Part shown: positions 1 through 51,941 of the stretch, piece by piece
Position numbering within the stretch: the first letter of the stretch is position 1
Layout of the letters: each line of letters begins with the position of its first letter
Assembly: GCA_028704015.1 (NCBI GenBank)
Contig: JAQVLT010000008.1
Location: 1-51,941 of the forward strand
DNA from: Patescibacteria group bacterium
GTDB taxonomy: Bacteria; Patescibacteriota; Patescibacteriia; Patescibacteriales; JAQVLT01
DNA length: 51,941 bases
Direction: 5' to 3'
Made by a program: the position numbers and the translations under genes
The notes under the pieces: generated by a model
The model's input: the letters and a program-made list of their open reading frames with translations, nothing else
Databases searched by the model: none
What the model was told of the DNA's origin: nothing

Positions 1-64
1 CGCTTTGCGCTTGCCATTTAAAATTGTTTTTAACTCCGGAAACAAAATCATTAATGATCCCCAT
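1..64 (-). CDS. Partial ORF running off the window edge (MGIINDFVSGVKNNFKWQAQS...), unknown product
   Basis: ATG at 64-62 on the minus strand, open to position 1. Only 21 codons are visible. Confidence 0.35.
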   Translation of the reverse strand, partial: MGIINDFVSGVKNNFKWQAQS

Positions 65-160
65 ATAATTTTTGTTAGAAAATAAATAGAAAGTATTTTA
101 AAAATAGTTTTTCGTGTTGTTATTATTATAGCACTTTGCGTAAAAATGATAAAATAATAC

Positions 161-192
161 AAAAAATCCCCCGAGTACTCGGGGGATTTTTT
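161..192 (-). terminator. Intrinsic terminator after tRNA-Glu (perfect 32-bp palindrome)
   Basis: aaaaaatcccccgagtactcgggggatttttt is self-complementary, ends in a U-tract on either strand and lies 6 nt past the tRNA 3' end. Confidence 0.8.
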
Positions 193-198
193 ATATTG

Positions 199-270
199 TA
201 CCGCCACGGGGAATCGAACCCCGATTACCAGGATGAGAACCTGGCGTCCTAACCGTTAGACGATAGCGGC
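199..270 (-). tRNA. tRNA-Glu (anticodon CTC), CCA not encoded
   Basis: Reverse complement folds as a cloverleaf: acceptor GCCGCTA/TGGCGGT, anticodon arm CCAGG-TT CTC AT-CCTGG, T-loop GGTTCGATTCC. Confidence 0.95.
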
Positions 271-311
271 AAGCGAAATTTTTAATTTTAAAACAATTTT
301 TAATTTCCAAA

Positions 312-1271
312 TTATTTTAAAATTATATTTACTATTTCTTTGTGCCCGCGCAAGAATTCTTCGCTAGTCATTTCACGTTTTCCTTCCGGTTGGAGCTTTG
401 TAATAATCAAAGCGTCTTGGCCGCATTGCACAGCAAGCTTATTTTCATACAAAAATATCTCCCCAGCTTTATATTTATTAATATCTATAGGTGTTTGCTC
501 AACTTTAATGATTTTTAATATGTTTGTAATTTGTAATTTGTAATTTGTAATTTTCGTGTATGCGCCTGGCCATGGATTCATCGCTCGCACAAATCTCTCA
601 ATTTCTATCGCGTTTTTTTGCCAATCAATCATTCCGTCTTCTTTTTTAAATTCTTTAATATAACTTGCTTGAGAATTATCTTGCGCTGTCGGTTTTATTT
701 TTCCAGAAATATAATCCTTAATAGTTGGTAACAAAAAATCAGCTCCTAATTTTGATAATTTTTCAAACAATGTTCCGGCAGTTTCAGTTGGAGCTAATTT
801 AATTTTAGTTTGAGATAAAATAGGCCCGGTGTCAAGACTGGCGTCCATTTTCATTATCGTGATTCCGGTTTCTTCGTCGCCATTAAGAATCGCCGCGGCA
901 ATACAAGCGGCACCGCGGTATTTGGGCAGAAGCGAGCCATGCACATTTATACAGCCATATTTTGGAATATCCAAAATTGCTTGCGGAATAATTTGTCCGT
1001 ATGCAATGGTAATAATTAAATCAGGTTTTAAATCTTTAATTTCCTTTACTATTTCTTTGATTTTTTCCGGTTGTATAATTTTTAATCCCAAATTTTTAGA
1101 TAGAACTTTAATCGGCGGGGGAGTAAGGATTTGTTTTCGCCCGACTTTTTTATCCGGCTGAGTGATAACGGCGACAATCTCAAAATCACTGTCCGCGGCC
1201 AGTTTTTCCAGAGCCGGAACGCCAAAATCTGGCGTGCCGATGAAAATTGTTTTTATGGGTTGATTAGACAT
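312..1271 (-). CDS. fmt: Methionyl-tRNA formyltransferase
   Basis: IFIGTPDFG N-terminus, VITQPDK, INVHGSLLPKYRGAA, MDASLDTGPIL, RAMNPWPGAY, LQPEGKREM. Confidence 0.97.
   Translation of the reverse strand: MSNQPIKTIFIGTPDFGVPALEKLAADSDFEIVAVITQPDKKVGRKQILTPPPIKVLSKNLGLKIIQPEKIKEIVKEIKDLKPDLIITIAYGQIIPQAILDIPKYGCINVHGSLLPKYRGAACIAAAILNGDEETGITIMKMDASLDTGPILSQTKIKLAPTETAGTLFEKLSKLGADFLLPTIKDYISGKIKPTAQDNSQASYIKEFKKEDGMIDWQKNAIEIERFVRAMNPWPGAYTKITNYKLQITNILKIIKVEQTPIDINKYKAGEIFLYENKLAVQCGQDALIITKLQPEGKREMTSEEFLRGHKEIVNIILK
524..551. repeat. (TTGTAAT)4 heptamer microsatellite inside fmt
   Basis: Four perfect copies, read on the minus strand as KITNYKLQITN. Confidence 0.9.
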
Positions 1272-1318
1272 CTTAGTAAATATTTGGTAAGTTTAATTAT
1301 ATAAATCGCTAATAACTT

Positions 1319-1415
1319 CTAAATTATGATTTCTAATATCTAATAAATGATCAAATGTCCAATTTTTAATTTTATTCATTCGGGAATTAGTAATTTATTA
1401 GAAATTGTAATTTAG
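1319..1415. repeat. Imperfect inverted AT-rich arms between divergent fmt and dedA
   Basis: ctaaattatgatttctaata (1319-1338) matches the reverse complement of tattagaaattgtaatttag (1396-1415) at 18/20 positions. Confidence 0.7.
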
Positions 1416-1430
1416 GAATTAGAAATTTTC

Positions 1431-2030
1431 ATGAGTTTGCTTTCTTTTTTTCTTCAAATCATTCACAATCTCGGCTACGGCGGTGTAGTTTTTCTTATGG
1501 CGATAGAATCTTCTTTTTTGCCCTTGCCATCAGAAATTATTATTCCGCCAGCAGCTTATTTGGCATCGCAAGGAGAGATGAATATTTTTTTAATAATTAT
1601 CGCCGGAACAATCGGAAGTGTAATTGGAGCGCTAATTAATTATACCCTGGCATATTATCTTGGCCGGACAATTATATTCGGAATTGCAGATTCTAAATTC
1701 GGCAAATTAATAATGCTTAATTCCAAAAAAATAGAAAAAGCAGAAAATTTTTTCCTGCGCTATGGTAACGCCTCAACTTTTATTGGCCGATTGCTTCCTG
1801 TGGTGCGGCACTTGATATCCATCCCGGCCGGATTTTCGGAAATGAAATTAAGGAATTTTATTTTTTATACGACTACTGGCGCTTTTGTCTGGGTATCGAT
1901 TTTAGCCGCGCTTGGTTATTATCTAGGAGAAAAGGTTGATGTCATTATCAGGTATTATAAGGAAATTTCTTATTTTATCATTTTAGTTTTAATGATTTAC
2001 GGAATTTATCGCTGGAGAAAAAAATTTTAA
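1431..2030 (+). CDS. DedA family membrane protein
   Basis: MAIESSFLPLPSEIIIPPAAY and FIGRLLPVVRHLISIPAG motifs; several hydrophobic segments. Confidence 0.93.
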   Translation: MSLLSFFLQIIHNLGYGGVVFLMAIESSFLPLPSEIIIPPAAYLASQGEMNIFLIIIAGTIGSVIGALINYTLAYYLGRTIIFGIADSKFGKLIMLNSKKIEKAENFFLRYGNASTFIGRLLPVVRHLISIPAGFSEMKLRNFIFYTTTGAFVWVSILAALGYYLGEKVDVIIRYYKEISYFIILVLMIYGIYRWRKKF

Positions 2031-2077
2031 ATTTAAAACTTAAAATTTAAAATTTGTTGAACAGTAGAAATTATAAT

Positions 2078-2560
2078 TTATAAATTTATTGAGTCTGCTT
2101 TCTGTATGTCTTTTGCCTTATCAATAAATAATATTCCGTCCAAATGATCGATCTCATGTTGAATTACGCGCGCCAATAGGCCTTCGGCCGAAATTTTTTT
2201 CTTCTCGCCGGAGATATTAAAATAGACGCAATTTATTTTTTTATTTCGTCTCACTTTTCCGTATACCCCCGGCACCGATAAACAACCTTCTTCTGCCCAT
2301 TCTTTAGCAAAGGAATTTTTGGTAATTTTTGGATTAAATAATATTAAAACACCATCTTTCGTGTTTACGGTTATTAGACGAATATTCTCGCCAACTTGCG
2401 GAGCGGCTAAGCCAACACCATCTCTTTCTTTCATGGTTTTGACCATATTCAAAGCTAATGCCTGAAGTTTTTTTTCAGCCAATTTTTTCGAAGATACGTC
2501 TTCTGATTTTTTTCTAAGAATTTGGTTTGGTATTGTGAGTATGGTTAAAATTTTAGCCAT
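2078..2560 (-). CDS. def: Peptide deformylase
   Basis: All three PDF motifs: GVGLAAPQVG, EGCLS, QHEIDHLDG. Confidence 0.97.
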   Translation of the reverse strand: MAKILTILTIPNQILRKKSEDVSSKKLAEKKLQALALNMVKTMKERDGVGLAAPQVGENIRLITVNTKDGVLILFNPKITKNSFAKEWAEEGCLSVPGVYGKVRRNKKINCVYFNISGEKKKISAEGLLARVIQHEIDHLDGILFIDKAKDIQKADSINL

Positions 2561-2636
2561 AAAACAATGGTTGAAATTAATAATTTTATTTATGATATAA
2601 TATTATCAGAATTGTTAATAAATTTCAATTAATTTT

Positions 2637-2927
2637 ATGGACAGCGACATGCAGCAAATAGGGGATGTTTTTAAAAGGAAAATCGTGAAAAAACCGCCGG
2701 CTTACCCATGGCAGGACTTGGCATTACGCGTGATAAATGAGTTAAATATTCCTAATTTTAAGCGTAGTTCCGTATTTAAAGCTTGTAAGGAAAATTCCAG
2801 CCAATTTATTGAAAGATGCTTGAACGATACCAAGGAATTATGCAAAACAGGCCAGAAATGGAAGTATTTTTTTAAATTAGTAGATCTGGGGCCGGATAAT
2901 TTAAAAAGCAAAATAATTGTGAAATAG
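2637..2927 (+). CDS. Small basic hypothetical protein
   Basis: Clean 96-aa ORF. An extended -10 (TGaTATAAT, 2593-2601) lies upstream and a hairpin follows. Confidence 0.7.
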   Translation: MDSDMQQIGDVFKRKIVKKPPAYPWQDLALRVINELNIPNFKRSSVFKACKENSSQFIERCLNDTKELCKTGQKWKYFFKLVDLGPDNLKSKIIVK

Positions 2928-2941
2928 CAGATATTTAATAG

Positions 2942-2977
2942 TAAACAGGGCTTTAAAATATTTTAAAGCCCTGTTTA
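2942..2977 (+). terminator. Perfect 36-bp palindrome, probable terminator
   Basis: taaacagggctttaaaatattttaaagccctgttta, followed by a T-run, 14 nt after the stop at 2927. Confidence 0.7.
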
Positions 2978-3031
2978 TTTTTTGCTAATTTTAGTAATAA
3001 ATCGTTTATTTATTTCCCTCCTTTTTTCTTC

Positions 3032-3060
3032 TTGACAATATTAAAGAATTGTGATATTAT
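3032..3060 (+). promoter_or_regulatory. Sigma70-type promoter for the M23 gene
   Basis: TTGACA (3032-3037), 17-nt spacer, TATTAT (3055-3060) with a TG extended -10. Confidence 0.75.
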
Positions 3061-3078
3061 ATAAGGTTATTTGTATTG

Positions 3079-3195
3079 GAATATGAATCTTCATAAATAT
3101 ACGGAAAAGCTTAAATCGTAATAGCTAAATTACCTTGTTTCTAGAAAGTTACTCGTGCAGTCAAGGAGTTCGTATATTTATAAAGATTCTTATTC
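3079..3195 (+). ncRNA. Candidate structured 5' leader RNA, family not recognised
   Basis: A 27-bp closing stem (3079-3105 with 3169-3195; two mismatches, one G-U) encloses AGCT/AGCT and CCTTG/CAAGG helices. It lies between the promoter and the ATG. Confidence 0.4.
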
Positions 3196-3208
3196 ATAAA
3201 AAATCAAC

Positions 3209-6200
3209 ATGAGAAAAAAAATATTCAGCATTACTATAAAAACTTTTTATTTTACCATTGGCATAATTTTTTTAGCGATTGGTATTTTGGGTTTGATTTT
3301 ACCTATTATTCCCGGAATTGTTTTTATCTTGGCTAGCGTCGCTTTATTTGCCAAAGCTTCCCTTACATTTCGCAATCATAAATTATATATTAATTTTTCT
3401 AGTTATATGGAAAAATTTATTAATATTATAAAAAGTTATTTTATCAGAAAACATAAAGTTATTATCGCTCATGCTGTAGTAGCTATTTTGATTTTGGGCG
3501 CAATTATTTTATTTGGAATTAATATGGCGAAAGCCGAAACTCTGATTGGCTCTGATGTCCAACAAGTCAAAACGGCGAATAGCCCGGCAGTTTATTATAT
3601 TGATCAAAAACACAATACCAAAAAAGTTTACAATAGCGCGAAAGCTTTTCTTTCTTATGGCAATAAATGGAGCGATGTCAAAATCGTTGATAACAGCGTA
3701 TTAAATAATTATGCCGATGTTAGTTTAGTAAAGGTAAAAAATAATAAAGCGGTTTATTATATCAAGAACGGCAAAAAAGCGGTTATAAAAAATTCGGCTG
3801 AATTTTTAAATCACGGCTTCAAATGGAGTGATGTGGTTACAATCTCAGTCGCTGATTTAAACACATATAGCAATTCAGAACTTGATAGTATTTGCGCAAT
3901 CAAGCCAGCGGCTGGCAATGTTTCAACCAGCTTAAGCGCTAGCGCGGGTTCAATTACTAACGGAAGTTTATCCGTTGAGGTAAGCGTTAATAGTCCGGCG
4001 ACACAATATATTCCATTAGGCTCAGTTGATAATTTAATCGGCGTCTTCAAATTTACCAATAATTCAAATACTAACGTTGAAGTTGGCAGTTTTAGCCCGA
4101 AATTTACGGGAGTTTTTAACCCGCAAATGATTAAAGCGGCAAATTTGGTTATTGATAATCAAACCGGCCAAGTTTATGAGTCAATTATAAATGATAAAAA
4201 AGCATATTTTTCTTTCAATACCAATCCTATTGTTATACAGCCGGGAGAATCAAAGGAATTTAAAATTTATTTAGATACGAAATATTATCCGGAATGGAAC
4301 AGCCATGTGTTTAGAATCGCCATTGAAAATCCAAGCGACGTTTTCACCAAGTCTCAGTCGCAAATTTTAGGAAATTTTCCGGTTGCTTCAAACACTCACA
4401 AATTAGTTTACTCCGCTGATTATTTGGGTCAAATTAAAGTTGAAGAACAAAGTTTAAATAGAACTCAAGAGGCGGTTATTGGCAACTCAGGTCAAGAACT
4501 GGCCAAATTTAAAATTAGCGAGCTTAGTAAAAACGAAGGCATGATCATGAAGCAAATTGCTTTTCGCAATTATGGAACAGCTAATTCCGGAGATATTATT
4601 AATTTCACTTTAAAAAATAAAAATAATGCCAAGATTTCTCAAGCCGCAAGTATCAATTCCGATGGGACAGTCACATTTAATTTAAATGATTATAAAATTG
4701 CTGCCGGCAAAGATGATGTATTTATCATCATCGCGGATATTAAAGACGGAGAAAATAAAACCGTTAATTTTCAGTTTACTGATTTGAAAGCAAGGGGTGA
4801 TAAAAATGGATATGGTTTGACCAGTGATTATGCCAATTTAAATGAGACAATTAAAATAGTCAGAAAATCTATCAGCGCGATTTCTCGTGAATTAAAAATA
4901 AGCAAAAATATATTTAGCCAGCAAAGCGGAGCTTTGATAGGTGTTTTTGAAATTAGAAATAATGATCAAAATATTATTTTGGATACCGCGGAAATAAAAA
5001 TCACCAAGACAAACGGTACGCCTAATTTTGATAAGCCGATTTATTTGGTTAATTATAATACGGGCGAAGTTTATAGTTCTGCCAGCCAATCAGGCAACGA
5101 CAATTTAACATTTCGTTTAGCCAGCACCGTTTTAAAAAGCAAAGAAATATTAACTGTCGGTTTTATCGCTGACATTCCCGATACCGCCAAACAAGGAGAC
5201 AGTTATAATTTGTCTTTGGAAAATATCAGTTACCGATTGCCTTCCGGCGCATATCCGAAAGATAATATTAAAGTAAATTCGGCAACATTAATAGTAAGCA
5301 AATCAAACATTTTTGTTTACAAAAATGAAGATTCTGGTGATACGGTCAAATATATTAAAGGCGAGAAAGACATTAAAATCGCAAGTTTCTATATAGAAGC
5401 CGCTTATGGCGAGGATACGCGTATTAGTTCATTGAAGTTTTCCAAAGGTGATACGTCAGGTTTGATTACTTATGATAATGGTTTTAGCAATTTAAAAGCA
5501 TACATTAATGGCACGAGAATTGGTGCGGTATTGGCCCAGCCATATAGCGACACATATATATTTGACGGCGCGTCATATAGATTGAAATCGGGCGAGCGCG
5601 CGGAAATTAAAGTTTATGTTGACACAGAAAAAGATCTTCCTATTCAATCTACTCAATTAATGATTAATAATATAGTTGCCAACGGATATAGCTCTGGAAT
5701 TAATACCGTTGTAAAAGGCCTTAATACCAAAAGTTATACAGTTTCCTTTGGCGGTGTTAACGCGGAAATTAGATCAGTGTTGGGCGGTGATGCGCAAATT
5801 AATAAAGAAAATAATAAAGTTGCCAGCTTCGCCGTAAAAAATACAGGTGATGAAAAAATTAAATTAAATAGTATCAGTCTAATAACTACGGGCGATGGCT
5901 TCTCATATAGTCGCGGTTATCATAGTTTGGATATTACGGAAAGCCAAAGTACAAAAAATATTGGCAGCGCAGGAAGACCGGTTGCCGGAGCCAATAAGAT
6001 TGGTTTGAATGGCTACGAAATTCAACCTAATAGTGAAAAAACTTTTGATGTTTATGTAGATACAAATGACAAAGTAGCTATCAGCCAGTTTGATTTATAT
6101 TTTAGCGAATTATCAGCGCAAGGTTCAAAGTCAAAAATTAATGTGAAGGTTGTGGGCAGTCCTACTACCAGCGTGCAGGTAAATAGCGGTTCTAATACCG

Positions 6201-6661
6201 TGCCTGACAGCGATAATGGCAATGGTAATAATACAGCCAGTACTACTGAAATAATGATTTATCCGGTAAGCGGCAGAATAACCTACGGTTTTGGCGCCAA
6301 CGCATCAAGCGGCTATCCATATGGCACTCACACCGGCGTTGACTTTAATGTTTCTAAAGGCACGAGCGTTAAAGCATCGGCGGCCGGCACAGTTTCGTAC
6401 GTTGAACCGGTCGGTCAGGCCGGCGGAGCTACTGCCAGCTATATCATAATTAATCACGGTAATGGAATACAAACAATGTACGGCCATTTGTCCAGAATTG
6501 ATGTAAAAGTCGGCGATGTAGTAACGCAAAGCCAAGTAGTTGGTTTAAGCGGCGGAATACCGGGCGATCCCGGTTCCGGATCAAATACTACGGGCGCGCA
6601 TCTTCATTTTGAAGTGCAATTAAATGGTACTCCGGTTAATCCGATGAATTATTTGAAATAA
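3209..6661 (+). CDS. Large membrane-anchored surface protein with C-terminal M23 metallopeptidase
   Basis: C-terminal HTGVD, YGHLS and HLHFEV M23 motifs. N-terminal hydrophobic helices, two ~50-aa repeats (AVYYI..KWSDV) and a long beta-rich middle. Confidence 0.9.
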   Translation: MRKKIFSITIKTFYFTIGIIFLAIGILGLILPIIPGIVFILASVALFAKASLTFRNHKLYINFSSYMEKFINIIKSYFIRKHKVIIAHAVVAILILGAIILFGINMAKAETLIGSDVQQVKTANSPAVYYIDQKHNTKKVYNSAKAFLSYGNKWSDVKIVDNSVLNNYADVSLVKVKNNKAVYYIKNGKKAVIKNSAEFLNHGFKWSDVVTISVADLNTYSNSELDSICAIKPAAGNVSTSLSASAGSITNGSLSVEVSVNSPATQYIPLGSVDNLIGVFKFTNNSNTNVEVGSFSPKFTGVFNPQMIKAANLVIDNQTGQVYESIINDKKAYFSFNTNPIVIQPGESKEFKIYLDTKYYPEWNSHVFRIAIENPSDVFTKSQSQILGNFPVASNTHKLVYSADYLGQIKVEEQSLNRTQEAVIGNSGQELAKFKISELSKNEGMIMKQIAFRNYGTANSGDIINFTLKNKNNAKISQAASINSDGTVTFNLNDYKIAAGKDDVFIIIADIKDGENKTVNFQFTDLKARGDKNGYGLTSDYANLNETIKIVRKSISAISRELKISKNIFSQQSGALIGVFEIRNNDQNIILDTAEIKITKTNGTPNFDKPIYLVNYNTGEVYSSASQSGNDNLTFRLASTVLKSKEILTVGFIADIPDTAKQGDSYNLSLENISYRLPSGAYPKDNIKVNSATLIVSKSNIFVYKNEDSGDTVKYIKGEKDIKIASFYIEAAYGEDTRISSLKFSKGDTSGLITYDNGFSNLKAYINGTRIGAVLAQPYSDTYIFDGASYRLKSGERAEIKVYVDTEKDLPIQSTQLMINNIVANGYSSGINTVVKGLNTKSYTVSFGGVNAEIRSVLGGDAQINKENNKVASFAVKNTGDEKIKLNSISLITTGDGFSYSRGYHSLDITESQSTKNIGSAGRPVAGANKIGLNGYEIQPNSEKTFDVYVDTNDKVAISQFDLYFSELSAQGSKSKINVKVVGSPTTSVQVNSGSNTVPDSDNGNGNNTASTTEIMIYPVSGRITYGFGANASSGYPYGTHTGVDFNVSKGTSVKASAAGTVSYVEPVGQAGGATASYIIINHGNGIQTMYGHLSRIDVKVGDVVTQSQVVGLSGGIPGDPGSGSNTTGAHLHFEVQLNGTPVNPMNYLK

Positions 6662-6705
6662 TCGCGCCACGCAATACGTAGCACATAACACATATTTTAC
6701 AGCTT

Positions 6706-6733
6706 CAGCGCATAATCAAATGGTTATGCGCTG
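6706..6733. repeat. Hairpin CAGCGCATAA..TTATGCGCTG, copy 1
   Basis: 10-bp perfect stem; a related copy lies at 7971-7998. Confidence 0.7.
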
Positions 6734-6890
6734 TGTGGTGTAAGTTTATGCGTTGATTATTGGAAGTTATTTCCTCGCACATTCAACATCGGTATATTGC
6801 CCAAAATGGCGATACAAAAAACCGTCACATATTTTCCAGTTAATACCCTGCTTTTAGTGGGGCAACCAAGCACACAAGGAGGAGCGGAAG

Positions 6891-7829
6891 ATGAAAAGAG
6901 GCGGATCTTTGGTTTTGGCAATGGTATTGGTGGTGGTTTTGGCGATGATGGCGGCGGGCTGCGGGCAGAAAGGGCACGAAACACCGCAAGCCAAACCTAT
7001 CGTCTCTGCCGTCGCCCCGACCCCCACTCTGTTGGCTAACATGGCAAAGGATGCCAGGTATAAAAATCCCGAAGAGGGAGGCCTTGATTTTCTGAAAAAA
7101 GTTTCCCTGGCAAAAAAGATGAAGTTGGGGGAGTTGGACGAGGTGGAGAAGACGCTGGATATCTTCTTCGCCAATTGGCGGGACAATCCAGAGGCGTGGA
7201 GGAAGGCTAGTGAAGTCTATTCGGAATGCTTCACGTCGCTCGTGGAAAAGTATAATTTCAGTGAGGAGGGGAATGTCAACACCCTTCTCCTGTATCTGCG
7301 AGCGGCGGAGACACTCGCCGTTTTTGGAGGAAAAGATTACGCGCCTCCCTCGGGCGCTATTGAGCGGCTGGTGGAGGTAGTAAAAGCGGAGAAGGACGAA
7401 TATGCAGTTTTGCCCTTTATCTGCGAACGGGCATCGCACAAGGTGTGTTTGGCCGCCGCGAAGCTCGCGTTGTTTCAGTGTAAAAAAGCGGATGAGGTGC
7501 TCAGCTTCTTCTCAGGGGACACTCTCCGCTCGCTGGACGACGGTGATTTTGCCCGGGAGTTTTTTAAGAATATGGAGCGGAAAAAGATGTTGCTCCATCT
7601 CTCGAATGGCGAGATGCTCAGCTTCGCCCTCATGTACGCTCGTAGCGGATATGAAGATGGTGAGGAGATTGAAAGCATCCTTGTCCGTTCGGCGAAACGG
7701 GTAAAACTTTCCCCGCGGGAAGCAGGGGAGTTTGCGGGCTATCTGCCACAGCGAGGGAAGGAATATCTCGCGTGGTATGTAAAGGAAAACCAAATGTCCG
7801 CCCCCGAGGCAGTCATTTGGTTCAAATAA
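6891..7829 (+). CDS. Orphan lipoprotein with atypically high GC
   Basis: Shine-Dalgarno AGGAGG, then a signal peptide ending in lipobox MAAG-C. No family recognised. Confidence 0.8.
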   Translation: MKRGGSLVLAMVLVVVLAMMAAGCGQKGHETPQAKPIVSAVAPTPTLLANMAKDARYKNPEEGGLDFLKKVSLAKKMKLGELDEVEKTLDIFFANWRDNPEAWRKASEVYSECFTSLVEKYNFSEEGNVNTLLLYLRAAETLAVFGGKDYAPPSGAIERLVEVVKAEKDEYAVLPFICERASHKVCLAAAKLALFQCKKADEVLSFFSGDTLRSLDDGDFAREFFKNMERKKMLLHLSNGEMLSFALMYARSGYEDGEEIESILVRSAKRVKLSPREAGEFAGYLPQRGKEYLAWYVKENQMSAPEAVIWFK

Positions 7830-7842
7830 TCCTCAACCCTGT

Positions 7843-7876
7843 GCGGGGGCACTTCAACAAACCGAAGTGTCCCCGC
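7843..7876 (+). terminator. GC-rich hairpin after the lipoprotein gene
   Basis: gcgggggcacttc/gaagtgtccccgc 13-bp stem. No U-tract follows, so terminator function is uncertain. Confidence 0.45.
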
Positions 7877-7970
7877 CAGCAGTACCTAAAATTTTTAAAG
7901 AATAAATTTAATTTTTAAGAAATTAGAAAGTAGATTTATTTTTTGAAATTAAATTGTAATTTTCAATTTA

Positions 7971-7998
7971 CAGCGCATAACTTTCCGGTTATGCGTTG
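7971..7998. repeat. Hairpin CAGCGCATAAC..GTTATGCGTTG, copy 2
   Basis: 11-bp stem with one G-U; arms nearly identical to 6706-6733. Confidence 0.7.
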
Positions 7999-8217
7999 AG
8001 CGTTGGGAGCTAGAAAATTAATTCAGTATATCTCGCTCTTTAAAACATATTTCGACTTCTCCGCTGTTTTTATAAAATAATGATTTGTAAAAAGGGCAGG
8101 GAAGTCGAGAGCAAGCTGAGCTGATGCTGGCAGTCGTGCCGGCGCTTGGTCATTGGGACCACGGTGAAACTTGCGCTCGCGCTTCAAACCAGCCCTCGGG
8201 GCGGAAAGGGTAGGGAA

Positions 8218-8742
8218 ATGAGACAGAAAATTGAGCGGCATATGATTATTATGATGCTTCTGGTCGTTGTTTACGTGCTCGTGGAGAAACAAACTGGCTC
8301 CCTCCGTAATTTTACCATTTACATTATGGTTTTTTATTTCGCGATAGTTAATTTAGTGCACCATAAAGAGGTCGAAAAACTGGAGTGTGAGATCAGAAGT
8401 CTCCGCAGCATCAGTGAGCCCTTGGATTTGCCGGCTCAAGAGGTTACTCAAGAGCCAGAAGTGAGGCTTCTCGAGGCTTTAAGGCGAGAAAAAGAAATGG
8501 CTTTAAGAATCAGAAAGTTGGCCAAGCAACTCGCTTTAATAGCCGCAACGCTCCGAGCTTCTAAGCCAGACCCTCTTGTCGCGGAGTGCCGCAGTCAAAT
8601 CGAGCTGATGCTTTATAACAATTGGCCTCGATATCATAGCGATTGGGGAAATTATATTAAGCTCTTGCTGGCTCGCGCTAGCAAGTGTCAGGAGCGGGCG
8701 CTGCTGCGTCGGCGGGAAAAAAGTTGCAGCCCAGGTGACTGA
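8218..8742 (+). CDS. Orphan protein with two N-terminal hydrophobic segments and a helical tail
   Basis: ATG at 8218 follows purine-rich GGGTAGGGAA (the ORF track starts at 8146). No family recognised. Confidence 0.65.
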   Translation: MRQKIERHMIIMMLLVVVYVLVEKQTGSLRNFTIYIMVFYFAIVNLVHHKEVEKLECEIRSLRSISEPLDLPAQEVTQEPEVRLLEALRREKEMALRIRKLAKQLALIAATLRASKPDPLVAECRSQIELMLYNNWPRYHSDWGNYIKLLLARASKCQERALLRRREKSCSPGD

Positions 8743-8759
8743 GTGGAAAAATCCCTTGC

Positions 8760-8804
8760 CCCTGCCCAAACGCAAATAAAAGCGTGCGGGCAGGGTGTTT
8801 TTTT
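8760..8804 (+). terminator. Intrinsic terminator
   Basis: ccctgccc..gggcaggg stem followed by tgttttttt. Confidence 0.7.
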
Positions 8805-8868
8805 ATCTACGAATTACAAATATTTATCCCGGTATATCGGGACAGGCAAATTCACGAATATGAAATTA

Positions 8869-8896
8869 TTGACTTTTATAAATTAAATGATATTAT
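8869..8896 (+). promoter_or_regulatory. Sigma70-type promoter of the cys leader / cysK-cysS operon
   Basis: TTGACT (8869-8874), 16-nt spacer, TATTAT (8891-8896) with a TG extended -10. Confidence 0.7.
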
Positions 8897-8905
8897 ATAA
8901 ACAAG

Positions 8906-8989
8906 ATGAATAATATCAATTTTTTTCAAATAAATATTTGTTGTTGCGCTCTTAGCTTATATTGCCGAGAGCAATGTTGTTGTATTTAG
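8906..8989 (+). CDS. Cysteine-rich leader peptide MNNINFFQINICCCALSLYCREQCCCI (27 aa, 7 Cys)
   Basis: Translated by hand: ATG 8906 to TAG 8987-8989, Cys at codons 12-14, 20 and 24-26. It lies between the promoter and the terminator upstream of cysteine synthase. Confidence 0.85.
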   Translation: MNNINFFQINICCCALSLYCREQCCCI

Positions 8990-9014
8990 ATATTTATTAT
9001 AAATTTCTATAAAT

Positions 9015-9044
9015 TAAAAGCTCTCGGTGAACCGAGAGCTTTTA
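9015..9044 (+). terminator. Attenuator terminator (3:4 helix) upstream of cysK
   Basis: taaaagctctcggt-ga-accgagagctttta. The 5' arm GCTCTCGG (9020-9027) is also complementary to CCGAGAGC (8965-8972) inside the leader ORF. Confidence 0.85.
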
Positions 9045-9108
9045 TAATTAAACCTCACCCTTGCCATTTTTTAGTAATTAGGTGAAAAGGAGGAGGTCGG
9101 AAATTAAT

Positions 9109-10002
9109 ATGATTTACGCAAATATTTTGGAATTAATCGGCAATACGCCGATGGTAAAGATTAATAAAATTAGCCCTAATCAAAAGGTAAATATTTTTGC
9201 CAAACTGGAAGGATTTAATCCGGGCGGAAGCATTAAAGATCGTATTGCTTTAAAAATGATTGAACAGGCGGAGAAAGAGGGGAGGCTAAATTCTTCTAAG
9301 ACAATAATCGAGCCAACATCCGGAAACACAGGCATTGCCTTGGCGATGATCGGCGCGGTGAAAGGTTATCAGGTAGAAATCGTGATGAGCGAGGCAGTGT
9401 CAATTGAGCGAAGAAAAATGATTGAGGCTTTTGGCGGGAAAATTATTCTCACCGATCCAACTAAAGGTACGGACGGCGCGATTATGAAAGCGCGCGAAAT
9501 GGTGAAAAACAATCCGGAAAAATATTTTATGCCGGACCAATTTTCCAATGAATATAATAAATTAGCGCATTATGAATATACGGCGCAAGAAATTTGGGAG
9601 CAAACTGAGGGTAAAATAGATTATTTTGTCTCGGCAATCGGCACTTCCGGGACGCTTATGGGCGTGGGAACTTATTTAAAAAGCAAAAATCCAAAAATTA
9701 AAATTATCAGTGCCGAACCAGTAAGGGGGCATTATATTCAAGGACTTAAAAATATGGAAGAAGCAATTGTTCCTGCGCTATATAATAAAGATTTATTGGA
9801 TGAAATAATTATGGTTGATACTGAAGAAACATTCGACATGGCGCGCCGAGTGACGCGCGAAGAGGGGATTTCGGTGGGCATGAGTTCGGGGGCCGCAATG
9901 CTTGCCGCTGTAAAATTAGCAGAGAAGATTGAAAGGGGAAGTATCGTGACAATTTTTCCGGATAGGGGAGAAAAGTATTTAAGTACGAAGCTATTCGCTT
10001 GA
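9109..10002 (+). CDS. cysK: Cysteine synthase (O-acetylserine sulfhydrylase, CysK/CysM family)
   Basis: NPGGSIKDR (PLP lysine), EPTSGNTG, GTSGTLMG, GMSSGA, FPDRGEKYLS. Strong SD AGGAGGT at 9091-9097. CysK versus CysM cannot be resolved by eye. Confidence 0.93.
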   Translation: MIYANILELIGNTPMVKINKISPNQKVNIFAKLEGFNPGGSIKDRIALKMIEQAEKEGRLNSSKTIIEPTSGNTGIALAMIGAVKGYQVEIVMSEAVSIERRKMIEAFGGKIILTDPTKGTDGAIMKAREMVKNNPEKYFMPDQFSNEYNKLAHYEYTAQEIWEQTEGKIDYFVSAIGTSGTLMGVGTYLKSKNPKIKIISAEPVRGHYIQGLKNMEEAIVPALYNKDLLDEIIMVDTEETFDMARRVTREEGISVGMSSGAAMLAAVKLAEKIERGSIVTIFPDRGEKYLSTKLFA

Positions 10003-10085
10003 GGTAAAAGTAGAAAGTAAAAAGGTAAAAGGCGGTGAAGATTAAAAATGTTGCTAAAAATATCAATTTTCGCTAAAATAAAAGC

Positions 10086-11540
10086 ATGAATAAAATAATT
10101 TTATACAACACATTAACTCGCGAAAAAGAAGAGTTTAAGCCGATTAAAAAGGGTAAAGTCGGATTTTATCATTGCGGGCCGACGGTTTATTGGACGCAGC
10201 ATATTGGCAATATGCGCGGTATGACTTGCGCTGACGTTATTGTTAGAACGTTGAAATATTCCGGTTATGATGTGACGCACATCAGAAATTATACCGATGT
10301 CGGGCATTTAACTTCCGATGAAGATGAAGGCGAGGACAAAATGGAAAAGGGCGCTAAACGTGAAGGATTGAGCCCGGATGACATCGCCAGGAAATATATT
10401 AAAATTTTTGAACAGGACACCGCCGCTTTAAATATTTTGGAACCAAACATAAAAGCGCGCGCCACCGAACATGTTCCGGAAATGATTAAGATGGCAGAAT
10501 CTTTAATTAGCAAGGGATATGCTTATGCCACTGATTTGGCAATTTATTTTGACGTAAATAAATTTAAAGATTACGGAAATTTATCAGGCCAGAGAGTTGA
10601 AGACAAAGAGTCCGGAGCCGGCAAAGGAGAGGTTAGCGATCCGCAAAAAAGAAATCCTGAAGATTTCGCGGTTTGGTTTTTTCGAGCAGGCGCGCATAAA
10701 AATGCTTTACAATTTTGGCCATCGCCATTTCAATCTCCTTTAGTTGAAAATGGTAATGGTTTCCCGGGGTGGCACATTGAATGTTCGGCAATGAGCAAAA
10801 AATATTTAGGCGACACCATTGATATTCATATGGGCGGCATAGAACATATTCCCGTCCATCACACGAACGAAATTGCGCAATCAGAAGCCGCTAATGGGGT
10901 TAAATTTGTTAATTATTGGATTCACAATAATCATCTCGTGGTTAATGATTGCAAGATGGCAAAGTCGGAAGGCACCTGTTACAGCGTTGAGGAGGTGCGG
11001 GAAAAAGGTTTTGATCCGATAGTATTGCGTTATTTTTTCTTGGGAGCGCATTATCGCGCCAAGCAGAATTTTACCTGGGAAGCTTTATTAGCCGCCAGAA
11101 ATGGCTTTGAGCATCTGAGAAATCAGATACGAGATTTAAGATTTAACCTGCCTGCCCTGCCTACCGGACAGGCAGGCAGGGCAGGAAATTCGGATTTAAG
11201 AATTAATGAAAATTTTAAAAATATATTCTTAGAAAAAATAAATGATGATTTTAATATGCCAGAAGCGTTGGCGGTGATGCAAGAAGTTCTAAAATCTGAT
11301 TTGTCGGCCGGAGAAAAATTAGGAACAATTTTCGATTTTGATAAAGTTTTTGGATTAAATCTCGCAGGAGAAAATAACGATTTGCCTTTACCTGAGGAAA
11401 TTCAAAAATTAATTATTAATCGCCAACAGGCGCGTAAAGATAAAAATTTTTCCGAATCAGACAGATTGCGAGATGAGATCGAAAAATTAGGTTTTACAGT
11501 AGAAGATAGCAAAGAGGGAATGAGGGTTTATAAAAAATAA
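10086..11540 (+). CDS. cysS: Cysteine--tRNA ligase
   Basis: CGPTVY..HIGN, PGWHIECSAM, DIHMGG, HHTNE, KMAKS (KMSKS-like), SDRLRDEI anticodon domain. Confidence 0.97.
   Translation: MNKIILYNTLTREKEEFKPIKKGKVGFYHCGPTVYWTQHIGNMRGMTCADVIVRTLKYSGYDVTHIRNYTDVGHLTSDEDEGEDKMEKGAKREGLSPDDIARKYIKIFEQDTAALNILEPNIKARATEHVPEMIKMAESLISKGYAYATDLAIYFDVNKFKDYGNLSGQRVEDKESGAGKGEVSDPQKRNPEDFAVWFFRAGAHKNALQFWPSPFQSPLVENGNGFPGWHIECSAMSKKYLGDTIDIHMGGIEHIPVHHTNEIAQSEAANGVKFVNYWIHNNHLVVNDCKMAKSEGTCYSVEEVREKGFDPIVLRYFFLGAHYRAKQNFTWEALLAARNGFEHLRNQIRDLRFNLPALPTGQAGRAGNSDLRINENFKNIFLEKINDDFNMPEALAVMQEVLKSDLSAGEKLGTIFDFDKVFGLNLAGENNDLPLPEEIQKLIINRQQARKDKNFSESDRLRDEIEKLGFTVEDSKEGMRVYKK
11147..11185. repeat. 39-bp CCTGC..GCAGG palindromic element in frame inside cysS
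   Basis: cctgcctgccctgcctaccggacaggcaggcagggcagg, read as LPALPTGQAGRAG and flanked by GATTTAA heptamers. Confidence 0.8.
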
Positions 11541-11541
11541 C

Positions 11542-11607
11542 ATCTGTTTAAATCTGTCTAAATCCTATGCAAAAAACAGCATAAGATTAAAACAGATTTA
11601 AACAGAT
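11542..11607. repeat. Inverted 29-bp arms built from 10-mer units between cysS and dusB
   Basis: atctgtttaaatctgtctaaatcctatgc matches the reverse complement of 11579-11607 at 26/29 positions. Confidence 0.8.
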
Positions 11608-11613
11608 TTTTTT

Positions 11614-12672
11614 ATGAATAATTTTTGGCAAAAATTAAAAGATAAAAAAAACTCCGCCAAGGGCGGACAGGCAATTTACGCATTGGCGCCGATGGCGGGA
11701 ATTACCGATTCGCCGTTTCGGCAGATTTGCAAAGAATTCGGTGCTGATGTTTTGTATTCCGAAATGGCGAGCGCGACCGCTTTGTTTTATGCCGGAAAAA
11801 ATCTGAAAAATAATCCGACACTGGAATTGATAAAATTTACCCCGAAAGAAAAACCATACGTAGTTCAGCTTTTTGGCAGCGAACCGAAGCACTTCGCACA
11901 TGCCGCAGATTTATTGTCAGGGCAGGGGAAGGCTATCGGACTAAAAGCTAAAAGCTATAACCTAAAAGCTCCTCAGGGTTTTGATATTAATTTCGGCTGT
12001 CCGGTGAAAAAAGTTATTAAACAAGGCGCAGGCGCGGCTCTGTTTCAGGACTTAAAAAAATCCCATGAAGTAATCAAGGCGGTAATTGACAATACAGACT
12101 TGCCGGTGTCCATAAAATTGAGGAGCGCCGCCGGCAAGGTTGATTGTTTGAAATTTTTGGATCGCATGAGTGATTTGAATATTAGTGCCGTAATGATTCA
12201 CGGCCGCAGTCTAACGCAAGGATTTTCCGGCCCGATTGATACAGAAATTATAAAAAAAGCCCGCAATTATTTTGGCGGAGTGATTTTGGCCAATGGCGGA
12301 GTTGGCCCCACCCCCAGCCCCTCTCTTAGCCAGGAGAGGGGAGCTAAAAATTATGTTGATTGGTTGTTAAAAGAATCTAATGCCGATGGTGTTGGCATTG
12401 GACAAGGGGCGCTGGGGAAACCGTGGATCTTTGAAGAAGTGAAAAGTAGAAAATTAAAAGTAAAAAGTGTTAAAGAAATTTTTGAAATTGCTTTAAGGCA
12501 CGCGAAGTTAATGGAGAAATGCAAAGGCAAGCAGGGAATTTTGGAGATGCGGAAACACCTATGTTGGTACACGCAGGGTTTGCCGGGTGCGAGGAAATTG
12601 AGAGAAGACTTGGTAAAAGTAAATACGTTAAAGGAAATTAAAAATATTTTGCAAATAAAAAAGACGAGATAA
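11614..12672 (+). CDS. dusB: tRNA-dihydrouridine synthase (DusB-like)
   Basis: LAPMAGITDSPFRQ, VQLFGSEP, DINFGCP, SIKLR, IHGRS, ANGG, MRKHLCWY. Confidence 0.92.
   Translation: MNNFWQKLKDKKNSAKGGQAIYALAPMAGITDSPFRQICKEFGADVLYSEMASATALFYAGKNLKNNPTLELIKFTPKEKPYVVQLFGSEPKHFAHAADLLSGQGKAIGLKAKSYNLKAPQGFDINFGCPVKKVIKQGAGAALFQDLKKSHEVIKAVIDNTDLPVSIKLRSAAGKVDCLKFLDRMSDLNISAVMIHGRSLTQGFSGPIDTEIIKKARNYFGGVILANGGVGPTPSPSLSQERGAKNYVDWLLKESNADGVGIGQGALGKPWIFEEVKSRKLKVKSVKEIFEIALRHAKLMEKCKGKQGILEMRKHLCWYTQGLPGARKLREDLVKVNTLKEIKNILQIKKTR
12306..12341. repeat. CCCCTCTC..GAGAGGGG REP-like hairpin in frame inside dusB
   Basis: 8-bp stem at 12318-12341 with a C-rich leader, read as PTPSPSLSQERG. Confidence 0.7.
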
Positions 12673-12684
12673 ATCTCGTCTTTT
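12659..12684. terminator. Bidirectional terminator between convergent genes
   Basis: aaaagacgagat-aa-atctcgtctttt overlaps the dusB stop. Confidence 0.8.
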
Positions 12685-12694
12685 GTAAATATTT

Positions 12695-13048
12695 TTATTC
12701 CGTCGGTTTTGTTTTTTGATTTTCTTCAATAATTTTATAGTAACTTTCAAATTTTTCTTGAGCTTCCGGATCGGAAAGCATGGTTTTTTCACCATTATCA
12801 ATAATGCTTCCGAGATATTCAGTTTTAACGGTTTGTTCTTTATTATTTCTGTTTAATTTCGTGGTAATTCTTAATAGTGTAATTTTGGTGTTGTTAATCA
12901 TTCCCGAAATTTCTACATATTCAGCCGACTCCCCGTTTTTTACCGGAATCAGTGTAATTTTTAAATCTTTTATCTGTTCAATCTCCTTGGGGTCTGAATT
13001 ATTTTTCTTCAGCCTTTTAAAGATATTTTCTAAAGCATTATTAAACAT
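12695..13048 (-). CDS. Hypothetical protein (~117 aa)
   Basis: ATG at 13048, just after the corA stop. The track's longer start overlaps corA. Confidence 0.65.
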   Translation of the reverse strand: MFNNALENIFKRLKKNNSDPKEIEQIKDLKITLIPVKNGESAEYVEISGMINNTKITLLRITTKLNRNNKEQTVKTEYLGSIIDNGEKTMLSDPEAQEKFESYYKIIEENQKTKPTE

Positions 13049-13052
13049 ATTT

Positions 13053-14016
13053 TTATAGCCATTTCTTTTTTTCAAAAACCCAAAGCATGCCAAGAGCGGC
13101 AAATAACATTATGCCGATTATAATCCAGAAACCATAGGGATGCCCGATTAATGGCATATTTACCGCGTTCATGCCAAAAATCGCCGCTAGTAAAGTAAGC
13201 GGAAAGATAATAACTGAAAATACCGTTAAAGTTTTCATCACCGAACTGATTTGGTAATTCAAAAAAGATTGGTTAGTATCATGAAGCGCGTCAATCATTT
13301 CTCTTTGGTTATCAATGATTTCCCAAATTCTTTTGGAATGATCTATCAGTGAATAGATAATAATGCTTGATTTGCGCGTGCGAAACAATGGCGCTTTTCA
13401 TTTCCATGAGCCCTTTCAAAATATTTTTATGGTTAAGCATTATTTTTCGCAGATTGATGATATTTCTTTTTAACAAAAGAATTTCGGCGACTGATTTTTT
13501 TTGTTCTTGCGAAAAAATCATTTCTTGGACTTTGTTTATGCTAACACTATTTTTGTCTAAAAGCGGATAGCAGGATATCATTAATTTTTCTAGCAATTCG
13601 TAGAGGAGGACGGCTGAAGATTCAAACTGAAAAGCCAGAACAGAATCGCAATCTTTTTTGCAAGTATTAAAAAAGTTGTTTAGCGTCTCAATGTTGCTAT
13701 TGTTCAGGGTAATGAGATAGCCGTGACTGATAAAAAAATTAATTTCTGCCGGAATAATGTTGCCGTCTTTAAAAATAGGGAAATGCAAAGTAATGAAGAA
13801 ATAATTGTTTTTTTGGTTAAAAATTGGGCGCTCGGCGATAACTTTCGCGGAAGAAGCTTGCAGATGGGCGAGCTCAAAGCCGTATTTTTTTCGCAGGTAT
13901 TCCAATTCTTTTTTTCCAGCCCTGGAAACATTAAGCCAAGTCAATTTTCCTTTGATTTTTGGATTATCAATAATTATTTTTTGGATATTGTCAGAAATTT
14001 TTTGGTAGTTGGACAT
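13053..14016 (-). pseudogene. corA: CorA-family Mg2+/Co2+ transporter split by a frameshift near 13353-13360
   Basis: The first ORF gives the cytoplasmic domain up to IKHYY. A second frame continues SLIDHSKRIWE..MKTLT..FGMN and the TM helices. Confidence 0.8.
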
Positions 14017-14046
14017 AAATTATTAGTATGATAATTAAAAATATTT

Positions 14047-15114
14047 TTATACAACTTTTGTTTTTTCTATTGTTTCGGCTAATGCGTAGACATCAACGTA
14101 ATCGTTAGTATTTTTTTCATTATTATAATGATGGATTTCAAAATGCACATGATTGCCATGCCCTTTTTTTCTGGCGTTAAGCCCTGTATTTCCGCCAATT
14201 CCAATAACTTGGCCTGAATTAACAAAATCCCCCGGCTTGACGTTAACAGAATCTAAATGCGCATAATAATATAGTTCATAATTTTTAGGATTGAATATAA
14301 TAATTGCATTACCGCTTTTTGGGCTGGTTCCTCCGCCTTGATATTCTGATTCTGTCGCGCCACCTTGCCAATCATCAGCGCATCCCAGGACTATTCCAGC
14401 CTTAAGACTGCAAATTTCCGGGCCGATTTCGCGTTCGCCTTGCATTTTTGATGGGTAATATAAATCAATGGCGAAGGTGTGATTTTTAGAAAGTTCGGAT
14501 TTACCCGGAACAGGATTGAATGATGTATTGCGAAAAAGGTAAGATTCTTTTTTCCAGTCACAATCAGCTTCGCCAAAGTATTTAGCGTAAAGTTCAAAAA
14601 TAAGAAAAAATTTTGGTCTTTCCTCTAATATTTCACTAGACGTATTAGCTATCTCTATCATTTTTTTTCCGAAAGGAGTATCGGTATCAATATTGGAGAC
14701 TTTCTCGGGCAACTCTTTCCTTGCATAATTATCAGAGAAAAATAAACAGGCCGCATATTCAATGGGCGGAATAATCGCTTTTTTAATATCGCTAAAAGTA
14801 ATAATTTTTTGATTAAAATAATAAAGTAGATTATCAAAAATATTAGGAATTTTTTTTATATCAAGCTGTTTGATGTTTGTATATGAAATCATGCTGAGAA
14901 CATTTTCGGCGGTATTTTTTTTATCCTCGTTTTTTTGATTTTTATCGGTTTTGTTTAGTGATTCGTTTCTAGAATTATTTTCTTTCCCCGCTTTTTTATC
15001 CCCACCTGCTAATTTATCAGCACCCAAAACAAGACCAGCGGCTACCGTGCATGCTAGAGTTAAAAATTTTCTTCTTGACATTCCCGGTGTTTTTTCTTGT
15101 GCAATTTTTTCCAT
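14047..15114 (-). CDS. M23 family metallopeptidase with twin-arginine-like N-terminus
   Basis: HTFAID, YYAHL, GGNTG and HVHFEI motifs; SRRKFL followed by a hydrophobic stretch. Confidence 0.85.
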   Translation of the reverse strand: MEKIAQEKTPGMSRRKFLTLACTVAAGLVLGADKLAGGDKKAGKENNSRNESLNKTDKNQKNEDKKNTAENVLSMISYTNIKQLDIKKIPNIFDNLLYYFNQKIITFSDIKKAIIPPIEYAACLFFSDNYARKELPEKVSNIDTDTPFGKKMIEIANTSSEILEERPKFFLIFELYAKYFGEADCDWKKESYLFRNTSFNPVPGKSELSKNHTFAIDLYYPSKMQGEREIGPEICSLKAGIVLGCADDWQGGATESEYQGGGTSPKSGNAIIIFNPKNYELYYYAHLDSVNVKPGDFVNSGQVIGIGGNTGLNARKKGHGNHVHFEIHHYNNEKNTNDYVDVYALAETIEKTKVV

Positions 15115-15230
15115 AGTTTTTTATTAAATAAATATACAATTAAATTATAACACAATTTTATATTTTGTGAAAAGATTTTGTTGTGGTATAATATCAACAA
15201 GTTTAAATTTGCGGTTTAATCAAAAAGAAT

Positions 15231-15737
15231 ATGTCCAATAAACAAAATGGCCAGGCAAAATTTAAGGAGGAAATATCACCGGAAATAATTGAAAAAATGA
15301 AAGAAACGCCGGAAACAAAACCGGAGACAAGCGTTGAAATTAGCGTTGAAAAAGCGCCGGAAAAAGTAATGGAGTCTGAAGGCGCGCAAACCGCGGAAAA
15401 AATCGGCGAAGACAGGGGATTGGCGGCAGTGGCGAACGCGCAAGCGCAGAAAGAGCAGAGAAAAAAAGAAGTGGAAAATATTCTCGCAGAAGATTTGGAA
15501 GAATTGTATTTAAGTTTGCCGCCAGATAAGCAAAAAGAATTTAAAAAAATTGGAGAGGAAACAGCGGTTAAGATCAATAATTTGTTGGATAGAGCGAAAA
15601 TCAAGATGCGCCAAGTGATATCTTTAATCAGAAAATGGCTGGCAATAATTCCCGGGGTAAATAAATTTTTTCTTGATCAAGAAGCGAAGATCAAAGCCGA
15701 CGAAATAGTTAAAATGAAGGAAGAAAACAAATTATGA
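15231..15737 (+). CDS. Hypothetical protein, translationally coupled to the TraG-like ATPase
   Basis: 168-aa ORF whose stop overlaps the next ATG by 4 bp. E/K-rich N-terminus; C-terminus WLAIIPGVNKFFLDQEAKIKAD. Confidence 0.8.
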   Translation: MSNKQNGQAKFKEEISPEIIEKMKETPETKPETSVEISVEKAPEKVMESEGAQTAEKIGEDRGLAAVANAQAQKEQRKKEVENILAEDLEELYLSLPPDKQKEFKKIGEETAVKINNLLDRAKIKMRQVISLIRKWLAIIPGVNKFFLDQEAKIKADEIVKMKEENKL

Positions 15738-18280
15738 ATTATACCATTCCACAGCAGGATATTAATTTTGCCGGCAGCCTCGGAGGCGTGAGCTGGGATT
15801 TTTGGCTGTCGCAGATTTTACTTTTTATTGCGGCGGTTTTTTTGTTTTTGCTGATCAGGAAAATTGTCAAAATTATTTTGAGCAATACCAAATATTTTAA
15901 ACATGTAATATTTTTAGTGCGTTTGCCCAAGGAGAAACCGAAGGATGAACAACAATCAACACCGATGAATAGAGTTCAGTCATTGCGCGAAGAAATTGCC
16001 AAATTTGAAACCGTCTTTGGCAGTATTGGAGGTTTACGCGCGCAACGAGGCATTATTTCGTGGTTTCTTGGCCGCAATGACCATTTTTCTTTTGAAATTG
16101 TTGCCACCAGCAAACGCATTTCTTTTTATGCGGTGGCGCCCAAAAAAATGGCTCGATATCTCGAACAACAACTCACCGCATATTATCCGGAAGCGGTAGT
16201 TGAACAAGCGGAGGATTATAATATTTTTAATCCGCATGGAGAAATTTTTGCCGGCTATTTAAAGACTAAACGTAGTTTAATTTTTCCAATTAAAACTTAT
16301 ATGAAGATGGAAACTGATCCGATGAATTCCCTTATTAATATTATGTCAAAGTTGGAATCTGGCGAGGGTATGGCGTTGCAATTTGTTGTTAGAAGCGCAA
16401 AAGGATCTTGGCATAATAGGGCGTTAAATATTGTCAGAGAAGTGAACAAGGGGAAGTCAGTGGCTGATGCTTTGAAATATAATAAAATTGAAAAGATGTT
16501 GGTATACATGGGAAATATTTTTAATGCTTTGAGTTTAAAATCTTCAAAAGACAATCCAAAATCAGATAATCAAAACAAACTATCTCCGATGGAGCAAGAA
16601 ATGCTTAAGGTAATTGAAGAAAAAAATTCAAAATCAGGCCTGGATGTAAATTTGCGTGTTATTGCCAGCGCCAAAGATAAGGGTAGGGCCAGATTGCTTT
16701 TTGATAATATGTACGCGGCTTTGCAAAAATATAATTATCCCGAATATGGTAATAGCTTTAAGGGGCGTTGGGTATTTAATAATAAAACCGTAGTATTAAA
16801 CCAATGGCTTATTATTAGAGATTTTATTTTTCGTCGTTTTAAAGACAGAATAAGTTTTTTGCTTAATAATGAAGAATTGACCAGCTTATTTCATTTGCCT
16901 TTAAAAGAGGCGGAAACTCCTAATATTTATTGGTTGACCGCTCGCCACGCAGCAGCGCCCGCCAATACGCCTACCGAAGGAATTATTTTGGGGGAAAATA
17001 TTTATCGTAGCGTGAAAAAAGAGATAAAAATCAAGAGAGATGATCGCCGCCGTCACACTTATATTATTGGTAAATCTGGTGTTGGTAAATCCGTATTACT
17101 TGCTTCAATGGCAGTGCAAGATATTATAAATGGCGAAGGCGTGTGTATTGTTGATCCGCATGGCGACTTAATCAAAGACGTCCTTGGCCGCATTCCTGCG
17201 GAAAGAGCTGAGGATGTTATTTTATTCGCGCCGGCTGACAACGAACGGCCGTTAGCTTTAAATTTGTTGGAATTTGATCCGCGTTATCCTGAACAGAAAA
17301 CATTCATGATTAATGAAATGATCAAGATTTTTGATAAATTATATGATTTAAAATCTACCGGCGGTCCGATTTTTGAGCAGTATATGCGCAATGCCTTACT
17401 GCTCATTATGGCCGATCCGGAAAGCGGATCTACACTTATGGAAGTGCCGAAAGTATTAGCTGATGCTGATTTCCGCAAAATGAAATTGAGCCGGTGCAAG
17501 GATTATACCGTGGTTGATTTCTGGAAAAAAGAAGCGGAGAAAGCCGGCGGTGACGCGGCCTTGGCCAATGTTGTGCCGTATGTTACTTCAAAATTAACGC
17601 AGTTTGTTTCCAATGATACGATGCGGCCGATTATTGGACAGCAAAAAAGTTCATTCAATCTCCGCGATGTCATGGATAACAGAAAAATTTTATTAGTTGA
17701 TCTTTCCAAGGGCGCAATTGGTGAAATGAATGCATATCTATTAGGTATGATTTTGGTAGGTAAAATTTTAATTTCCGCTTTATCGCGTACCGATATGCCG
17801 CAGGAACAAAGAAAAGATTTTTATTTATACATTGACGAATTCCAAAATTTTACAACCGATTCTATTAATTCAATTTTATCAGAAGCGAGAAAATACGCTC
17901 TTAATTTAATTATCGCCCATCAATATATTGGCCAATTAGTCAAAGGACAGGACACTTCAATTAAAGACGCGGTTTTCGGCAACGTAGGAACCATGATCAC
18001 TTTTAAAATTGGCTCGGAAGATGCGGAAAAATTGGAAAAAGAATTTGCGCCGGTTTTTAATAAGTATGATTTAATAAATATTGAAAAATATACCGCCTAC
18101 ATTAAATTATTAATTGATAATACCGGCAGCCGGCCATTCTCCATGAAAACTCTCTGGCCGCTTCCGGGAATTAATCGCGAAGATGTGGCGGCTAATATTA
18201 GAACTTTAAGCCGCTTAAAATACGGGCAAGATAGAAATATTATTGAAGCAGAAATTGCCAGAAGGGCAAAAGTAATTTAA
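15734..18280 (+). CDS. TraG/VirD4/HerA-like P-loop ATPase with N-terminal membrane anchor
   Basis: Walker A GKSGVGKS, IVDPHGD, Walker B LYIDEFQNF, SEARKY, AHQY and FGNVGT are typical of type IV coupling-protein-like ATPases. Confidence 0.88.
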   Translation: MNYTIPQQDINFAGSLGGVSWDFWLSQILLFIAAVFLFLLIRKIVKIILSNTKYFKHVIFLVRLPKEKPKDEQQSTPMNRVQSLREEIAKFETVFGSIGGLRAQRGIISWFLGRNDHFSFEIVATSKRISFYAVAPKKMARYLEQQLTAYYPEAVVEQAEDYNIFNPHGEIFAGYLKTKRSLIFPIKTYMKMETDPMNSLINIMSKLESGEGMALQFVVRSAKGSWHNRALNIVREVNKGKSVADALKYNKIEKMLVYMGNIFNALSLKSSKDNPKSDNQNKLSPMEQEMLKVIEEKNSKSGLDVNLRVIASAKDKGRARLLFDNMYAALQKYNYPEYGNSFKGRWVFNNKTVVLNQWLIIRDFIFRRFKDRISFLLNNEELTSLFHLPLKEAETPNIYWLTARHAAAPANTPTEGIILGENIYRSVKKEIKIKRDDRRRHTYIIGKSGVGKSVLLASMAVQDIINGEGVCIVDPHGDLIKDVLGRIPAERAEDVILFAPADNERPLALNLLEFDPRYPEQKTFMINEMIKIFDKLYDLKSTGGPIFEQYMRNALLLIMADPESGSTLMEVPKVLADADFRKMKLSRCKDYTVVDFWKKEAEKAGGDAALANVVPYVTSKLTQFVSNDTMRPIIGQQKSSFNLRDVMDNRKILLVDLSKGAIGEMNAYLLGMILVGKILISALSRTDMPQEQRKDFYLYIDEFQNFTTDSINSILSEARKYALNLIIAHQYIGQLVKGQDTSIKDAVFGNVGTMITFKIGSEDAEKLEKEFAPVFNKYDLINIEKYTAYIKLLIDNTGSRPFSMKTLWPLPGINREDVAANIRTLSRLKYGQDRNIIEAEIARRAKVI

Positions 18281-18317
18281 AATATAAAAATTTAAAAAAT
18301 AAATAATTTAAAAAAGT

Positions 18318-19133
18318 ATGGAAAATAAAAACAAAAATGATGAAATTTTCCAACCAAGTTTGGATAATTTATATTGGGGGAATGAAAATGATGAAACGAG
18401 CGATGGCTTAGAAGAAGATGATATTGAAGAATCAAAATTTGAAAATGGAGAAGAGGGCGCTGATAATATTTTAGATGAATCAGAAGAAAGCGCGAGCGAA
18501 GACGAGGAAGGGGATTTAAAGACAACGGAATTAATTTCGGATTTTTTAAATGATCAAGAAGCAGAGCATGATGAAGGAATAATAATTAGCAAAGCAAAAG
18601 TAAGTTTGATAAAAAATATTTTAGAGAATATAAAAGAAGAAAATAACAGATTGATAGAATTGCTTTCCCCGTATATTATAAATGAGCAAATTTTTCCGAT
18701 AAGCATCGGCCAATTAAGCGAAGAAAATATTGATAAAAATATTGACAGAGAGGAAGCTGCCGGAAAAGTGATTGAGGGAGTTTTTGATGGAGAAAATATG
18801 ATCGGTCCGGATGGAAAAAAATATACCGTACCATCAAATTATGCTTCCAAGTCAAAGTTGGTGGAAGGTGATATTATGAAATTAACCATCGCGACGAACG
18901 GTACCTATGTCTATAAACAGATTGGACCGATTGATCGGGCGCGTGTGGTAGGAGTGTTGGAAAGGACTGATGAAGGAAGTTTTGTTGTTACGGCGGGAGA
19001 TAGAAAATGGCGAATAATCACGGCCAGCGTGACTTATTACAAGGGCAAGCAGGGGGATGAGGTGATTATACTTGTGCCGAAGATTGGAGAAAGTAACTGG
19101 GCGGCAGTAGAAAATATTGTCAAAAACTATTAG
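18318..19133 (+). CDS. Conserved hypothetical protein with acidic N-terminus
   Basis: D/E-rich first ~85 aa, then EGVFDGENMIGPDGKKYTVPSNYASKSKLVEGD beta-rich domain. Function not assignable. Confidence 0.8.
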   Translation: MENKNKNDEIFQPSLDNLYWGNENDETSDGLEEDDIEESKFENGEEGADNILDESEESASEDEEGDLKTTELISDFLNDQEAEHDEGIIISKAKVSLIKNILENIKEENNRLIELLSPYIINEQIFPISIGQLSEENIDKNIDREEAAGKVIEGVFDGENMIGPDGKKYTVPSNYASKSKLVEGDIMKLTIATNGTYVYKQIGPIDRARVVGVLERTDEGSFVVTAGDRKWRIITASVTYYKGKQGDEVIILVPKIGESNWAAVENIVKNY

Positions 19134-19142
19134 TTTTAACAT

Positions 19143-19173
19143 AAAAATGTTCGTGTTTTTTACGAGCATTTTT
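19143..19173 (+). terminator. Probable terminator
   Basis: aaaaatgttcgt..acgagcattttt hairpin after the stop at 19133. Confidence 0.6.
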
Positions 19174-19187
19174 TGTTTGAAATCATT

Positions 19188-21527
19188 ATGACGGGAAAAT
19201 ATTTTTCAATTATTTTAGTTTTTGTTTTTATCGGTTTTAGCGCTTTTGTTTTAAATATTGAAAAATTAAGTTTTTCTAAAATTTTTTTTGATTATTTTTT
19301 GGGTGAAGATAATCAGACGGAAGATAATAGTATAATAAATAATAAAATATTAGCGAAAAAAATTGTTGCCGAAGATAATAATTTTGACGAAGCAAATTTG
19401 GCGGGTGAAATATTGGATGAAAAAGAAGATATTAATAATAAAGAAAAGGAGATTGACAAAATTGACGTTGCCAATGTAATTGATGGCGACACTATTGAAT
19501 TAACAACCGGCGAAAAAATACGTTACATCGGCGTTGACTCCCCGGAATTAAATAAATCAGGTTCGGCAGACGATGAATGCCTGGCTTGGGCGGCAAGAAT
19601 TAGAAATTCGGAGTTACTAAAAAATGGTGAATTAAAATTGGTAAAAGACCCAAGCGCTGACAAAGATAAATACGGTCGATTATTGAGATATGTTTATGTT
19701 AATAATATTTTTGTTAACGAAGAATTGGCGCGCGCCGGTTTAGCCAGAGATTTTTTTTGTGAAGCTAATTGGGAAAATTGTCCGCTTACAAGCGACAAAA
19801 ATAGACGTGAGATTATTTTAGGCGCCGTAGAAGAAGCCAGAAAAAATCGTCGAGGAATTTTTGGCGCAAGCTGTGAAAAAATATTATTAAATAGCACGGC
19901 AGGGGAAGAGAAAAAAATAATTTTCCCCGCGCATTCATCAAATGAGAGTAACGACGTATTTATTTATAATTATCCAGAATTATCAAGACAAGTAGTAATA
20001 GTAGCGCCAGTATCACAAGGCGGAGGCGGTTACGCCACTCCTGGCGCTGGAAATAATATTCAAAAGGAAGACAAAAAAGAAGCAAAAATTGCTTCTTTCT
20101 ATGTTTATGATCAGATAACTAAAAACAAAGAGTATACGTCCAGTACGACCGTGGGCGTAGACATCGGAATTGAAGGTGACGCGAGTATTGACGGTTATTA
20201 TTTGTCCGTTTCTACAACTACGCCGGCTAGTGATGATATTTTTTGGCAGAGCAAATTACCGGAAATATTTATTTTAGATTTAGAAGATGGTTTGAAATCT
20301 GTAAATTTATGGATAAAATATTCTGGAATTATTTCTTCATCAACAATAGCATCAATTTATTTAGATACAAAAAAACCAATTTTAAATTTAAGCGAGAATC
20401 CGGATTATTTTTCCAAGTCTACAACTTCAACTTTTAAAATAGATAGTGACGAGGACAATATTAATTTGCGTTTTAAATTTGATGATAACGAATGGCAGAT
20501 AATTGCGACGAGTACAGCTTTTTCAAACGACTCGCCGTTTAGCGAAGGTGAACATATTTTATCCGTTGAAGCAACTGATCCAGCTAATAATATTGGGACA
20601 ACAAGCTATGCTTGGATTACGGATTTAACCGCGCCAACATCAACAATTAACCTGCTGGAAACAGAATATGGCGCCACGGGATTTATAGTCAGCTGGTCGG
20701 GAAGTGATTTGAGCGCGGCGACAACTAGTGGTGTCAAAAATTTTGATTTGGAATATAAAATAAATGATGGAGATTGGCAGAATTGGCTCATTGAAACCGC
20801 GAGTACTTCGGAAATTTTTAATTTTGCTGTTAATCCTGGAGACCAAATTTATTTTCGCGCGCGCGGGCGTGATAAAGCCGGAAATTTAGGGGAGTGGAGC
20901 GGATTGGTAGAGACAAAAATATCTTTACCGATAGCGCCGCCAGTACCGCCAGCTTTGCCAACAACTAATCATATCGTAATCAGCGAAATACAAATTTCCG
21001 GTGAAATGGGAAGTGATGAATTTGTAGAATTATATAATCCTACAAACGCCGCGATAAATTTAGAAAATTACCGTTTATCGCGGAAAACCGCAAGCGGTAA
21101 GACAGGAAATAATTTATTGACAAATTTTCCAAATATTAATTTATCGCCCCACAGCTACTATCTAATTGCTCATCCGACTGGTTATGATGGCGAAGTAGCG
21201 GCTGATATTTTTTATTCCACCGGGAGCGCAATTGTGGATGATAATACAGTAATTTTGTATGATGCCGCCCATGCCGTGGTGGACAAGATCGGTTTTGGTT
21301 TGATTACCGACACAAACGGCGTTGAAGGTATGGCCTCAATTAATCCTGGCGCTGGCCAGAGCCTTGAGCGCAAAGCTATCGCCAGTTCAACTGACAAATC
21401 AATGGCGAGCGGCGGGACGGACGAATTTTTGGGCAACGGTTGTGATACCGATAATAATAGCGTGGATTTTATTTTAAGATTAATTTCAGAACCGCAAAAT
21501 TCAAGCAATACGAAAGAGCCGGAATAA
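19188..21527 (+). CDS. Membrane-anchored thermonuclease (SNase) with Ig/FN3-like stalk and C-terminal lamin-tail domain
   Basis: VIDGDT, RYIGVDSPE and DKYGRLLRY SNase motifs; IVISEI..DEFVELYNPT lamin-tail motif; N-terminal TM helix. Confidence 0.87.
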   Translation: MTGKYFSIILVFVFIGFSAFVLNIEKLSFSKIFFDYFLGEDNQTEDNSIINNKILAKKIVAEDNNFDEANLAGEILDEKEDINNKEKEIDKIDVANVIDGDTIELTTGEKIRYIGVDSPELNKSGSADDECLAWAARIRNSELLKNGELKLVKDPSADKDKYGRLLRYVYVNNIFVNEELARAGLARDFFCEANWENCPLTSDKNRREIILGAVEEARKNRRGIFGASCEKILLNSTAGEEKKIIFPAHSSNESNDVFIYNYPELSRQVVIVAPVSQGGGGYATPGAGNNIQKEDKKEAKIASFYVYDQITKNKEYTSSTTVGVDIGIEGDASIDGYYLSVSTTTPASDDIFWQSKLPEIFILDLEDGLKSVNLWIKYSGIISSSTIASIYLDTKKPILNLSENPDYFSKSTTSTFKIDSDEDNINLRFKFDDNEWQIIATSTAFSNDSPFSEGEHILSVEATDPANNIGTTSYAWITDLTAPTSTINLLETEYGATGFIVSWSGSDLSAATTSGVKNFDLEYKINDGDWQNWLIETASTSEIFNFAVNPGDQIYFRARGRDKAGNLGEWSGLVETKISLPIAPPVPPALPTTNHIVISEIQISGEMGSDEFVELYNPTNAAINLENYRLSRKTASGKTGNNLLTNFPNINLSPHSYYLIAHPTGYDGEVAADIFYSTGSAIVDDNTVILYDAAHAVVDKIGFGLITDTNGVEGMASINPGAGQSLERKAIASSTDKSMASGGTDEFLGNGCDTDNNSVDFILRLISEPQNSSNTKEPE

Positions 21528-21570
21528 TTTTATAATTTGTTCGGCTATGAATGTTTGACTAAAAAAATAA

Positions 21571-21588
21571 AAGCCCCACTTGGGGCTT
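21571..21588. terminator. Bidirectional terminator between convergent genes
   Basis: aagcccca-ct-tggggctt preceded by an A-run. Confidence 0.65.
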
Positions 21589-21608
21589 AGAAGAAGATGC
21601 GTAGCTAT

Positions 21609-22829
21609 TTATAATTGGTTATAAATTTCACGCGTTTTATTGATCATTTTATCTAAAGTAAATTCTTGTTCTGCTTTTATTTTAGCGTTTTCTCCCAATT
21701 TTTCTCTTATCAATTTATTATCAATCAATTCCTTGATTCGGCGAGCTAATAATTCAGGGTTTTTTGGTTCTGTCAGCAAACCGGTTTCATAACCATAACT
21801 TGCGTACGGATCAACTAGCTCAGGATTGCCGCCAACATTAGTAGCAACAATCGGCAAACCGGCCTGCATCGCTTCTATCATTGTATAAGATAAACCCTCC
21901 TTGACCGAAGAACAAACGTAAATATTAAAAGCTTTTAAGTATTTGGCCGCGTCAAGAATCCTGCCGGAGAGAATAACATCATTTTCCAAACCGTATTTTT
22001 TTATTAGATTTTGTAAATTTTTTTGTTCAGCGCCATTTCCGATAATACAGGTGGTAAAATGCAGGTAGTATTTTTTAAAAAGGATGTTAATAGCTTTTAT
22101 TAAATATTCGTAGCCCTTGTTTTTGTAAAGATTGCCAATTGAACCGATAATAAATTCTGATTTATAATTATCGCGGATTTTTGATAAATTTAATGACTTA
22201 TCTTTTAAAAATTCGGTTAATAATTTTTCTCTCGATTCTTCTTTATTTAAAAAATTATTTTTATTGACGCCGTTGTGAATGGTAATTAATTTATTTTCCG
22301 GAACAATTTTTTCTTCGATGGCAATTTTTCGGTCGCATTCGGAAACGCAAATTATTTTATTTTTAAAAATGGCCGCAAATTTTTCGTTGTATTTATAAAA
22401 ATTTTTTTTTATATAATTCATTGGTTCGTTGAAAACCCAGCCGTGCGATGTGTAGATAACATAGCATTTGCAAAATCTGGATTTAAAACAGAAGATGCTG
22501 GCCAAAGAACCAAGCACGGAAATTTTTGAACTATTCAGATGAATAATGTCGGGTTGGCATTTTTTGATAAGAATTATTATTTCAATAAGCGCTAAAATAT
22601 CATAAAAAGGCGAAATAGAACGTTTCAAATGTCGTATACTGTAATAGGGGATGCCCGCGCCCATTAAACGTTTTGTTAATTCTCCTCCTTCACCCTGTTC
22701 CCCAAAACCAACAATAATTTCAAATTGTTCCTTTAAATTGTCCGCTAAATCAAAAACATAACGTTGCGCTCCGCCCCATTCGCTTTGAGTGATTAAATAT
22801 AATATTTTCTTTTTTCCGGTATTTTTCAT
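21609..22829 (-). CDS. Glycosyltransferase family 4 (GT-B)
   Basis: WGGAQRYV, IIHLNSSK, IHNG, NKGYEYLI, SSVKEGLSYTMIEAMQAGLPIVATNVGG (EX7E). Confidence 0.93.
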   Translation of the reverse strand: MKNTGKKKILYLITQSEWGGAQRYVFDLADNLKEQFEIIVGFGEQGEGGELTKRLMGAGIPYYSIRHLKRSISPFYDILALIEIIILIKKCQPDIIHLNSSKISVLGSLASIFCFKSRFCKCYVIYTSHGWVFNEPMNYIKKNFYKYNEKFAAIFKNKIICVSECDRKIAIEEKIVPENKLITIHNGVNKNNFLNKEESREKLLTEFLKDKSLNLSKIRDNYKSEFIIGSIGNLYKNKGYEYLIKAINILFKKYYLHFTTCIIGNGAEQKNLQNLIKKYGLENDVILSGRILDAAKYLKAFNIYVCSSVKEGLSYTMIEAMQAGLPIVATNVGGNPELVDPYASYGYETGLLTEPKNPELLARRIKELIDNKLIREKLGENAKIKAEQEFTLDKMINKTREIYNQL

Positions 22830-22898
22830 GATTGTGGTAAATGTTATTTTATTTTATAATAAAACATAAAGAGAGTTATGGCAAGCATTATCCTTTTT

Positions 22899-23076
22899 GC
22901 CATCTCGAGCCCGCAGGCGAGACCTGCCTGCCGGCAGACAGGGATCCCTTGAACGTGAGAAGCACAACGTCTAAGGGATTCCTCACCCGAAGCGTCGGGA
23001 TCGGAATGACAACGGACGTGGAAAAAGCGCAACATTTAAGAGATTCCTTATCTGAAGCGTCGGGAACCGAAATGAC
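22899..23076. repeat. Composite REP-like cluster (..AATGAC-ended arms, nested CCTGCC palindrome, GAAGCGTCGGGA duplications)
   Basis: Left arm gccatctcgag..gatccc. Two right arms end in cggaatgac (23010) and gaaatgac (23076). cctgcctgccggcagacagg lies at 22923-22942. Confidence 0.7.
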
Positions 23077-23184
23077 AAAGATATTTTGTATTATTTTCGT
23101 TTATTATTTAAAAAATAGACAAATTATTTTTACCAATTCATATTTGTAAATTTGTAAAAAGATTTGTTGATTTGCGGGTTGTCT

Positions 23185-23655
23185 ATGAAAAAAGCATTAT
23201 TAATTGTCGGAGCGGTTTTGGCAGTGATTATTTTATTAGCCGGCGGTTTTGTCGTTTATAATTACGTCAGAATTCAGCGCGGCGATTTGGTTAAATGGGA
23301 CAACCAGTGGTACACCAAAGAAGAATTGGCGAAAAAATTTCCGCCGCAGGTTTATGAAGTGGAAGCGAAAAATACGCCGGAAGAAGTTTACGCTGATTTT
23401 TGCCAAGCGCTTTTGGCTAACGATACGGACAAAGCCTTGAGTTATATTGTAGAGAAAAACAGAGATGAATATAGAAAAGCGTTTGAGGATAAGACGAAAC
23501 TAGAAAATTGGGTAAAAAAATTGCCGGAAAAAATAACAAAAGAAAATGAATATAGGAATTTTGCCTATTACGATATAAATATGGGAACAAAAATGAAAAA
23601 TACCGTTTCATTTATAAAAAATCAAGTTGGTTTTTGGGAAATAGATAGGATTTAA
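23185..23655 (+). CDS. Single-pass membrane protein with small soluble domain (TPEEVY..ALLANDTDKALSY)
   Basis: ATG at 23185, N-terminal TM helix. No family confidently recognised. Confidence 0.75.
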   Translation: MKKALLIVGAVLAVIILLAGGFVVYNYVRIQRGDLVKWDNQWYTKEELAKKFPPQVYEVEAKNTPEEVYADFCQALLANDTDKALSYIVEKNRDEYRKAFEDKTKLENWVKKLPEKITKENEYRNFAYYDINMGTKMKNTVSFIKNQVGFWEIDRI

Positions 23656-23706
23656 CACGGATTAATATTGGTTAGTGACAATTTACATTAATTTTAAAAT
23701 AGTTTT

Positions 23707-26700
23707 ATGCGTTTTTCGGGGAGGATTATTTTATTTCTATCAGCCTTGCTTTTATTGGGAGCGGGTTCTGTTTTTTGCTTTGATAATGTTAAAACGCATC
23801 CGGATTTATCCGAAGTCGCGGCGCAAATTCACAATCAAAGCGCAACGCGCCAATTAACCGACGAACAAATCTCCTGGATTGCCGAAGGTTCAATTAATGA
23901 AGATGCGGATCCGCGCTACCTTAATCATTATTATGATCCAACTACCGGCTTGGGATTGAGTGATAATATTTGGAAAGGCATGGCGGCCAAGGATTGGGCA
24001 AAAAAGCAAGACAGTTTGACGGGAGATTATTCAGAAAGCGCGATTTTGAATAATTACCGCCAAGGAAATTTAAAGCGTTCTTTTCAAGGTATCGGCCATA
24101 TTATTCATTTAATTCAAGATATGGGCGTGCCGGCGCACACTAGAAATGACGCCCATCCTGAGGGTGATCCCTTCGAAGAATGGGCTAGAGATTATGGAAA
24201 AGTTAATAATAATTTTCAAGAAATTCAAATTAATAATTTAGATCAGGCTTTTGACGAATTGGCACTTTATTCTCATAATAATTTTTTCAGTAAAGATACA
24301 ATAAAAATTTTACAAGATAATAAATATCAAAAAGTTAATCAAAATATAGGGGGTAAAGTTAGAACTTATTTAGTAAATAGGATTGACAATAAAGATTATA
24401 AAATTGTTTATACGCAGAATCCTGATTCGTTGTTTTCCGTTTATCAAGTTGATGGTGATTATGGTTTAAATTTTGATTACTGGAATTTACTTTATCCTAA
24501 AGCAGTCGGTTATAGCGCGGGAACGATTGACTATTTTATCAAAGAATTTGAAAAAATTGATCAGAAAAATAAAGAAAAAGAACAGCTAAGTTATTGGGAA
24601 AGAATGAAAGTCGCACTGGCATTTTGGGAAGAGGACGCTAAATATGCTTGGGGCGATGCGTTCATGGCCAGCCGTTTGGCCGCCGGCAAAGTGTGGAATA
24701 GTTTATTTAACAATGATAATCAAGACAGTTTAACCGATGAAAATAATTCAAAACAAAATAACGGAATAGTTTTGTCTGACAAAATCGTCACAGATAATGC
24801 CACAAGCGAAGAGGAACCTGAAGAGGCGGAAGAAAAAGTTGGTGTGGCGCGAGTTATTGATGGCGATACGATTGTTTTGACTACCGGCGAGTATGTCCGC
24901 TACATTGGCGTGAACACGCCGGAATTAAATGAGCCGGGAGCGCAGGACGACGAGTGTTTGGCTTGGGTGGCGCGAATCAGAAACATGAAATTATTAAGCA
25001 GCGGCAAGTTTCGCTTGGTAAAGGACAAGTCGGCGGACAAGGATAAATACGGGCGGCTTTTGCGCTATGTTTATAGCGGCAATATTTTTCTTAACGAACA
25101 ATTGGCGCTGGAAGGATTAGGCAGGGAATTTTTTTGCCAGCCGGGATGGAAAAATTGTCCGGTGACAACTGATGAAGCGCGCGCGAAATTAATCAAAACC
25201 GCCGCCGCTTCCGCGCAGGAAAATAAACGCGGGCTTTATTCCGGCGTTTGCGCCGGTGCCAAAACTTCAGCCGCGTCGACAATAGTCGCTTCATCTACTG
25301 GCGAGGTGCTAGGCGAGGAAATAACTAATCCTGATCAAACAACCGAAGAAAACGATAATGATAATTTGGCAGCCACTTCCAGCGACGATTTTGTTTATGT
25401 TTCGGGAACGGGCAGCGGCAGCGCGAGCGGCGGCAATGCCGAAAACAGCGAACCGACAGATGATGACGGCAAGCAAGTGGCAATAAATTCTTTTAATCTT
25501 TTTGATTTGAATAGCGGGAATATTTATTACACGGCCAGCGCGACAGTCGGCGTGGATTTAGAAATCGAAGATGAGGTTCAAGGTTATTATTTTTCAACTT
25601 CAAGCAGTACGCCGGAGATCAATGATCCTGCTTGGCAAAGCGATGTGCCGTTGAATTTTGTTTTAAACTCGGGCGACGGTTTAAAAAAAATTTTTGTTTG
25701 GCTAAAAAAAGCTGGACAAATTGTGGGCGCGGCGCAAAGCGTGATTTATTTAGATACTCAAGCGCCGCAATTAAGTTTTGGCGAAAAGCCAGATAATTTT
25801 AGTAATGCGACCACGTCAATTTTTACAATTTTAAGTAATGAAGATAAAATAGGCTTGCGTTATAAATTTGATAATGACGATTGGCGATTGATCGCGACCA
25901 ACACGCCTTTTTTTAATGAATCTCCATGGGAAGAGGGAACGCATACGCTTCAAGCCGAGGCGATTGATTTCGCTGGCAATTTAGCGAGTACCAGCTATGA
26001 ATGGTTGGTGGATTTGACTTCGCCAACGGCAAATATGGATGATTTGAACTATAAGTATGAGACAATGGATTTTCCAGTTAGCTGGCAGGGCGAGGATGAA
26101 GATAAAGAAAATGTCAACAATCAAATAGTGAGCGGCTTAAAAGATTATGACGCGCAGTATAGAATAAACGACAATGATTGGCAGGATTGGCTCAGTGGCA
26201 CCGCCAGTACAACAAAAAATTTTGATCAAGCGGTTGCGGACGGAGATGAAGTTTACTTCCGTGTTCGCGCTCGTGATCAGGCCGAAAATGTGAGTGAATG
26301 GAGCGATAGCGCGCAAACCGGAATTGATTTGGTCATTCCACCGTTGCATCGTTGGTATATTAACGAAGGTGAAGGGACGGTTTTGCATGATGTAGTCGGC
26401 GACGATGATTTAACTGTCGCCAGTTCGACTTGGAGCGAGGGGAATTTTTTAAAGTTGGGAGCGGGAGAAAAAATAGAAAAAGATTTTACCGAGGAAATTC
26501 CCGAGAATAATCTTAGCGTTATATTTTGGTTTCGCTATCCGGTCAGTAATGAGCCCTTCAAACTTAGCTTAAAAAATAGCGAAGGGAATAACACTCTAGG
26601 AATTTCCCTTGGTCTTAACGGCTTTAGCATATTAGTTAACGAAGAAAATATTTCTTTTGACGACAGTAAATTTAATGGCGGAGATTGGCATTTGCTTGCC

Positions 26701-26937
26701 TTCACCTATAATAGTGAAACTTCCGAAATTATTTTATACATTGACTATAATAAAATTTTAGATGAAGAAGCCGGAAAAATTATTTCGCCGATCAACAGCA
26801 TAACGATTTCCAACGGCGAATTTAACAGTTTGATTTATAAATTATCAATCTGGGATAAGACTTTATCAGAAAGTAAAATCTGGCAGAACCATGGTTATGA
26901 CGTGCAAGAAAAAGAAGGCTTGGTCTTCTTGTGGTAG
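23707..26937 (+). CDS. Secreted multidomain protein: Zn-dependent phospholipase C/S1-P1-like domain, thermonuclease, Ig/FN3-like stalk and LamG-like domain
   Basis: Signal peptide; THPDL..ED..NHYYDP..GHIIHLIQDMGVPAH Zn-ligand pattern; VIDGDT/RYIGVNTPE/YGRLLRY; WHLLAFTY LamG-like tail. Confidence 0.82.
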   Translation: MRFSGRIILFLSALLLLGAGSVFCFDNVKTHPDLSEVAAQIHNQSATRQLTDEQISWIAEGSINEDADPRYLNHYYDPTTGLGLSDNIWKGMAAKDWAKKQDSLTGDYSESAILNNYRQGNLKRSFQGIGHIIHLIQDMGVPAHTRNDAHPEGDPFEEWARDYGKVNNNFQEIQINNLDQAFDELALYSHNNFFSKDTIKILQDNKYQKVNQNIGGKVRTYLVNRIDNKDYKIVYTQNPDSLFSVYQVDGDYGLNFDYWNLLYPKAVGYSAGTIDYFIKEFEKIDQKNKEKEQLSYWERMKVALAFWEEDAKYAWGDAFMASRLAAGKVWNSLFNNDNQDSLTDENNSKQNNGIVLSDKIVTDNATSEEEPEEAEEKVGVARVIDGDTIVLTTGEYVRYIGVNTPELNEPGAQDDECLAWVARIRNMKLLSSGKFRLVKDKSADKDKYGRLLRYVYSGNIFLNEQLALEGLGREFFCQPGWKNCPVTTDEARAKLIKTAAASAQENKRGLYSGVCAGAKTSAASTIVASSTGEVLGEEITNPDQTTEENDNDNLAATSSDDFVYVSGTGSGSASGGNAENSEPTDDDGKQVAINSFNLFDLNSGNIYYTASATVGVDLEIEDEVQGYYFSTSSSTPEINDPAWQSDVPLNFVLNSGDGLKKIFVWLKKAGQIVGAAQSVIYLDTQAPQLSFGEKPDNFSNATTSIFTILSNEDKIGLRYKFDNDDWRLIATNTPFFNESPWEEGTHTLQAEAIDFAGNLASTSYEWLVDLTSPTANMDDLNYKYETMDFPVSWQGEDEDKENVNNQIVSGLKDYDAQYRINDNDWQDWLSGTASTTKNFDQAVADGDEVYFRVRARDQAENVSEWSDSAQTGIDLVIPPLHRWYINEGEGTVLHDVVGDDDLTVASSTWSEGNFLKLGAGEKIEKDFTEEIPENNLSVIFWFRYPVSNEPFKLSLKNSEGNNTLGISLGLNGFSILVNEENISFDDSKFNGGDWHLLAFTYNSETSEIILYIDYNKILDEEAGKIISPINSITISNGEFNSLIYKLSIWDKTLSESKIWQNHGYDVQEKEGLVFLW

Positions 26938-26954
26938 TTTGCAGCTTTTTTTTC

Positions 26955-26983
26955 TTGACTTTTGTCTTATTTTTATCGATAAT
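26955..26983 (+). promoter_or_regulatory. Sigma70-type promoter for the ugd cluster
   Basis: TTGACT, 17 nt, GATAAT. Confidence 0.6.
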
Positions 26984-27044
26984 TACTTAATAGATGTTAG
27001 CTGACTAAAGTTTTATAATAAAAGCTAATTTTAGTTATTTTTTT

Positions 27045-28424
27045 ATGAAAATTTTGTATATTGGCGGTGGTTATGTCGGCACGTGTAGCGCCGCAGTGAG
27101 CGCTGATAGCGGACACGAAGTATTGGTATATGATAATGATAAAGAAAAAATAGAGAGATTATCGTCATTAAAAAAAGAAGCAATTGAATCATGTTTGTTT
27201 GAAGAAGGGTTGAGTGAATTTATCATCAGAAACGAAAAGAGATTAAAGTTCAGTAATAATTATGACGACGTTAAATTTTTTATAGATGAGGCATGGGCGA
27301 TTTTTATGTGTTTGCCTACGCCCGAAAAAGACGAGAGCGGAGAAACAAATCTAAGCTATTATGAATCCGCCTGCGAACAACTGGCGCAAGTTCTGAGCGG
27401 CCGCAATGGCGGTTTGCAAAAAAATCACATCTTGATTGTTAACAAAAGCACGGTGCCAATTGAAATGGTTGATAGGACTTCTCAAATTTTGGATAAATAC
27501 GGAGTAAAAAATTATGGCGTAGGTTCCAACCCGGAATTTTTGGTAGAAGGAAAAGCCATAGAAGGCTCAACTAGGCCGCAACGCGTCGTGGTTGGCGCTT
27601 GGGAAAAAGAAGATTTTGAAATTTTTCGTGATATTTATAAACGTTTTTATGATTCTCCGAGCACGATTTATATTGAAGTCAATCCACTTGAAGCCGCCGC
27701 CGGAAAATTATTAGCCAATTATTTTCTGTTTAACAAAGTAGTTAATTGTTTTGACGTCGCGGGAAGAACTTGCGAAAATTTTAGCAATTTGCACTACGAA
27801 AACGTCAGAAAAATATTAATAAGCGATAAAAGAATCGGCGATTGGGGATTCTATGACAGTCTATATGCCGGCGGCAGCTGCTACATCAAAGATGCGCGAT
27901 CTTTGGCGCATCAATTGTCAGCAAAGGGCGTTAATGCTGATATGATAACAAATACCTTACAGGCAAATTCCCGACAATTAGAATTGTTTTTAAATCGTCC
28001 AGAAAAAGAGTTAAATTTCAATTGGCAGGGAAAGAAAATCGGTCTCTTTGGTTTGGCTTTTAAGCGCGACACCAACGATATTCGTAATTCCGCCGCTATC
28101 GGAGTCGTGAAATTTTTATTGGAAAAAAATGTAGATTTAATTAATGCTTACGATCCAGCCGCAGGCGAATATTTCAAGAAGTATTTTGCTGATCATGCGA
28201 AAAGCGAAAAAATAAAAATAGTCATTCGCGAAGATGAAGCGATTGCCGGCGCAGATGTTTTAATTATCGCTACGGATTGGCCGCAATTCAGGGAATTATC
28301 GGAAAATATCAAGGTCAATTTAAAACCCGGCGGTTTAATTATGGATGGTCGCCGAACGCTTCATGGCGAATACGACGAATTAAAAAAAGCCGGTTTTTCT
28401 ATTATTGCTGTTGGTTCAAAATAA
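27045..28424 (+). CDS. ugd: UDP-glucose/GDP-mannose 6-dehydrogenase
   Basis: IGGGYVG, NKSTVP, SNPEFLVEG, GGSC (catalytic Cys), GLAFKRDTNDIR. Confidence 0.92.
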   Translation: MKILYIGGGYVGTCSAAVSADSGHEVLVYDNDKEKIERLSSLKKEAIESCLFEEGLSEFIIRNEKRLKFSNNYDDVKFFIDEAWAIFMCLPTPEKDESGETNLSYYESACEQLAQVLSGRNGGLQKNHILIVNKSTVPIEMVDRTSQILDKYGVKNYGVGSNPEFLVEGKAIEGSTRPQRVVVGAWEKEDFEIFRDIYKRFYDSPSTIYIEVNPLEAAAGKLLANYFLFNKVVNCFDVAGRTCENFSNLHYENVRKILISDKRIGDWGFYDSLYAGGSCYIKDARSLAHQLSAKGVNADMITNTLQANSRQLELFLNRPEKELNFNWQGKKIGLFGLAFKRDTNDIRNSAAIGVVKFLLEKNVDLINAYDPAAGEYFKKYFADHAKSEKIKIVIREDEAIAGADVLIIATDWPQFRELSENIKVNLKPGGLIMDGRRTLHGEYDELKKAGFSIIAVGSK

Positions 28425-28455
28425 ATAAACTGATAATTTTAATCAATATAAGTAT

Positions 28456-29379
28456 ATGTCAAAAATTTTAGTCACCGGCGGCGCCGGTTTTATCGGCTCT
28501 AATCTGGTTGATGAATTAGTCAGGTTAAAACACAAAGTCGCCGTTGTTGATGATCTTTCTACTGGAAAAATTGAATATTTAAATCCGAAAGCTAAATTTT
28601 ATCAGGCTAATATTTGCGACGAGAAAAAAATCGCTGAGATTTTCAGGATTGAAAAACCGCAATATGTTTTTCATTTAGCGGCGCAGATGGATATCAGAAA
28701 ATCAGTGGATGATCCAATTTTTGACAGTGAAGTTAATATTGGCGGCGGTTTGAATATTTTGAAAAATTGCTGGAAAAATAAAGTCAAAAAAATTATCTTT
28801 CCTTCAACCGCCGGAATCTATGGTGAAACGAAAAAGCCGGTCAGTGAAGAAGCGCCAAAATTTTTTGAAGCGCCTTATGCTTTGCATAAATATGCTTTTG
28901 AAAAACATTTGGAAATTTTTTCTAAGATTTACAAGATAGATTTTGCGGTTTTGCGTTTTGCCAATGTCTATGGTCCGCGCCAATACAAAGGAGGCGAGGG
29001 GGCGGTGGTGGGAATTTTTACCTATAACGCCGTGCGTGGATTGCCTTGCAAAATTTTTGGTGATGGCCGGCAAACTAGAGATTTTATTTTCGTGGATGAT
29101 GTCGTAAAAGCTTGTTTAAAAGCGGCTTTTAGCGCAAATACAGGAGTTTATAATATCAGCACCGGCAAGATAATCAATCTTTTTGCTCTTATTAAGTCAA
29201 TAGAAAAGGTGAATAATAAAAAAATCATTTATCGCAAACTTCCCAGGCGGCCGGGTGAAATTAGAAATAATTCCTTGAATCCCAAGCGCGCTAATCGTAT
29301 TTTAAAATGGAAAGCGCTTGTTAGCCTTGAGGAGGGGATTAAGAAAACTATTGGATGGGTAAAATCGCAGAAAGGTTAA
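28456..29379 (+). CDS. NAD-dependent epimerase/dehydratase (UDP-glucose 4-epimerase-like)
   Basis: VTGGAGFIGS, HLAAQ, YALHK (YxxxK), RFANVYGPRQ, GDGRQTRDFIFVDD. Confidence 0.92.
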   Translation: MSKILVTGGAGFIGSNLVDELVRLKHKVAVVDDLSTGKIEYLNPKAKFYQANICDEKKIAEIFRIEKPQYVFHLAAQMDIRKSVDDPIFDSEVNIGGGLNILKNCWKNKVKKIIFPSTAGIYGETKKPVSEEAPKFFEAPYALHKYAFEKHLEIFSKIYKIDFAVLRFANVYGPRQYKGGEGAVVGIFTYNAVRGLPCKIFGDGRQTRDFIFVDDVVKACLKAAFSANTGVYNISTGKIINLFALIKSIEKVNNKKIIYRKLPRRPGEIRNNSLNPKRANRILKWKALVSLEEGIKKTIGWVKSQKG

Positions 29380-29396
29380 TAATATTTTAAAATTGC

Positions 29397-29876
29397 ATGA
29401 GAAAAATTTATCAAAAGTTAAAAAATAAATTTAATACCTCTTATCCAAATTTGTACGAGAAATTGGATAAGAAAAAAATTATTATTAAATATATAATTTC
29501 CGGTGGCATTGCCACCACGGTGGATTTAGGGTTACTTTATTTTTTTACCGATATTTTTAAAATTTGGTATTTAGCGTCAGCTACTTTTGCTTTTGTCATC
29601 GCCTTCTTCGTCAGTTTTAGTTTGCAGAAATTTTGGACATTCCGAGAAAACAGTCGCGAAAAAATTATTCAGCAATTATCGCTTTATTTAATTACTGGTT
29701 TAATAAATTTGGGAATAAATGCGGCGGGGATGTATATTTTAGTTGATATTTTAAATCTTTGGTATATACTCGCGCAAATTATTATGGGCGGAGTGGTTGC
29801 TATCGGGAGTTTCTTAGTTTATAAATTTGTTATTTTTAATCCAATTTTTTCAAAGAGATATGAAAATAATTGTTAA
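29397..29876 (+). CDS. GtrA family membrane protein
   Basis: KYIISGGIATTVD..LQKFWTF pattern with four TM helices. Confidence 0.85.
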   Translation: MRKIYQKLKNKFNTSYPNLYEKLDKKKIIIKYIISGGIATTVDLGLLYFFTDIFKIWYLASATFAFVIAFFVSFSLQKFWTFRENSREKIIQQLSLYLITGLINLGINAAGMYILVDILNLWYILAQIIMGGVVAIGSFLVYKFVIFNPIFSKRYENNC

Positions 29877-30186
29877 AGAAGAAAATTTGCCAATGCAACC
29901 TGAACAGATTTTAAGGCAGGCGGGCTATGGATATATTGAAGATCCAGTGATGGAGAAAGAAAGTTTCGTCAGGCATTTTGGTCGCGAACGCTATCCGCGA
30001 TTTCATATGTATATTAATGAAAAAAATGGCCATATTATTTTTGATTTGCATTTGGATCAAAAAAAAGCCAGCTACGCCGGTTTGCATATGCACAGCGCTG
30101 AGTATGGCGGAGAATTGGTGGAGGCGGAAATAAAAAGAATAAAAATTTTAATCAGCGATTTATATCGCAAAACGCATATCGCGTAA
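29860..30186 (+). CDS. Conserved hypothetical protein
   Basis: ATG at 29860 overlaps the gtrA end. Motifs LRQAGY, RYPRFHMY, HLDQKKASY. Confidence 0.75.
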   Translation: MKIIVKEENLPMQPEQILRQAGYGYIEDPVMEKESFVRHFGRERYPRFHMYINEKNGHIIFDLHLDQKKASYAGLHMHSAEYGGELVEAEIKRIKILISDLYRKTHIA

Positions 30187-30215
30187 CACATAACACATAA
30201 CACATAACACATAAC
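30181..30215. repeat. GCGTAAC(ACATAAC)4 heptamer array
   Basis: Four perfect copies; degenerate complementary units lie at 31189-31253. Confidence 0.85.
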
Positions 30216-30229
30216 AAGATATTGGTTAT

Positions 30230-31180
30230 ATGAAATTTAATAAAATAATTTTATACGATCTGAAATCCAAACCCCTGGAAGATGAGTTTATAAATAAATT
30301 AAAAGAATATGCCGTTAGAGTTGAGATAATTTTTGCTGAAAAAGAATATGCTCAATCTTTAAAACCGGAAGATGCAAAAGGCGCGGATGCAATTATCACT
30401 AGGTTGCTTGATTTTTACGCGGATAAAATTTTCACTCGAGGAACACTTAAATTTATCACAACCATGCATACGGATTTTTCAAATTTTAAGCTTGCCTTGC
30501 TAAGACAAAACGGAATTACTTTAAGCAACGTTCCTGGATATTCAACGGAAGCGGTTGCAGAACTAACGGTTTCAGCACTTTTGAATATTTCCCGGCGGAC
30601 TCACGATGCTATGAATTTTGTTAAACAAGGAAATTGGGGTTTTGAAAAATTTATGGGTTGGGAGCTAAAAGGAAAAACATTGGGAATTATCGGTTTGGGG
30701 AAAATTGGCGGGAGGGTAGCAGAAATTTGCCAGTGCTTCGGCATGAATATTGTTTATTTTTCAAAAGTCAGAAAATCGGATTCAGAGCAGAAAGGAATAA
30801 AATTTGCCGAACTCGACGTATTACTAAGAGAAAGCGATGCCATAAGCTTGCATTGTTCTTTAAATAATGAAACGGAACAAATATTAAATAAGGCCAGGCT
30901 GCAATTAATGAAACCGGGCGCGGTTTTACTTGACCCAGGAAGATCGGAGCTGGTAGATTTGGAAGCGGTATTTGAACTTTGCAAAGAAAAAAAGATATAT
31001 GCCTGGTTTGAAGCGATTGAAGATAAAAATATCAGAGACAAATTTGGAGTTTTGGATAATGTATATCTGACGCCGCATTTCGGCTGGATGACCGAGGAAG
31101 CGCAGTGGAGATTGCGAGAAATCACTCTTTCAAATATTAAAGCATATTTGGATGATAGTCCTGTAAATAGAATAATTTAA
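30230..31180 (+). CDS. D-isomer-specific 2-hydroxyacid dehydrogenase family protein
   Basis: NVPGYSTEAVAE, LKGKTLGIIGLGKIG, ISLHC, LTPHFGW. Confidence 0.9.
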   Translation: MKFNKIILYDLKSKPLEDEFINKLKEYAVRVEIIFAEKEYAQSLKPEDAKGADAIITRLLDFYADKIFTRGTLKFITTMHTDFSNFKLALLRQNGITLSNVPGYSTEAVAELTVSALLNISRRTHDAMNFVKQGNWGFEKFMGWELKGKTLGIIGLGKIGGRVAEICQCFGMNIVYFSKVRKSDSEQKGIKFAELDVLLRESDAISLHCSLNNETEQILNKARLQLMKPGAVLLDPGRSELVDLEAVFELCKEKKIYAWFEAIEDKNIRDKFGVLDNVYLTPHFGWMTEEAQWRLREITLSNIKAYLDDSPVNRII

Positions 31181-31258
31181 TTTAAAAATGTTACGCGTTA
31201 TCCGCCGGGGGCGGACAAGTGTGTTATGTGCTGTGAGTTATGTTTTGTGTGACAAATT

Positions 31259-33127
31259 ATGAATTCTTCCGACGAAATAAAATCTAAATTGGATATTGTA
31301 GATATAATTCGCGATTATATCCCGCTTAAGGCCGCGGGCGTAAATTTTCGCGCTAATTGTCCATTTCATCACGAGAAATCTCCCTCCTTTATCGTTTCGC
31401 CGGAAAAACAGATTTGGCATTGCTTCGGTTGCGGCAAGGGCGGCGATGTAATTTCTTTTGTTATGGATATTGAAGGATTGAGCTTCATTGAAGCTTTGCG
31501 TATGCTCGCACCTAAGGCTGGAATTACTTTAGTGCGTCAGAATCCGGAATTAACCTCCAAACGCAATCGGCTTTTGGATATTTTAGAAATTTCCGTAAAA
31601 TATTATCATAAAATTTTATTATCAAACGCGCAGGCGGGAGCCGCCAAAGAATATTTGGCGAAGCGCGGTTTGAGCGATAACACAATTGATGAATGGCAAA
31701 TCGGCTATAGCCCGGATTCGTGGGATGACTTGATTATTTTGTTGAAGAGCAGGGGGTTTACCGATAATGAAATATTTTTGGCGGGAATGTCAGTAAAAAA
31801 AGAAGGCATGGGTAGATTCTATAATCGTTTTCGTGATCGCATTATGTTCCCAATTTTTGATATCAACGGCGCGCCGGTAGCATTTTCCGCGCGCGTCAAT
31901 CCGGCAAAAGAAGCTACGGAAAAAATGGGCAAGTATATCAACAGTCCGCAGACAATGGTTTATGATAAGAGTAAAATTTTATTCGGCCTAGACAAAGCGA
32001 AGATGGCAATCAAGGCAAATAATTTAGCAATAATTGTTGAAGGACAAATGGACGCGATTACCGCACATCAAAACGGTTTTAAAAATATTATCGCTTCTTC
32101 GGGTACCGCCTTGACCGGTGAGCAGATAAATCTGATTAAGCGCTATACGGATAATATCGCGCTTGCTTTTGACGCTGACACGGCCGGTGAATTAGCAGCG
32201 GATCGGGGAATACGCGAAGCTATGGCCAAAGAAATGAATATTAAAGTAATTGAAGTACCGCTCGGCAAAGATCCGGATGAATGCATTAAATCAAATCCGA
32301 CCGAATGGAAAAAAGCGGTTACAGCGGCGAAGCCGATGATGCAATATTATTTTGATAAAATTTTTGCCAATCTTGATCTAAGCACTGTTGATAATCGGCG
32401 TGAGACCGCCAAAAAACTCTTGCCGACAATTTTTAAATTAGGCAATGCGATTGAAAAAGATTATTGGTTGAAAAAATTGAGTGCCAAAATAGATGTGGAG
32501 GAAAATATTTTACGCGAGACTTTGCAAAAAATGAAAGCAACCAAACAAGAAGCGGAATATAAAAAAGCACCAGATAGGGCCAGTCGAGAGATTGTCCAAA
32601 CTAGGCAGGAGATGCTTTCCGAACTATTGATTGCCTTGATTTTAAAATTTCCAATTTTGTTTAGCTATGTTCTTGACCATTTGATTCCGGAGCAGATCGC
32701 CGGAGATGGAAATCAGAGGCTTTACAAGGAATTAATAATTTATTATAATAATATTACTGTCAGCTTGTTTGAAGGAGAGGCGATGGATTTTAATTATCAA
32801 GAATTGAGCAATTGGCTAAAAGAAAAGGAAATAGGACAAATTAGCGTAATAAATTCAGATGAGCTTCGTCCTCAATCAGAATTGGTAAATTTGTTGGATC
32901 GGTTAATGCTTTTGGCTGACCGTGATTTTTATAATTTTGATAACGAACAAGCAAAAAATGAAATTATAAGAATAATCGTTTTCTTGAAAAAACAATATTT
33001 AACCAACCGCATGAAAGAATTGGAAAAGCTTATTAGTGAAGCGGAAAAAAATAATGACAAAGCAAATATTGTCTCTCTAATGGAAGAATTAAAATTAATT
33101 TTTGAAGAAATCAAAGAACTTAGTTAA
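31259..33127 (+). CDS. dnaG: DNA primase
   Basis: [15 protein letters not shown] zinc finger, [30 protein letters not shown]. Confidence 0.97.
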
Positions 33128-33146
33128 TTTTTATTATATAATTTTC

Positions 33147-34481
33147 ATGCCTAAAAAAAAGCAAAAAAATAAAAAGGCAAGAATAATTAAAAAGATTAAA
33201 GAAAAAATCTTTAAAAAGCCGACTCATAAGCCGGCTAAAGCTGTGAAAAAAACAGCTAAATTTAGAATTGAAAACAAAAAGAAAAAAGGAATAAAAAAAT
33301 TACCACAAAAAAAAGAAATTATTGAAGAAGCAATCAGGCCATCAGAAGAAAAAAGAAGGGCTTTAATTGAGAAAGGACGTTCGCGCGGTTTTGTCACCGA
33401 AACTGAATTATTATATTTATTTCCAGAAGTGGAAGAGTATATTTTTGATTATGAAGTTTTTTTGGAAGATTTACAGAAAAAGGGCATTAGAATTATTGAA
33501 GATACCGGACAGATTTTAAATATCAACTCAAGCTTAACGGTTAAAGCGAAGGAAGAAAAGCCGAAAGGCAAAGGAAAAAACAGGGCCAAAGAACAAAGCG
33601 AGGCTGATGAAGCGCAGCTTATAGAGGATATCAAAAATATTGATTTGTCCAAATTAAGTTCGGATTCCATCCAAATGTATCTGAAAGAAATCGGCAGGGT
33701 TCCTCTGCTAACCGGCGAAGAAGAAGTTGAATTAGCCAAGAGAAAAGAAAGAGGGGACAAGGAAGCTGAGAAAAAAATAATTGAAGCAAATTTGCGCCTC
33801 GTGGTTTCCATTGCCAAAAAATTCACCGGGGTTAAGGGTTTAAGTTTATTAGATCTGATTCAAGAAGGCAATATTGGTCTATTTCGTGCCGTGGAAAAGT
33901 TTGAATATCGGAAAGGTTATAAATTTTCTACTTATGCGACTTGGTGGATAAGGCAGGCAATTACTCGAGCTTTGGCTGATCAATCTCGTACCATCCGTAT
34001 TCCTGTTCATATGGTAGAGACAATCAATAAATTTACCCAGGTGCAGAGGCAGTTAATTCAGGATTTGGGACGTGAGCCGTTGCCGGAAGAAATAGCCGCT
34101 GAAATGAGCGAAGAAATTGATAAAGTTCGCCATATTATCAAAATTTCCCAGGATACAATTTCTCTGGAAACTACGGTCGGCGAAGACGAGGAAGACTCAA
34201 CGTTGGAGGATTTTATTGAAGATGTCCGTAGTGTAACGCCGGATAGATCAGCCGCCTTGCAATTGCTCAAGGATTACGTGCGCGAAATCGTGGCAAATCT
34301 TTCGCCGCGCGAGCAAAAAATATTAGAAATGCGTTTTGGCTTAGTTGACGGCGTGGCTCACACCCTGGAAGAAGTTGGCCAGGAGTTTGATGTTACCCGC
34401 GAACGTATTCGCCAGATTGAAGCCAAGGCGTTAGAGCGCATTCAAAAGCACGAAGGAATAAAGAAACTTAGAGACTTTTAA
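33147..34481 (+). CDS. rpoD: Primary RNA polymerase sigma factor
   Basis: [59 protein letters not shown]. Confidence 0.97.
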
Positions 34482-34594
34482 TAATTTTAGATTTAAGATT
34501 TTAGATTTAAGATTTGAATTGACAAAATTTTTATATTTGGATAATATATTTTTAGTGCCCCAAAGGCATTTTTAATTTAAGATTTTTGATTTTT

Positions 34595-34614
34595 CCTGCC
34601 TGCCGGCAGGCAGG
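34595..34614. repeat. Perfect 20-bp palindrome CCTGCCTGCCGGCAGGCAGG
   Basis: Self-complementary; related copies at 11147, 22923 and 39441. Confidence 0.9.
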
Positions 34615-34631
34615 GATTTAAGATTTTGTTC

Positions 34632-34982
34632 ATGAATAAGGAGGAACTAAAAGAGCGCACCAAGAAGTTCTCTTTGCGTATTATTAGATTGGTTAATTCA
34701 TTGCCAAATAATAAAGCTGGATACGCGATTGGCAATCAATTGATAAGGTCGGGTACTTCCGTGGGCGCTAATTATAGAGCTGTTTGCAGAGCAAAGTCAA
34801 AAGCGGATTTTATAGCCAAGCTGGGAGTGGTAATTGAAGAAGCTGATGAAACTGTTTATTGGTTGGAATTAATCATTGAGGGCGGTATATTGTCAAAAGA
34901 GTTAGTCATGCCTCTGCTACAAGAGGCAAATGAACTAACGGCAATTATGGTTGCGTCCAGAAAAACCATTTCAAATTCATAA
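34632..34982 (+). CDS. Four-helix-bundle protein (23S rRNA IVS-protein family)
   Basis: QLIRSGTSVGANYRA..FIAKLGVVIEEADETVYWLEL..EANELTAI signature. Confidence 0.92.
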   Translation: MNKEELKERTKKFSLRIIRLVNSLPNNKAGYAIGNQLIRSGTSVGANYRAVCRAKSKADFIAKLGVVIEEADETVYWLELIIEGGILSKELVMPLLQEANELTAIMVASRKTISNS

Positions 34983-35072
34983 AAATACAAAAAAATAATA
35001 AATAAAAATCTAAAATCAAAAATTATAAAAATAAAATCCTAAATCTTAAATCGTAAATCTAAAATTATTTAT

Positions 35073-35144
35073 TCCCGGGTAGCGCAGCGGTAGCGCAGTT
35101 CGCTGTTAACGAATTGGTCGTCGGTTCGAATCCGACCCCGGGAG
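35073..35144 (+). tRNA. tRNA-Asn (anticodon GTT), CCA not encoded
   Basis: Acceptor TCCCGGG/CCCGGGA, anticodon arm GTTCG-CT GTT AA-CGAAT, T-arm GTCGG-TTCGAAT-CCGAC. Confidence 0.95.
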
Positions 35145-35151
35145 CCGCACT

Positions 35152-35181
35152 CAAAAACACTTGTATTTACAAGTGTTTTTG
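35152..35181 (+). terminator. Terminator after tRNA-Asn
   Basis: caaaaacacttgta-tt-tacaagtgtttttg hairpin. Confidence 0.75.
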
Positions 35182-35209
35182 TATTTTGATGATTTATAGA
35201 AAATCGTAC

Positions 35210-35238
35210 TTGACAACAATGTTAGAATGATATAACAT
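35210..35238 (+). promoter_or_regulatory. Promoter with overlapping palindromic operator candidate
   Basis: TTGACA, 17 nt, TAACAT; ATGTTA-N8-TAACAT inverted repeat at 35219-35238. Confidence 0.5.
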
Positions 35239-35269
35239 ATAAATAGTTAGAAATAATTAACAAAAAATT

Positions 35270-35656
35270 ATGACAAAAAAACAGTATCAATATTGCCGTT
35301 TGGCAATTATCATTATATTGAGCGCGTCTATTAGTATTTCGATTACAATAAATAATTATTATCTTCCAATTATATTTACGTTAAGCGCGATGGCTGGTAT
35401 GTATTATTGTCGAAAACAACTTAAGACTAAAGCAGTGCTGGCAGACGAAAGAGACTATCAAGTTGCGGGAAATGCCGCTCGCTATTCAATCTTTATTTAT
35501 GGTTGGATGGGCGCTATCGGAACATTTGTTTTGATGGCAATCTCAGAAAAACAAGGTGTACTATATGCAGTAAGCCAGTATTTAGCTTTTAGCGTTTGTT
35601 TTCTTATGCTTCTTAATGCTTTTTTGTTTAAATATTTAAGCAAGAGGGAGAAATAA
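35270..35656 (+). CDS. Membrane protein, DUF2178-like
   Basis: Four TM helices with central [13 protein letters not shown] motif; paired with an HTH gene. Confidence 0.75.
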
Positions 35657-35657
35657 A

Positions 35658-35846
35658 ATGAAAAACAATATAAAGAAAAAAAGAAATGATTTTGGTTTGA
35701 CGCAACAAGAATTAGCTGACAAAGTTAGTGTCCGCAGGGAGACAATTATTTTTTTAGAAAAAGAAAAATATAATCCGTCTTTAAAATTGGCGATGGATAT
35801 AGCTAAGGTTTTTAAAATAAAAGTGGATGATCTCTTTTGTGATTAA
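35658..35846 (+). CDS. XRE-family HTH transcriptional regulator
   Basis: [32 protein letters not shown]. Confidence 0.92.
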
Positions 35847-35948
35847 TGGCCTTAGTTCGAATATCGTCCGCGACTTCGAGCAAAATAAAAAATATAGCTG
35901 ATAATAGCGGTATTTTTTATTTTTTCTAAATTTGATATAATTTTAAAT

Positions 35949-36506
35949 ATGTTTTTAGATTTTGCCTTCGGAATTATAACTTCAATTTTAACAAGCTATT
36001 ATTGCCAAACGGCTTTGACGCCTTTGCTTTATTATTGCGTGTTATTTTCCATTTTGCCGGATTTGGATTTTATTATTTATAAAATTTTTAAGATCAAGCA
36101 AGACAAAGGTTATAAACATCGGGATTTGTTTCACTACCCCTTGCTTTATCTGCCGCTGGGCGGATTATTATTAATATTGTTCAATAAAATTTTGTTTTGG
36201 CCTTTTTTGATAATTTCTTTTTTTCATTTCATGCACGACAGCATAATGTATGGCCGCGGCGTTAAGTGGCTGTTTCCTTTTTCCGAAAATTCTTACGCTT
36301 TTATTTATGAATATTCCCGAGTGAAGAAATGGGGATTGTGGCAATGGGTGTTTGTCTTTAATGAAAAAAATTTAGAGCAATGGGACGAAGAGCACGGCGA
36401 CGAGGATTGGATCCAAAATATTTATTACGCTCATCATCCCATCGCGATTATTGAATTCGGCGCTTTCACGGTTTCTTTAATATTATTATTTTGGTATTTG
36501 GCATAA
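35949..36506 (+). CDS. Membrane-bound metal-dependent hydrolase (YdjM/DUF457-like)
   Basis: SILPDLD, HRDLFHYP, HFMHD..G..WLFPF. Confidence 0.8.
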   Translation: MFLDFAFGIITSILTSYYCQTALTPLLYYCVLFSILPDLDFIIYKIFKIKQDKGYKHRDLFHYPLLYLPLGGLLLILFNKILFWPFLIISFFHFMHDSIMYGRGVKWLFPFSENSYAFIYEYSRVKKWGLWQWVFVFNEKNLEQWDEEHGDEDWIQNIYYAHHPIAIIEFGAFTVSLILLFWYLA

Positions 36507-36585
36507 TTTTTTACGTGCCGCGGTTATTGGCGAATAGATTTTTTGGAGAAGTTAAACTTATGATACCGCCATTTACGGCGGTCTT

Positions 36586-37185
36586 TTATATTTTTTTCTT
36601 TTTTCCCATTTCCTCTTTCAATTCATTCAGCCAGCTTATTAATAATGGATCGGTTATTTTTTTCTCGTCATAATCAATAAAATCTCTCGCCAATACGCCT
36701 TTTTCGCCGCCGTTTTCATATTCCCAGGCTTTTTGCATTGCTTGTAATTTATCCAATTGTTTAGCAATTTGCGCTTCCGGCGTTTTTCCTTCTTCAAATT
36801 CTTTCCAGAGATCAAGGATAATTTGACCTTCCGGGCCAAGCTTTGAGCAAACTATTGTTAGCGCGGTGATTTCGTTAGCATATTTATCTTGCAACATTTT
36901 TTGTCTTATATTTTTGTCAGCGTTTGCAGTTACAATGTCGCCGATTAAATTTTCCGGCCAATCATGTATTTGCAGCATACGTTTAAGTTTTTTTTCGTCC
37001 AGTTCCTTTCTGACTTGACAAACTTTATCCGCCAAAGCGACTAAGCTGTCAGAATGCTCACCGACTGTTTCCGGATTTTTTACGCCTCTTCGCACCCATC
37101 CGGTCCTCGACAGCTTGAACAAGCCGTCTACGACTTTTAAAGCTCTATCAAAAACTTCTTCTTTTATTCCAAAAATTTTTTCCAT
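36586..37185 (-). CDS. HD-domain phosphohydrolase (HDDC2/YfbR-like 5'-deoxynucleotidase)
   Basis: RTGW..ETVGEHS..IHDWPE..GDI..LWKEFEEGKTPEA..QLDKL. Confidence 0.87.
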   Translation of the reverse strand: MEKIFGIKEEVFDRALKVVDGLFKLSRTGWVRRGVKNPETVGEHSDSLVALADKVCQVRKELDEKKLKRMLQIHDWPENLIGDIVTANADKNIRQKMLQDKYANEITALTIVCSKLGPEGQIILDLWKEFEEGKTPEAQIAKQLDKLQAMQKAWEYENGGEKGVLARDFIDYDEKKITDPLLISWLNELKEEMGKKKKI

Positions 37186-37403
37186 ATTTTTTAAGTTTGT
37201 TGGTGTATTTGATTTTATTATAAAAGATATTTTTGTACAGGTAAATGGTTATGAATATTGTTGCCGGATAGATTATAAATATGTTCAGGCTTATTTTGTC
37301 CAACTTTGCTGCCCAAAATATGCTGGACTACACAAAGTTTACAAACGCTAAAATTATTGATAAAATAAGAGTTATTATTAAATAAGAACAATGTTTTAAA
37401 AAT

Positions 37404-39332
37404 ATGGATACCAACAAAAAGGTTTTGAAAAAGCCTTTTAATTTGTTGTTAGTAATCGGCGCCTTGGGCGTCGTTTTTGGCGATATTGGCACCTCGCCTT
37501 TATATGCTTTGAAAGAAACTTTTTTTGGCCTTCATCCTCTGGCGCGCAATGCTGATAATGTGTTGGGAGTTCTGTCTCTGATTTTTTGGACACTGATGAT
37601 CGTAGTTACAATTAAATATATTTATTTGATTATGCGGGCTGACAATAAAGGCGAAGGCGGTATTTTCGCTTTGTTGGCTCTATTGCGGCAAAACGGAGTC
37701 AAAAAGATTTTGGGCTTGAGCGTGACAGTTGTAATTTTGGTGGGCGCGACTTTGCTTTACGGTGATGGCATTATTACGCCGGCGATATCTGTCTTGTCGG
37801 CCGTAGAAGGTTTCAAGGTTTTTTCGCCTAATTTTTCAAAGTTTATTGTTCCGTTGACTGTTTTGATTTTGATCGCCTTATTTTCCATTCAAAAAAAAGG
37901 TACAAGCAAGGTCGGAAAATTATTCGGTCCGATTATGATTTTATGGTTTGTGACGTTAATCTTTCTTGGCTTGCCGAAAATTATTGAATACCCCCAAGTT
38001 TTAAATGAGCTTAATCCGATTTTTGTTCTTAAATTTATATATCTACACCAGTGGTTTACTTTTTTTGTTTTGAGTTCGGTCGCGCTTTGTATTACCGGTT
38101 GCGAAGCTCTTTATGCCGACATGGGGCATTTTAATCGGCAAGTAATCACTTGGGCTTGGACAGTCTTGGTGTATCCCGCTTTGATAATCAATTATTTCGG
38201 CCAGGGCGCCTTGCTTTTGTCGGGCGCCGATATTCCGGATAATAATATTTTTTATGCATTGGCGCCACAATGGGCTTTCTTAGGCGTGGTTATTTTAGCC
38301 ACTGTAGCAACTATTATTGCCAGCCAAGCTCTCATATCTGGCGTCTATTCTCTGACCAGCCAGGCGATTGGCTTGGGATTATTTCCCAAAATTAATATTA
38401 TTCACACCAATCCGGACAGAGAAGGGCAGATTTATATTCCATTTATCAATAAAATTTTGGCAGTCGGCTGTATCGCCTTGGTTTTGATATTCCACTCTTC
38501 CAATGGTTTGGCCGCGGCTTATGGCATCGCGGTTACTGGCACTATGGTTATTACCACTTTGGTTTTTTATTTGATTGTCCGCTATTTGTGGAAATGGTCT
38601 TGGTGGATGATTACTTTGGTTTTTTCATTTTTGCTTATTTTTGATTTGTCTTTTTTTTCTGGGACGATGTTGAAAATTTGGCAGGGGGGCTATATCCCAA
38701 TCGTAATTGCCGCTGTTCTATTTTTAATTATGTCCACTTGGGATTGGGGGAGAAAATTGTCGCACGCTGCCCGCGAATCTTTGTCCGGACTTTCAGTGGC
38801 GGAACTTGCCAAATTTAAATTCGAGGATCGTGAAAATTCAATTAACCGTTCAATCGTTGTTATGTCCTCAAGGCCAATAGCGGAAATTAACGACCGCATT
38901 CCGGCCGCTCTTAATTTTTTCTTTTCCAAATGGGGGTTGCTGATTCCCAAGCATATTATTTTTTTAAACGTGACTTTTTCAAATATGCCGCATGTAAAAA
39001 AAGAAGATAGATATAAAATTACCGTTTTTCAGGACGATGCGAAGAGGGGAAGCATTATTTCCATTCAGGCTTTTTATGGCTACATGCAAAGGCCGGATGT
39101 TAGACGATTGCTGATTGAATTGAAAGATGAAGGAAAAATCAGAATTCCTTCGGAAGCGGAAAAATGGCTGGTGCTGGTCGCCGCGGATCGATTTATTACC
39201 AGGCCGAAAAATATTTTCAAACGGTTGCGGATCAGTTTGCTGGATTTTATGGTGCGTTACGCCAAGCCGATAACCGATTATTACGGTTTGGGCTATGACA
39301 ACAAGGTGGACGTGGAAATCATTAATATTTAA
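37404..39332 (+). CDS. kup: KUP/HAK/KT potassium transporter
   Basis: VVFGDIGTSPLYA, GEGGIFAL, YGDGIITPAISVLSAVEG, EALYADMGHF, AYGIAV. Confidence 0.96.
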   Translation: MDTNKKVLKKPFNLLLVIGALGVVFGDIGTSPLYALKETFFGLHPLARNADNVLGVLSLIFWTLMIVVTIKYIYLIMRADNKGEGGIFALLALLRQNGVKKILGLSVTVVILVGATLLYGDGIITPAISVLSAVEGFKVFSPNFSKFIVPLTVLILIALFSIQKKGTSKVGKLFGPIMILWFVTLIFLGLPKIIEYPQVLNELNPIFVLKFIYLHQWFTFFVLSSVALCITGCEALYADMGHFNRQVITWAWTVLVYPALIINYFGQGALLLSGADIPDNNIFYALAPQWAFLGVVILATVATIIASQALISGVYSLTSQAIGLGLFPKINIIHTNPDREGQIYIPFINKILAVGCIALVLIFHSSNGLAAAYGIAVTGTMVITTLVFYLIVRYLWKWSWWMITLVFSFLLIFDLSFFSGTMLKIWQGGYIPIVIAAVLFLIMSTWDWGRKLSHAARESLSGLSVAELAKFKFEDRENSINRSIVVMSSRPIAEINDRIPAALNFFFSKWGLLIPKHIIFLNVTFSNMPHVKKEDRYKITVFQDDAKRGSIISIQAFYGYMQRPDVRRLLIELKDEGKIRIPSEAEKWLVLVAADRFITRPKNIFKRLRISLLDFMVRYAKPITDYYGLGYDNKVDVEIINI

Positions 39333-39440
39333 TTAGGCGAGATAAAATTACTAATTATTTAGATTTTTTGCTATAATATAAATAACTAATAATTAATTAA
39401 TTTGCATGTCCTCGCAGTTATGCCTTCGGCAGCCCCGCTA

Positions 39441-39458
39441 CCTGCCTGCGCAGGCAGG
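39441..39458. repeat. Perfect 18-bp palindrome CCTGCCTGCGCAGGCAGG in the cupin leader
   Basis: Self-complementary; same family as 34595-34614. Confidence 0.85.
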
Positions 39459-39504
39459 CAAATGGGGTACATCCGAATGCGCGGGTTTGCGAAGCAAATA
39501 ACTT

Positions 39505-39903
39505 ATGAAAGGATTCAACATTAACATTGAAAAGGCGACTTTGGAAAATACAAATTTTCGCCAAGTGCTTTATACAGGCAAACACAGCCAATTAGTGCTT
39601 ATGAGTTTAAAACCAAATGAGGAGATTGGCATGGAAGTGCACGAAGAAAACGACCAATTCTTTCGTTTTGAAAAAGGGCAAGGAAAATGCATTATTGACG
39701 GTAATGAGTATGAGCTTGGCGACGGCGTGGCAATAGTAGTGCCAGTTGGCGCTCAGCACAATATTATTAATACTTCCGCCACTGAAGATTTGAAACTTTA
39801 TACCATTTATTCCCCGGCACATCATCAGGACGGCGTGGTTCGAGCTACAAAAGCCGAGGCAGAAGCCAACGGCCCGGAATTTGATGGCGTAACAACTGAG
39901 TAA
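39505..39903 (+). CDS. Cupin domain protein
   Basis: EIGMEVH..DQFF..G and PVGAQHNIIN cupin motifs. Confidence 0.9.
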   Translation: MKGFNINIEKATLENTNFRQVLYTGKHSQLVLMSLKPNEEIGMEVHEENDQFFRFEKGQGKCIIDGNEYELGDGVAIVVPVGAQHNIINTSATEDLKLYTIYSPAHHQDGVVRATKAEAEANGPEFDGVTTE

Positions 39904-39921
39904 ATTTAAGATTATTTATAT

Positions 39922-39953
39922 AAATAAAAGCAGATCAAGGTCTGCTTTTATTT
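39922..39953 (+). terminator. Intrinsic terminator
   Basis: aaataaaagcagat..gtctgcttttattt. Confidence 0.75.
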
Positions 39954-40094
39954 TGAGAATTATTTTATATTTTTTGGTTCTTGTCATATCTTGTAATTTT
40001 TGTTATAGTTTAATCTACGTTTTTTGGTTCTAATAAATAGAACTGCATAATAACAAAATTTGTAATTTTTAATTCTAAATTTGTAATTTAAAAT

Positions 40095-41546
40095 ATGCCC
40101 GAAGAAGTAATACTTAGATTTGATGAAGTAACATTTGAATATCTGCACAAGAAGCCAATTTTGGATGAGGCCAGTTTTAGTGTGCGCAAGGGTGCTAAAA
40201 TCACGCTTATGGGCCAGAATGGCGCGGGCAAAAGCACGATATTCAATTTGATTGAAAAAAAGATTGAACCAAAGAGTGGAAGAATTTCTATTACCAATAA
40301 TGCGACTATTGGTACGGCTCGGCAAACTGTTGATCGCGCGGATTTTGATTTGGATGTTGAGAATTATTTTGCCAAAGCTTTTGAAATAGTGCCGGGCAAT
40401 TTGAAAAGCAAAATCAGCAAGGCGATGAACGCGGTTAATCTTGATTTACCGATTGATCGGAGAGTGGGGGATTTGTCGGGCGGCCAGCAGGCCAGGTTGC
40501 TTTTGGCTTATGCCTTAATCCAGGCGCCGGATATTTTACTTTTGGATGAGCCGACTAACAATCTAGACAAAGCGGGCATTGATCATTTGATTGAATTTTT
40601 AGTAATGTACGAGAAAACCGTGATCGTGATTTCGCACGATGCCGATTTTTTGAATTGTTTTACCGAAGGCGTTATTTATCTTGACGTGTTTACGCACAAA
40701 ACCGAAGTTTACGTTGGTGATTATTATTCAGTAGTTGAAGAGATAAATAGCAGAATTGAAAGAGAGATTAAGAAAAACGCTCAGTTGGAAAAACGAATTA
40801 AGGATCGCAAAGAGAAGGCAAACTTTTTCGCTTATAAAGGCGGCAAGATGCGCAAGTTGGCCAAAAAAATGCGCGATGAGACGGAAGAGCTGGAGGATAA
40901 CATGGTGGAAGTGCGTCGCGAAGATAAAACTATCAAAGATTTTACTATTCCTGAACAAGACATCGTGGGAAATATAGTCACGATTAATTCTATAAAAACA
41001 ATCCAAAATCACGAGCCGGTGATTAGAAAGACGGAAAAAATTTTGCGCAAAGGAACACACATGCTGGTTTCCGGTCCCAATGGAATCGGCAAAAGCACTT
41101 TTTTAAGATCGTTGGTTTCAGGGAAAAATGAAGGCGCCAAAATTTTGGACGGTGTTACTATCGGTTATTACAGCCAGGATTTTTCCACTCTTAATTTTGC
41201 CGATACGGTTTTTGATTCGCTTCATAATATTTTGGCAAATGGCATTGGCGAGCAGGAAATGCGCGCGGTGGCTGCCGGTTTTTTGATCACCGGAGATCTA
41301 ATGGACAATCCCGTGGCGGCCTTGTCAGAAGGCCAAAAAGGACTCTTGTCTTTTGCTCGTTTGTTGTTAATGCGGCCGGGGCTTTTGATTCTTGACGAGC
41401 CGACTAACCATATAAATTTTAGGCATATTCCGGTGATTGCCGAAGCAATAAATAATTATAAGGGCGCTATGATTTTAGTTAGCCACATGGAAGACTTCGT
41501 AAAAGAAATAAAGATAGATGAATTTTTAGACTTAGGAAAGGTATAA
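40095..41546 (+). CDS. ABC-F family ATPase
   Basis: Two NBDs (GQNGAGKS/LSGGQ/LLLDEPTN and GPNGIGKST/LSEGQ/ILDEPTN), helical linker, no TM segments. Confidence 0.93.
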   Translation: MPEEVILRFDEVTFEYLHKKPILDEASFSVRKGAKITLMGQNGAGKSTIFNLIEKKIEPKSGRISITNNATIGTARQTVDRADFDLDVENYFAKAFEIVPGNLKSKISKAMNAVNLDLPIDRRVGDLSGGQQARLLLAYALIQAPDILLLDEPTNNLDKAGIDHLIEFLVMYEKTVIVISHDADFLNCFTEGVIYLDVFTHKTEVYVGDYYSVVEEINSRIEREIKKNAQLEKRIKDRKEKANFFAYKGGKMRKLAKKMRDETEELEDNMVEVRREDKTIKDFTIPEQDIVGNIVTINSIKTIQNHEPVIRKTEKILRKGTHMLVSGPNGIGKSTFLRSLVSGKNEGAKILDGVTIGYYSQDFSTLNFADTVFDSLHNILANGIGEQEMRAVAAGFLITGDLMDNPVAALSEGQKGLLSFARLLLMRPGLLILDEPTNHINFRHIPVIAEAINNYKGAMILVSHMEDFVKEIKIDEFLDLGKV

Positions 41547-41569
41547 TATTTATTTGATAGTATTAATAG

Positions 41570-41600
41570 AACTCATTGCGTTTGCAAAATGAGTTTTATT
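41570..41600 (+). terminator. Intrinsic terminator
   Basis: aactcatt..aatgagtt followed by a T-rich tract. Confidence 0.65.
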
Positions 41601-41642
41601 TTTTTCTAAAAAATGTTAATATTATCAAAGAAGAGTTTTATT

Positions 41643-42932
41643 ATGAAAATAACTAAAAAAATTAAAAAATTTTTTAAGATTTTAGGTCCAGGCGTAATAA
41701 CCGGCGCGGCCGATGACGACCCATCCGGCATTGCCACCTATACGCAAACCGGCGCGCAGTTCGGCTATGGCCAGTTGTGGGCGGCGTTATTTACGTTCCC
41801 GCTGATGACGGCGACTCAAGAAGCCTGCGCCAGGATTGGCGCTGTCACCGGCAAGGGGATTGCCGCGGTTATCAAAGAAAACTACAGCAAAAAAATATTA
41901 TATTTTGTTGTGCTTTTGGTTCTTGTGGCCAATACGATAAATATAGGCGCGAATATTGGCGCGGTAGCTGCGGCGATTCAATTGGTTATTCCCGTAAATT
42001 TCGTAGTAATTACTTTATTATTTACCGCCTTAATTTTAATACTGGAAGTATTTTTGTCTTATCGGAAATATTCCCGCGTTTTAAAATTTTTAACCCTATC
42101 GCTCTTGGCTTATCCGATTACGGTTTTTTTAGTTAAACAGCCATGGATAGAGCTGCTACGCGCTACTTTTATTCCGCATATTGAATTAAGCTTTGCTTTC
42201 TTTTTCATCATCACTGGCGTTTTAGGCACCACGATTTCGCCTTATATGTTTTTCTGGCAGGCCTCAGAAGAAGTAGAAGAAGAAAAGGCAAAGCACATGA
42301 TAAAAAATGGCAAGCCAAAAATCACCAAGAGTTTTATGCGTAATCTGCGTTGGGATAATTTTTTCGGCATGCTTTTCTCCAATTTAACCACATGGTGTAT
42401 TATTGTTGTGGCCGCTACTGTTCTTCATGGCAATGGAGTAACTGACGTAAAAACTGCGGCGGACGCGGCGCGCGCCCTTGAACCGCTAGTACAAACATTT
42501 CCGAACGCCGGTCTTCTTGCTAAGATTATTTTTTCCATAGGTATAATCGGATTGGGACTTTTGGCGATTCCCGTATTATCTGGCTCGGCATCTTATGCCA
42601 TTTCCGAAGCATTGAGTTGGCGTGAGGGATTGAACTTGAAATTCAAACGCGCACATGGATTTTATGGCGTAATTACAATTGCCACTTTGATTGGGCTGGT
42701 AATTAATTTTGTCGGCATTGATCCGATTAAAGCCTTGATTTTTGCCGCCGTCTTCAACGGAGTCGCGGCCGTGCCTCTAATTTTTATTATCGCACGTATT
42801 GGCAGCAGTAAAAAAATAATGGGCGAATACAAAAGCAAATTTATTTCCAAAATATTGGTTTGGATTACATTTGCAGTTATGGCGTTGGCCGCAATTGCTA
42901 TGTTCTTAACTATTGGCGGCGGAGGAATATAA
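41643..42932 (+). CDS. Nramp-like divalent metal cation transporter
   Basis: LGPGVITGAADDDPSGIATY, GTTISPYMFFWQ, about 11 TM helices. Confidence 0.9.
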   Translation: MKITKKIKKFFKILGPGVITGAADDDPSGIATYTQTGAQFGYGQLWAALFTFPLMTATQEACARIGAVTGKGIAAVIKENYSKKILYFVVLLVLVANTINIGANIGAVAAAIQLVIPVNFVVITLLFTALILILEVFLSYRKYSRVLKFLTLSLLAYPITVFLVKQPWIELLRATFIPHIELSFAFFFIITGVLGTTISPYMFFWQASEEVEEEKAKHMIKNGKPKITKSFMRNLRWDNFFGMLFSNLTTWCIIVVAATVLHGNGVTDVKTAADAARALEPLVQTFPNAGLLAKIIFSIGIIGLGLLAIPVLSGSASYAISEALSWREGLNLKFKRAHGFYGVITIATLIGLVINFVGIDPIKALIFAAVFNGVAAVPLIFIIARIGSSKKIMGEYKSKFISKILVWITFAVMALAAIAMFLTIGGGGI

Positions 42933-42960
42933 ATCTGTTTATAGAAATTAGATGAAATTC

Positions 42961-42988
42961 AAAAAATGCCTTAAATATGGCATTTTTT
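42961..42988 (+). terminator. Probable terminator
   Basis: aaaaaatgcc..ggcatttttt. Confidence 0.6.
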
Positions 42989-43080
42989 AAATAAGTTTGA
43001 AAGCAAAAAATTAAGTTGGCGTAATATAAATATAGGCATATAATAATATTAGGTGAAAAAATTCCTCTAAAATAATCAAT

Positions 43081-43659
43081 CTGCAAAATAATTTTATTAA
43101 TAAAACAGATGAAGAATTAGTTGCCTTGACCCTTGAAAATCAAGAGATTTTTGCATACTTAATTGATCGTTACCAAAGCAAATTAGCCAGATATATTAAA
43201 AGGTTAACAAACTATATTCCGGAAGAGGTAGAGGATCTGCTTCAGGATATTTTTATTAAAGTTTATAAAAATTTGAATAGCTTTGATCGGGATTTAAAAT
43301 TTTCTTCCTGGATCTATCGTATCGCTCATAATGAAGTTATTAGTAATTTTCGTCAGAAGAATCGCCGTCCTCATTGTTATCCCGGCGATGATAACGAGCG
43401 AGAATTAATAAATTTAGTATCAGAAATAAATATTGAAAAAGAAATAAATAATAAATTAACCAGAGAGAGTATCAAAAAGGTGATGGACGAGCTGGATGAA
43501 AAATATAGCGAGGTGCTAATTTTAAAATATTTTGAAGAGAAAAATTACGAGGAAATGTCAGATATTTTAGAGAAACCATTAGGAACAGTCGCGACGCTTT
43601 TAAATCGCGCCAAAAAAGAATTTAAGAAAGAACTAGAAAAAAATAATATAAAAATATGA
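43081..43659 (+). CDS. ECF RNA polymerase sigma factor; start probably CTG at 43081 (track: TTG at 43126)
   Basis: KFSSWIYRIAHN, YEEMSDILEKPLGTVATLLNRAK. The frame is open upstream through KTDEELVAL. Confidence 0.9.
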   Translation: MQNNFINKTDEELVALTLENQEIFAYLIDRYQSKLARYIKRLTNYIPEEVEDLLQDIFIKVYKNLNSFDRDLKFSSWIYRIAHNEVISNFRQKNRRPHCYPGDDNERELINLVSEINIEKEINNKLTRESIKKVMDELDEKYSEVLILKYFEEKNYEEMSDILEKPLGTVATLLNRAKKEFKKELEKNNIKI

Positions 43660-44477
43660 ACAAAAAAAATATTAGCCAGACAGTGTTGGACAAAATAAAA
43701 GAATATCATATCAAGCCGAGACCGCGCTGGGAATTTTTGTTAAAGAATTATTTTATTTGGAGCTTGGGAGCTTTTGCTTTGATTCTGGGCGGCTTGGCGG
43801 TTTCCGTAATAATTTTTATGTTTAGCGGCGATGACTGGAGAATGTTTAATGATTTTGAAGATGGAAAGCTTAATTTTATAGTTTTATTTTTGCCTTATTT
43901 TTGGTTGCTTTTTTTGGCATTATTTATATGGCTGGTTAACTACGATATTAAGCACACAGATAGGGGGTATAAATATAATATAAAAATTATTATCTCGGCT
44001 AGTATCGGCGCGAGTATTTTTTTGGGAATAATTTTATATGCCGCCGGTATGGGCAATGCGATTGATGATGTGTTGTCCAGAAGAGCGCCTTTTTATAAAC
44101 ATATTGTCAATCAGCAAATTCAGTTTTGGGCAGACCCTGAGAATGGCCGTTTGATCGGCGTTATAACCTCGGTGTCTGACAAAAATTTTAATTTAACCGA
44201 TCCCGAAGGAAGGATTTGGCAAGTTAACAATGAAAAAGCGCAGTTTATGTTTCCGGTGCACCTCTCAGAGGGCGAGAGGATAAAGCTAATTGGCGAGCAA
44301 ATTGAAAAAGATATTTTTGAAGCATTAAAAATTATGCCAATCGGGCCGGGACGCGGCTGTTTTGAAAATATGCAGCCGGGTGGTTGCGGACATAAACCAT
44401 TGCCTCCAAGAGAATTTAATTTAAGAATTCCTCTGCCAGCCGAAAGAAACTTTTTTATTGAACGTAATACTTTATAG
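43656..44477 (+). CDS. Membrane protein, putative anti-sigma factor
   Basis: Overlaps the sigma stop by 4 bp; three TM helices and an extracytoplasmic beta domain. Role inferred from position. Confidence 0.65.
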   Translation: MNKKNISQTVLDKIKEYHIKPRPRWEFLLKNYFIWSLGAFALILGGLAVSVIIFMFSGDDWRMFNDFEDGKLNFIVLFLPYFWLLFLALFIWLVNYDIKHTDRGYKYNIKIIISASIGASIFLGIILYAAGMGNAIDDVLSRRAPFYKHIVNQQIQFWADPENGRLIGVITSVSDKNFNLTDPEGRIWQVNNEKAQFMFPVHLSEGERIKLIGEQIEKDIFEALKIMPIGPGRGCFENMQPGGCGHKPLPPREFNLRIPLPAERNFFIERNTL

Positions 44478-44520
44478 AGAGGCCTCTTTGAGTAATTTAA
44501 TATTTAACAAAAATAATTAT

Positions 44521-44952
44521 ATGGATAATAAAAAAATAATCGCAGCCGGAGCGGTTTTAACCGCGGTAATTGCGGTTATGGGAATTGCCAGCATAACTTA
44601 TGCTGATACCGGCACCAGCACATTGAATAAATTTATTCCCGGTAATTGGAAAATAAATTCCGAAAAGCGCGATGCCGAGCAAAAAGCGTTTGTTAATAAT
44701 GACTATGATGCATGGAAAGCGCTGGTTGGAGATAACCCAGTTACCGAGAAAATAACAAAAGATAATTTTGCCAAATTTGTCGAAGCCCACCGTCTAATGT
44801 CAGAGGGAAAGTTTCAAGAAGCAAAAGTGATATTTGACGAGCTGGGAGTTAATCCGGGAGGCGGATTCGGTAAAATGCACAACAATCGTCATGGGCCACG
44901 TTTTGAAGATAAAAACAAAGATGGATTTTGCGATTATTTAGACAAGCAATAA
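44521..44952 (+). CDS. Small secreted helical protein with C-terminal EF-hand-like DKNKDG motif
   Basis: Signal peptide ending in TYA; NNDYDAWK..FAKFVEAH helices; FEDKNKDGFCD. Confidence 0.75.
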   Translation: MDNKKIIAAGAVLTAVIAVMGIASITYADTGTSTLNKFIPGNWKINSEKRDAEQKAFVNNDYDAWKALVGDNPVTEKITKDNFAKFVEAHRLMSEGKFQEAKVIFDELGVNPGGGFGKMHNNRHGPRFEDKNKDGFCDYLDKQ

Positions 44953-44971
44953 TTCGCATCTTCCTTAGAAC

Positions 44972-45009
44972 AATAAAACAGGTTTCTTCATTAAGAAGCC
45001 TGTTTTATT
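44972..45009 (+). terminator. Intrinsic terminator
   Basis: aataaaacaggtttctt-cat-taagaagcctgttttatt. Confidence 0.75.
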
Positions 45010-45066
45010 TTAAAATTAATTAAAATATGCTAAAATTAAGCCAGCTAATTATTTTAAACAAAAACT

Positions 45067-45381
45067 ATGTCAAACTCGAAATTAGTCAAGTTCGGCTTAC
45101 TCCATTCAACCTTGGCGTTAGCGTATATATTTTTGATTGCTTTATTTTTTAATAATGCTCAAAAAATGTTCGGTGACGGCAAAAACTTTTTTATTCCTAT
45201 ATTTATGCTTTTGCTTCTGGTGCTGTCAGTCGCGGTCATGGGCGTGCTTATTTTTGGCAAACCATTGATGCTTTATTTAGACGGCGCTAAAAAAGAGGGA
45301 GTCAAATTATTACTTTATACCATTGGTTTTTTGTTTATCATGACATTGGTGTCTTCAATAATTTTAATGATTATTAAATAA
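45067..45381 (+). CDS. Small membrane protein (3 TM)
   Basis: Hydrophobic 104-aa ORF. Confidence 0.75.
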   Translation: MSNSKLVKFGLLHSTLALAYIFLIALFFNNAQKMFGDGKNFFIPIFMLLLLVLSVAVMGVLIFGKPLMLYLDGAKKEGVKLLLYTIGFLFIMTLVSSIILMIIK

Positions 45382-45387
45382 ATTTTT

Positions 45388-46158
45388 ATGAAAAAATTAA
45401 TTATCATTTTGTTGATTGCCGCCAGCATTATTTTTGCGGTAATAATTTATGTAACACGCATTAACGCTTCGCAGTCTTATGTCGCTTCCGGACATCCGGA
45501 GTGGGCGCCGATTATGTGGCGCGATAACGAAAAAATAATCGGCGCTGGCCCCGATTTGGTTAAAATGATTTTTAGCGAACTGGGAATAAAAATTGATTTA
45601 ATGTATACCGGCGCCTGGGACGAAGTGCAGGCCAAGGCCAAGGGCGGCGAAGTGGATGTTTTGGCAGCCGCCTACAAAACAACGGAACGGGAAACTTACA
45701 TGGATTATTCAGTTCCATACACCATTGATCCGATTGCTTTATTTATAAAAAAGGGGAGTGATTTTAAATATTCCGAATGGAAAGATTTGATTGGCAAACG
45801 CGGCATCGCGACGGTGGGCGACAGCTATGGCCAGGAATTTGATGATTATATCAAAGAAAAATTAAACGTCGTTCGTGTTTCTACGGCCGCGGAAGCATTT
45901 GCTGCCGTTGTAGACGGCAAGGCAGATTATTTTGTTTATGCCCTATATTCAGGAGAAAAAGCTATTAAAGAGCAGAAGCTTGAAAATAAAATTGAAATCG
46001 CTCCAACTTATGTTGCTTCGGAAAATTTTTACATAACGATTTCAAAAAAATCGCCATTGGTTAAATATTTAGATCAAATAAACGAACTATTGGCCGAATA
46101 CAAATCGGATGGAACAATAGACAGTTTGGTTGAAAAAAATAAAAAGGTAGCATATTAG
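45388..46158 (+). CDS. Polar amino-acid-type substrate-binding protein (SBP family 3)
   Basis: HPEWAPIM..IIGAGPDL..W......GEVD..TTERETYMDYSVPY. Confidence 0.85.
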   Translation: MKKLIIILLIAASIIFAVIIYVTRINASQSYVASGHPEWAPIMWRDNEKIIGAGPDLVKMIFSELGIKIDLMYTGAWDEVQAKAKGGEVDVLAAAYKTTERETYMDYSVPYTIDPIALFIKKGSDFKYSEWKDLIGKRGIATVGDSYGQEFDDYIKEKLNVVRVSTAAEAFAAVVDGKADYFVYALYSGEKAIKEQKLENKIEIAPTYVASENFYITISKKSPLVKYLDQINELLAEYKSDGTIDSLVEKNKKVAY

Positions 46159-46173
46159 TTATAAAATAATAAT

Positions 46174-46935
46174 ATGAAAAAATTTTTAATAATTTTTGGT
46201 GTCGCACTAGCGGTTTGTGTTGTTATTTTCAGTATAAGATTTTTTCTTGGCGGGCCGGAAGACGCTTGGATTTGCTCAAACGGCGAGTGGGTGAGACATG
46301 GCCAGCCAAGTTCTCCGGCGCCGACAACCGGTTGTGGTGAGAAAGAAATAGTTTGTTCAGATTATAATTTGGAAAATTGTCCAAGCAATTGCGTTGTCTG
46401 TCCGCCTTGCGCCGCTTGCAGTTCTTTGAGCTGCCAAGCTGAGGATTTTTGCAAGAGCATTGGTTTTGATAAAGATTGGTATCCAAACATGCAGAGCGCA
46501 CAGAAAAAAATTACTAATTTTAATGATTGCGCCGCGGCTGGCAATCCGGTCATGGAAAGTTTTCCTCGCAAATGTAATGTCGGTGGCCAAACTTATACTG
46601 AAGAAATTAGTAATGATTCAATAAAAATAGATTACCCGCAGCCAAATCAGAAAATTTCCAGCCCCTTGAAGATCAGCGGCCAAGCGCGTGGGAATTGGTT
46701 TTTTGAAGCCAGTTTCCCGGTTGTATTAGTCAATTGGGACGGTTTAATTATCGCCGAAGGTCAGGCCAAGGCGCAGAGCGACTGGATGACGGAAAATTTT
46801 GTGCCGTTTACTGCCGAATTAACTTTTACCAAACCGGAATACAAAGATAACGGCGCTCTCATCCTTAAAAAAGATAATCCCTCAGGTCTTCCGGAAAATG
46901 CCGATTTTATAGAAATGCCAATAATTTTTGAATAA
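46174..46935 (+). CDS. Membrane-anchored Cys-rich protein with C-terminal Gmad2-type Ig-like domain
   Basis: WICSNGEWVRHG, CPPCAAC, FNDCAAAGNPVMESFPRKC, ISSPLKISGQARGNWFFEASFPV. Confidence 0.8.
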   Translation: MKKFLIIFGVALAVCVVIFSIRFFLGGPEDAWICSNGEWVRHGQPSSPAPTTGCGEKEIVCSDYNLENCPSNCVVCPPCAACSSLSCQAEDFCKSIGFDKDWYPNMQSAQKKITNFNDCAAAGNPVMESFPRKCNVGGQTYTEEISNDSIKIDYPQPNQKISSPLKISGQARGNWFFEASFPVVLVNWDGLIIAEGQAKAQSDWMTENFVPFTAELTFTKPEYKDNGALILKKDNPSGLPENADFIEMPIIFE

Positions 46936-46947
46936 GTGTTATATAAA

Positions 46948-46981
46948 AAAAATAGTCCCGATATTCTCGGGACCATTTTTT
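46948..46981. terminator. Bidirectional terminator between convergent genes
   Basis: gtcccga-tattc-tcgggac with A- and T-runs on either side. Confidence 0.7.
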
Positions 46982-46984
46982 ATT

Positions 46985-48424
46985 TTATCGTGTACTTCGC
47001 GCGTATCTTCTTTGCGCCGGACGAAATTTATTTCTGTATGGATAATTAGTTCTCGGATAAAGCTTTTGCGGCTTGAAGTTGCTAACTGGCTTAAAAATAA
47101 CTTCCGGGATTTGGCTGTATGAACTTTCTTCCAAATCTTTTTGAAATGAATAACGCAACAGCGCGGCAATGATTTTTTTCGGATCATGCTCCTTGATCAA
47201 CTCTTTGGAAATTTTTTCAAAGTTTTTATGTTCATCGGCGGCCATGATTTGTTCAACGTCATTAATTATTTTTTCTTTTTTCTTTTTAATTACTTCCTGC
47301 ACATTGGGAAGTTTGCCTTTTTTAAGCTGGGCATTAGTATTTCTTTGCATGAAAATCAGTTTGCGATATTCAAATGGAGCGATCAAATTAATGGCAGTGC
47401 CTTTCTGTCCGGCGCGTCCCGTGCGTCCGATGCGATGAACATAACAATCCGGATCTTCGGGCAGGGAATAATTGACGACGTGAGATAAATTGCTAACGCT
47501 AATGCCGCGCGCCGCGACGTCAGTCGCCACCAAAATATTAATTTTCTTTTTCTTGAATTTATCAAAAGTTTTTTCTCTTTGAGTTTGCGCGATGTCGCCA
47601 TGAATACCCTCGGCCTTGTAGCCGCGATTAATCAATTGTCCGGCAACCATGTCCACTTCCGCTCTGGTGCGGCAGAATATCAAGCCGTAGAAATCCGGTT
47701 CAATGTCAATAATTCTAACAAGCGATTCAAGCTTGTGTTCGGCGTAGACTTCAAAAAATAATTGTTCAGTCAAATCAGTAGTGATTTTTTCCTGCTTCAC
47801 TTGGATGAGTTCGTATTTTGTCATGTATTTTCTCACCAGTCCGAGAATTCTGCTAGGCATAGTGGCAGAGAAGAGAAGCATTCGTTTTTCTTTTGGCGTC
47901 GCGTCAATGATGGTTTCAATATCATCAATAAATCCCATGTTCAACATTTCGTCAGCCTCGTCCAAAACCAAAAATTTTAAATTATTCAAAATTAATTTTT
48001 TTCGGCGAATAAAATCATTAATTCTTCCCGGAGTGCCGACAATAATTTGTGTTCCATATCCCAGCCGAACAAGCTGATGATAAATCGCTTGGCCGCCATA
48101 GATTGGGGCGATAAGTAATTTTTTCGCGCCTTTCAATGAATTAAGCTCTTCACAAACCTGAATTGCCAGCTCGCGCGTGGGAACGATTATCAAGGCCTGC
48201 ACTTGGCGTAGATTTTCATCGGTTTTTTCAATAATCGGCAAGCCAAAAGCGGCGGTCTTGCCGGTTCCGGTTTGCGCTTGTCCCACCAAATCAATTTTGT
48301 TTTCCATGAGCAAAGGAATACATCTGCTTTGAATGGGGGATGGCTCCTCAAATCCTTTTATGCGAAGCGCTTCCAGGGAATTTTCCGACAAGCCAAGATC
48401 TCTAAATTTTTTTAATTTATCCAT
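46985..48424 (-). CDS. DEAD-box RNA helicase (CshA/DeaD-like)
   Basis: AQTGTGKT, PTRELA, DEADEM, SAT, ARGI, HRIGRTGRAG. Confidence 0.95.
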   Translation of the reverse strand: MDKLKKFRDLGLSENSLEALRIKGFEEPSPIQSRCIPLLMENKIDLVGQAQTGTGKTAAFGLPIIEKTDENLRQVQALIIVPTRELAIQVCEELNSLKGAKKLLIAPIYGGQAIYHQLVRLGYGTQIIVGTPGRINDFIRRKKLILNNLKFLVLDEADEMLNMGFIDDIETIIDATPKEKRMLLFSATMPSRILGLVRKYMTKYELIQVKQEKITTDLTEQLFFEVYAEHKLESLVRIIDIEPDFYGLIFCRTRAEVDMVAGQLINRGYKAEGIHGDIAQTQREKTFDKFKKKKINILVATDVAARGISVSNLSHVVNYSLPEDPDCYVHRIGRTGRAGQKGTAINLIAPFEYRKLIFMQRNTNAQLKKGKLPNVQEVIKKKKEKIINDVEQIMAADEHKNFEKISKELIKEHDPKKIIAALLRYSFQKDLEESSYSQIPEVIFKPVSNFKPQKLYPRTNYPYRNKFRPAQRRYARSTR

Positions 48425-48622
48425 GTTATTATTTGAGCTTGTCGTCAAAAACCCAATAAAATAGACGTTTGAAGATAGACTCTTAGTTTAAGAGGTAATC
48501 ATAACACAAAATATAAAAAAAAGCAAGCCCACGCCAAAAATTGCTTTATTTTTAGCTAATGTTGAAAAAAGAGGGGAGGGATGGTAGAATAAATTTATAG
48601 AAATATAAGAATTAAAAATATT

Positions 48623-49552
48623 ATGAATCAAACCGACAAAGACTTGCTAATATTTGAAAGGGGTTCTTTGATAACAAAAAAGAATCTGCTTGATATTATA
48701 CAGAAGTTTAGACATATAACACCAGCTGGTAGTCCAGTTCAGATGCGATGCTACGATATTACAAAAGCAATTGGTATTCACGACTGGGCTCCGTTTGAAG
48801 CAATTTTAAAAACTATGTCCGAAACTGGTGCTTTTTCATTTTCAATAACTGGCGGATCTGATTATGGCATGCCCTGGGGTGATGATTTAGCCACTTTCGT
48901 GTTATCAAAAAAATTTGATGATATTTATAGAAAAATTAGTGACAGATATCACGATGTGACAATACATATCGCGGAAGGCAAAGTAGCGGCTGATAAAGTA
49001 CGACAAGTCCAACCTATTTCAACTGAAAGTGAGTTGATTAAATTAGTTAAATCAAAAATTGAGGCAATTGACGAGGATTTGTTAAGGCCTGACGAACTAG
49101 AAAATATAAAACAAAAGATAGAAAATTTTTTAGACGAAAAGCTGCGGGGTGAAAGCCTACTTGCGCTCAGGTATAGGAAGTTTAGAGCTCAAACAAGGAC
49201 GCTGTGGAATGATTCGAACGGCTTCGCAACCAACGGGAAAGAATATATTAATCCATATTTTAATTTTTTTGAACAATATATATCTGAAAAAAAAATCAGA
49301 CAGAGGCTTGCTGATGAGGATTTGTGGGTTGAATCAGTGACGCAAGGCGATGAACAACATATTATGATTGGTAAACGCGACAACGATAGTGGTGACAAGG
49401 TGCATATAGTTATGGGGAAAACTGGAGAAATAAGAATTGACGGTAAAGATAAAGCTCCCGTAGAAGTACTTAGAAAAGCAGAATCCATATTAACAACAGC
49501 AGACGGAAAAACAATAAAAACAACCCTAGAATTTTTTAAAAATCAGAACTAA
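48623..49552 (+). CDS. Orphan hypothetical protein
   Basis: Clean 309-aa ORF; no family recognised. Confidence 0.7.
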   Translation: MNQTDKDLLIFERGSLITKKNLLDIIQKFRHITPAGSPVQMRCYDITKAIGIHDWAPFEAILKTMSETGAFSFSITGGSDYGMPWGDDLATFVLSKKFDDIYRKISDRYHDVTIHIAEGKVAADKVRQVQPISTESELIKLVKSKIEAIDEDLLRPDELENIKQKIENFLDEKLRGESLLALRYRKFRAQTRTLWNDSNGFATNGKEYINPYFNFFEQYISEKKIRQRLADEDLWVESVTQGDEQHIMIGKRDNDSGDKVHIVMGKTGEIRIDGKDKAPVEVLRKAESILTTADGKTIKTTLEFFKNQN

Positions 49553-49682
49553 ACGCAAAATACACAGCGTGCATAGCGAAATAAATGGTAGCGAACAATA
49601 ATAGTCCTGCCCCGCAGTATTTAGTTTTTTTATATCTCTCTCGATCCTAATTACAGGAGAAATAAATAATTTTTAGAAAAAT

Positions 49683-50336
49683 ATGCAATTTAAAAATCAT
49701 AAACAATACAGATATCAAGAATACGATTATTCTCAGGACGGAATGTATTTTATAACAATCTGCACAAATAATAAAGAAATATTTTTTGGTAATATAGTCG
49801 GCAAATATTTTAATGGGTATATTGATGGCGCGATTGTTCAAATATCGGAAATTGGCCAAATTGTGAATAAATATTGGCTAGAAATTCCCAAGCATTTTCC
49901 GAATGTTATTTTGGATGAATACATGATTATGCCAAACCACGTGCACGGAATTATACAAATAAAAAACAACAACGTAGGAACAGGGCAATGCCCTGTTCCC
50001 GTGCGTGGCAATGCGACCCAAACGGCGCAATACGCCATTACAAATGTATCGCCATCCGACAGAACAGGGCAATGCCCTGTTCCTACGCGGATTATGCGAA
50101 TATCAAAATTTGGTTCGGTTACGTCGAATTCAATTTCAACCATTGTTGGGTCGTTTAAATCAATTGTTACCAAAATCGTAAATAAACAATTTCCCGAATC
50201 AGGTTTTGTCTGGCAAGCGCGATTTTATGATCGAATAATCAGAAATGAAGAAGAATTGTATGGAATTAGACAATACATAATTAATAACCCATTCAAATGG
50301 CTGGTGGATCGCGATAATCCAAAACTATCAAAATAA
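49683..50336 (+). mobile_element. REP-associated tyrosine transposase (RAYT, Y1 HUH family)
   Basis: YDYSQDGMYFITICT, MPNHVHGII (HUH), WQARFYDRIIRNEEEL..IRQYIINNP (catalytic Tyr). Confidence 0.9.
49974..50086. repeat. Inverted GTAG-type REP doublet (REPIN-like) inside the RAYT ORF
   Basis: GTAG-gaacagggca-a-tgccctgttc (49974-49998) and gaacagggca-a-tgccctgttc-CTAC (50062-50086). Confidence 0.85.
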
Positions 50337-50337
50337 A

Positions 50338-50577
50338 ATGTACCACGTTTATATTTTAAAATGCGCTGATAAAACATTTTATACGGGAATTACGAGCGAT
50401 TTCGCACGGCGCGTAGAAGAACATAATTTTTCAAATCTTGGAGCGAAATATACCCGAGGTCGGCGGCCGGTGAAATTGGTGTATTCTCGCAAATTCAAGA
50501 ATAAATCCAAGGCACTCCAAGAAGAATATCGCATCAAACAATTAACGAGAATTGAAAAAATTAATTTGATAAAATAA
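50338..50577 (+). CDS. GIY-YIG nuclease (UPF0213-like)
   Basis: VYILKCAD.TFYTGIT..RRVEEH..GAKYTRGRRPVKLVY. Confidence 0.92.
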   Translation: MYHVYILKCADKTFYTGITSDFARRVEEHNFSNLGAKYTRGRRPVKLVYSRKFKNKSKALQEEYRIKQLTRIEKINLIK

Positions 50578-50582
50578 AATTT

Positions 50583-50774
50583 ATGGGCGGAACGAACAGG
50601 GAAAATATCAGGCAGGGAATTCGCGTTTCAATTGTTCAGAAACAAGATCAGCAAACCGGAGAATTAACCGAAGGGATTGTGGCGGATATTCTCACGAATT
50701 CTCCAACGCATCCGCACGGAATAAAAGTGCGGTTGGAAACCGGCGAAGTGGGACGCGTGCAAATTATTCATTAA
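50583..50774 (+). CDS. ywbE: YwbE family protein
   Basis: QKQDQQTGELTEGIVADILTNSPTHPHGIKVRLETGEVGRV. Confidence 0.9.
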   Translation: MGGTNRENIRQGIRVSIVQKQDQQTGELTEGIVADILTNSPTHPHGIKVRLETGEVGRVQIIH

Positions 50775-50796
50775 AATTAATAATTAACAAAAAATT

Positions 50797-51138
50797 ATGA
50801 GTACATTACCCTTAATAGCTATCGCGGTAGTAATAATTTTATTGGGTATCGTCTTCTTGATTAATGTGAGAAAAGAGAAGCGTCCAACGGATTATTACAA
50901 TTTATTTATAATCGGCGTAATTTGGACGGCGATAGGCCTGCCGTTAAAAAATTATACTCTCGGTATCCTTGGTCTGGCTTTTCTTAGCATCGGGTTAGTT
51001 AATAAAAATAAATGGAAAGCAAACCATAAAACATGGAACGATTTAAGCGCGCGGGAAAGAAAAGTGTCTTTGGGCGTTATGATCTTGATTGGCGTAATAG
51101 TTATTTTGGGGATGATTACATTTTTATTAATTAAATAA
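50797..51138 (+). CDS. Small membrane protein
   Basis: 113 aa with four hydrophobic segments. Confidence 0.75.
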   Translation: MSTLPLIAIAVVIILLGIVFLINVRKEKRPTDYYNLFIIGVIWTAIGLPLKNYTLGILGLAFLSIGLVNKNKWKANHKTWNDLSARERKVSLGVMILIGVIVILGMITFLLIK

Positions 51139-51142
51139 TCGT

Positions 51143-51604
51143 ATGAAACTAAATTATTTTATTGTTCCTCTCATCACTTTAATCACGGCTTTATCGGGAA
51201 GCTGGATTACAAACAGGGGAATGGCGTGGTACCAAACCATCAAATTACCAGCTATTGCGCCAGCCGGCAGTTTTATCGGCATGGTCTGGACAATTATTTT
51301 TATTCTCGCCACAATTTCCGCAATTTTATTTTGGAATAGCGGTCGAGGCGTGAATTTCAAATTGATTATCGCGCTATTTATCGCGAACGCTTTATTAAAC
51401 GTTTTGTGGAGCATTCTTTTCTTCGGCTTTGGTCAGATCGGCTGGTCAATCATTGAAATGCTATTTTTAAATCTAACTAATTTAGCTTTGATTATTCTTC
51501 TTTGGCAAGGAAATTTAGCTTCCGCCGTTCTGATTATTCCATATTTTCTTTGGGTATCTTTTGCCACATATCTTACTTATTCTATCTGGGGATTAAATAA
51601 ATAA
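51143..51604 (+). CDS. tspO: TspO/MBR family protein
   Basis: WYQTIKLPAIAP..FIGMVWT..LNVLWSILFF..PYFLWVSFATYL. Confidence 0.9.
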   Translation: MKLNYFIVPLITLITALSGSWITNRGMAWYQTIKLPAIAPAGSFIGMVWTIIFILATISAILFWNSGRGVNFKLIIALFIANALLNVLWSILFFGFGQIGWSIIEMLFLNLTNLALIILLWQGNLASAVLIIPYFLWVSFATYLTYSIWGLNK

Positions 51605-51731
51605 TTTTTCATAAAACCGCCAAAAGAGGTAAAAAAATCATGCCTCTTTTTTGCTTGATTTATTTACAAAAAGTGTTAAAATAGTAAAGTAATAATGCAT
51701 CTGATTGCATTATTTTAGTATTGTTTTATTT

Positions 51732-51941
51732 ATGACGACATTATATAGAAAATATCGGCCGCAGACATTTAAAGAAGTTGTTGGTCAGAATCATATCAAA
51801 GTAACTCTCCAAAATGAGATAAAAACAGGCAAAATTGCCCATGCTTATCTTTTTTGTGGTCCGCGCGCAGTGGGCAAGACCACCTTGGCTAGAGTTTTGG
51901 CTAAATCAATAAATTGTTTAAATAGAAAGGATGGAGATTTT
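51732..51941 (+). CDS. dnaX: DNA polymerase III gamma/tau subunit, 5' part only
   Basis: Translated by hand: [48 protein letters not shown]. Confidence 0.95.

What the first reader, a model, noticed from the sequence alone, without database searches (positions are those of the whole stretch)
8869..9044. Polycysteine leader-peptide attenuator controlling cysK-cysS(-dusB)
Seen: an uncalled 27-codon ORF (8906-8989, MNNINFFQINICCCALSLYCREQCCCI) with 7 Cys codons lies 9 nt after a -10 box, with no SD, so it is possibly leaderless. The RNA has the full classical layout. Segment 1 GCTCTTAGC (8948-8956) pairs with segment 2 GCCGAGAGC (8964-8972). Segment 2 pairs perfectly over 8 bp with segment 3 GCTCTCGG (9020-9027), forming the antiterminator. 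Segment 3 pairs with segment 4 CCGAGAGC-TTTT (9032-9043), forming the terminator. The first Cys triplet sits directly 5' of segment 1. Known: trp/his/thr-type attenuators work this way, and polycysteine sORFs act as cysteine sensors in mycobacteria. Inference: a ribosome stalled at CCC under Cys-tRNA shortage masks segment 1, frees 2:3 and allows read-through into cysteine synthase and CysRS. I know of no description of such a terminator-based Cys attenuator in a CPR-like organism. The second CCC, just after segment 2, may tune the response.
Basis: partly seen in the sequence, partly recalled or inferred. Interest (0 to 1): 0.93.

Follow-up and report, generated by a model that had tools for sequence, protein, structure and literature searches.

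The report
Cysteine-sensing leader-peptide attenuator before cysK-cysS
A 27-codon mini-gene with seven cysteine codons, overlapping a stop/go RNA switch, most likely lets this tiny uncultured (CPR/Patescibacteria) bacterium turn on its cysteine synthase and cysteinyl-tRNA synthetase genes when charged Cys-tRNA runs low; it is the textbook trp-operon design with an unusual amino-acid specificity and lineage.

Summary
The parts are a near-consensus promoter, an SD-less 27-codon sORF (8906-8989, 7 Cys), segments 1-4 and a hairpin plus U-tract terminator 65 nt before cysK.

Eighteen cysK loci from Patescibacteria carry the same architecture. In all 17 measured, a segment complementary to the terminator's 5' arm starts 9-21 nt after the first Cys cluster, just outside a stalled ribosome. 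In 16 of 17 this beats dinucleotide shuffles (p<=0.025). Both the 2:3 and 3:4 helices show compensatory changes, and four loci use unrelated helix sequences in the same layout. The peptides conserve only the Cys codons. In about 10 of 17 leaders the promoter -10 ends 5-12 nt before the ATG, so the sORF is probably leaderless.

It is not categorically new. Cys leader peptides are known in Actinobacteria, where they act translationally. A terminator-type Cys uORF has been predicted upstream of cysS in Rhodobacterales. I found nothing published for CPR or for cysK.

One feature is unexplained. A second Cys cluster sits 12 codons after the first, is almost always UGU, and lies in a U-rich tract after the 1:2 hairpin.

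The parts
8869..8896 (+). Sigma-70-type promoter: -35 TTGACT (8869-8874), 16-nt spacer, extended -10 TGaTATTAT (-10 hexamer 8891-8896)
   Evidence: 10 of 12 matches, TG present. Comparable promoters whose -10 ends 5-12 nt before the sORF ATG occur in about 10 of 17 related leaders.
8906..8989 (+). Leader sORF, 27 codons, MNNINFFQINICCCALSLYCREQCCCI. It has no SD and starts 9 nt after the -10, so it is probably leaderless or nearly so.
   Evidence: sORFs with the same layout lie upstream of cysK in 17 other loci.
8939..8947 (+). First Cys cluster (codons 12-14, TGT TGT TGC), the proposed sensing site. It lies immediately 5' of seg1.
   Evidence: The first Cys falls at codon 9-13 in all 18 leaders.
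8948..8956 (+). Segment 1 (GCTCTTAGC), which pairs with segment 2
   Evidence: MFE and centroid fold
8964..8972 (+). Segment 2 (GCCGAGAGC). Positions 8965-8972 are perfectly complementary to segment 3 and form the antiterminator.
   Evidence: -15.7 kcal/mol; 0 of 1000 shuffles as good. Covariation.
8975..8983 (+). Second Cys cluster (codons 24-26, TGT TGT TGT) inside the U-rich tract that follows the 1:2 hairpin. Its role is unresolved; it may hold a ribosome over seg2 or act as a pause tract.
9016..9043 (+). Intrinsic terminator: AAAA-GCTCTCGG (seg3, 9020-9027), loop TGAA, CCGAGAGC (seg4, 9032-9039), then TTTT
   Evidence: hairpin -17.9 kcal/mol. Covariation.
9109..10002 (+). cysK (cysteine synthase; SD AAAGGAGGAGG at 9086-9096)
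   Evidence: Pfam PALP. NCBIfam TIGR01136 at 390 bits and TIGR01139 at 357 bits, both above cut-off.
10086..11540 (+). cysS (cysteine-tRNA ligase)
   Evidence: TIGR00435, 417 bits
11614..12672 (+). dusB-like tRNA dihydrouridine synthase, probably the last gene of the operon. A hairpin with T-run follows at 12659-12684.

Best explanation
This is a ribosome-mediated (trp/his-type) transcription attenuator that reads charged tRNA-Cys.

Proposed sequence of events:

1. Transcription starts 2-3 nt before the AUG at 8906, and a ribosome begins translating the leader at once.
2. When Cys-tRNA is plentiful, the ribosome runs through codons 12-14 and over seg1 and seg2. Seg2 is then inside the ribosome or re-paired with seg1 when seg3 emerges. 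The 3:4 hairpin plus U-tract forms, and transcription ends near 9043-9047.
3. When Cys-tRNA is scarce, the ribosome stalls with codons 12-14 in its A site. Its leading edge covers seg1 (8948-8956) and stops short of seg2.
4. Seg2 then pairs with seg3 over 8 bp, the terminator cannot form, and RNA polymerase reads into cysK-cysS-dusB.

The 1:2 hairpin followed by a U-rich tract probably acts as a pause that keeps ribosome and polymerase in step. That tract includes the second Cys cluster.

Shown here: the sequence elements, their conservation, the geometry and the covariation. Inferred: translation of the sORF, the start site, stalling, pausing and the response to cysteine.
For: - **Anatomy and fold statistics:**
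- **Functional link:** the genes downstream are cysK and cysS.
- **Conservation:** 18 Patescibacteria cysK loci have a Cys-cluster sORF followed by a terminator. Within the order, 12 of 46 cysK upstream regions have such an sORF on the sense strand. That compares with 2 of 46 on the antisense strand and 2 of 40 upstream of stand-alone cysS (Fisher p about 0.007-0.009).
- **Antiterminator position:** a segment complementary to the terminator's 5' arm begins 9-21 nt after the first Cys cluster in all 17 measured. In 16 of 17, p<=0.025 against 1000 dinucleotide shuffles.
- **Covariation on a MAFFT alignment of nine leaders:** helix 2:3 is 90% paired, with three pairs changed on both sides. Helix 3:4 is 83% paired, with four such pairs. 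Slid controls reach at most 53%.
- **Unrelated helices, same layout:** L034, L042, L134 and L137 use different helix sequences.
- **RNA-level rather than peptide conservation:** seg2 is read in different frames, or lies after the stop codon in six short leaders. Peptides share only the Cys codons, with TGT/TGC interchange.
- **Footprint modelling:** with a stall at run 1, seg3 pairs upstream with probability 0.33-1.0 (0.63 or more in 16 of 17 leaders). With the ribosome over C20 or C24, or at the stop codon of the short leaders, the probability is mostly 0.00-0.44. The exceptions are 0.65 at L032 C24 and 0.64-0.70 at the C25 that begins the second cluster in L054, L075 and L110.
- **Other regulators excluded or parallel:** no known RNA family matches the window leader. 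One related genome has a T-box-like leader before cysK instead, so tRNA-charging control of this gene recurs.
Against: - **No expression data.** Only DNA runs from a landfill metagenome hold this sequence. The start site, sORF translation, termination and the cysteine response are all inferred.
- **No SD.** Translation therefore depends on leaderless or short-leader initiation, which is unproven in this organism.
- **Seg2 partly exposed at the stop codon.** In the long-type leaders, including this one, a ribosome at the stop codon only partly covers seg2 (modelled P(2:3) = 0.42 here). Termination under Cys sufficiency must then rely on kinetics, on 1:2 re-forming, or on slow passage through the second Cys cluster.
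- **2:3 beats 1:2 at equilibrium.** With no ribosome, most truncated leaders favour 2:3. This differs from trp.
- **Patchy distribution.** Most cysK genes in the order (about 35 of 49) lack the leader.
- **Small covariation sample.** The alignment has nine sequences, and three of them are closely related.
Confidence: 0.85

Rival explanations
1. The sORF is a free-standing gene for a functional Cys-rich micro-protein (a metal-binding or redox peptide, or a modified-peptide precursor). It would have its own promoter and terminator and would sit next to cysK only because the peptide needs cysteine.
For: The unit has its own promoter and terminator. There are two conserved Cys clusters at fixed codon positions, 12-14 and 24-26. 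Attenuation logic does not explain the second cluster.
Against: Peptide length ranges from 16 to 29 aa, and the sequence is unconserved apart from Cys. Six leaders have only one cluster. The best-conserved element, seg2, is read in different frames or lies outside the ORF. Seg2 and seg3 covary. No promoter lies between the terminator and cysK here.
Confidence: 0.05
2. The alternative helices form a translation-independent switch, either a small-molecule riboswitch or a protein- or tRNA-binding leader. On this view the Cys codons are incidental.
For: The mutually exclusive helices are conserved. A related genome uses a T-box-like leader before cysK.
Against: No Rfam family reaches threshold on the window leader, and no T-box sequence is present. 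There is no conserved aptamer-like core beyond the helices. In-frame TGY runs with T/C wobble variation sit at a fixed distance from an ATG and from seg2 in 18 loci. The association is specific to cysK.
Confidence: 0.04
3. The same sORF sensor acts mainly at the first hairpin. Hairpin 1:2 plus its U-rich tract would be the regulated terminator or pause, and 3:4 would be a second, constitutive, leaky stop. Alternatively, the output could be translational or act on mRNA stability, as in mycobacteria.
For: The 1:2 hairpin is followed by a U-rich tract in nearly all leaders (T fraction 0.53 against 0.35 overall). In L002, L016 and L127 it scores as the best terminator-like hairpin. The mycobacterial Cys sORFs act translationally (bioRxiv 10.1101/834739).
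Against: Complementarity between seg2 and seg3 is conserved and covaries. That has no purpose unless 3:4 is the regulated structure. The cysK SD (9086-9096) lies 45 nt beyond the switch and is not part of the alternative helices.
Confidence: 0.05

Closest known systems
Classical leader-peptide transcription attenuators of amino-acid operons (E. coli/Salmonella trpL, hisL, pheL, leuL, thrL; established knowledge)
   Same: It has a short leader ORF enriched in codons of the pathway's end product. Four segments form mutually exclusive 1:2, 2:3 and 3:4 helices. The last helix is an intrinsic terminator just before the first biosynthetic gene. The regulatory codons sit so that a stalled ribosome covers seg1 and frees seg2.
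   Different: - The amino acid sensed is cysteine.
- The sORF has no SD and is probably leaderless.
- In this long-type member the ORF continues across seg2 to a second Cys cluster, rather than stopping between seg1 and seg2. Six relatives do have the trp-like short form.
- The lineage is Patescibacteria, and there is no sequence homology to the proteobacterial leaders.
uORFC-8-2 motif upstream of cysS in Rhodobacterales (Breaker laboratory, RNA Biol 2021, PMC8632094)
   Same: It is a predicted ribosome-mediated attenuator with tandem Cys codons (positions 14-15 there, 12-14 here) and a terminal U-run terminator. It controls cysS, which here is the second gene of the operon.
   Different: There the Cys codons lie inside the first stem, and the motif is reported only upstream of cysS in alphaproteobacteria. 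Here the Cys run precedes stem 1, the first gene is cysK, and the lineage is CPR. Neither element has been tested experimentally. I could not compare sequences directly; Rfam 15 gave no hit.
Polycysteine leaderless sORFs of mycobacteria (Canestrari et al., bioRxiv 10.1101/834739) and the Cys leader peptides predicted in Actinobacteria (Seliverstov et al. 2005, PMC1262725)
   Same: A leaderless short ORF with consecutive Cys codons sits upstream of cysteine-related genes and senses charged tRNA-Cys through ribosome speed.
   Different: The mycobacterial elements have no intrinsic terminator. They act on translation, by sequestering the SD of the next gene, with polar effects. The actinobacterial predictions explicitly lacked terminators. 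The element here is terminator-based.
T-box leaders of cysS/cysK-type genes in Firmicutes
   Same: The regulatory input (tRNA-Cys charging) and the output (terminator versus antiterminator) are the same. One genome of this order has a T-box-like leader before cysK (L136).
   Different: A T-box binds tRNA directly and needs no translation. The window leader has no T-box sequence or Stem I features.

Membership tests
Leader-peptide (ribosome-mediated) transcription attenuator | [quoted passage not shown] | tested here: met
   7 of 27 codons are Cys against 1.2% genome-wide, and the sORF is unique in the genome. It is conserved in 17 other cysK loci.
Leader-peptide (ribosome-mediated) transcription attenuator | Intrinsic terminator between the leader ORF and the first structural gene | tested here: met
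   8-bp GC-rich stem (12 bp with the A/U extension), followed by a U-tract, at 9016-9043 and 65 nt before cysK. Helix covariation.
Leader-peptide (ribosome-mediated) transcription attenuator | Antiterminator that shares a strand with the terminator (mutually exclusive 2:3 and 3:4) | tested here: met
   8965-8972 is perfectly complementary to 9020-9027. 16 of 17 leaders are significant against shuffles. Compensatory changes.
Leader-peptide (ribosome-mediated) transcription attenuator | Regulatory codons placed so that a stalled ribosome masks seg1 but not seg2 | tested here: met
   Seg2 starts 9-21 nt after the last codon of the first Cys cluster in all 17 leaders. Footprint modelling. This is geometry only, not a measurement.
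Leader-peptide (ribosome-mediated) transcription attenuator | Downstream genes belong to the metabolism of the sensed amino acid | tested here: met
   cysK and cysS both score above the NCBIfam cut-offs.
Leader-peptide (ribosome-mediated) transcription attenuator | Read-through rises when the cognate charged tRNA is limiting and depends on translation of the leader | not testable with these tools
   No RNA runs hold the locus. Reporter or in vitro assays are needed.
Leader-peptide (ribosome-mediated) transcription attenuator | 1:2 hairpin acting as a transcription pause that synchronises ribosome and polymerase | tested here: inconclusive
   The 1:2 hairpin is predicted. A U-rich tract follows seg2 in most leaders. 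Seg1 is not alignable across the family, and pausing cannot be measured here.
Mycobacterial polycysteine leaderless sORF translational attenuators | Leaderless sORF with consecutive Cys codons | tested here: inconclusive
   The Cys run is present. The -10 ends 9 nt before the ATG and there is no SD, but there is no start-site mapping.
Mycobacterial polycysteine leaderless sORF translational attenuators | Output by sequestering the SD of the next gene, without transcription termination | tested here: not met
   An intrinsic terminator is present and conserved. The cysK SD (9086-9096) lies outside the alternative helices. The mechanism of the mycobacterial elements is as described.
uORFC-8-2 motif (Rhodobacterales cysS) | Conserved two-stem consensus with the tandem Cys codons inside stem 1, upstream of cysS in Rhodobacterales | tested here: not met
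   Here the Cys run lies 5' of stem 1, the first gene is cysK, and the lineage is Patescibacteria. No model of the motif was available for scoring; Rfam gave no hit.
T-box leader | Stem I with specifier loop, plus the conserved T-box sequence AGGGUGGNACCGCG in the antiterminator | tested here: not met
   No T-box match on 8700-9200, even at E<=10.

The most novel reading that the evidence does not exclude
The leader is a two-checkpoint device rather than a simple trp copy.

The first Cys cluster (codons 11-14) gives the 'go' signal. A second cluster lies exactly one ribosome-length (12 codons) downstream. It is written almost only in UGU, inside the U-rich tract after the 1:2 hairpin. It could do two things at once: pause RNA polymerase, and hold the ribosome over seg2.

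Read-through would then depend on where, not only whether, the pioneer ribosome is delayed. That would sharpen the response in an organism with a single tRNA-Cys gene and leaderless initiation. If so, the family would give a compact natural model of transcription-translation coupling in CPR bacteria.
Probability: 0.2. Interest if true: 0.7.

Novelty: new member of a known kind. Interest (0 to 1): 0.55.

Why it matters
**Regulation in CPR bacteria.** Almost nothing is known about gene regulation in CPR/Patescibacteria, which cannot be grown alone. A conserved leader-peptide attenuator implies three things about these cells:

- They use intrinsic termination.
- Transcription and translation are tightly coupled.
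- They probably initiate translation on leaderless mRNAs.

**What CysK is for.** The element also indicates that CysK serves cysteine supply in these organisms. This genome has no detectable serine acetyltransferase, and cysK is rare in the phylum (3 of 400 sampled genomes). Control by Cys-tRNA charging argues that the enzyme makes cysteine from a scavenged precursor rather than doing something unrelated.

**The amino acid sensed.** Cysteine-specific, terminator-based attenuation has so far only been predicted (Rhodobacterales cysS) and never tested. This family is small (about 140 nt) and well defined, so it could be tested in a laboratory host.

Tried and rejected
- **Rfam scan of the leader:** only sub-threshold chance hits (FasX 31 bits against a threshold of 100; His_leader 18 against 49). 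It is not a known family.
- **Simple terminator scan:** it misses the attenuator terminator because the A4/U4 extension uses up the T-run. This is not evidence against the terminator.
- **Covariance model R1:** built from nine long-type leaders and searched over all 316 genomes of the order. Only the cysK-linked copies score well (G000, G052, G072, G207, G006, G037). Inspection showed the 15 weaker hits are ordinary gene-end terminators. This includes a second hit in the window's own genome (C2:2813-2924). I therefore found no evidence for a wider regulon.
- **Stand-alone cysS genes:** 40 upstream regions were fetched. Only one (L178) has a Cys-run sORF, so the leader is tied to cysK rather than to cysS.
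- **Two other CCC-containing intergenic sORFs in this genome** (C4:9461, C6:49687): both have TTG starts, no terminator and no cysteine-related gene nearby, so I rejected them.
- **Transcript evidence:** only three DNA runs from a landfill metagenome hold the sequence.
- **Leaders further upstream in leaderless cysK loci:** the genes preceding cysK there are unrelated (murF, ddl, mgtE, an ATPase and others) with short gaps. Those cysK genes simply lack this control.
- **Full masking model:** it overstated the protection of seg2 by a ribosome at the stop codon. I replaced it with a 30-nt footprint model.

Full report
**Observation**

The window between the terminator of the upstream orphan gene (about 8768-8806) and cysK holds a complete unit. 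Its parts are:

- **Promoter.** TTGACT (8869-8874), a 16-nt spacer, and an extended -10 TGaTATTAT ending at 8896.
- **sORF.** ATG at 8906 with no Shine-Dalgarno sequence, 27 codons, MNNINFFQINICCCALSLYCREQCCCI. Cys codons are at 12-14, 20 and 24-26.
- **Segments.** seg1 GCTCTTAGC (8948-8956) and seg2 GCCGAGAGC (8964-8972).
- **Terminator.** AAAA-GCTCTCGG / TGAA / CCGAGAGC-TTTT (9016-9043).

cysK starts at 9109 behind a strong SD. cysS and a dusB-like gene follow.

RNAfold gives the 1:2 hairpin plus the terminator (z = -4.8). Seg2 is perfectly complementary to seg3 over 8 bp (-15.7 kcal/mol; none of 1000 dinucleotide shuffles is as good).

In the whole 1.08-Mb genome this is the only ATG-initiated intergenic sORF with a CCC run, among 27,451 sORFs. 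No promoter-like site lies between the terminator and cysK.

**Comparative evidence**

The genome is a small CPR/Patescibacteria MAG. Its relatives are named Falkowbacteria, Moranbacteria and Parcubacteria, and it comes from a landfill metagenome.

cysK is present in 49 of 316 species of its order, and in only 3 of 400 other genomes sampled across the phylum.

I scanned the upstream regions of these cysK genes and of the closest cysK loci in public genomes. Eighteen loci have a short ATG-initiated ORF with a Cys cluster, followed by a hairpin plus T-run terminator. Within the order, such sORFs occur in:

- 12 of 46 cysK upstream regions on the sense strand;
- 2 of 46 on the antisense strand;
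- 2 of 40 upstream of stand-alone cysS genes.

The peptides share nothing but the Cys codons, and TGT and TGC interchange freely.

**The RNA switch is what is conserved**

For each of 17 leaders I asked where the best partner for the terminator's 5' arm lies upstream.

- In all 17 it begins 9-21 nt after the last codon of the first Cys cluster. In 16 of 17 it is better than dinucleotide shuffles (p<=0.025). That distance matches the reach of a ribosome stalled on those codons.
- The segment is read in different frames in different leaders (CRE, PRV, SRA, ARE). In six short leaders it lies just after the stop codon, as in trpL.
- On an unsupervised MAFFT alignment of nine long-type leaders, helix 2:3 is 90% paired, with three positions changed on both sides. 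Helix 3:4 is 83% paired, with four such positions. Registers slid by 1-3 columns give at most 53%.
- Four leaders (L034, L042, L134, L137) keep the layout with unrelated helix sequences. One example is AGAGGTTGGTTTT against AAAACCAGCCTCT, 13 bp.

**Geometry**

- The first Cys falls at codon 9-13 in every leader.
- Seg2 starts 49-64 nt from the AUG.
- In about 10 of 17 leaders a strong TTGAC(A/T)-type promoter places its -10 only 5-12 nt before the ATG. There is no SD, so the sORF is most likely translated from a leaderless or near-leaderless mRNA.

I treat that only as a lead.

**Mechanism (inferred)**

I placed a 30-nt ribosome footprint with the last codon of the first cluster in the A site.

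- On a transcript that ends at the terminator loop, seg3 then pairs with seg2 with probability 0.33-1.0 (0.63 or more in 16 of 17 leaders).
- With the ribosome over Cys20 or Cys24, or at the stop codon of the short leaders, seg2 is covered and the probability is mostly 0.00-0.44. The exceptions are 0.65 at L032 C24 and 0.64-0.70 at the C25 that begins the second cluster in L054, L075 and L110.

So a stall at the first cluster favours read-through, and smooth translation favours termination.

**What does not fit a plain trp copy**

- In the long-type leaders, including this one, the ORF runs on across seg2 to a second Cys cluster at codons 24-26. That is 12 codons after the first cluster in seven leaders.
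- A ribosome sitting at the stop codon covers seg2 only partly (modelled P(2:3) = 0.42 here).
- The 14 nt after seg2 are U-rich in nearly all leaders (T fraction 0.53 against 0.35 overall).
- Cys codons after seg2 are 19 TGT to 1 TGC, against 33 to 17 before seg2 (p = 0.014).

I read the 1:2 hairpin plus this U-rich tract as a probable pause signal, like the trp 1:2 pause. The second cluster may be a pause tract written in Cys codons that also slows the ribosome while it covers seg2. This is a hypothesis. I could not test it.

**Rivals**

- **A free-standing Cys-rich micro-protein gene.** This is unlikely. The peptide is unconserved, seg2 conservation is independent of frame, seg2 and seg3 covary, and cysK has no promoter of its own.
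- **A translation-independent riboswitch or T-box.** This is unlikely too. No known RNA family matches, and the in-frame TGY runs keep a fixed distance from both the ATG and seg2.
- **A variant in which the first hairpin is the regulated stop, or in which the output is translational.** I cannot exclude it, but it leaves the seg2/seg3 covariation unexplained.

**Scope of the regulon**

A covariance model of the long type, run over all 316 genomes of the order, found only cysK-linked copies. The weaker hits were ordinary terminators. About 35 of the 49 cysK genes in the order lack the leader. Many of those sit directly behind unrelated genes. One has a T-box-like leader instead.

**Comparison with the literature**

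- Seliverstov et al. 2005 predicted Cys leader peptides without terminators in Actinobacteria.
- Canestrari et al. showed that mycobacterial polycysteine leaderless sORFs act on translation, not termination. In 2020 they wrote that uORF attenuation for cysteine had not been described.
- The Breaker laboratory predicted a terminator-type tandem-Cys uORF upstream of cysS in Rhodobacterales in 2021.
- A full-text search found no paper combining leader peptides, attenuation and CPR.

Unchecked notes from this scan report similar Met/Cys leaders before metY-cysK and cysE-cysK in other phyla, and one before cysK in CPR. The design is probably widespread but under-described.

**Verdict**

This is a real, conserved, cysteine-specific member of the classical leader-peptide attenuator class, in a lineage and before a gene where none is published. 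It is not a new kind of system. Confidence in the mechanism is about 0.85, and it rests on sequence and comparison only.

Noticed in passing
L136 950-1165 (- strand; G310:C17, directly upstream of cysK): This genome of the same order has a T-box-like leader before cysK instead of a Cys sORF. It scores 42 bits (gathering threshold 93) over the full model length, with a canonical AGGGUGGAACCGCG...CGUCCC antiterminator core. A tRNA gene lies about 350 nt upstream. The specifier codon was not determined.
   Followed up: partly
L134 (G081:C108), leader about 325 nt upstream of cysK; tRNA at locus 932-1004: A Cys leader (MNYQISQNYQNCCCNFF plus a terminator) is followed by a tRNA-Cys(GCA) gene and then cysK, all on one strand. 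The tRNA also has an extended -10-like TGTATAAT just before it, so it may have its own promoter.
   Followed up: partly
L178 300-460 (G053:C19, upstream of a stand-alone cysS; this genome has no cysK): The sORF MSGVNKSQLNCCCIFKA is followed, directly after its stop codon, by a long near-perfect hairpin (AGAGGCTAAATCTCTACGATTTTT / AAAAATCGTAGAGGTTTAGCCTCT). The 3' arm (GTTTAGC) could also pair with GCTAAAC about 10 nt before the cysS ATG. This may be a translational variant of the Cys sensor.
   Followed up: no
whole genome G000: No serine acetyltransferase (cysE, TIGR01172) was detected in this 93%-complete genome, although cysK is present and regulated. There is a single tRNA-Cys gene (C6:111572-111644). 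The source of CysK's substrate is unknown.
   Followed up: partly
L072 about -113 to -40 before cysK; L047 about -218 to -176 before cysK: MAGs labelled as archaea (Methanosarcinales by automated assignment; Woesearchaeota) carry the short sORFs MKHTLCCC and MRQYKTYFRCCCLF upstream of a cysK that is 70-74% identical to the window's. In L072 the sORF follows a TATA-like TTTAAATATA and is followed by an oligo-T run, but cysK seems to have its own TATA box. I did not resolve whether this is chance, mis-binning or a real archaeal counterpart.
   Followed up: no
window 9109-10002 and loci L039-L109: This cysK is 69-75% identical to cysK genes of Bacteroidales, Clostridia, Dehalococcoidia, DPANN and methanogen MAGs. 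Yet it is present in only about 1% of Patescibacteria outside this order. That pattern suggests horizontal acquisition.
   Followed up: no
L005 about -175 to -5 before cysK (G020; similar in L006 and L008): A different leader precedes cysK in family f21. It has a TTGACA promoter, a 32-codon sORF with one Cys (MNISIFKMSLSGGCGGSGSKPVLRMVSHESKV) and a terminator just before the ATG. Its function is unknown.
   Followed up: no
window 8764-8806: The GC-rich orphan gene 8146-8742 ends with its own hairpin plus T7 terminator (GCCCCTGCCC...GGGCAGGG-TGTTTTTTT). The cysK leader is therefore a separate transcription unit.
   Followed up: no

What the first reader, a model, noticed from the sequence alone, without database searches (positions are those of the whole stretch)
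11132..11195. Palindromic element inserted in frame in cysteinyl-tRNA synthetase
Seen: a 39-bp nested CCTGC..GCAGG palindrome flanked by GATTTAA heptamers adds LPALPTGQAGRAG between the catalytic and anticodon-binding regions. The same palindrome-in-GATTTAA context occurs non-coding at 34575-34627. Known: Rickettsia palindromic elements insert in frame into conserved proteins. Inference: an analogous protein-invading repeat in this lineage.
Basis: partly seen in the sequence, partly recalled or inferred. Interest (0 to 1): 0.62.

Follow-up and report, generated by a model that had tools for sequence, protein, structure and literature searches.

The report
Nested mini-palindrome translated inside CysS
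The only cysteinyl-tRNA synthetase gene of this small uncultured (Patescibacteria-type) bacterium carries, in frame, a copy of a 20-41-base hairpin repeat that is scattered through its genome and through many bacterial phyla; it sits in a patch of 7-base tandem repeats and is read as a floppy surface loop, a miniature counterpart of the Rickettsia palindromic elements.

Summary
cysS (10086-11540) holds a 39-nt GC-rich palindrome (11147-11185) in frame. It is flanked in phase by GATTTAA-type heptamers (11133-11146, 11186-11206).

- **Lineage-specific insert.** It adds about 15 residues that most of the 120 closest orthologues lack, as do the other 13 members of its CysS clade. In a structure model it lies in a low-confidence coil between two helices.
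- **Nested composite.** A 21-nt hairpin (P21) sits in the centre of a 20-nt perfect palindrome (P20, CCTGCCTGCCGGCAGGCAGG). The canonical 41-nt form recurs five times in this genome.
- **Dispersed family.** The P20/P18/P21 family has about 65 sites in 1.08 Mb. Of these, 15 lie inside long ORFs, including RsmH, Pth, UvrA, a MiaB-like enzyme and a GT4.
- **True insertion.** Filled and empty sites show that exactly 20 nt are inserted with no target duplication. Insertion favours unit junctions of 7-nt arrays and hairpin apices.
- **Wide spread.** Exact P20 occurs in at least 120 contigs of many phyla and in 35 viral-contig stretches.
- **Heptamers are separate.** They are not element ends. The genome has about 190 arrays of 7- or 14-nt period.
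- **Mobilising enzyme unknown.** Y1/RAYT genes do not track P20; small GIY-YIG genes do.

The closest analogues are RPEs and the cyanobacterial SDRs.

The parts
10086..11540 (+). cysS, the only cysteinyl-tRNA synthetase gene of the genome (484 aa). The ORF is intact and the catalytic and zinc-binding residues are conserved.
   Evidence: The ORF is listed. Pfam tRNA-synt_1e matches at E = 3e-87, together with CysS_C. The genome holds a single copy. C30, C233, H258, E262 and K290-S294 lie in invariant alignment columns. The model matches the CysRS structure 1u0b at TM 0.79.
11133..11146 (+). Left heptamers, GATTTAA x2. They encode D350-L-R-F-N354; D-L is the conserved end of helix 331-353.
11147..11185 (+). 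39-nt nested palindrome, a degenerate copy of the 41-nt composite (P20 left half CCTGCCTGC + P21 + right half). It is translated as LPALPTGQAGRAG.
   Evidence: The fold is -33.1 kcal/mol, z = -5. Canonical composites lie at C1 31233, C20 71295, C19 13361, C6 9291 and C20 72543. The right arm is CAGGGCAGG instead of CGGCAGGCAGG, which makes the copy 39 nt, or 13 codons.
11156..11176 (+). Inner 21-nt hairpin P21, CCTGCCTACCGGACAGGCAGG.
   Evidence: Identical 21-mers occur alone (C11 84648, C11 53085, C26 15354) and nested at the same position of P20 in at least 6 loci. Deleting P21 restores a perfect P20.
11186..11206 (+). Right heptamers, AAATTCG GATTTAA GAATTAA, in phase with the left ones. 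They encode (G)-N-S-D-L-R-I-N.
   Evidence: The phase rule for the family is shown.
34574..34627 (.). Non-coding sister site. A canonical P20 (34595-34614) lies between GATTTTT and GATTTAA heptamers, in the leader of the ORF that starts at ATG 34632.
   Evidence: (I22).
22923..22942 (.). P20 copy with one mismatch (CCTGCCTGCCGGCAGACAGG), inside a GC-rich hairpin-rich stretch with no gene.
39441..39458 (.). P18 variant (CCTGCCTGCGCAGGCAGG) in the structured leader upstream of ORF 39505-39903.
11941..11970 (+). An in-frame heptamer array (CTAAAAG x4.3, read as LKAKSYNLKAP) in the next gene, which is dusB-like. It shows that such arrays also sit inside genes without a palindrome.

Best explanation
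The cysS segment is a passenger copy of an ultra-small, non-autonomous hairpin repeat.

**The basic unit.** The unit is a 20-nt perfect palindrome (P20, CCTGCCTGCCGGCAGGCAGG; an 18-nt variant, P18, also exists). It enters DNA as exactly 20 nt and makes no target-site duplication. Its preferred targets are the junctions between units of 7-nt tandem arrays and the apex of other hairpins.

**The nested form.** A second 21-nt hairpin (P21) nests at the centre of P20 and gives a 41-nt composite.

**What happened in cysS.**
- A copy of the composite landed in, or arrived together with, a short GATTTAA-type heptamer patch.
- The site is the loop between helix 331-353 and helix 375-385 of the helical-bundle region of CysRS.
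- The units carry no stop codon in any frame of P20, and this copy is 39 nt long (13 codons).
- The ribosome therefore reads it through as a Pro/Ala/Gly/Arg-rich floppy loop, and the only cysS gene stays functional.

**What is shown.**
- It is an insertion with exact boundaries and no duplication.
- The nesting position is fixed.
- It is associated with heptamer arrays, in phase.
- Family copies are read in frame in many conserved genes, while being depleted from genes overall.
- Its distribution crosses phyla and includes viral contigs.

**What is inferred.**
- The insert is neutral or slightly harmful rather than useful.
- Single-stranded or cruciform DNA is the substrate.
- A trans-acting structure-specific enzyme does the work. 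That enzyme is not identified. A small GIY-YIG nuclease is the best candidate so far, a Y1/RAYT transposase a weaker one, and a DDE transposase is excluded by the lack of target duplication.
For: **Lineage-specific insert.**
- Most of the 120 best orthologues have a short loop at this position.
- In the CysS tree, the window's clade has 14 members and only this one carries the insert.
- E. coli CysRS needs a 12-14-residue gap here.

**Dispersed family.**
- The genome has 63 P20/P18 sites at up to 3 mismatches.
- It has 65 sites when P21 is included, at up to 2 mismatches.
- The reversed-pattern control gives 0.

**True insertion without duplication.**
- One repeat copy carries P20 (C20 59245); five aligned paralogous copies are contiguous across the site, out of seven junction-spanning BLAST matches at 94-97.5% identity.
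- Three filled and four empty copies of an AT-rich repeat show the same exact 20-nt difference.

**Nesting.** P21 sits at the same position of P20 in at least 6 loci here and in two genomes of another family.

**Heptamer association.**
- Lag-7 identity of the flanks is 0.42, against 0.28 at random positions.
- 13 of 59 copies have a strongly periodic flank, against 1.1% at random.
- Removing exactly the core restores the array phase: 0.62 at offset 0 and 0.56 at offset 7, against 0.2-0.3 at most other offsets.

**Translated copies.** Pfam domains lie on both sides of copies in RsmH, Pth, UvrA, an ADP-forming acetyl-CoA synthetase, a MiaB-like enzyme, FemAB, GT4, Wzy and an MBL protein.

**Stop codons.** P20 and P18 are stop-free in all six frames.

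**Depletion from genes.** 15 of 65 sites lie in long ORFs that cover about 75% of the genome (p = 8e-15).

**Structure.** In an AF2 model with mean pLDDT 88, the insert is coil with pLDDT 55-73.

**Independent landings in the same loop.** Relatives carry other palindromes inside other heptamer arrays at this loop (L025, L031). Eight carry arrays alone. Such arrays occur nowhere else in cysS.
Against: - No empty cysS allele could be examined. Insertion at this particular site therefore rests on protein alignment.
- The right arm departs from the canonical composite, so the copy is old or remodelled.
- The cysS module, heptamers plus palindrome, closely resembles the intergenic C20 71295 module across about 85 nt (97.7% over the best 44-nt match). 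The array and the palindrome may thus have arrived together, which a pure 'landing pad' model does not predict.
- No mobilising enzyme has been demonstrated.
- Identity of a 20-mer across phyla is hard to explain by ordinary descent of a selfish element.
- Translation of the loop has not been observed directly.
Confidence: 0.8

Rival explanations
1. The palindromes are REP/REPIN-type elements mobilised by the genome's RAYT-like (IS200/IS605-type Y1 HUH) transposases. The cysS copy would be a rare intragenic REP.
For: - The genome has six Y1_Tnp (PF01797) matches, five of them COG1943/RAYT-like.
- One of these (C11 71994-72524) has a P20 variant directly upstream of its start.
- Insertion without target duplication and hairpin recognition both fit HUH chemistry.
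Against: - Across 61 genomes of the order, P20 copy number does not follow Y1_Tnp count (rho 0.20, p = 0.13).
- 6 of 18 P20-rich genomes have no Y1_Tnp, including a 100%-complete genome with 16 copies.
- 15 of 25 genomes without P20 do have Y1_Tnp.
- The copies carry no conserved GTAG-type head.
- They are mostly singletons rather than inverted doublets.
- The IS200-like gene at C20 21183 is flanked by quite different hairpins.
Confidence: 0.12
2. The palindrome arose in place by replication slippage or template switching in (CCTG)n/(CAGG)n-like sequence next to a slippery heptamer tract. On this view no mobile unit exists.
For: - The arms are built of CCTG/CAGG tetramers.
- Arm-length variants exist (C14 9231 has three CCTG on one side).
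- Heptamer arrays are classic slippage products (Mrazek et al. 2007, as summarised in PMC4679880).
Against: - The identical 20-mer lies at dozens of unrelated sites.
- Filled and empty pairs have exact boundaries.
- The 41-nt composite is identical in different genomes.
- Exact copies occur in at least 120 contigs of many phyla, where about one is expected by chance in 596 Gb.
Confidence: 0.05
3. The insert is kept because it is useful. It could serve as a new CysRS surface loop, for example as a partner-binding site. Or it could serve as an mRNA hairpin that paces translation between the catalytic and anticodon-binding parts, or that modulates the cysK-cysS-dusB transcript.
For: - It sits in the only cysS copy and has kept the frame.
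- Its right arm was remodelled to a perfect 12-bp stem and to a length of 13 codons.
- The same loop carries inserts in many lineages.
Against: - The sequence is that of non-coding copies.
- Clade mates lack it.
- Inserts at this loop in other lineages share no peptide motif.
- The model gives it low confidence and no contacts.
- The family is strongly depleted from genes.
Confidence: 0.06
4. Assembly artefact: a palindromic repeat was wrongly joined into cysS during metagenome assembly.
For: Short GC-rich palindromes and tandem repeats are known trouble spots for assemblers. Reads could not be inspected.
Against: - The reading frame is kept exactly and both flanks are cysS.
- The copy is a unique variant, not identical to any other copy.
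- The same architecture appears at this loop in independently assembled genomes.
Confidence: 0.02

Closest known systems
Rickettsia palindromic elements (RPE; Ogata et al. 2000/2002, from my own knowledge)
   Same: - It is a dispersed palindromic repeat found both between genes and in frame inside conserved, essential genes.
- It is translated as an extra surface segment that leaves the fold intact.
   Different: - RPEs are about 100-150 bp and restricted to Rickettsia; this unit is 20-41 nt.
- This unit is nested and sits in heptamer arrays.
- The same 20-mer occurs in many phyla and in viral contigs.
- No sequence relationship to RPEs was tested.
Small dispersed repeats (SDR) of Nostoc punctiforme and the heptameric STRR repeats of cyanobacteria (Elhai et al. 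2008, Genome Res 18:1484, cited in PMC3116915; the paper itself is not held, so details are from memory)
   Same: - They are very small (about 21-27 nt) hairpin-forming repeats.
- They lie inside tandem heptamer repeats and inside one another.
- They appear to insert without target duplication.
- This is the closest match in mechanism and anatomy.
   Different: - SDRs were described in cyanobacteria and, as far as I recall, are not known for in-frame residence in essential genes.
- Whether P20 or P21 matches any SDR family in sequence could not be checked.
- The host here is a Patescibacteria-type genome.
REP/REPIN elements with RAYT transposases (Bertels and Rainey 2011, PMC3116915)
   Same: - They are short GC-rich imperfect palindromes in many copies.
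- Hairpin recognition is likely.
- There is no target duplication.
- Y1 HUH genes are present in the genome.
   Different: - REPs are extragenic, species-specific, carry a conserved head and usually occur as doublets beside a single RAYT.
- Here copies enter genes.
- The same sequence crosses phyla.
- Copy number does not follow Y1 genes.
Heptanucleotide simple-sequence repeats of bacteria (Mrazek et al. 2007, as summarised in PMC4679880 and PMC4692102)
   Same: Tandem arrays of 7-nt period are strongly over-represented: 111 of period 7 and 79 of period 14, against 3 and 3 in a simulated genome.
   Different: - The arrays described so far are mostly intergenic and usually of one dominant unit per genome.
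- Here the units differ from site to site.
- 59 of 196 arrays lie inside long ORFs.
- They serve as landing sites for hairpins.

Membership tests
Rickettsia palindromic elements (RPE) | In-frame insertion into conserved protein-coding genes at positions that do not disrupt the fold | tested here: met
   cysS and at least 10 further genes have Pfam domains on both sides of the copy. In the model the insert is a low-confidence coil between helices.
Rickettsia palindromic elements (RPE) | Element of about 100-150 bp belonging to the RPE sequence families of Rickettsia | tested here: not met
   The unit is 20-41 nt. The host is Patescibacteria-like. No RPE sequence comparison was made.
REP/REPIN-RAYT | Short imperfect GC-rich palindrome present in many copies | tested here: met
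   The genome has 63-65 sites in 1.08 Mb.
REP/REPIN-RAYT | Extragenic location | tested here: not met
   15 of 65 sites lie inside long ORFs, this one in cysS.
REP/REPIN-RAYT | A cognate RAYT gene flanked by the repeats, with co-occurrence across genomes | tested here: not met
   Only 1 of 6 Y1 genes has a P20 variant nearby. Across 61 genomes rho is 0.20, and 6 of 18 P20-rich genomes have no Y1_Tnp. The test was not corrected for phylogeny.
REP/REPIN-RAYT | Conserved tetranucleotide head (GTAG-like) and inverted doublet (REPIN) organisation | tested here: not met
   The flanks differ at every site and no GTAG head is seen. Copies are singletons or nested, not spaced doublets.
Cyanobacterial SDR (Elhai 2008) | Hairpin repeat of about 21-27 nt embedded in tandem heptamer repeats | tested here: met
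   The units are 18-21 nt. Flank lag-7 identity is enriched and the units sit in phase. cysS and 34595 are examples.
Cyanobacterial SDR (Elhai 2008) | Elements nested within one another; insertion without target duplication | tested here: met
   P21 sits inside P20 at a fixed position. Filled and empty pairs differ by exactly 20 nt.
Cyanobacterial SDR (Elhai 2008) | Sequence identity to one of the SDR1-8 families | not testable with these tools
   The paper is not held and I do not trust my memory for the consensus sequences.
MITE (DDE-transposase derived) | Terminal inverted repeats plus a target-site duplication of fixed length | tested here: not met
   Empty sites are contiguous with no duplicated bases, within a 1-nt boundary ambiguity.
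Heptanucleotide SSR / STRR-type arrays (flanks only) | Tandem 7-nt units over-represented relative to composition | tested here: met
   TRF finds 111 arrays of period 7 and 79 of period 14, against 3 and 3 in a third-order Markov genome.

The most novel reading that the evidence does not exclude
P20 and P21 may be the cis parts of an undescribed, cross-phylum class of the smallest known mobile DNA: bare 20-21-nt hairpins.

On this reading:
- They are moved, without target duplication, by a structure-specific enzyme. The best candidate is the roughly 80-aa GIY-YIG nuclease, whose gene abuts P20 at disrupted tRNA genes.
- They home to hairpin apices and to junctions of heptamer arrays.
- They spread between phyla on phages.
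- They shape the loops of essential proteins in ultra-small bacteria.
- The heptamer arrays could themselves be products of, or co-evolved landing pads for, the same machinery.
Probability: 0.25. Interest if true: 0.85.

Novelty: new variant of a known kind. Interest (0 to 1): 0.6.

Why it matters
- **Size limit of insertable DNA.** A fixed 20-nt unit can behave as an insertion even in a 1-Mb streamlined genome, and it reaches the single copy of an essential aminoacyl-tRNA synthetase.
- **A concrete system to test.** The material includes exact filled and empty sites, a fixed nesting position, a defined target class (7-nt arrays) and two candidate enzymes. Together they could address two old open questions: what makes and maintains heptanucleotide repeats in bacteria, and how 'very small' repeats move.
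[quoted passage not shown] They should not be read as functional motifs.
- **Possible spread route.** The same 20-mer in Patescibacteria, Omnitrophota, Bacteroidota, Planctomycetota, Proteobacteria and viral contigs points to either horizontal spread or a shared enzymatic origin.

Tried and rejected
1. **A 7-bp target-site duplication as the origin of the flanking heptamers.** Rejected. Empty sites show no duplicated bases, although the phase test alone could not separate offsets 0 and 7.
2. **Heptamers as fixed termini of the element.** Rejected. The units differ between sites (GATTTAA, GCTTTTA, GACGGCA, TTTGCAT and others).
3. **Known RNA families.** Rfam at gathering thresholds found only two tRNAs in the window.
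4. **Single-sequence AlphaFold.** The model was useless (pLDDT 36.6). It was repeated with a 120-sequence alignment.
5. **An empty cysS allele.** None is available; the best orthologue is 68-70% identical and no genome of the same family or genus is held.
7. **Elhai et al. 2008.** The paper is not held.
8. **Literature on palindromes or heptamers inside CPR genes.** No paper in the held library mentions RPEs or heptamer repeats together with CPR/Patescibacteria.
9. **Adjacency of P20 to the small GIY-YIG genes of this genome.** None of the five sits next to a canonical P20 (one follows a 41-nt P20+P21 composite); they lie at tRNA genes with other palindromes. Adjacency does appear elsewhere.
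Full report
**Observation.** The window reads GATTTAA GATTTAA (11133-11146), then CCTGCCTGCCCTGCCTACCGGACAGGCAGGCAGGGCAGG (11147-11185), then AAATTCG GATTTAA GAATTAA (11186-11206).
- The 39-mer folds into a 12-bp perfect stem with a short inner stem at -33.1 kcal/mol. Shuffles average -16.9, z = -5.0, and none of 200 folds as well.
- It lies in frame in a 484-codon ORF (10086-11540). That ORF is a complete cysteinyl-tRNA synthetase: Pfam tRNA-synt_1e at E = 3e-87 plus CysS_C.
- It is the only cysS in the 1.08-Mb, 27-contig genome.
- The palindrome covers codons 354-367, N-LPALPTGQAGRAG.
- The core word and the heptamer word are both far above chance in the window: 13 against 1.2 expected, and 13 against 2.05 expected.
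It is GATTTTT GATTTTT | CCTGCCTGCCGGCAGGCAGG (34595-34614) | GATTTAA GATTTT, 17 nt before an ATG.
- That second site holds the plain 20-mer, not the 39-mer.

**Is it an insert?**
- Among the 120 best homologues (Patescibacteria, 59-70% identity), most have L-G-x-x-x-G-x where this protein has RFNLPALPTGQAGRAGNSDLR, a difference of about 15 residues.
- E. coli CysRS needs a 12-14-residue gap at the same place.
- The long, unrelated loop of the Borrelia enzyme aligns almost without gaps.
- In a maximum-likelihood tree of 27 CysS sequences from genomes of the same order, the window's protein belongs to a 14-member clade (100/100 support). It is the only member of that clade with an array or palindrome.
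- An AlphaFold model built on the 120-sequence alignment (mean pLDDT 88.3) matches the CysRS-tRNA complex 1u0b at TM 0.79.
- The model places the insert in a coil between helix 331-353 and helix 375-385. Block pLDDT there is 73 and 55, and residues 362-364 fall below 50.
- Catalytic and zinc-binding residues lie in invariant alignment columns.

**What the palindrome is.**
- Genome-wide there are 26 strict and 63 relaxed (up to 3 mismatches) copies of two cores: P20, CCTGCCTGCCGGCAGGCAGG, and P18, CCTGCCTGCGCAGGCAGG.
- The cysS copy is nested. Its middle, 11156-11176, is a 21-nt hairpin, P21 (CCTGCCTACCGGACAGGCAGG).
- P21 occurs alone at three sites. It also occurs inserted at the same position of P20 (CCTGCC TGC | P21 | CGGCAGGCAGG) in at least six loci.
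- The canonical 41-nt composite is found five times here. It also appears in two genomes of another family, six times in one of them.
- In cysS the right outer arm is CAGGGCAGG instead of CGGCAGGCAGG. This gives a perfect 12-bp stem and a length of 39 nt, exactly 13 codons.
- The closest copy is the intergenic composite between a lemA-like and a TPM-domain gene (C20 71295). It also sits in GATTTAA/GAATTAA heptamers and matches cysS at 97.7% over its best 44-nt stretch, with similar heptamer flanks over about 85 nt.
- I therefore cannot tell whether the palindrome landed in an existing array or the whole module was copied.

**It is a genuine insertion unit.** I joined the two flanks of each copy and searched the genome with the result. 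This produced clean empty sites.
- One copy of a multi-copy GC-rich repeat carries P20 (C20 59245). Seven paralogous copies match the joined flanks across the junction at 94-97.5%, and the five I aligned are contiguous there.
- Three copies of an AT-rich repeat carry P20 between ...CAATTAA and AATTTA..., while four copies are uninterrupted at that point.
- In both sets the difference is exactly 20 nt, with no duplicated target bases (1-nt boundary ambiguity in the first).
- Deleting P21 from composites restores a perfect P20.
- This excludes a DDE-type transposon. It also disproved my own interim idea of a 7-bp target duplication.

**The heptamers are a separate layer.**
- Tandem Repeats Finder gives 111 arrays of period 7 and 79 of period 14. 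A third-order Markov genome gives 3 and 3.
- The units are diverse, for example AGCTTTT, TTTACTA, TAACACA, GTAGAAA and CGCGTAA.
- 59 of 196 arrays lie inside stop-to-stop ORFs of at least 200 codons, a set that includes some spurious antisense frames. One is in the dusB-like gene next to cysS (11941-11970).
- Palindrome flanks are enriched for 7-nt periodicity: lag-7 identity is 0.42 against 0.28, and 13 of 59 copies have a strongly periodic flank against 1.1% of random positions.
- Removing exactly the core restores the array phase. Cross-junction identity is 0.62 at offset 0 and 0.56 at offset 7, and 0.2-0.3 at most other offsets.
- The cysS site obeys the same rule.

**The same loop in relatives.**
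- Eight have arrays only, each with a different unit: (AAAACTC)5, (GAATTTC)4, (GAWTTAG)8, (GGAATTA)5, (GACGGCA)4, (GGGAACM)5, (AGTWAAA)6 and a GAAATTG tract.
- Two have a different GC-rich palindrome inside a different array: CAATTTT x3 | TCCGCCCGAGGCGGATCCGCCTCAGGCGGA | CAATTTT x2, and GAAATTG | GTCGCCGACGCTCC...GGAGCG | AAATTGG.
- Strongly 7-periodic tracts occur nowhere else in these cysS genes.
- Ten of thirteen members of the other CysS clade carry such a feature.
- The loop is therefore a recurrent tolerant site, and different hairpins have entered arrays there independently.

**Translation in other genes.**
- Fifteen of 65 family sites lie inside long ORFs. Those ORFs cover about 75% of the genome, so the family is strongly depleted from genes (p = 8e-15).
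- Ten ORFs were checked against Pfam. Most have domain matches on both sides of the copy or spanning it:
  - RsmH
  - Pth
  - an MBL/ComEC-like protein
  - UvrA
  - a DUF4012 protein
  - an ADP-forming acetyl-CoA synthetase
  - a Wzy-type ligase
  - a MiaB-like radical-SAM enzyme
  - FemAB
  - a GT4 glycosyltransferase
- P20 is 20 nt long, and both halves of these proteins stay in one frame when P20 is read through. The copies are therefore translated, not excised.
- P20 and P18 have no stop codon in any of the six frames. P21 has one.

**Distribution.**
- P20 with up to 1 mismatch occurs in 36 of 61 genomes of the order. The highest count among the 60 relatives is 22, and this genome has 35. 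The reversed control gives none.
- Those hits include Patescibacteria groups, Omnitrophota, Bacteroidota (cultured isolates among them), Planctomycetota, Proteobacteria, Bdellovibrionales, Thermodesulfovibrionales and Chloroflexi.
- It was also found in 35 stretches of viral contigs.
- Many of these copies again lie between short direct or 7-8-nt tandem repeats. Several interrupt tRNA genes in the D arm or variable loop.

**Who moves it?**
- The genome has six Y1_Tnp matches: one IS200-like gene with its own, different hairpins, and five RAYT-like genes. Only one of them has a P20 variant next to it.
- Across the 61 genomes, P20 number does not follow Y1_Tnp number (rho 0.20, p = 0.13). Six of 18 P20-rich genomes have no Y1_Tnp.
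- P20 number does follow GIY-YIG number (rho 0.58, p = 8e-7). This test is not corrected for phylogeny or for general mobile-element load.
- With an HMM of this genome's five small GIY-YIG proteins, 5 of 120 P20 loci from other genomes had such a gene within 150 nt of P20. From the gene's density I would expect about 0.3.
- One of 35 viral loci had the same arrangement, at a tRNA D-loop insertion.
- In this genome the small GIY-YIG genes sit at tRNA genes and none abuts a canonical P20 (one follows a P20+P21 composite).
- I treat the GIY-YIG link as a lead, not a finding.

**Comparison with known systems.**
- In behaviour, an in-frame passenger in essential genes, this is like the Rickettsia palindromic elements, but five times smaller and not lineage-restricted.
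- In anatomy, a hairpin of about 20 nt, nested, inside heptamer repeats and without duplication, it is closest to the small dispersed repeats of Nostoc (Elhai et al. 2008). I could only cite that paper through PMC3116915, because it is not held.
- It fails the tests for REP/RAYT membership (extragenic location, head motif, doublets, linkage to a RAYT) and for MITEs (target duplication).
- Over-representation of heptanucleotide repeats in bacteria is known but unexplained (PMC4679880, PMC4692102).
- I found no paper in the held library that describes such repeats or in-gene palindromes in CPR/Patescibacteria.
- Earlier notes of this scan describe the same phenomenon in other genomes and in another piece of this one. 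I read them after reaching the heptamer/SDR reading (note). I re-tested their main claims here: no target duplication, cross-phylum spread, and the GIY-YIG link.

**Verdict.** The cysS insert is one well-resolved instance of a genome-wide and cross-phylum phenomenon. It is a variant of known kinds (RPE-like in effect, SDR-like in form) whose mechanism is still open.

Noticed in passing
window 49683-50336 and 50338-50577: A RAYT-like (COG1943/Y1_Tnp) ORF is followed, one base after its stop, by a 79-aa GIY-YIG (YhbQ/Slx1-like) ORF. The RAYT-like protein itself contains a repeat-derived insert (TGQCPVP...TGQCPVP).
   Followed up: partly
genome contig C6 about 82750-82830 (outside the window); loci L051, L073, L199, L192: P20 sits inside tRNA genes, in the D loop or arm in C6, L051, L073 and L199 and in the variable loop in L192. 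In L073 and L199 a small GIY-YIG ORF follows directly. The C6 tRNA-like sequence also carries a second palindrome (TCCCGCCGAGGCGGGA).
   Followed up: partly
window 39400-39500: A structured-looking GC-rich leader upstream of ORF 39505-39903 has a P18 palindrome between complementary CCCC/GGGG arms. It matches no Rfam family at gathering score.
   Followed up: no
window 22880-23150: A GC-rich stretch of several different short hairpins includes a 1-mismatch P20. It has no convincing gene and resembles the multi-copy GC-rich repeats on contig C20 that supplied the empty sites.
   Followed up: partly
window 34484-34545 and 35000-35065: Heptamer arrays (ATTTTAG ATTTAAG x2.3; TAAAATC CTAAATC...) directly abut a TTGACA-N17-TATAAT-like promoter and the 5' side of tRNA-Asn (35073-35146).
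   Followed up: no
genome contigs C19 1-134 and C20 37920-38046: Two very long perfect heptamer arrays: (TACGATT)19 at a contig end and (TAATTGT)18. The first may explain a break in the assembly.
   Followed up: no
loci L019, L020 (G015, G051) and G025:C13: cysS of some relatives has further large in-frame insertions at other positions, around residue 428 and around residues 200-221 of the window's protein.
   Followed up: no
locus L014 (G034:C26): cysS of one relative shows an in-frame TAA inside the match. This could be a pseudogene, a sequencing error or recoding.
   Followed up: no

What the first reader, a model, noticed from the sequence alone, without database searches (positions are those of the whole stretch)
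34482..35067. IVS-like hairpin element carrying a four-helix-bundle gene between rpoD and tRNA-Asn
Seen: a 27-bp inverted repeat (25/27) starts at the base after the rpoD stop and ends 5 nt before tRNA-Asn. Inner arms also match (ATTTTTGATTTT with AAAATCAAAAAT). The loop holds a hairpin, a TTGACA, the CCTGCC palindrome and the gene. Known: this protein family was first found in 23S rRNA intervening sequences excised by RNase III and is structurally related to DGR Avd. Inference: a self-contained stem-loop element that stays harmless by folding out of, or being cut from, transcripts. Its spread mechanism is unknown.
Basis: partly seen in the sequence, partly recalled or inferred. Interest (0 to 1): 0.7.

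Follow-up and report, generated by a model that had tools for sequence, protein, structure and literature searches.

The report
Four-helix-bundle gene cassette before tRNA-Asn

Summary

The 586-nt stretch is compound, not one self-contained element:
- The TTGACA promoter and the small hairpin are tRNA-Asn's own. Relatives without any insert have them too.
- The 20-nt GC palindrome is a separate later insertion. It is absent, exactly, from an orthologue.
- The real unit is a PF05635 four-helix-bundle gene between inverted arrays of 7-nt units with a GATT core. A second array pair is nested outside it.

Fourteen of the 15 family genes in this 1.08-Mb genome have such arms, against 4.6% of other ORFs.

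Across 83 relatives of this gene, from several phyla, the upstream arm keeps GATT at exact 7-nt phase. It has five cores in 45 of 62 cases. Other subfamilies use other cores. Solved homologues have five chains per crystal entry.

The site is empty, gene-less or filled in different relatives.

Most likely this is an IVS-type cassette transcribed with rpoD and tRNA-Asn and cut out at its stem by RNase III, with arrays bound by its own pentamer. Cutting and binding are inferred, because no RNA data exist.

This scan has seen the design many times. I found it in print only for rRNA.

The parts
33102..34481 (+). rpoD (context); stop TAA at 34479-34481, 2 nt before the outer-left array
   Evidence: Sigma70 r1.1, r1.2, r2, r3, r4
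34484..34515 (+). Outer-left array: 5 units (ATTTTAG ATTTAAG ATTTTAG ATTTAAG ATTT), GATT core. It lies upstream of the tRNA promoter.
   Evidence: 29 of 32 complementary to 35034-35065
34519..34547 (+). Sigma-70-type promoter TTGACA-17-TAATAT. It is the native tRNA-Asn promoter, not cassette cargo.
   Evidence: the same promoter stands before tRNA-Asn in L025, L024, L028, L034, L036, L040, L046 and L212
34554..34570 (+). Small GC hairpin (AGTGCCCCAAAGGCATT) at the start of the tRNA-Asn leader. It is conserved in relatives with and without the cassette.
34568..34594 (+). Inner-left array, first part (ATTTTTA ATTTAAG ATTTTTG ATTTTT)
34595..34614 (.). 20-nt palindrome CCTGCCTGCCGGCAGGCAGG. It is a separate mobile unit inserted into the array directly 5' of a GATT core.
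   Evidence: exact 20-nt gap in L046, no duplication; 55 copies, many inside heptamer arrays
34615..34629 (+). Inner-left array, second part (G ATTTAAG ATTTTGT), ending 2 nt before the start codon
34632..34982 (+). Four-helix-bundle protein gene, 116 aa (PF05635 / TIGR02436)
   Evidence: (2rld, 1.3e-21)
35007..35066 (+). Right arrays: 9 AATC-type cores in one 7-nt phase. About 5 inner units (35007-35034) and 5 outer units (35035-35066).
   Evidence: L046 has only the outer five
35073..35146 (+). tRNA-Asn(gtt), 5 nt after the pairing (which ends at 35067)
35152..35181 (+). Intrinsic terminator-like hairpin plus T-run that ends the rpoD/tRNA-Asn transcription unit
   Evidence: (I15)

Best explanation
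Window 34482-35067 holds an IVS-type four-helix-bundle cassette lodged in a stable-RNA transcription unit.

Core unit. The core unit is a PF05635 gene flanked by inverted arrays of about five 7-nt units with a GATT core. It sits between the tRNA-Asn promoter/leader hairpin and the tRNA itself. A further five-unit array lies before the promoter, and five extra units on the right form a second, outer hairpin that begins right after the rpoD stop.

Proposed mechanism. The gene has no evident promoter of its own between its arms. It is transcribed from the tRNA-Asn promoter and by read-through from rpoD. In the RNA the arms pair into long stems that bring the host sequences back together. RNase III cuts these stems, as shown for the homologous Coxiella 23S rRNA insert. 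The insert therefore does not harm rpoD mRNA or tRNA-Asn maturation.

Role of the protein. The encoded protein is a ring of five four-helix bundles in its solved homologues. It most likely binds the five-fold arrays, one GATT core per subunit, on a single strand (RNA more likely than DNA). Binding would compete with stem formation, and so would control the protein's own expression and the fate of the many gene-less arrays of the same type.

Spread. Over evolutionary time the cassette, including its arms, is gained, lost and copied to new intergenic sites. It carries no enzyme of its own. Spread probably uses the arrays as portable homology or relies on a host function.

Shown: the anatomy, the family-wide arms, the subfamily-specific core, the five-fold count, filled, gene-less and empty sites, and copies at different sites.

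Inferred: RNase III cutting, protein-array binding, autoregulation and the route of spread.
For: Anatomy:
- Searches give the arms, promoter, hairpin, gene and fold.

Host origin of promoter and hairpin:
- The same promoter and hairpin stand before tRNA-Asn in relatives with no insert (L025, L024) and with other inserts.

Orthologous filled sites:
- L046 (82% protein identity), L027 and L212 carry the gene in the same leader.

Arms are a family trait in this genome:
- 14 of 15 PF05635 genes have a flank inverted-repeat score of at least 15, against 45 of 978 other ORFs.
- 14 of 15 are co-oriented with the gene just upstream, at gaps of 10-99 nt.

Core and count:
- Among 83 loci of this subfamily, 62 have GATT cores at exact 7-nt phase upstream. 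45 of those 62 have exactly five.
- Downstream, 43 have AATC cores and 29 of those have five. Controls give about 0.
- The ATT of the core carries about 1.8-2 bits, the spacers about 0.
- GATT chains occur in 46 of 79 loci of this subfamily, against 3 of 108 loci of two other subfamilies, which use TAGCTT-, YAG- or GTAA-type units (Fisher 1e-18).

Pentamer:
- 2rld (1.3e-21) has five identical chains in one entry.
- The best fold matches are 2rld, 2gsc and Avd 4dwl.
- Lin 2006 describes 'five four-helix bundles' (title cited in PMC10053308).

Genome-wide quantisation:
- There are 363 period-7 chains, against 30-86 for other periods. The mode is 5, with a sharp drop at 6.

RNase III:
- The gene is present.
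- Cutting within a heptamer-bearing 28-bp stem is shown for the Coxiella IVS (PMC4990558).

Mobility:
- The cassettes at C11:53791-54298 and C15:66481-66977 are 80% identical over 508 nt, arms included. The C11 copy sits inside a broken cassette of another type.
- The same arm type with a 70%-identical gene lies between infA and rpmJ in Falkowbacteria.
- Protein identity of 57-72% reaches Planctomycetota, Acidobacteriota, Verrucomicrobiota and others.

Gene and arrays across genomes:
- All 5 of 400 sampled Patescibacteria genomes with a close homologue have at least 4 GATTx5 matches. About 50 of the other 395 do.
Against: - There is no RNA evidence at all for this organism. Transcription, stem cutting and translation are all unshown.
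- No binding data exist for any family member, and the pentamer is known only from homologues. My own model was of low confidence (pLDDT 67.7).
- Unit-by-unit complementarity of spacers between the arms is only weakly above permuted order (0.726 against 0.67, p = 0.035, n = 21). The case that selection acts on one specific stem register is therefore thin.
- Arrays outnumber the genes about 24 to 1, and many are solo. They also bracket ordinary genes.
- Large GATT arrays occur in genomes without a close homologue of this gene. The arrays may not depend on this protein.
- In the second subfamily the count is less sharp (modes at 4-5), and some arrays have period 8.
- No target duplication, no enzyme and no movement between near-identical strains was seen. 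Reads gave no clean empty allele.
Confidence: 0.6

Rival explanations
1. Host punctuation system rather than a selfish cassette. In this reading, five-unit heptamer arrays are general signals for operon processing or insulation. They pair across a cistron, or stand alone, and guide RNA cleavage or stability. The four-helix-bundle proteins are their dedicated trans-acting regulators. The gene in the window is simply one regulator gene that is itself bracketed by its own signal.
For: - There are 363 arrays against 15 genes, and 244 of the arrays lie outside ORFs.
- There are 29 GATT-type arrays, mostly solo, against one GATT-subfamily gene.
- An outer hairpin enclosing the tRNA-Asn promoter is present without any gene in three other families of the order (L028, L040, L044).
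- In the window, a 316-aa dehydrogenase gene is bracketed by (TAACACA)x5 and its complement.
- Rehm 2015 found GGGAATC (= GATTCCC) arrays placed in an orientation-specific way next to ORFs in Xanthomonas, mostly transcribed (PMC4692102).
Against: - Homologues at 57-72% identity are scattered patchily across phyla.
- Only 5 of 400 sampled Patescibacteria have this subfamily.
- The site is empty, gene-less or filled in different relatives.
- One cassette sits inside another, and decayed copies exist (L037; ATG to ATA in L027). These patterns fit an accessory, mobile gene better than a conserved regulator.
Confidence: 0.25
2. DNA-level element. The inverted arrays would act as single-stranded DNA hairpins or cruciforms that a trans-acting nuclease or recombinase recognises, in the manner of REP/RAYT, IS200/IS605 ends or integron attC sites. 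The four-helix-bundle protein would be an accessory DNA-binding factor. RNA processing would be incidental.
For: - Whole cassettes, arms included, are copied to new sites, and one is nested in another.
- Gene-less arm pairs outnumber filled ones, as MITEs or REPINs do.
- An orthologous array changed the same base in three consecutive units (GATTT here, GCTTT in L046). This needs a DNA-level homogenising process.
- A second mobile palindrome targets the arrays at a fixed position.
- The genome also holds GxxExxY-type nuclease genes with arms of their own and, according to earlier notes, an integron-like platform.
Against: - The cassette has no recombinase or nuclease, and the junctions show no target duplication.
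- 14 of 15 genes are co-oriented with the upstream gene and packed stop-to-start. This is expected for an RNA-level constraint, not for a DNA transposon.
- The only experimental data on a homologous element show RNA excision (PMC4990558).
Confidence: 0.12
3. Degenerate remnant of a diversity-generating retroelement. The gene would be an orphan Avd, and the repeats would be leftovers of template and variable repeats.
For: PF05635 is the family that resembles Avd (PMC10053308). Avd 4dwl is among the fold matches. One reverse transcriptase exists in the genome.
Against: - The only RT hit is on another contig (C6) and none of the 15 genes is on that contig.
- The repeats are 7-nt tandem arrays in inverted pairs, not a TR/VR pair of about 100 nt.
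- The protein is 35% identical to the non-DGR BT_0352 (2rld) and 9% identical to Avd.
Confidence: 0.02

Closest known systems
ORF-bearing intervening sequences of 23S rRNA (Coxiella burnetii helix-45 IVS with S23p; Leptospira; also reported in CPR rRNA genes)
   Same: - Same protein family in the loop.
- Long terminal stem built partly of tandem heptamers (GACAGAT in Coxiella).
- Sits inside a stable-RNA transcription unit, with no promoter of its own.
- RNase III excision is shown for Coxiella (PMC4990558).
- PF05635 ORFs are reported in CPR 16S and 23S inserts (bioRxiv 10.1101/2024.02.27.582315).
   Different: - Not in rRNA. It lies in the 5' leader of tRNA-Asn, directly after rpoD.
- The other 14 copies in this genome lie next to protein-coding genes, one of them just upstream of another tRNA.
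- The arms are exactly five-fold arrays with a subfamily-specific core.
- The hairpin is double and nested.
- Excision is untested here.
Over-represented intergenic heptamer repeats (Xanthomonas GGGAATC, Nostoc GGGGATT; Rehm et al. 2015, PMC4692102)
   Same: - Period 7, with the same AATC/GATT core.
- Intergenic, often in convergent pairs (70-75 per genome).
- Narrow preferred copy number.
- Mostly transcribed.
   Different: - That paper reads them as G-quadruplex formers and names no protein partner.
- The arrays here are AT-rich (GATTTAA) and cannot form G4.
- Here the arrays bracket a gene whose subfamily tracks the core.
DGR accessory protein Avd (Bordetella phage BPP-1, PDB 4dwl)
   Same: Four-helix-bundle fold and a homopentameric ring. 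The partner is a nucleic acid.
   Different: No reverse transcriptase and no template or variable repeats at the locus. Sequence identity is 9%.
REP/REPIN elements with RAYT transposases
   Same: One gene flanked by its own inverted repeats, plus many gene-less copies of the repeats dispersed between genes.
   Different: - The gene is a small helical bundle with no known catalytic motif, not a Y1 transposase.
- The repeats are tandem arrays of a 7-nt unit rather than a single palindrome.
TRAP (trp RNA-binding attenuation protein), cited from my own knowledge
   Same: A ring-shaped homo-oligomer, and a target made of as many short, evenly spaced core repeats as there are subunits, with free spacers.
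   Different: The fold is unrelated (11-mer beta-sandwich ring). Binding by PF05635 proteins is only inferred.

Membership tests
PF05635 / TIGR02436 four-helix-bundle ('23S rRNA IVS protein') family | Profile match above the curated cut-off | tested here: met
   PF05635: 64 bits against a cut-off of 33.8. TIGR02436: 93.1 bits against 24.
PF05635 / TIGR02436 four-helix-bundle ('23S rRNA IVS protein') family | Helical-bundle fold like BT_0352 and Xcc0516 | tested here: met
   Sequence match to 2rld at 1.3e-21 over 111 residues. The all-helical model's best fold hits are 2rld, then 2gsc, then 4dwl. The model is of low confidence (pLDDT 67.7).
PF05635 / TIGR02436 four-helix-bundle ('23S rRNA IVS protein') family | Homopentameric ring | not testable with these tools
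   Known only from homologues: five identical chains in 2rld, chains A-E of 2gsc among the fold hits, and Lin 2006's 'five four-helix bundles'.
ORF-bearing 23S rRNA intervening sequence (IVS) | Inserted in a helix of the 23S rRNA gene | tested here: not met
   It lies between rpoD and tRNA-Asn. Rfam finds only the tRNA in 34300-35350.
ORF-bearing 23S rRNA intervening sequence (IVS) | Complementary termini forming a long stem that encloses a PF05635 ORF | tested here: met
   29 of 32 for the outer arms.
ORF-bearing 23S rRNA intervening sequence (IVS) | Excised from the precursor by RNase III without ligation | not testable with these tools
   No RNA runs hold the sequence. The RNase III gene is present at C16:6398-6793.
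Diversity-generating retroelement (Avd role) | Adjacent reverse transcriptase and a TR/VR repeat pair | tested here: not met
   The only RVT_1 hit is on contig C6. The repeats here are 7-nt arrays.
IS / MITE-type transposable element | Transposase (own or in trans) and target-site duplication at the ends of the terminal inverted repeats | tested here: not met
   The single ORF is the 116-aa bundle. No duplication is visible at the junctions of the window, the C11/C15 pair or the orthologue comparison.
REP/RAYT-like system | Y1 (HUH) transposase gene flanked by its REP sequences | tested here: not met
   The flanked gene is PF05635, not a Y1 transposase. The likeness is limited to 'one gene plus many gene-less repeat copies'.
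Ring-protein / phased-repeat RNA recognition (TRAP-like mode of action) | Number of evenly spaced conserved cores equals the number of subunits, with unconstrained spacers | tested here: met
   Five GATT cores at 7-nt phase in 45 of 62 upstream arms. Cores carry about 2 bits and spacers about 0. Homologues are pentamers.
Ring-protein / phased-repeat RNA recognition (TRAP-like mode of action) | Direct, sequence-specific binding of the protein to the array | not testable with these tools
   Needs purified protein.

The most novel reading that the evidence does not exclude
PF05635 four-helix-bundle pentamers would be sequence-specific readers of five-fold heptamer arrays, with one 4-nt core per subunit and each protein subfamily using its own core.

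In this reading, the hundreds of unexplained heptamer arrays between bacterial genes are binding sites of a set of orthogonal ring proteins that decide whether neighbouring cistrons are cut apart. These arrays number 363 in this 1.08-Mb genome and include Xanthomonas GGGAATC and Nostoc GGGGATT.

The protein genes themselves would travel between array-bearing hairpins in mRNA, tRNA leaders and rRNA. The classical 23S rRNA IVS would be just the copies that landed in rRNA.
Probability: 0.35. Interest if true: 0.85.

Novelty: new variant of a known kind. Interest (0 to 1): 0.62.

Why it matters
The function of the '23S rRNA IVS protein' / Avd-like family is unknown. It is a very large family: more than 8,000 close hits for this one member. 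The excess of 7-nt tandem repeats between bacterial genes has been noted since 2007 without explanation.

This locus joins the two. It also shows the cassette in a tRNA leader, a third kind of host RNA besides rRNA and mRNA.

Three findings turn a vague 'stem-loop element' into a directly testable binding hypothesis, one ring subunit per repeat:
- the five-fold count of units per arm;
- the subfamily-specific core;
- the series of empty, gene-less and filled states at one orthologous site.

If the hypothesis holds, it would define a new class of RNA (or ssDNA) recognition modules and explain how operons in very small genomes tolerate these inserts. As a single instance it is one more example of a design that this scan has met in many genomes.

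Tried and rejected
- RNA evidence. The look-up of sequencing runs gave only three landfill and two groundwater DNA metagenomes for the window. For a Kuenenia relative (L100) it gave only traces, at 0.05-0.07 of words. No processing test was possible.
- Empty allele in the same population. Read laying on the DNA runs gave the organism's own contigs without differences. It also gave short-sided joints (21-31 nt) that probably come from other organisms or other hairpins. I do not count these as an empty allele.
- Matching dispersed array types to the arms of each paralogue. With one mismatch or fewer over all rotations, AT-rich units match 60-95 arrays each, so the test has no resolving power. 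Only GC-containing types are informative (AGCTTT: 33-36 other arrays; CAGAC: 2-4).
- Unit-register complementarity between arms: weak (p = 0.035).
- Orientation of solo GATT arrays relative to transcription: 6 against 3, too few to say anything.
- Gene-versus-array presence across 400 genomes. The result is positive (5 of 5 against about 50 of 395). However, the pattern also catches perfect repeats whose real core may differ, and big arrays exist without the gene.
- Single-sequence AlphaFold model: low confidence. I used it only to rank folds.
- An error I corrected: loci returned by the genome search for minus-strand matches are not re-oriented. My first pass read the wrong side. I redid it.
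- Chance, low-complexity and terminator readings: rejected by the control ORFs, by the period controls, and because the outer right arm has no T-run after it.

Full report
**Observation**

The stretch is as described.
- rpoD ends with TAA at 34479-34481. tRNA-Asn(gtt) starts at 35073.
- 34482-34508 pairs with 35041-35067 at 25 of 27 positions.
- The inner 12-mers at 34583-94 and 35012-23 are perfect complements.
- Between them lie TTGACA-17-TAATAT (34519-47), a small hairpin (34554-70), the palindrome CCTGCCTGCCGGCAGGCAGG (34595-34614) and a 116-codon gene (34632-34982).
- The gene matches PF05635 (1.7e-17) and TIGR02436 (1.1e-26).
- The arms are tandem 7-nt units. There are five on the outer left (34484-34515). 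About six are on the inner left, split by the palindrome. Nine are in one phase on the right (AATC-type cores from 35007 to 35066).
- As RNA, 34470-35150 folds into an outer and an inner stem with the tRNA cloverleaf apart (-187.5 kcal/mol, z = -3.85).

**The genome**

The window is contig C3 of a 1.08-Mb, 37.8% GC assembly of 27 contigs. Earlier notes file it under Patescibacteria (CPR). The runs that hold the sequence are landfill metagenomes.

The genome has 15 PF05635 genes.
- In 14 of 15 the 160-nt flanks contain an inverted repeat scoring at least 15, against 45 of 978 other ORFs. The window copy scores 29.5, above the control 99th percentile of 20.6.
- Each copy uses its own unit, for example AGCTTTA, CAGACAA, CACATAG, CAATTGA or GATTTAA.
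- 14 of 15 genes point the same way as the gene just upstream, at gaps of 10-99 nt that are nearly all arm. They therefore depend on host transcription.

**What belongs to the element**

I compared rpoD-to-tRNA-Asn in relatives of the same order and in metagenome contigs.

| Locus | State of the site |
|---|---|
| L025, L024 | Promoter and small hairpin before tRNA-Asn; no arrays |
| L028, L040, L044 | Gene-less outer hairpin that encloses the promoter (GATT/GAAT-type or AATT-type units) |
| L034 | Gene-less inner hairpin after the promoter |
| L046 (82% protein identity), L027, L212 | The gene in the same leader |
| L037 | Decayed cassette of another subfamily right after the rpoD stop |

The promoter and the small hairpin are therefore the tRNA's own. 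The cassette proper is inner-left array, gene and right array. The window adds an outer pair.

Aligning the window with L046 shows three things.
- The palindrome is an exact 20-nt insertion without duplication. It has 55 copies in the genome, many inside heptamer arrays directly 5' of a GATT core.
- The window's right array has 43 extra bases, a second set of units.
- The outer-left array differs by the same base in three consecutive units (GATTT here, GCTTT there). This is a concerted change.

**Core and count**

Close relatives of this protein (57-82% identity) occur in Planctomycetota, Verrucomicrobiota, Acidobacteriota, Bacteroidota, Proteobacteria and Patescibacteria.
- In 62 of 83 loci the upstream flank has GATT cores at exact 7-nt spacing, and 45 of these have exactly five.
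- Downstream, 43 loci have AATC cores, and 29 of these have five.
- The same scan with the cores on the wrong side, with other 4-mers, or with periods 6, 8 and 9 finds almost nothing.
- The ATT of the core carries about 2 bits. The three spacer bases carry none and drift with GC content (GATTGCC in GC-rich phyla, GATTTAA here).

Two other subfamilies were sampled through paralogues C18:12901 and C24:4687.
- They use TAGCTT-, YAG- and GTAA-type units.
- Some of their arrays have period 8, and the modes are at 4-5 units.
- GATT chains occur in 46 of 79 loci of the first set against 3 of 108 in these two (Fisher 1e-18).

A stem alone would tolerate compensatory change. A host factor common to all phyla would impose one core on all subfamilies. 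The simplest reader of the core is therefore the co-inherited protein.

Solved homologues have five chains per crystal entry (2rld, 1.3e-21; 2gsc and Avd 4dwl among the fold hits). Lin 2006 describes 'five four-helix bundles'. Five cores per arm match five subunits. This is an inference; no binding has been measured.

**Arrays without the gene**

- Type-agnostic scans find 363 period-7 chains in the genome, against 30-86 for periods 5, 6 and 8-11 and 36 after local shuffling. The mode is five, with a sharp drop at six.
- 244 of the chains lie outside ORFs of 80 aa or more.
- There are 29 arrays of the GATT type, mostly solo, for a single GATT-subfamily gene.
- Arrays also bracket other genes: three GxxExxY-type paralogues and, in the window, a 316-aa dehydrogenase gene (30230-31180). 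The latter lies between (TAACACA)x5 and its complement, which ends 6 nt before the dnaG start.
- In a sample of 400 Patescibacteria genomes only five have a close homologue of the window's gene, and all five have at least 4 GATTx5 matches. About 50 of the other 395 do, by my count from the table. Some genomes without the gene also have very many such arrays.

The arrays are thus a wider phenomenon than the gene. This keeps a 'host punctuation system' reading alive.

**Mobility**

- C11:53791-54298 and C15:66481-66977 are 80% identical over 508 nt. Homology ends at the outer ends of the arms. The C11 copy replaces the middle of a C1-like cassette, whose two ends remain.
- A 70%-identical gene with the same TAGATTT arms lies between infA and rpmJ in Falkowbacteria.
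- I saw no enzyme, no target duplication and no polymorphism within the source population.

**Mechanism**

I take the cassette to be transcribed from the tRNA-Asn promoter and by read-through from rpoD. There is no terminator between them; the only one follows the tRNA at 35152-81. The arms would form stems that RNase III cuts. The gene for RNase III is present, and the cut is shown for the Coxiella homologue, whose 28-bp stem also holds tandem heptamers (PMC4990558). RNase P then trims the tRNA in any case, which makes a tRNA leader a safe harbour. The pentamer would bind one arm as a single strand and compete with stem formation.

Only the anatomy and the comparative patterns are shown. Cutting, binding and regulation are inferred.

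**Comparison and novelty**

- It works like an ORF-bearing 23S rRNA IVS, but it fails that family's defining location.
- It shares its core and period with the Xanthomonas and Nostoc heptamer repeats, which were read as G-quadruplexes with no protein partner (PMC4692102). The AT-rich arrays here cannot form G4.
- It is not a DGR. The only RT is on another contig.
- Searches of the held literature for the family names together with heptamer terms found nothing beyond the Coxiella paper.
- Earlier agents of this scan reached the same pentamer-reads-five-units idea in other genomes. My result repeats theirs with the same kind of evidence and is not independent support.
- Specific to this window are the tRNA-leader position, the nested double hairpin, the series of site states across families, the concerted unit switch, and the exact filled/empty pair for the palindrome.

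Noticed in passing
window 30184-30216 and 31219-31252: A 316-aa 2-hydroxyacid-dehydrogenase-like gene (30230-31180) is bracketed by (TAACACA)x~5 and by the complementary array GTGTTATGTGCTGTGAGTTATGTTTTGTGTGA. The first array starts in the stop codon of the upstream ORF. The second ends 6 nt before the dnaG start. So inverted heptamer arrays frame ordinary genes too.
   Followed up: partly
window 34595-34614 (also 22923-22942); genome-wide: The 20-nt palindrome CCTGCCTGCCGGCAGGCAGG has 55 copies (up to 3 mismatches) in the genome. Many are inserted inside heptamer arrays at a fixed place: directly 5' of GATT, or between TA and GCTTT. The orthologue L046 has the exact empty site with no duplication.
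   Followed up: partly
genome contig C11:53700-54460 (locus L014): One cassette sits inside another. A C15-like four-helix-bundle cassette (arms included) replaces the middle of a C1-like four-helix-bundle gene. The first ~30 nt and last ~70 nt of that gene remain, together with its own arms and palindrome.
   Followed up: partly
window 34484-34515 against L046:~425-460: The orthologous outer-left arrays differ by the same substitution in three consecutive units (AGATTT here, AGCTTT in L046). This is concerted evolution, or a switch of unit type.
   Followed up: no
loci L028, L044, L212 (upstream of tRNA-Asn): Broken 5' pieces of tRNA-Asn (TCCCGGGTAGCGCC... or TCCCGCCC...) carry GC-rich palindromes and are repeated in tandem before the intact tRNA gene.
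   Followed up: no
genome C6:27096-27491, C23:15956-16351, C16:20755-21150: Three paralogous 131-aa proteins (...KELSYKI..GLL..., ...GILVNF...; they look like the GxxExxY type, not checked with Pfam here). Each is flanked by its own inverted arms of phased repeats.
   Followed up: no
genome C19:1-134 and C20:37920-38046: Two very long heptamer arrays stand out: (TACGATT)x19 at a contig end and (TAATTGT)x18. The usual length is 4-6 units.
   Followed up: no
genome C6:58298-58702: Five GATT/AATC arrays alternate in orientation and form two gene-less hairpins in tandem, about 195 nt apart.
   Followed up: no
locus L027 (G042), gene start: The orthologous cassette gene has ATA where the window has the ATG start. 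The copy is either decaying or uses a non-canonical start. A perfect AAGGAGG lies 6 nt inside the ORF in the window, L046 and L027.
   Followed up: no
window 523-553, 2021-2055, 11941-11970, 12437-12468, 40057-40089: Further heptamer arrays of 4-5 units occur in the window (TTTGTAA, AAAATTT, CTAAAAG, AAGTAAA, AATTTGT). None has a four-helix-bundle gene nearby.
   Followed up: no
genome C6:79564-80010: This is the only reverse-transcriptase (RVT_1) match in the genome, in a 485-aa frame. No PF05635 gene is on that contig, and the RT type was not determined.
   Followed up: no

What the first reader, a model, noticed from the sequence alone, without database searches (positions are those of the whole stretch)
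49974..50086. RAYT transposase carries its own REP doublet in frame, just after the HUH motif
Seen: GTAG plus a 21-bp hairpin and the same hairpin plus CTAC form an inverted doublet inside the ORF. They are read twice as TGQCPVP, about 7 codons after NHVHGII, and the frame and catalytic Tyr are intact. Known: RAYTs nick GTAG-type REPs, which normally flank the gene. I saw no flanking copies here. Inference: the enzyme's substrate lies within its own gene, allowing self-cleavage, autoregulation or excision of the insert.
Basis: partly seen in the sequence, partly recalled or inferred. Interest (0 to 1): 0.65.

Follow-up and report, generated by a model that had tools for sequence, protein, structure and literature searches.

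The report
REP hairpin pair inside RAYT gene
A small DNA-cutting enzyme gene (a REP-associated tyrosine transposase) in a tiny-genome Patescibacteria bacterium carries two inverted copies of its likely DNA hairpin target in frame; this is real, but it was already described in 2018 as a hallmark of this enzyme subclass.

Summary
The ORF at 49683-50336 (+) is a Y1 HUH enzyme of the TnpAREP/RAYT type. Its HUH motif (H86, H88) and catalytic Tyr (Y198) are intact. Codons 98-135 are GTAG+hairpin (49974-49999), a 62-nt spacer, and hairpin+CTAC (50062-50086), read twice as TGQCPVP. The hairpin occurs three more times in the 1.08-Mb genome: two intergenic sites and one in frame in murG. None flanks the gene.

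The arrangement is not new. Quentin et al. [quoted passage not shown] This protein fits all of these.

My tests extend that picture:
- 59 of 77 homologous genes from many phyla carry a stem of at least 9 bp at this site.
- Identical palindromes are read in two different frames, so the DNA is conserved, not the peptide.
- Hairpin codons are identical in homologues that share only 53-57% protein identity.
- AlphaFold models the insert as a disordered loop.

The proposed functions (self-cleavage, autoregulation, excision) remain untested. Verdict: a new Patescibacteria member of a known kind, of modest interest.

The parts
49683..50336 (+). RAYT / TnpAREP subclass 2.4-type Y1 HUH enzyme gene, 217 aa
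   Evidence: ORF. Pfam PF01797 matches at E 1.3e-6. NCBIfam NF047646 REP_Tyr_transpos scores 58 bits (cut-off 80, match split by the insert). Best Foldseek hit is 4ER8. Motifs NHVH / WQ / YIINNP fit the subclass 2.4 signature of PMC6006769.
49935..49946 (+). HUH motif, N85-H86-V87-H88
   Evidence: H86 and H88 are invariant in alignment A1. The motif aligns to the HMH of 4ER8.
49974..49999 (+). REP 1: GTAG foot plus 22-nt hairpin GAACAGGGCAATGCCCTGTTCC, read as V98-P106
50000..50061 (+). 62-nt spacer between the two REPs, unique in the genome; holds a weak third hairpin (50020-50041) in 42-nt phase
   Evidence: the repeat finder family D1. blastn of the spacer against the genome finds only itself.
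50062..50086 (+). REP 2 (inverted): hairpin GAACAGGGCAATGCCCTGTTCC plus CTAC foot, read as R127-T135
50274..50276 (+). Codon of the catalytic tyrosine Y198 (RQYIINNP)
   Evidence: Aligned to Y115 of E. coli TnpAREP 4ER8. At least 90% conserved in A1.

Best explanation
The element is a head-to-head pair of GTAG-tagged REP hairpins, with REPIN-like geometry. It sits in frame in the variable, disordered loop (about residues 98-139) that follows the HUH strand of a TnpAREP subclass 2.4 / RAYT group 4 enzyme.

Shown here:
- The gene belongs to that subclass by motifs and fold.
- The hairpin is a DNA-level entity. Its codons are frozen, and identical palindromes are read in two frames in other homologues.
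- The hairpin also exists as single 'double-foot' GTAG...CTAC REPs at three other sites in this genome.
- Homologues carry 0-6 copies at the same site, arranged as tandem hairpin-plus-spacer units.

Inferred:
- The hairpin is the ssDNA site that this enzyme recognises, through the GTAG guide plus the stem, as in E. coli, Stenotrophomonas and Marinomonas TnpAREP.
- REPs arrived and turn over there through the enzyme's own cleavage and strand transfer next to existing REPs, as in BIME clusters, and through tandem duplication and deletion.
- The encoded peptide is a tolerated passenger in a surface loop.

Whether the embedded site also feeds back on the gene is open.
For: - Anatomy and statistics.
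- Family: Pfam and NCBIfam; HUH and Tyr aligned to 4ER8; AlphaFold core pLDDT above 90 with 4ER8 as the top Foldseek hit.
- Same hairpin elsewhere in the genome: C15:199-227 (exact, intergenic), C7:26134-26162 (between rplU and convergent recR) and C21:11605-11633 (in frame in murG).
- 39 of 113 close homologues in which the motifs could be located (of the 120 listed) carry 1-6 TG[QH]CPV units at this site.
- DNA of three of them shows the identical stem with a variable central base.
- All 11 four-fold-degenerate hairpin codons are identical in all four genes, against 0 of 25 elsewhere (Fisher 1.7e-9).
- 59 of 77 homologous genes from many phyla have a stem of at least 9 bp in the HUH-to-WQ segment. 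Density is 4.0 per kb there, against 0.27 per kb in the flanks.
- Identical palindromes are read in phase 0 or phase 1 in different genes, and never in the TAG phase.
- In same-order relatives the in-gene palindrome equals the REPs flanking that same paralogue.
- The insert has pLDDT below 50 and no secondary structure.
Against: - The genome holds only five sites of this hairpin, far fewer than classical REP families.
- None flanks the gene, so there is no REPtron here.
- No experiment has shown that any subclass 2.4 enzyme binds or cuts its REP. The published biochemistry covers groups 2 and 3 only (PMC8266576).
- The protein scores below the NCBIfam curated cut-off.
- The same site is used across many phyla. 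In two large genomes a perfect palindrome in the gene is the only copy. A purely passive passenger does not easily explain either point.
Confidence: 0.7

Rival explanations
1. The in-gene hairpin is a selected functional site, not a passenger. It could act as a protected master copy that keeps enzyme and target co-inherited. Or the enzyme could bind its own gene's ssDNA or mRNA hairpin and so regulate its own expression.
For: - The site is the same across many phyla, and palindromes stay perfect although their interiors differ.
- In Algoriphagus iocasae (5.4 Mb) and a Saprospiraceae genome (6.3 Mb), the only copy within 3 mismatches is the one inside the gene.
- Hairpin codons are frozen while the rest of the gene is saturated at synonymous sites.
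- The doublet can form a very stable long hairpin (z = -8.1).
Against: - 18 of 77 homologous genes lack a stem of at least 9 bp, and several close homologues have no unit at all.
- Copy number ranges from 0 to 6.
- Frozen codons and perfect palindromes also follow from recent re-insertion or from horizontal transfer of gene plus REP.
- There are no expression or binding data.
Confidence: 0.2
2. The hairpins are not this enzyme's substrate. They are generic palindromic or terminator-like elements of this genome that land in any permissive loop, and the RAYT loop is simply one such place.
For: - The genome holds many other GC-rich palindrome families, several in frame in long ORFs.
- The C7 copy looks like a bidirectional terminator, with A6 and T6 flanks.
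- The murG loop hosts this hairpin here and a different palindrome in a relative.
Against: - The GTAG/CTAC feet are the RAYT signature.
- The same hairpin recurs specifically in RAYT homologues from independent assemblies, but in only 2 of 401 sampled Patescibacteria genomes overall.
- Paralogue-specific matches between in-gene and flanking REPs are seen in relatives.
Confidence: 0.07
3. The repeat encodes a functional peptide, for example a Cys-Pro motif for metal or protein binding, and the DNA palindrome is incidental.
For: TGQCPVP(T) recurs as a peptide in many homologues.
Against: - Identical palindromes are read in two different frames in other homologues, giving unrelated peptides.
- Four-fold-degenerate codons are frozen.
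- Copy number is variable.
- pLDDT is below 50 with no structure.
- The same DNA occurs in intergenic sites.
Confidence: 0.02
4. The doublet is a chance palindrome or an assembly artefact.
For: None found.
Against: - No matches are expected in shuffles.
- The fold z-score is -8.1.
- The same arrangement appears in dozens of independent assemblies.
Confidence: 0.01

Closest known systems
TnpAREP subclass 2.4 (Quentin, Siguier, Chandler, Fichant 2018, PMC6006769), equal to RAYT group 4 (Bertels et al. 2017, PMC5581495)
   Same: - The motifs NH[IFV]H, WQ and YIxNNP.
- A variable insertion after the HUH strand that is made of REPs and does not break the frame.
- Double-foot GT[AG]G...C[TC]AC REPs.
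- Low REP abundance.
- A scattered distribution over many phyla.
   Different: - The host is a Patescibacteria (CPR) bacterium with a 1.08-Mb genome, whereas the paper stresses Cyanobacteria and Bacteroidetes.
- No REP flanks this gene.
- The in-gene form is a spaced inverted doublet, while the three other genomic copies are fused double-foot singles.
Canonical REPtron: E. coli TnpAREP (YafM, PDB 4ER8) with REP/BIME; Stenotrophomonas and Marinomonas group 3 systems (PMC3479197, PMC8266576)
   Same: - The Y1 HUH fold, HUH motif and tyrosine.
- A GTAG tetranucleotide at the hairpin foot.
- REPs in inverted pairs.
   Different: - In those systems REPs are extragenic, flank the gene and number in the hundreds.
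- Here they lie inside the ORF and number five sites.
- The activity of this subclass is untested.
REPIN (Bertels and Rainey 2011, PMC3116915)
   Same: Two inverted REPs with a spacer of about 60 nt that can fold into one long hairpin.
   Different: REPINs are multi-copy units. This doublet with its spacer is unique in the genome, and it is translated.
Intragenic GTAG/CGTC REPs and Rickettsia palindromic elements (Di Nocera et al. 2013, PMC3733652)
   Same: Palindromic repeats inserted in frame in loops of functional proteins. Here murG carries one too.
   Different: The host gene here is the presumed mobilising enzyme itself. The elements are shorter than the longer Rickettsia RPE-1.

Membership tests
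Y1 HUH enzymes of the TnpAREP / RAYT type | HUH motif on a beta strand | tested here: met
   NHVH at residues 85-88. H86 and H88 are invariant in 50 homologues. The motif aligns to EHMH of 4ER8.
Y1 HUH enzymes of the TnpAREP / RAYT type | Single catalytic tyrosine in the C-terminal helix (YIxxNP) | tested here: met
   Y198 in RQYIINNP aligns to Y115 of 4ER8 and is at least 90% conserved.
Y1 HUH enzymes of the TnpAREP / RAYT type | TnpA/TnpAREP fold | tested here: met
   AlphaFold mean pLDDT is 79.7, with the core above 90. The Foldseek top hit is 4ER8_A (E 3.4e-5), followed by IS608 and ISDra2 TnpA.
Y1 HUH enzymes of the TnpAREP / RAYT type | Score above the curated NCBIfam NF047646 cut-off (80 bits) | tested here: not met
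   The score is 58 bits in two stretches, and the match is split by the 38-residue insert. Pfam PF01797 is above its cut-off (28.9 against 23).
Y1 HUH enzymes of the TnpAREP / RAYT type | Binds and cleaves single-stranded REP DNA | not testable with these tools
   This needs a cleavage and strand-transfer assay as in PMC8266576.
TnpAREP subclass 2.4 / RAYT group 4 | Signature NH[IFV]H, WQ, YIxNNP | tested here: met
   The protein has NHVH, WQ (177-178) and YIINNP (198-203). The signature is taken from Table 1 of PMC6006769.
TnpAREP subclass 2.4 / RAYT group 4 | Variable insertion after the HUH strand, made of in-frame REPs | tested here: met
   The HUH-to-WQ segment is 45-141 residues long in 113 homologues. 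REP hairpins occur there in 59 of 77 genes.
TnpAREP subclass 2.4 / RAYT group 4 | Associated double-foot REPs (GT[AG]G...C[TC]AC) | tested here: met
   C15:199-227 reads GTAGGAACAGGGCAATGCCCTGTTCCTAC. Diverged copies lie on C7 and C21.
TnpAREP subclass 2.4 / RAYT group 4 | REPs flanking the gene (REPtron) | tested here: not met
   There is no other copy in the 51.9-kb window. Flanking copies do occur in 28 of 77 homologous loci and in several same-order relatives.
REP / REPIN | Short GC-rich hairpin with a conserved GTAG at one foot | tested here: met
REP / REPIN | High copy number and extragenic location | tested here: not met
   There are five sites in 1.08 Mb. Three of them are inside ORFs: the RAYT gene (two) and murG (one).
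REP / REPIN | Inverted doublet replicated as a unit | tested here: not met
   The geometry fits, but the spacer and the whole doublet occur only once in the genome.

The most novel reading that the evidence does not exclude
In subclass 2.4 RAYTs the embedded GTAG...CTAC palindrome is not a tolerated hitch-hiker. It is a maintained cis-site of the gene, either a protected master copy or an autoregulatory binding site. This would explain three observations: it sits at one loop position across many phyla, it stays a perfect palindrome while its interior changes, and it persists as the only copy in some 5-6-Mb genomes.
Probability: 0.2. Interest if true: 0.6.

Novelty: new member of a known kind. 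Interest (0 to 1): 0.3.

Why it matters
On its own, this locus adds a Patescibacteria example to a published feature of RAYT group 4 / TnpAREP subclass 2.4.

The wider pattern bears on how REPs and their domesticated transposases stay together over long times. That pattern is an enzyme gene that physically contains its presumed recognition hairpin, sometimes as the only copy in the genome. It offers a simple, testable system for asking whether such enzymes act on, or are regulated through, their own gene.

The locus is also a reminder for annotation. Odd peptides such as TGQCPVPT, RDEALPRLY or VETLHATSL in these proteins are translated REPs, not domains.

Tried and rejected
2. Phylum-wide count of the exact 29-mer (up to 3 mismatches) in 401 Patescibacteria genomes: only this genome and one other matched. 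The hairpin is therefore clade-restricted, not a phylum-wide REP.
3. Close relatives: no genome of the same genus or family is held. The nearest are 'same order', where the gene is patchy (12 of 31) and at most 56% identical. An empty-site comparison at short distance was not possible.
4. Rfam: no RNA family matches 49400-50600, even at E up to 1.
5. Linkage with the GIY-YIG gene that starts 2 nt after the RAYT stop: not conserved in homologous loci, so rejected as part of the system.
6. I first suspected that the tyrosine in WQARFYD was the catalytic one and saw that it is often His in homologues. The 4ER8 alignment showed that the catalytic residue is Y198 instead.
7. Peptide-level function of TGQCPVP: rejected on the frame and codon evidence.

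Full report
**What is there.** The window holds an ORF at 49683-50336 (+) of 217 aa. Pfam assigns it to Y1_Tnp / IS200-like (PF01797, E 1.3e-6, above the gathering score). NCBIfam's best model is NF047646, 'REP-associated tyrosine transposase'. It scores 58 bits in two stretches, below the 80-bit cut-off, because the match is interrupted. A profile of 50 homologues hits only one relevant solved structure, E. coli TnpAREP (4ER8). Its HMH aligns to NHVH (residues 85-88), and its catalytic Y115 (VDYIYINP) aligns to Y198 (RQYIINNP). H86 and H88 are invariant and Y198 is at least 90% conserved. An AlphaFold model built on that alignment has a confident core (pLDDT above 90), and its best structural match is 4ER8, followed by IS608 and ISDra2 TnpA.

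**The repeat.** Codon 98 begins the sequence GTAG-GAACAGGGCAATGCCCTGTTCC (49974-49999). After 62 nt comes GAACAGGGCAATGCCCTGTTCC-TAC (50062-50086). The arms are 26 nt long and 96% complementary, and each is itself a 10-11-bp stem around one base. Both are read as TGQCPVP. A weaker hairpin at 50020-50041 sits in phase with a 42-nt period, so the insert looks like three hairpin-plus-spacer units with the middle one decayed. The motif occurs nowhere else in the window, and none is expected by chance. As ssDNA the region folds far better than shuffles (z = -8.1). The insert corresponds to the only internal low-confidence stretch of the model (residues 98-139, pLDDT below 50, no secondary structure).

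**Elsewhere in the genome.** The window is contig C3 of a 1.08-Mb, 27-contig genome with about 37-38% G+C. Its homologues are all Patescibacteria. The same hairpin occurs at three more places, each time as a fused 'double-foot' palindrome, GTAGG...CCTAC:
- C15:199-227 is an exact copy. It lies between the end of an hrcA-like gene and the start of a small gene.
- C7:26134-26162 has 2-3 mismatches. It lies between rplU and a convergent recR and is flanked by A6 and T6, like a bidirectional terminator.
- C21:11605-11633 has 3 mismatches. It lies in frame in a variable loop of murG.

The 62-nt spacer and the doublet as a whole are unique. However, five sites is a very small family.

**Homologues.** A search of the protein collection gave 467 relatives. 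The segment between HUH and the WQ motif varies from 45 to 141 residues. Among the 120 listed, the motifs could be located in 113, and 39 of these carry one to six TG[QH]CPV units at exactly this place. The closest, at 70% identity, has the same doublet with a shorter spacer. DNA of three relatives with 53-57% protein identity shows the identical stem GAACAGGGCA-N-TGCCCTGTTC in 2-5 copies. The central base may be any of the four. The copies are arranged as tandem duplications of hairpin plus a lineage-specific spacer, and none lies in the 3-kb flanks. Among columns with the same amino acid in all four genes, all 11 four-fold-degenerate codons inside hairpins are identical. None of 25 such codons outside is identical (Fisher 1.7e-9). 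The conserved object is DNA, not peptide.

**The wider family.** A scan of one genome per species returned 80 loci from Patescibacteria, Bacteroidota, Chloroflexota, Cyanobacteria, Planctomycetota, Nitrospirota, Desulfobacterota, Gammaproteobacteria and others.
- In 59 of 77 genes the HUH-to-WQ segment contains a perfect stem of at least 9 bp.
- It is usually a 28-nt palindrome, GTAG[GA]G[GA]C...G[CT]C[CT]CTAC, or a doublet of GTAG+hairpin A ... hairpin B+CTAC.
- Density is 4.0 per kb there, 0.61 per kb in the rest of the gene and 0.27 per kb in the flanks.
- Identical palindromes are translated in two phases in different genes. GTAGAGACGTTGCATGCAACGTCTCTAC gives VETLHATSL or RDVACNVST. GTAGGGGCACGGCATGCCGTGCCCCTAC gives VGARHAVPL or RGTACRAPT. 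The third phase would read TAG and is never used.
- In same-order relatives of the window's genome, each paralogue has its own palindrome, and the same palindrome often flanks that gene within a few hundred bases. This paralogue-specific pairing is the best available support for 'cognate site'.

**Already known.** Quentin, Siguier, Chandler and Fichant (2018, PMC6006769) define TnpAREP subclass 2.4, which equals RAYT group 4 of Bertels et al. 2017. The defining features are NH[IFV]H, WQ and YIxNNP, a mean length of 194 aa, and 'double foot' REPs. [quoted passage not shown] The window's protein fits this signature exactly. Di Nocera et al. 2013 (PMC3733652) had already catalogued GTAG REPs inside coding regions. 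Bertels et al. (PMC5581495) found only low-abundance repeats around group 4 genes, which matches the small family seen here. The paper was also in my own literature hits, and I read the passages myself.

**Mechanism.** Established biochemistry concerns groups 2 and 3. TnpAREP binds a folded single-stranded REP, needs or uses the GTAG as a guide-like element, and cleaves at CT (or CA) 5' or 3' of the hairpin through a covalent Tyr-5'P intermediate. It can also transfer strands (PMC8266576). By analogy, I infer that this enzyme recognises GTAG plus the GAACAGGGCA stem on either strand. I also infer that REPs accumulate next to each other, as in BIMEs, and that arrays then grow and shrink by tandem duplication and deletion or by enzyme-mediated recombination between neighbouring REPs. 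A fused double-foot REP is what a deletion between the two arms of the doublet would leave. Quentin et al. noted this, and this genome holds both forms. The peptide is a passenger in a disordered loop. None of these steps is shown for this subclass.

**What a passive model does not explain well.** The generic double-foot pattern gave 1 to 78 matches per strand in 12 genomes that carry homologues. In Algoriphagus iocasae (5.4 Mb) and a Saprospiraceae genome (6.3 Mb), the only copy within three mismatches is the one inside the gene. A perfect 14-bp-stem palindrome that survives alone, at the same loop in many phyla, suggests either recent transfer of gene plus REP or selection on the site itself. 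I give the second reading about 20%.

**Verdict.** This is a new (Patescibacteria) member of a known kind, with modest interest as a single locus. The functional claims (self-cleavage, autoregulation, excision) remain hypotheses.

Noticed in passing
own genome, contig C11:9371-10078 (outside the window): A second RAYT-type gene (HUH DHAH; NF047646 at 102.5 bits, above the cut-off) carries a different 34-nt perfect palindrome, ATTGAAGGCGGGCAAACGTTTGCCCGCCTTCAAT. It lies in frame between HUH and Tyr (9763-9796), and the same palindrome lies about 360 bp upstream (9373-9402). A GAAGGCG...CGCCTTC family of about 10 copies with varying interiors is spread over the genome.
   Followed up: partly
window 34595-34614 and 39441-39458; about 25 sites genome-wide: The palindrome CCTGCCTGC(CG)GCAGGCAGG (80% G+C in a 37% G+C genome) is the most abundant repeat of this genome. 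It is mostly intergenic, with 6 of 25 copies inside long ORFs. It also appears next to a homologous RAYT locus from another metagenome (L015:231-250) and in L107.
   Followed up: partly
own genome, e.g. C12:57407-57428, C15:47061-47082, C27:6631-6652: The palindrome CCCCTCTCCTAATTAGGAGAGGGG and its variants (21 copies) lie in frame inside long ORFs in 14 cases, read as PLLIRRG. A same-order relative has this peptide in the very murG loop where this genome has the GTAG hairpin (L109).
   Followed up: partly
own genome C6:107672-107700, C8:4395-4422, C12:39896-39923: Three double-foot GTAGAGACG...CGTCTCTAC palindromes all lie in frame in ORFs of 436-523 codons. Other subclass 2.4 homologues carry this type in-gene as RDEALPRLY or VETRH. 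This genome has no RAYT with that palindrome.
   Followed up: no
window 50338-50577 (+): A stand-alone 79-aa GIY-YIG nuclease-domain gene starts 2 nt after the RAYT stop codon. The adjacency is not conserved in homologous loci.
   Followed up: yes
window 48623-49552 (+): A 309-aa ORF directly upstream of the RAYT gene has no Pfam match at E up to 0.01.
   Followed up: no
loci L023, L027, L029, L030, L055, L069: The identical 28-nt palindrome GTAGGGGCACGGCATGCCGTGCCCCTAC sits in RAYT genes of Anaerolineales, Nitrosomonas, Chlorobiaceae and Dehalococcoidia. This suggests that gene plus REP moves between phyla, or that specificity is very strongly conserved.
   Followed up: no
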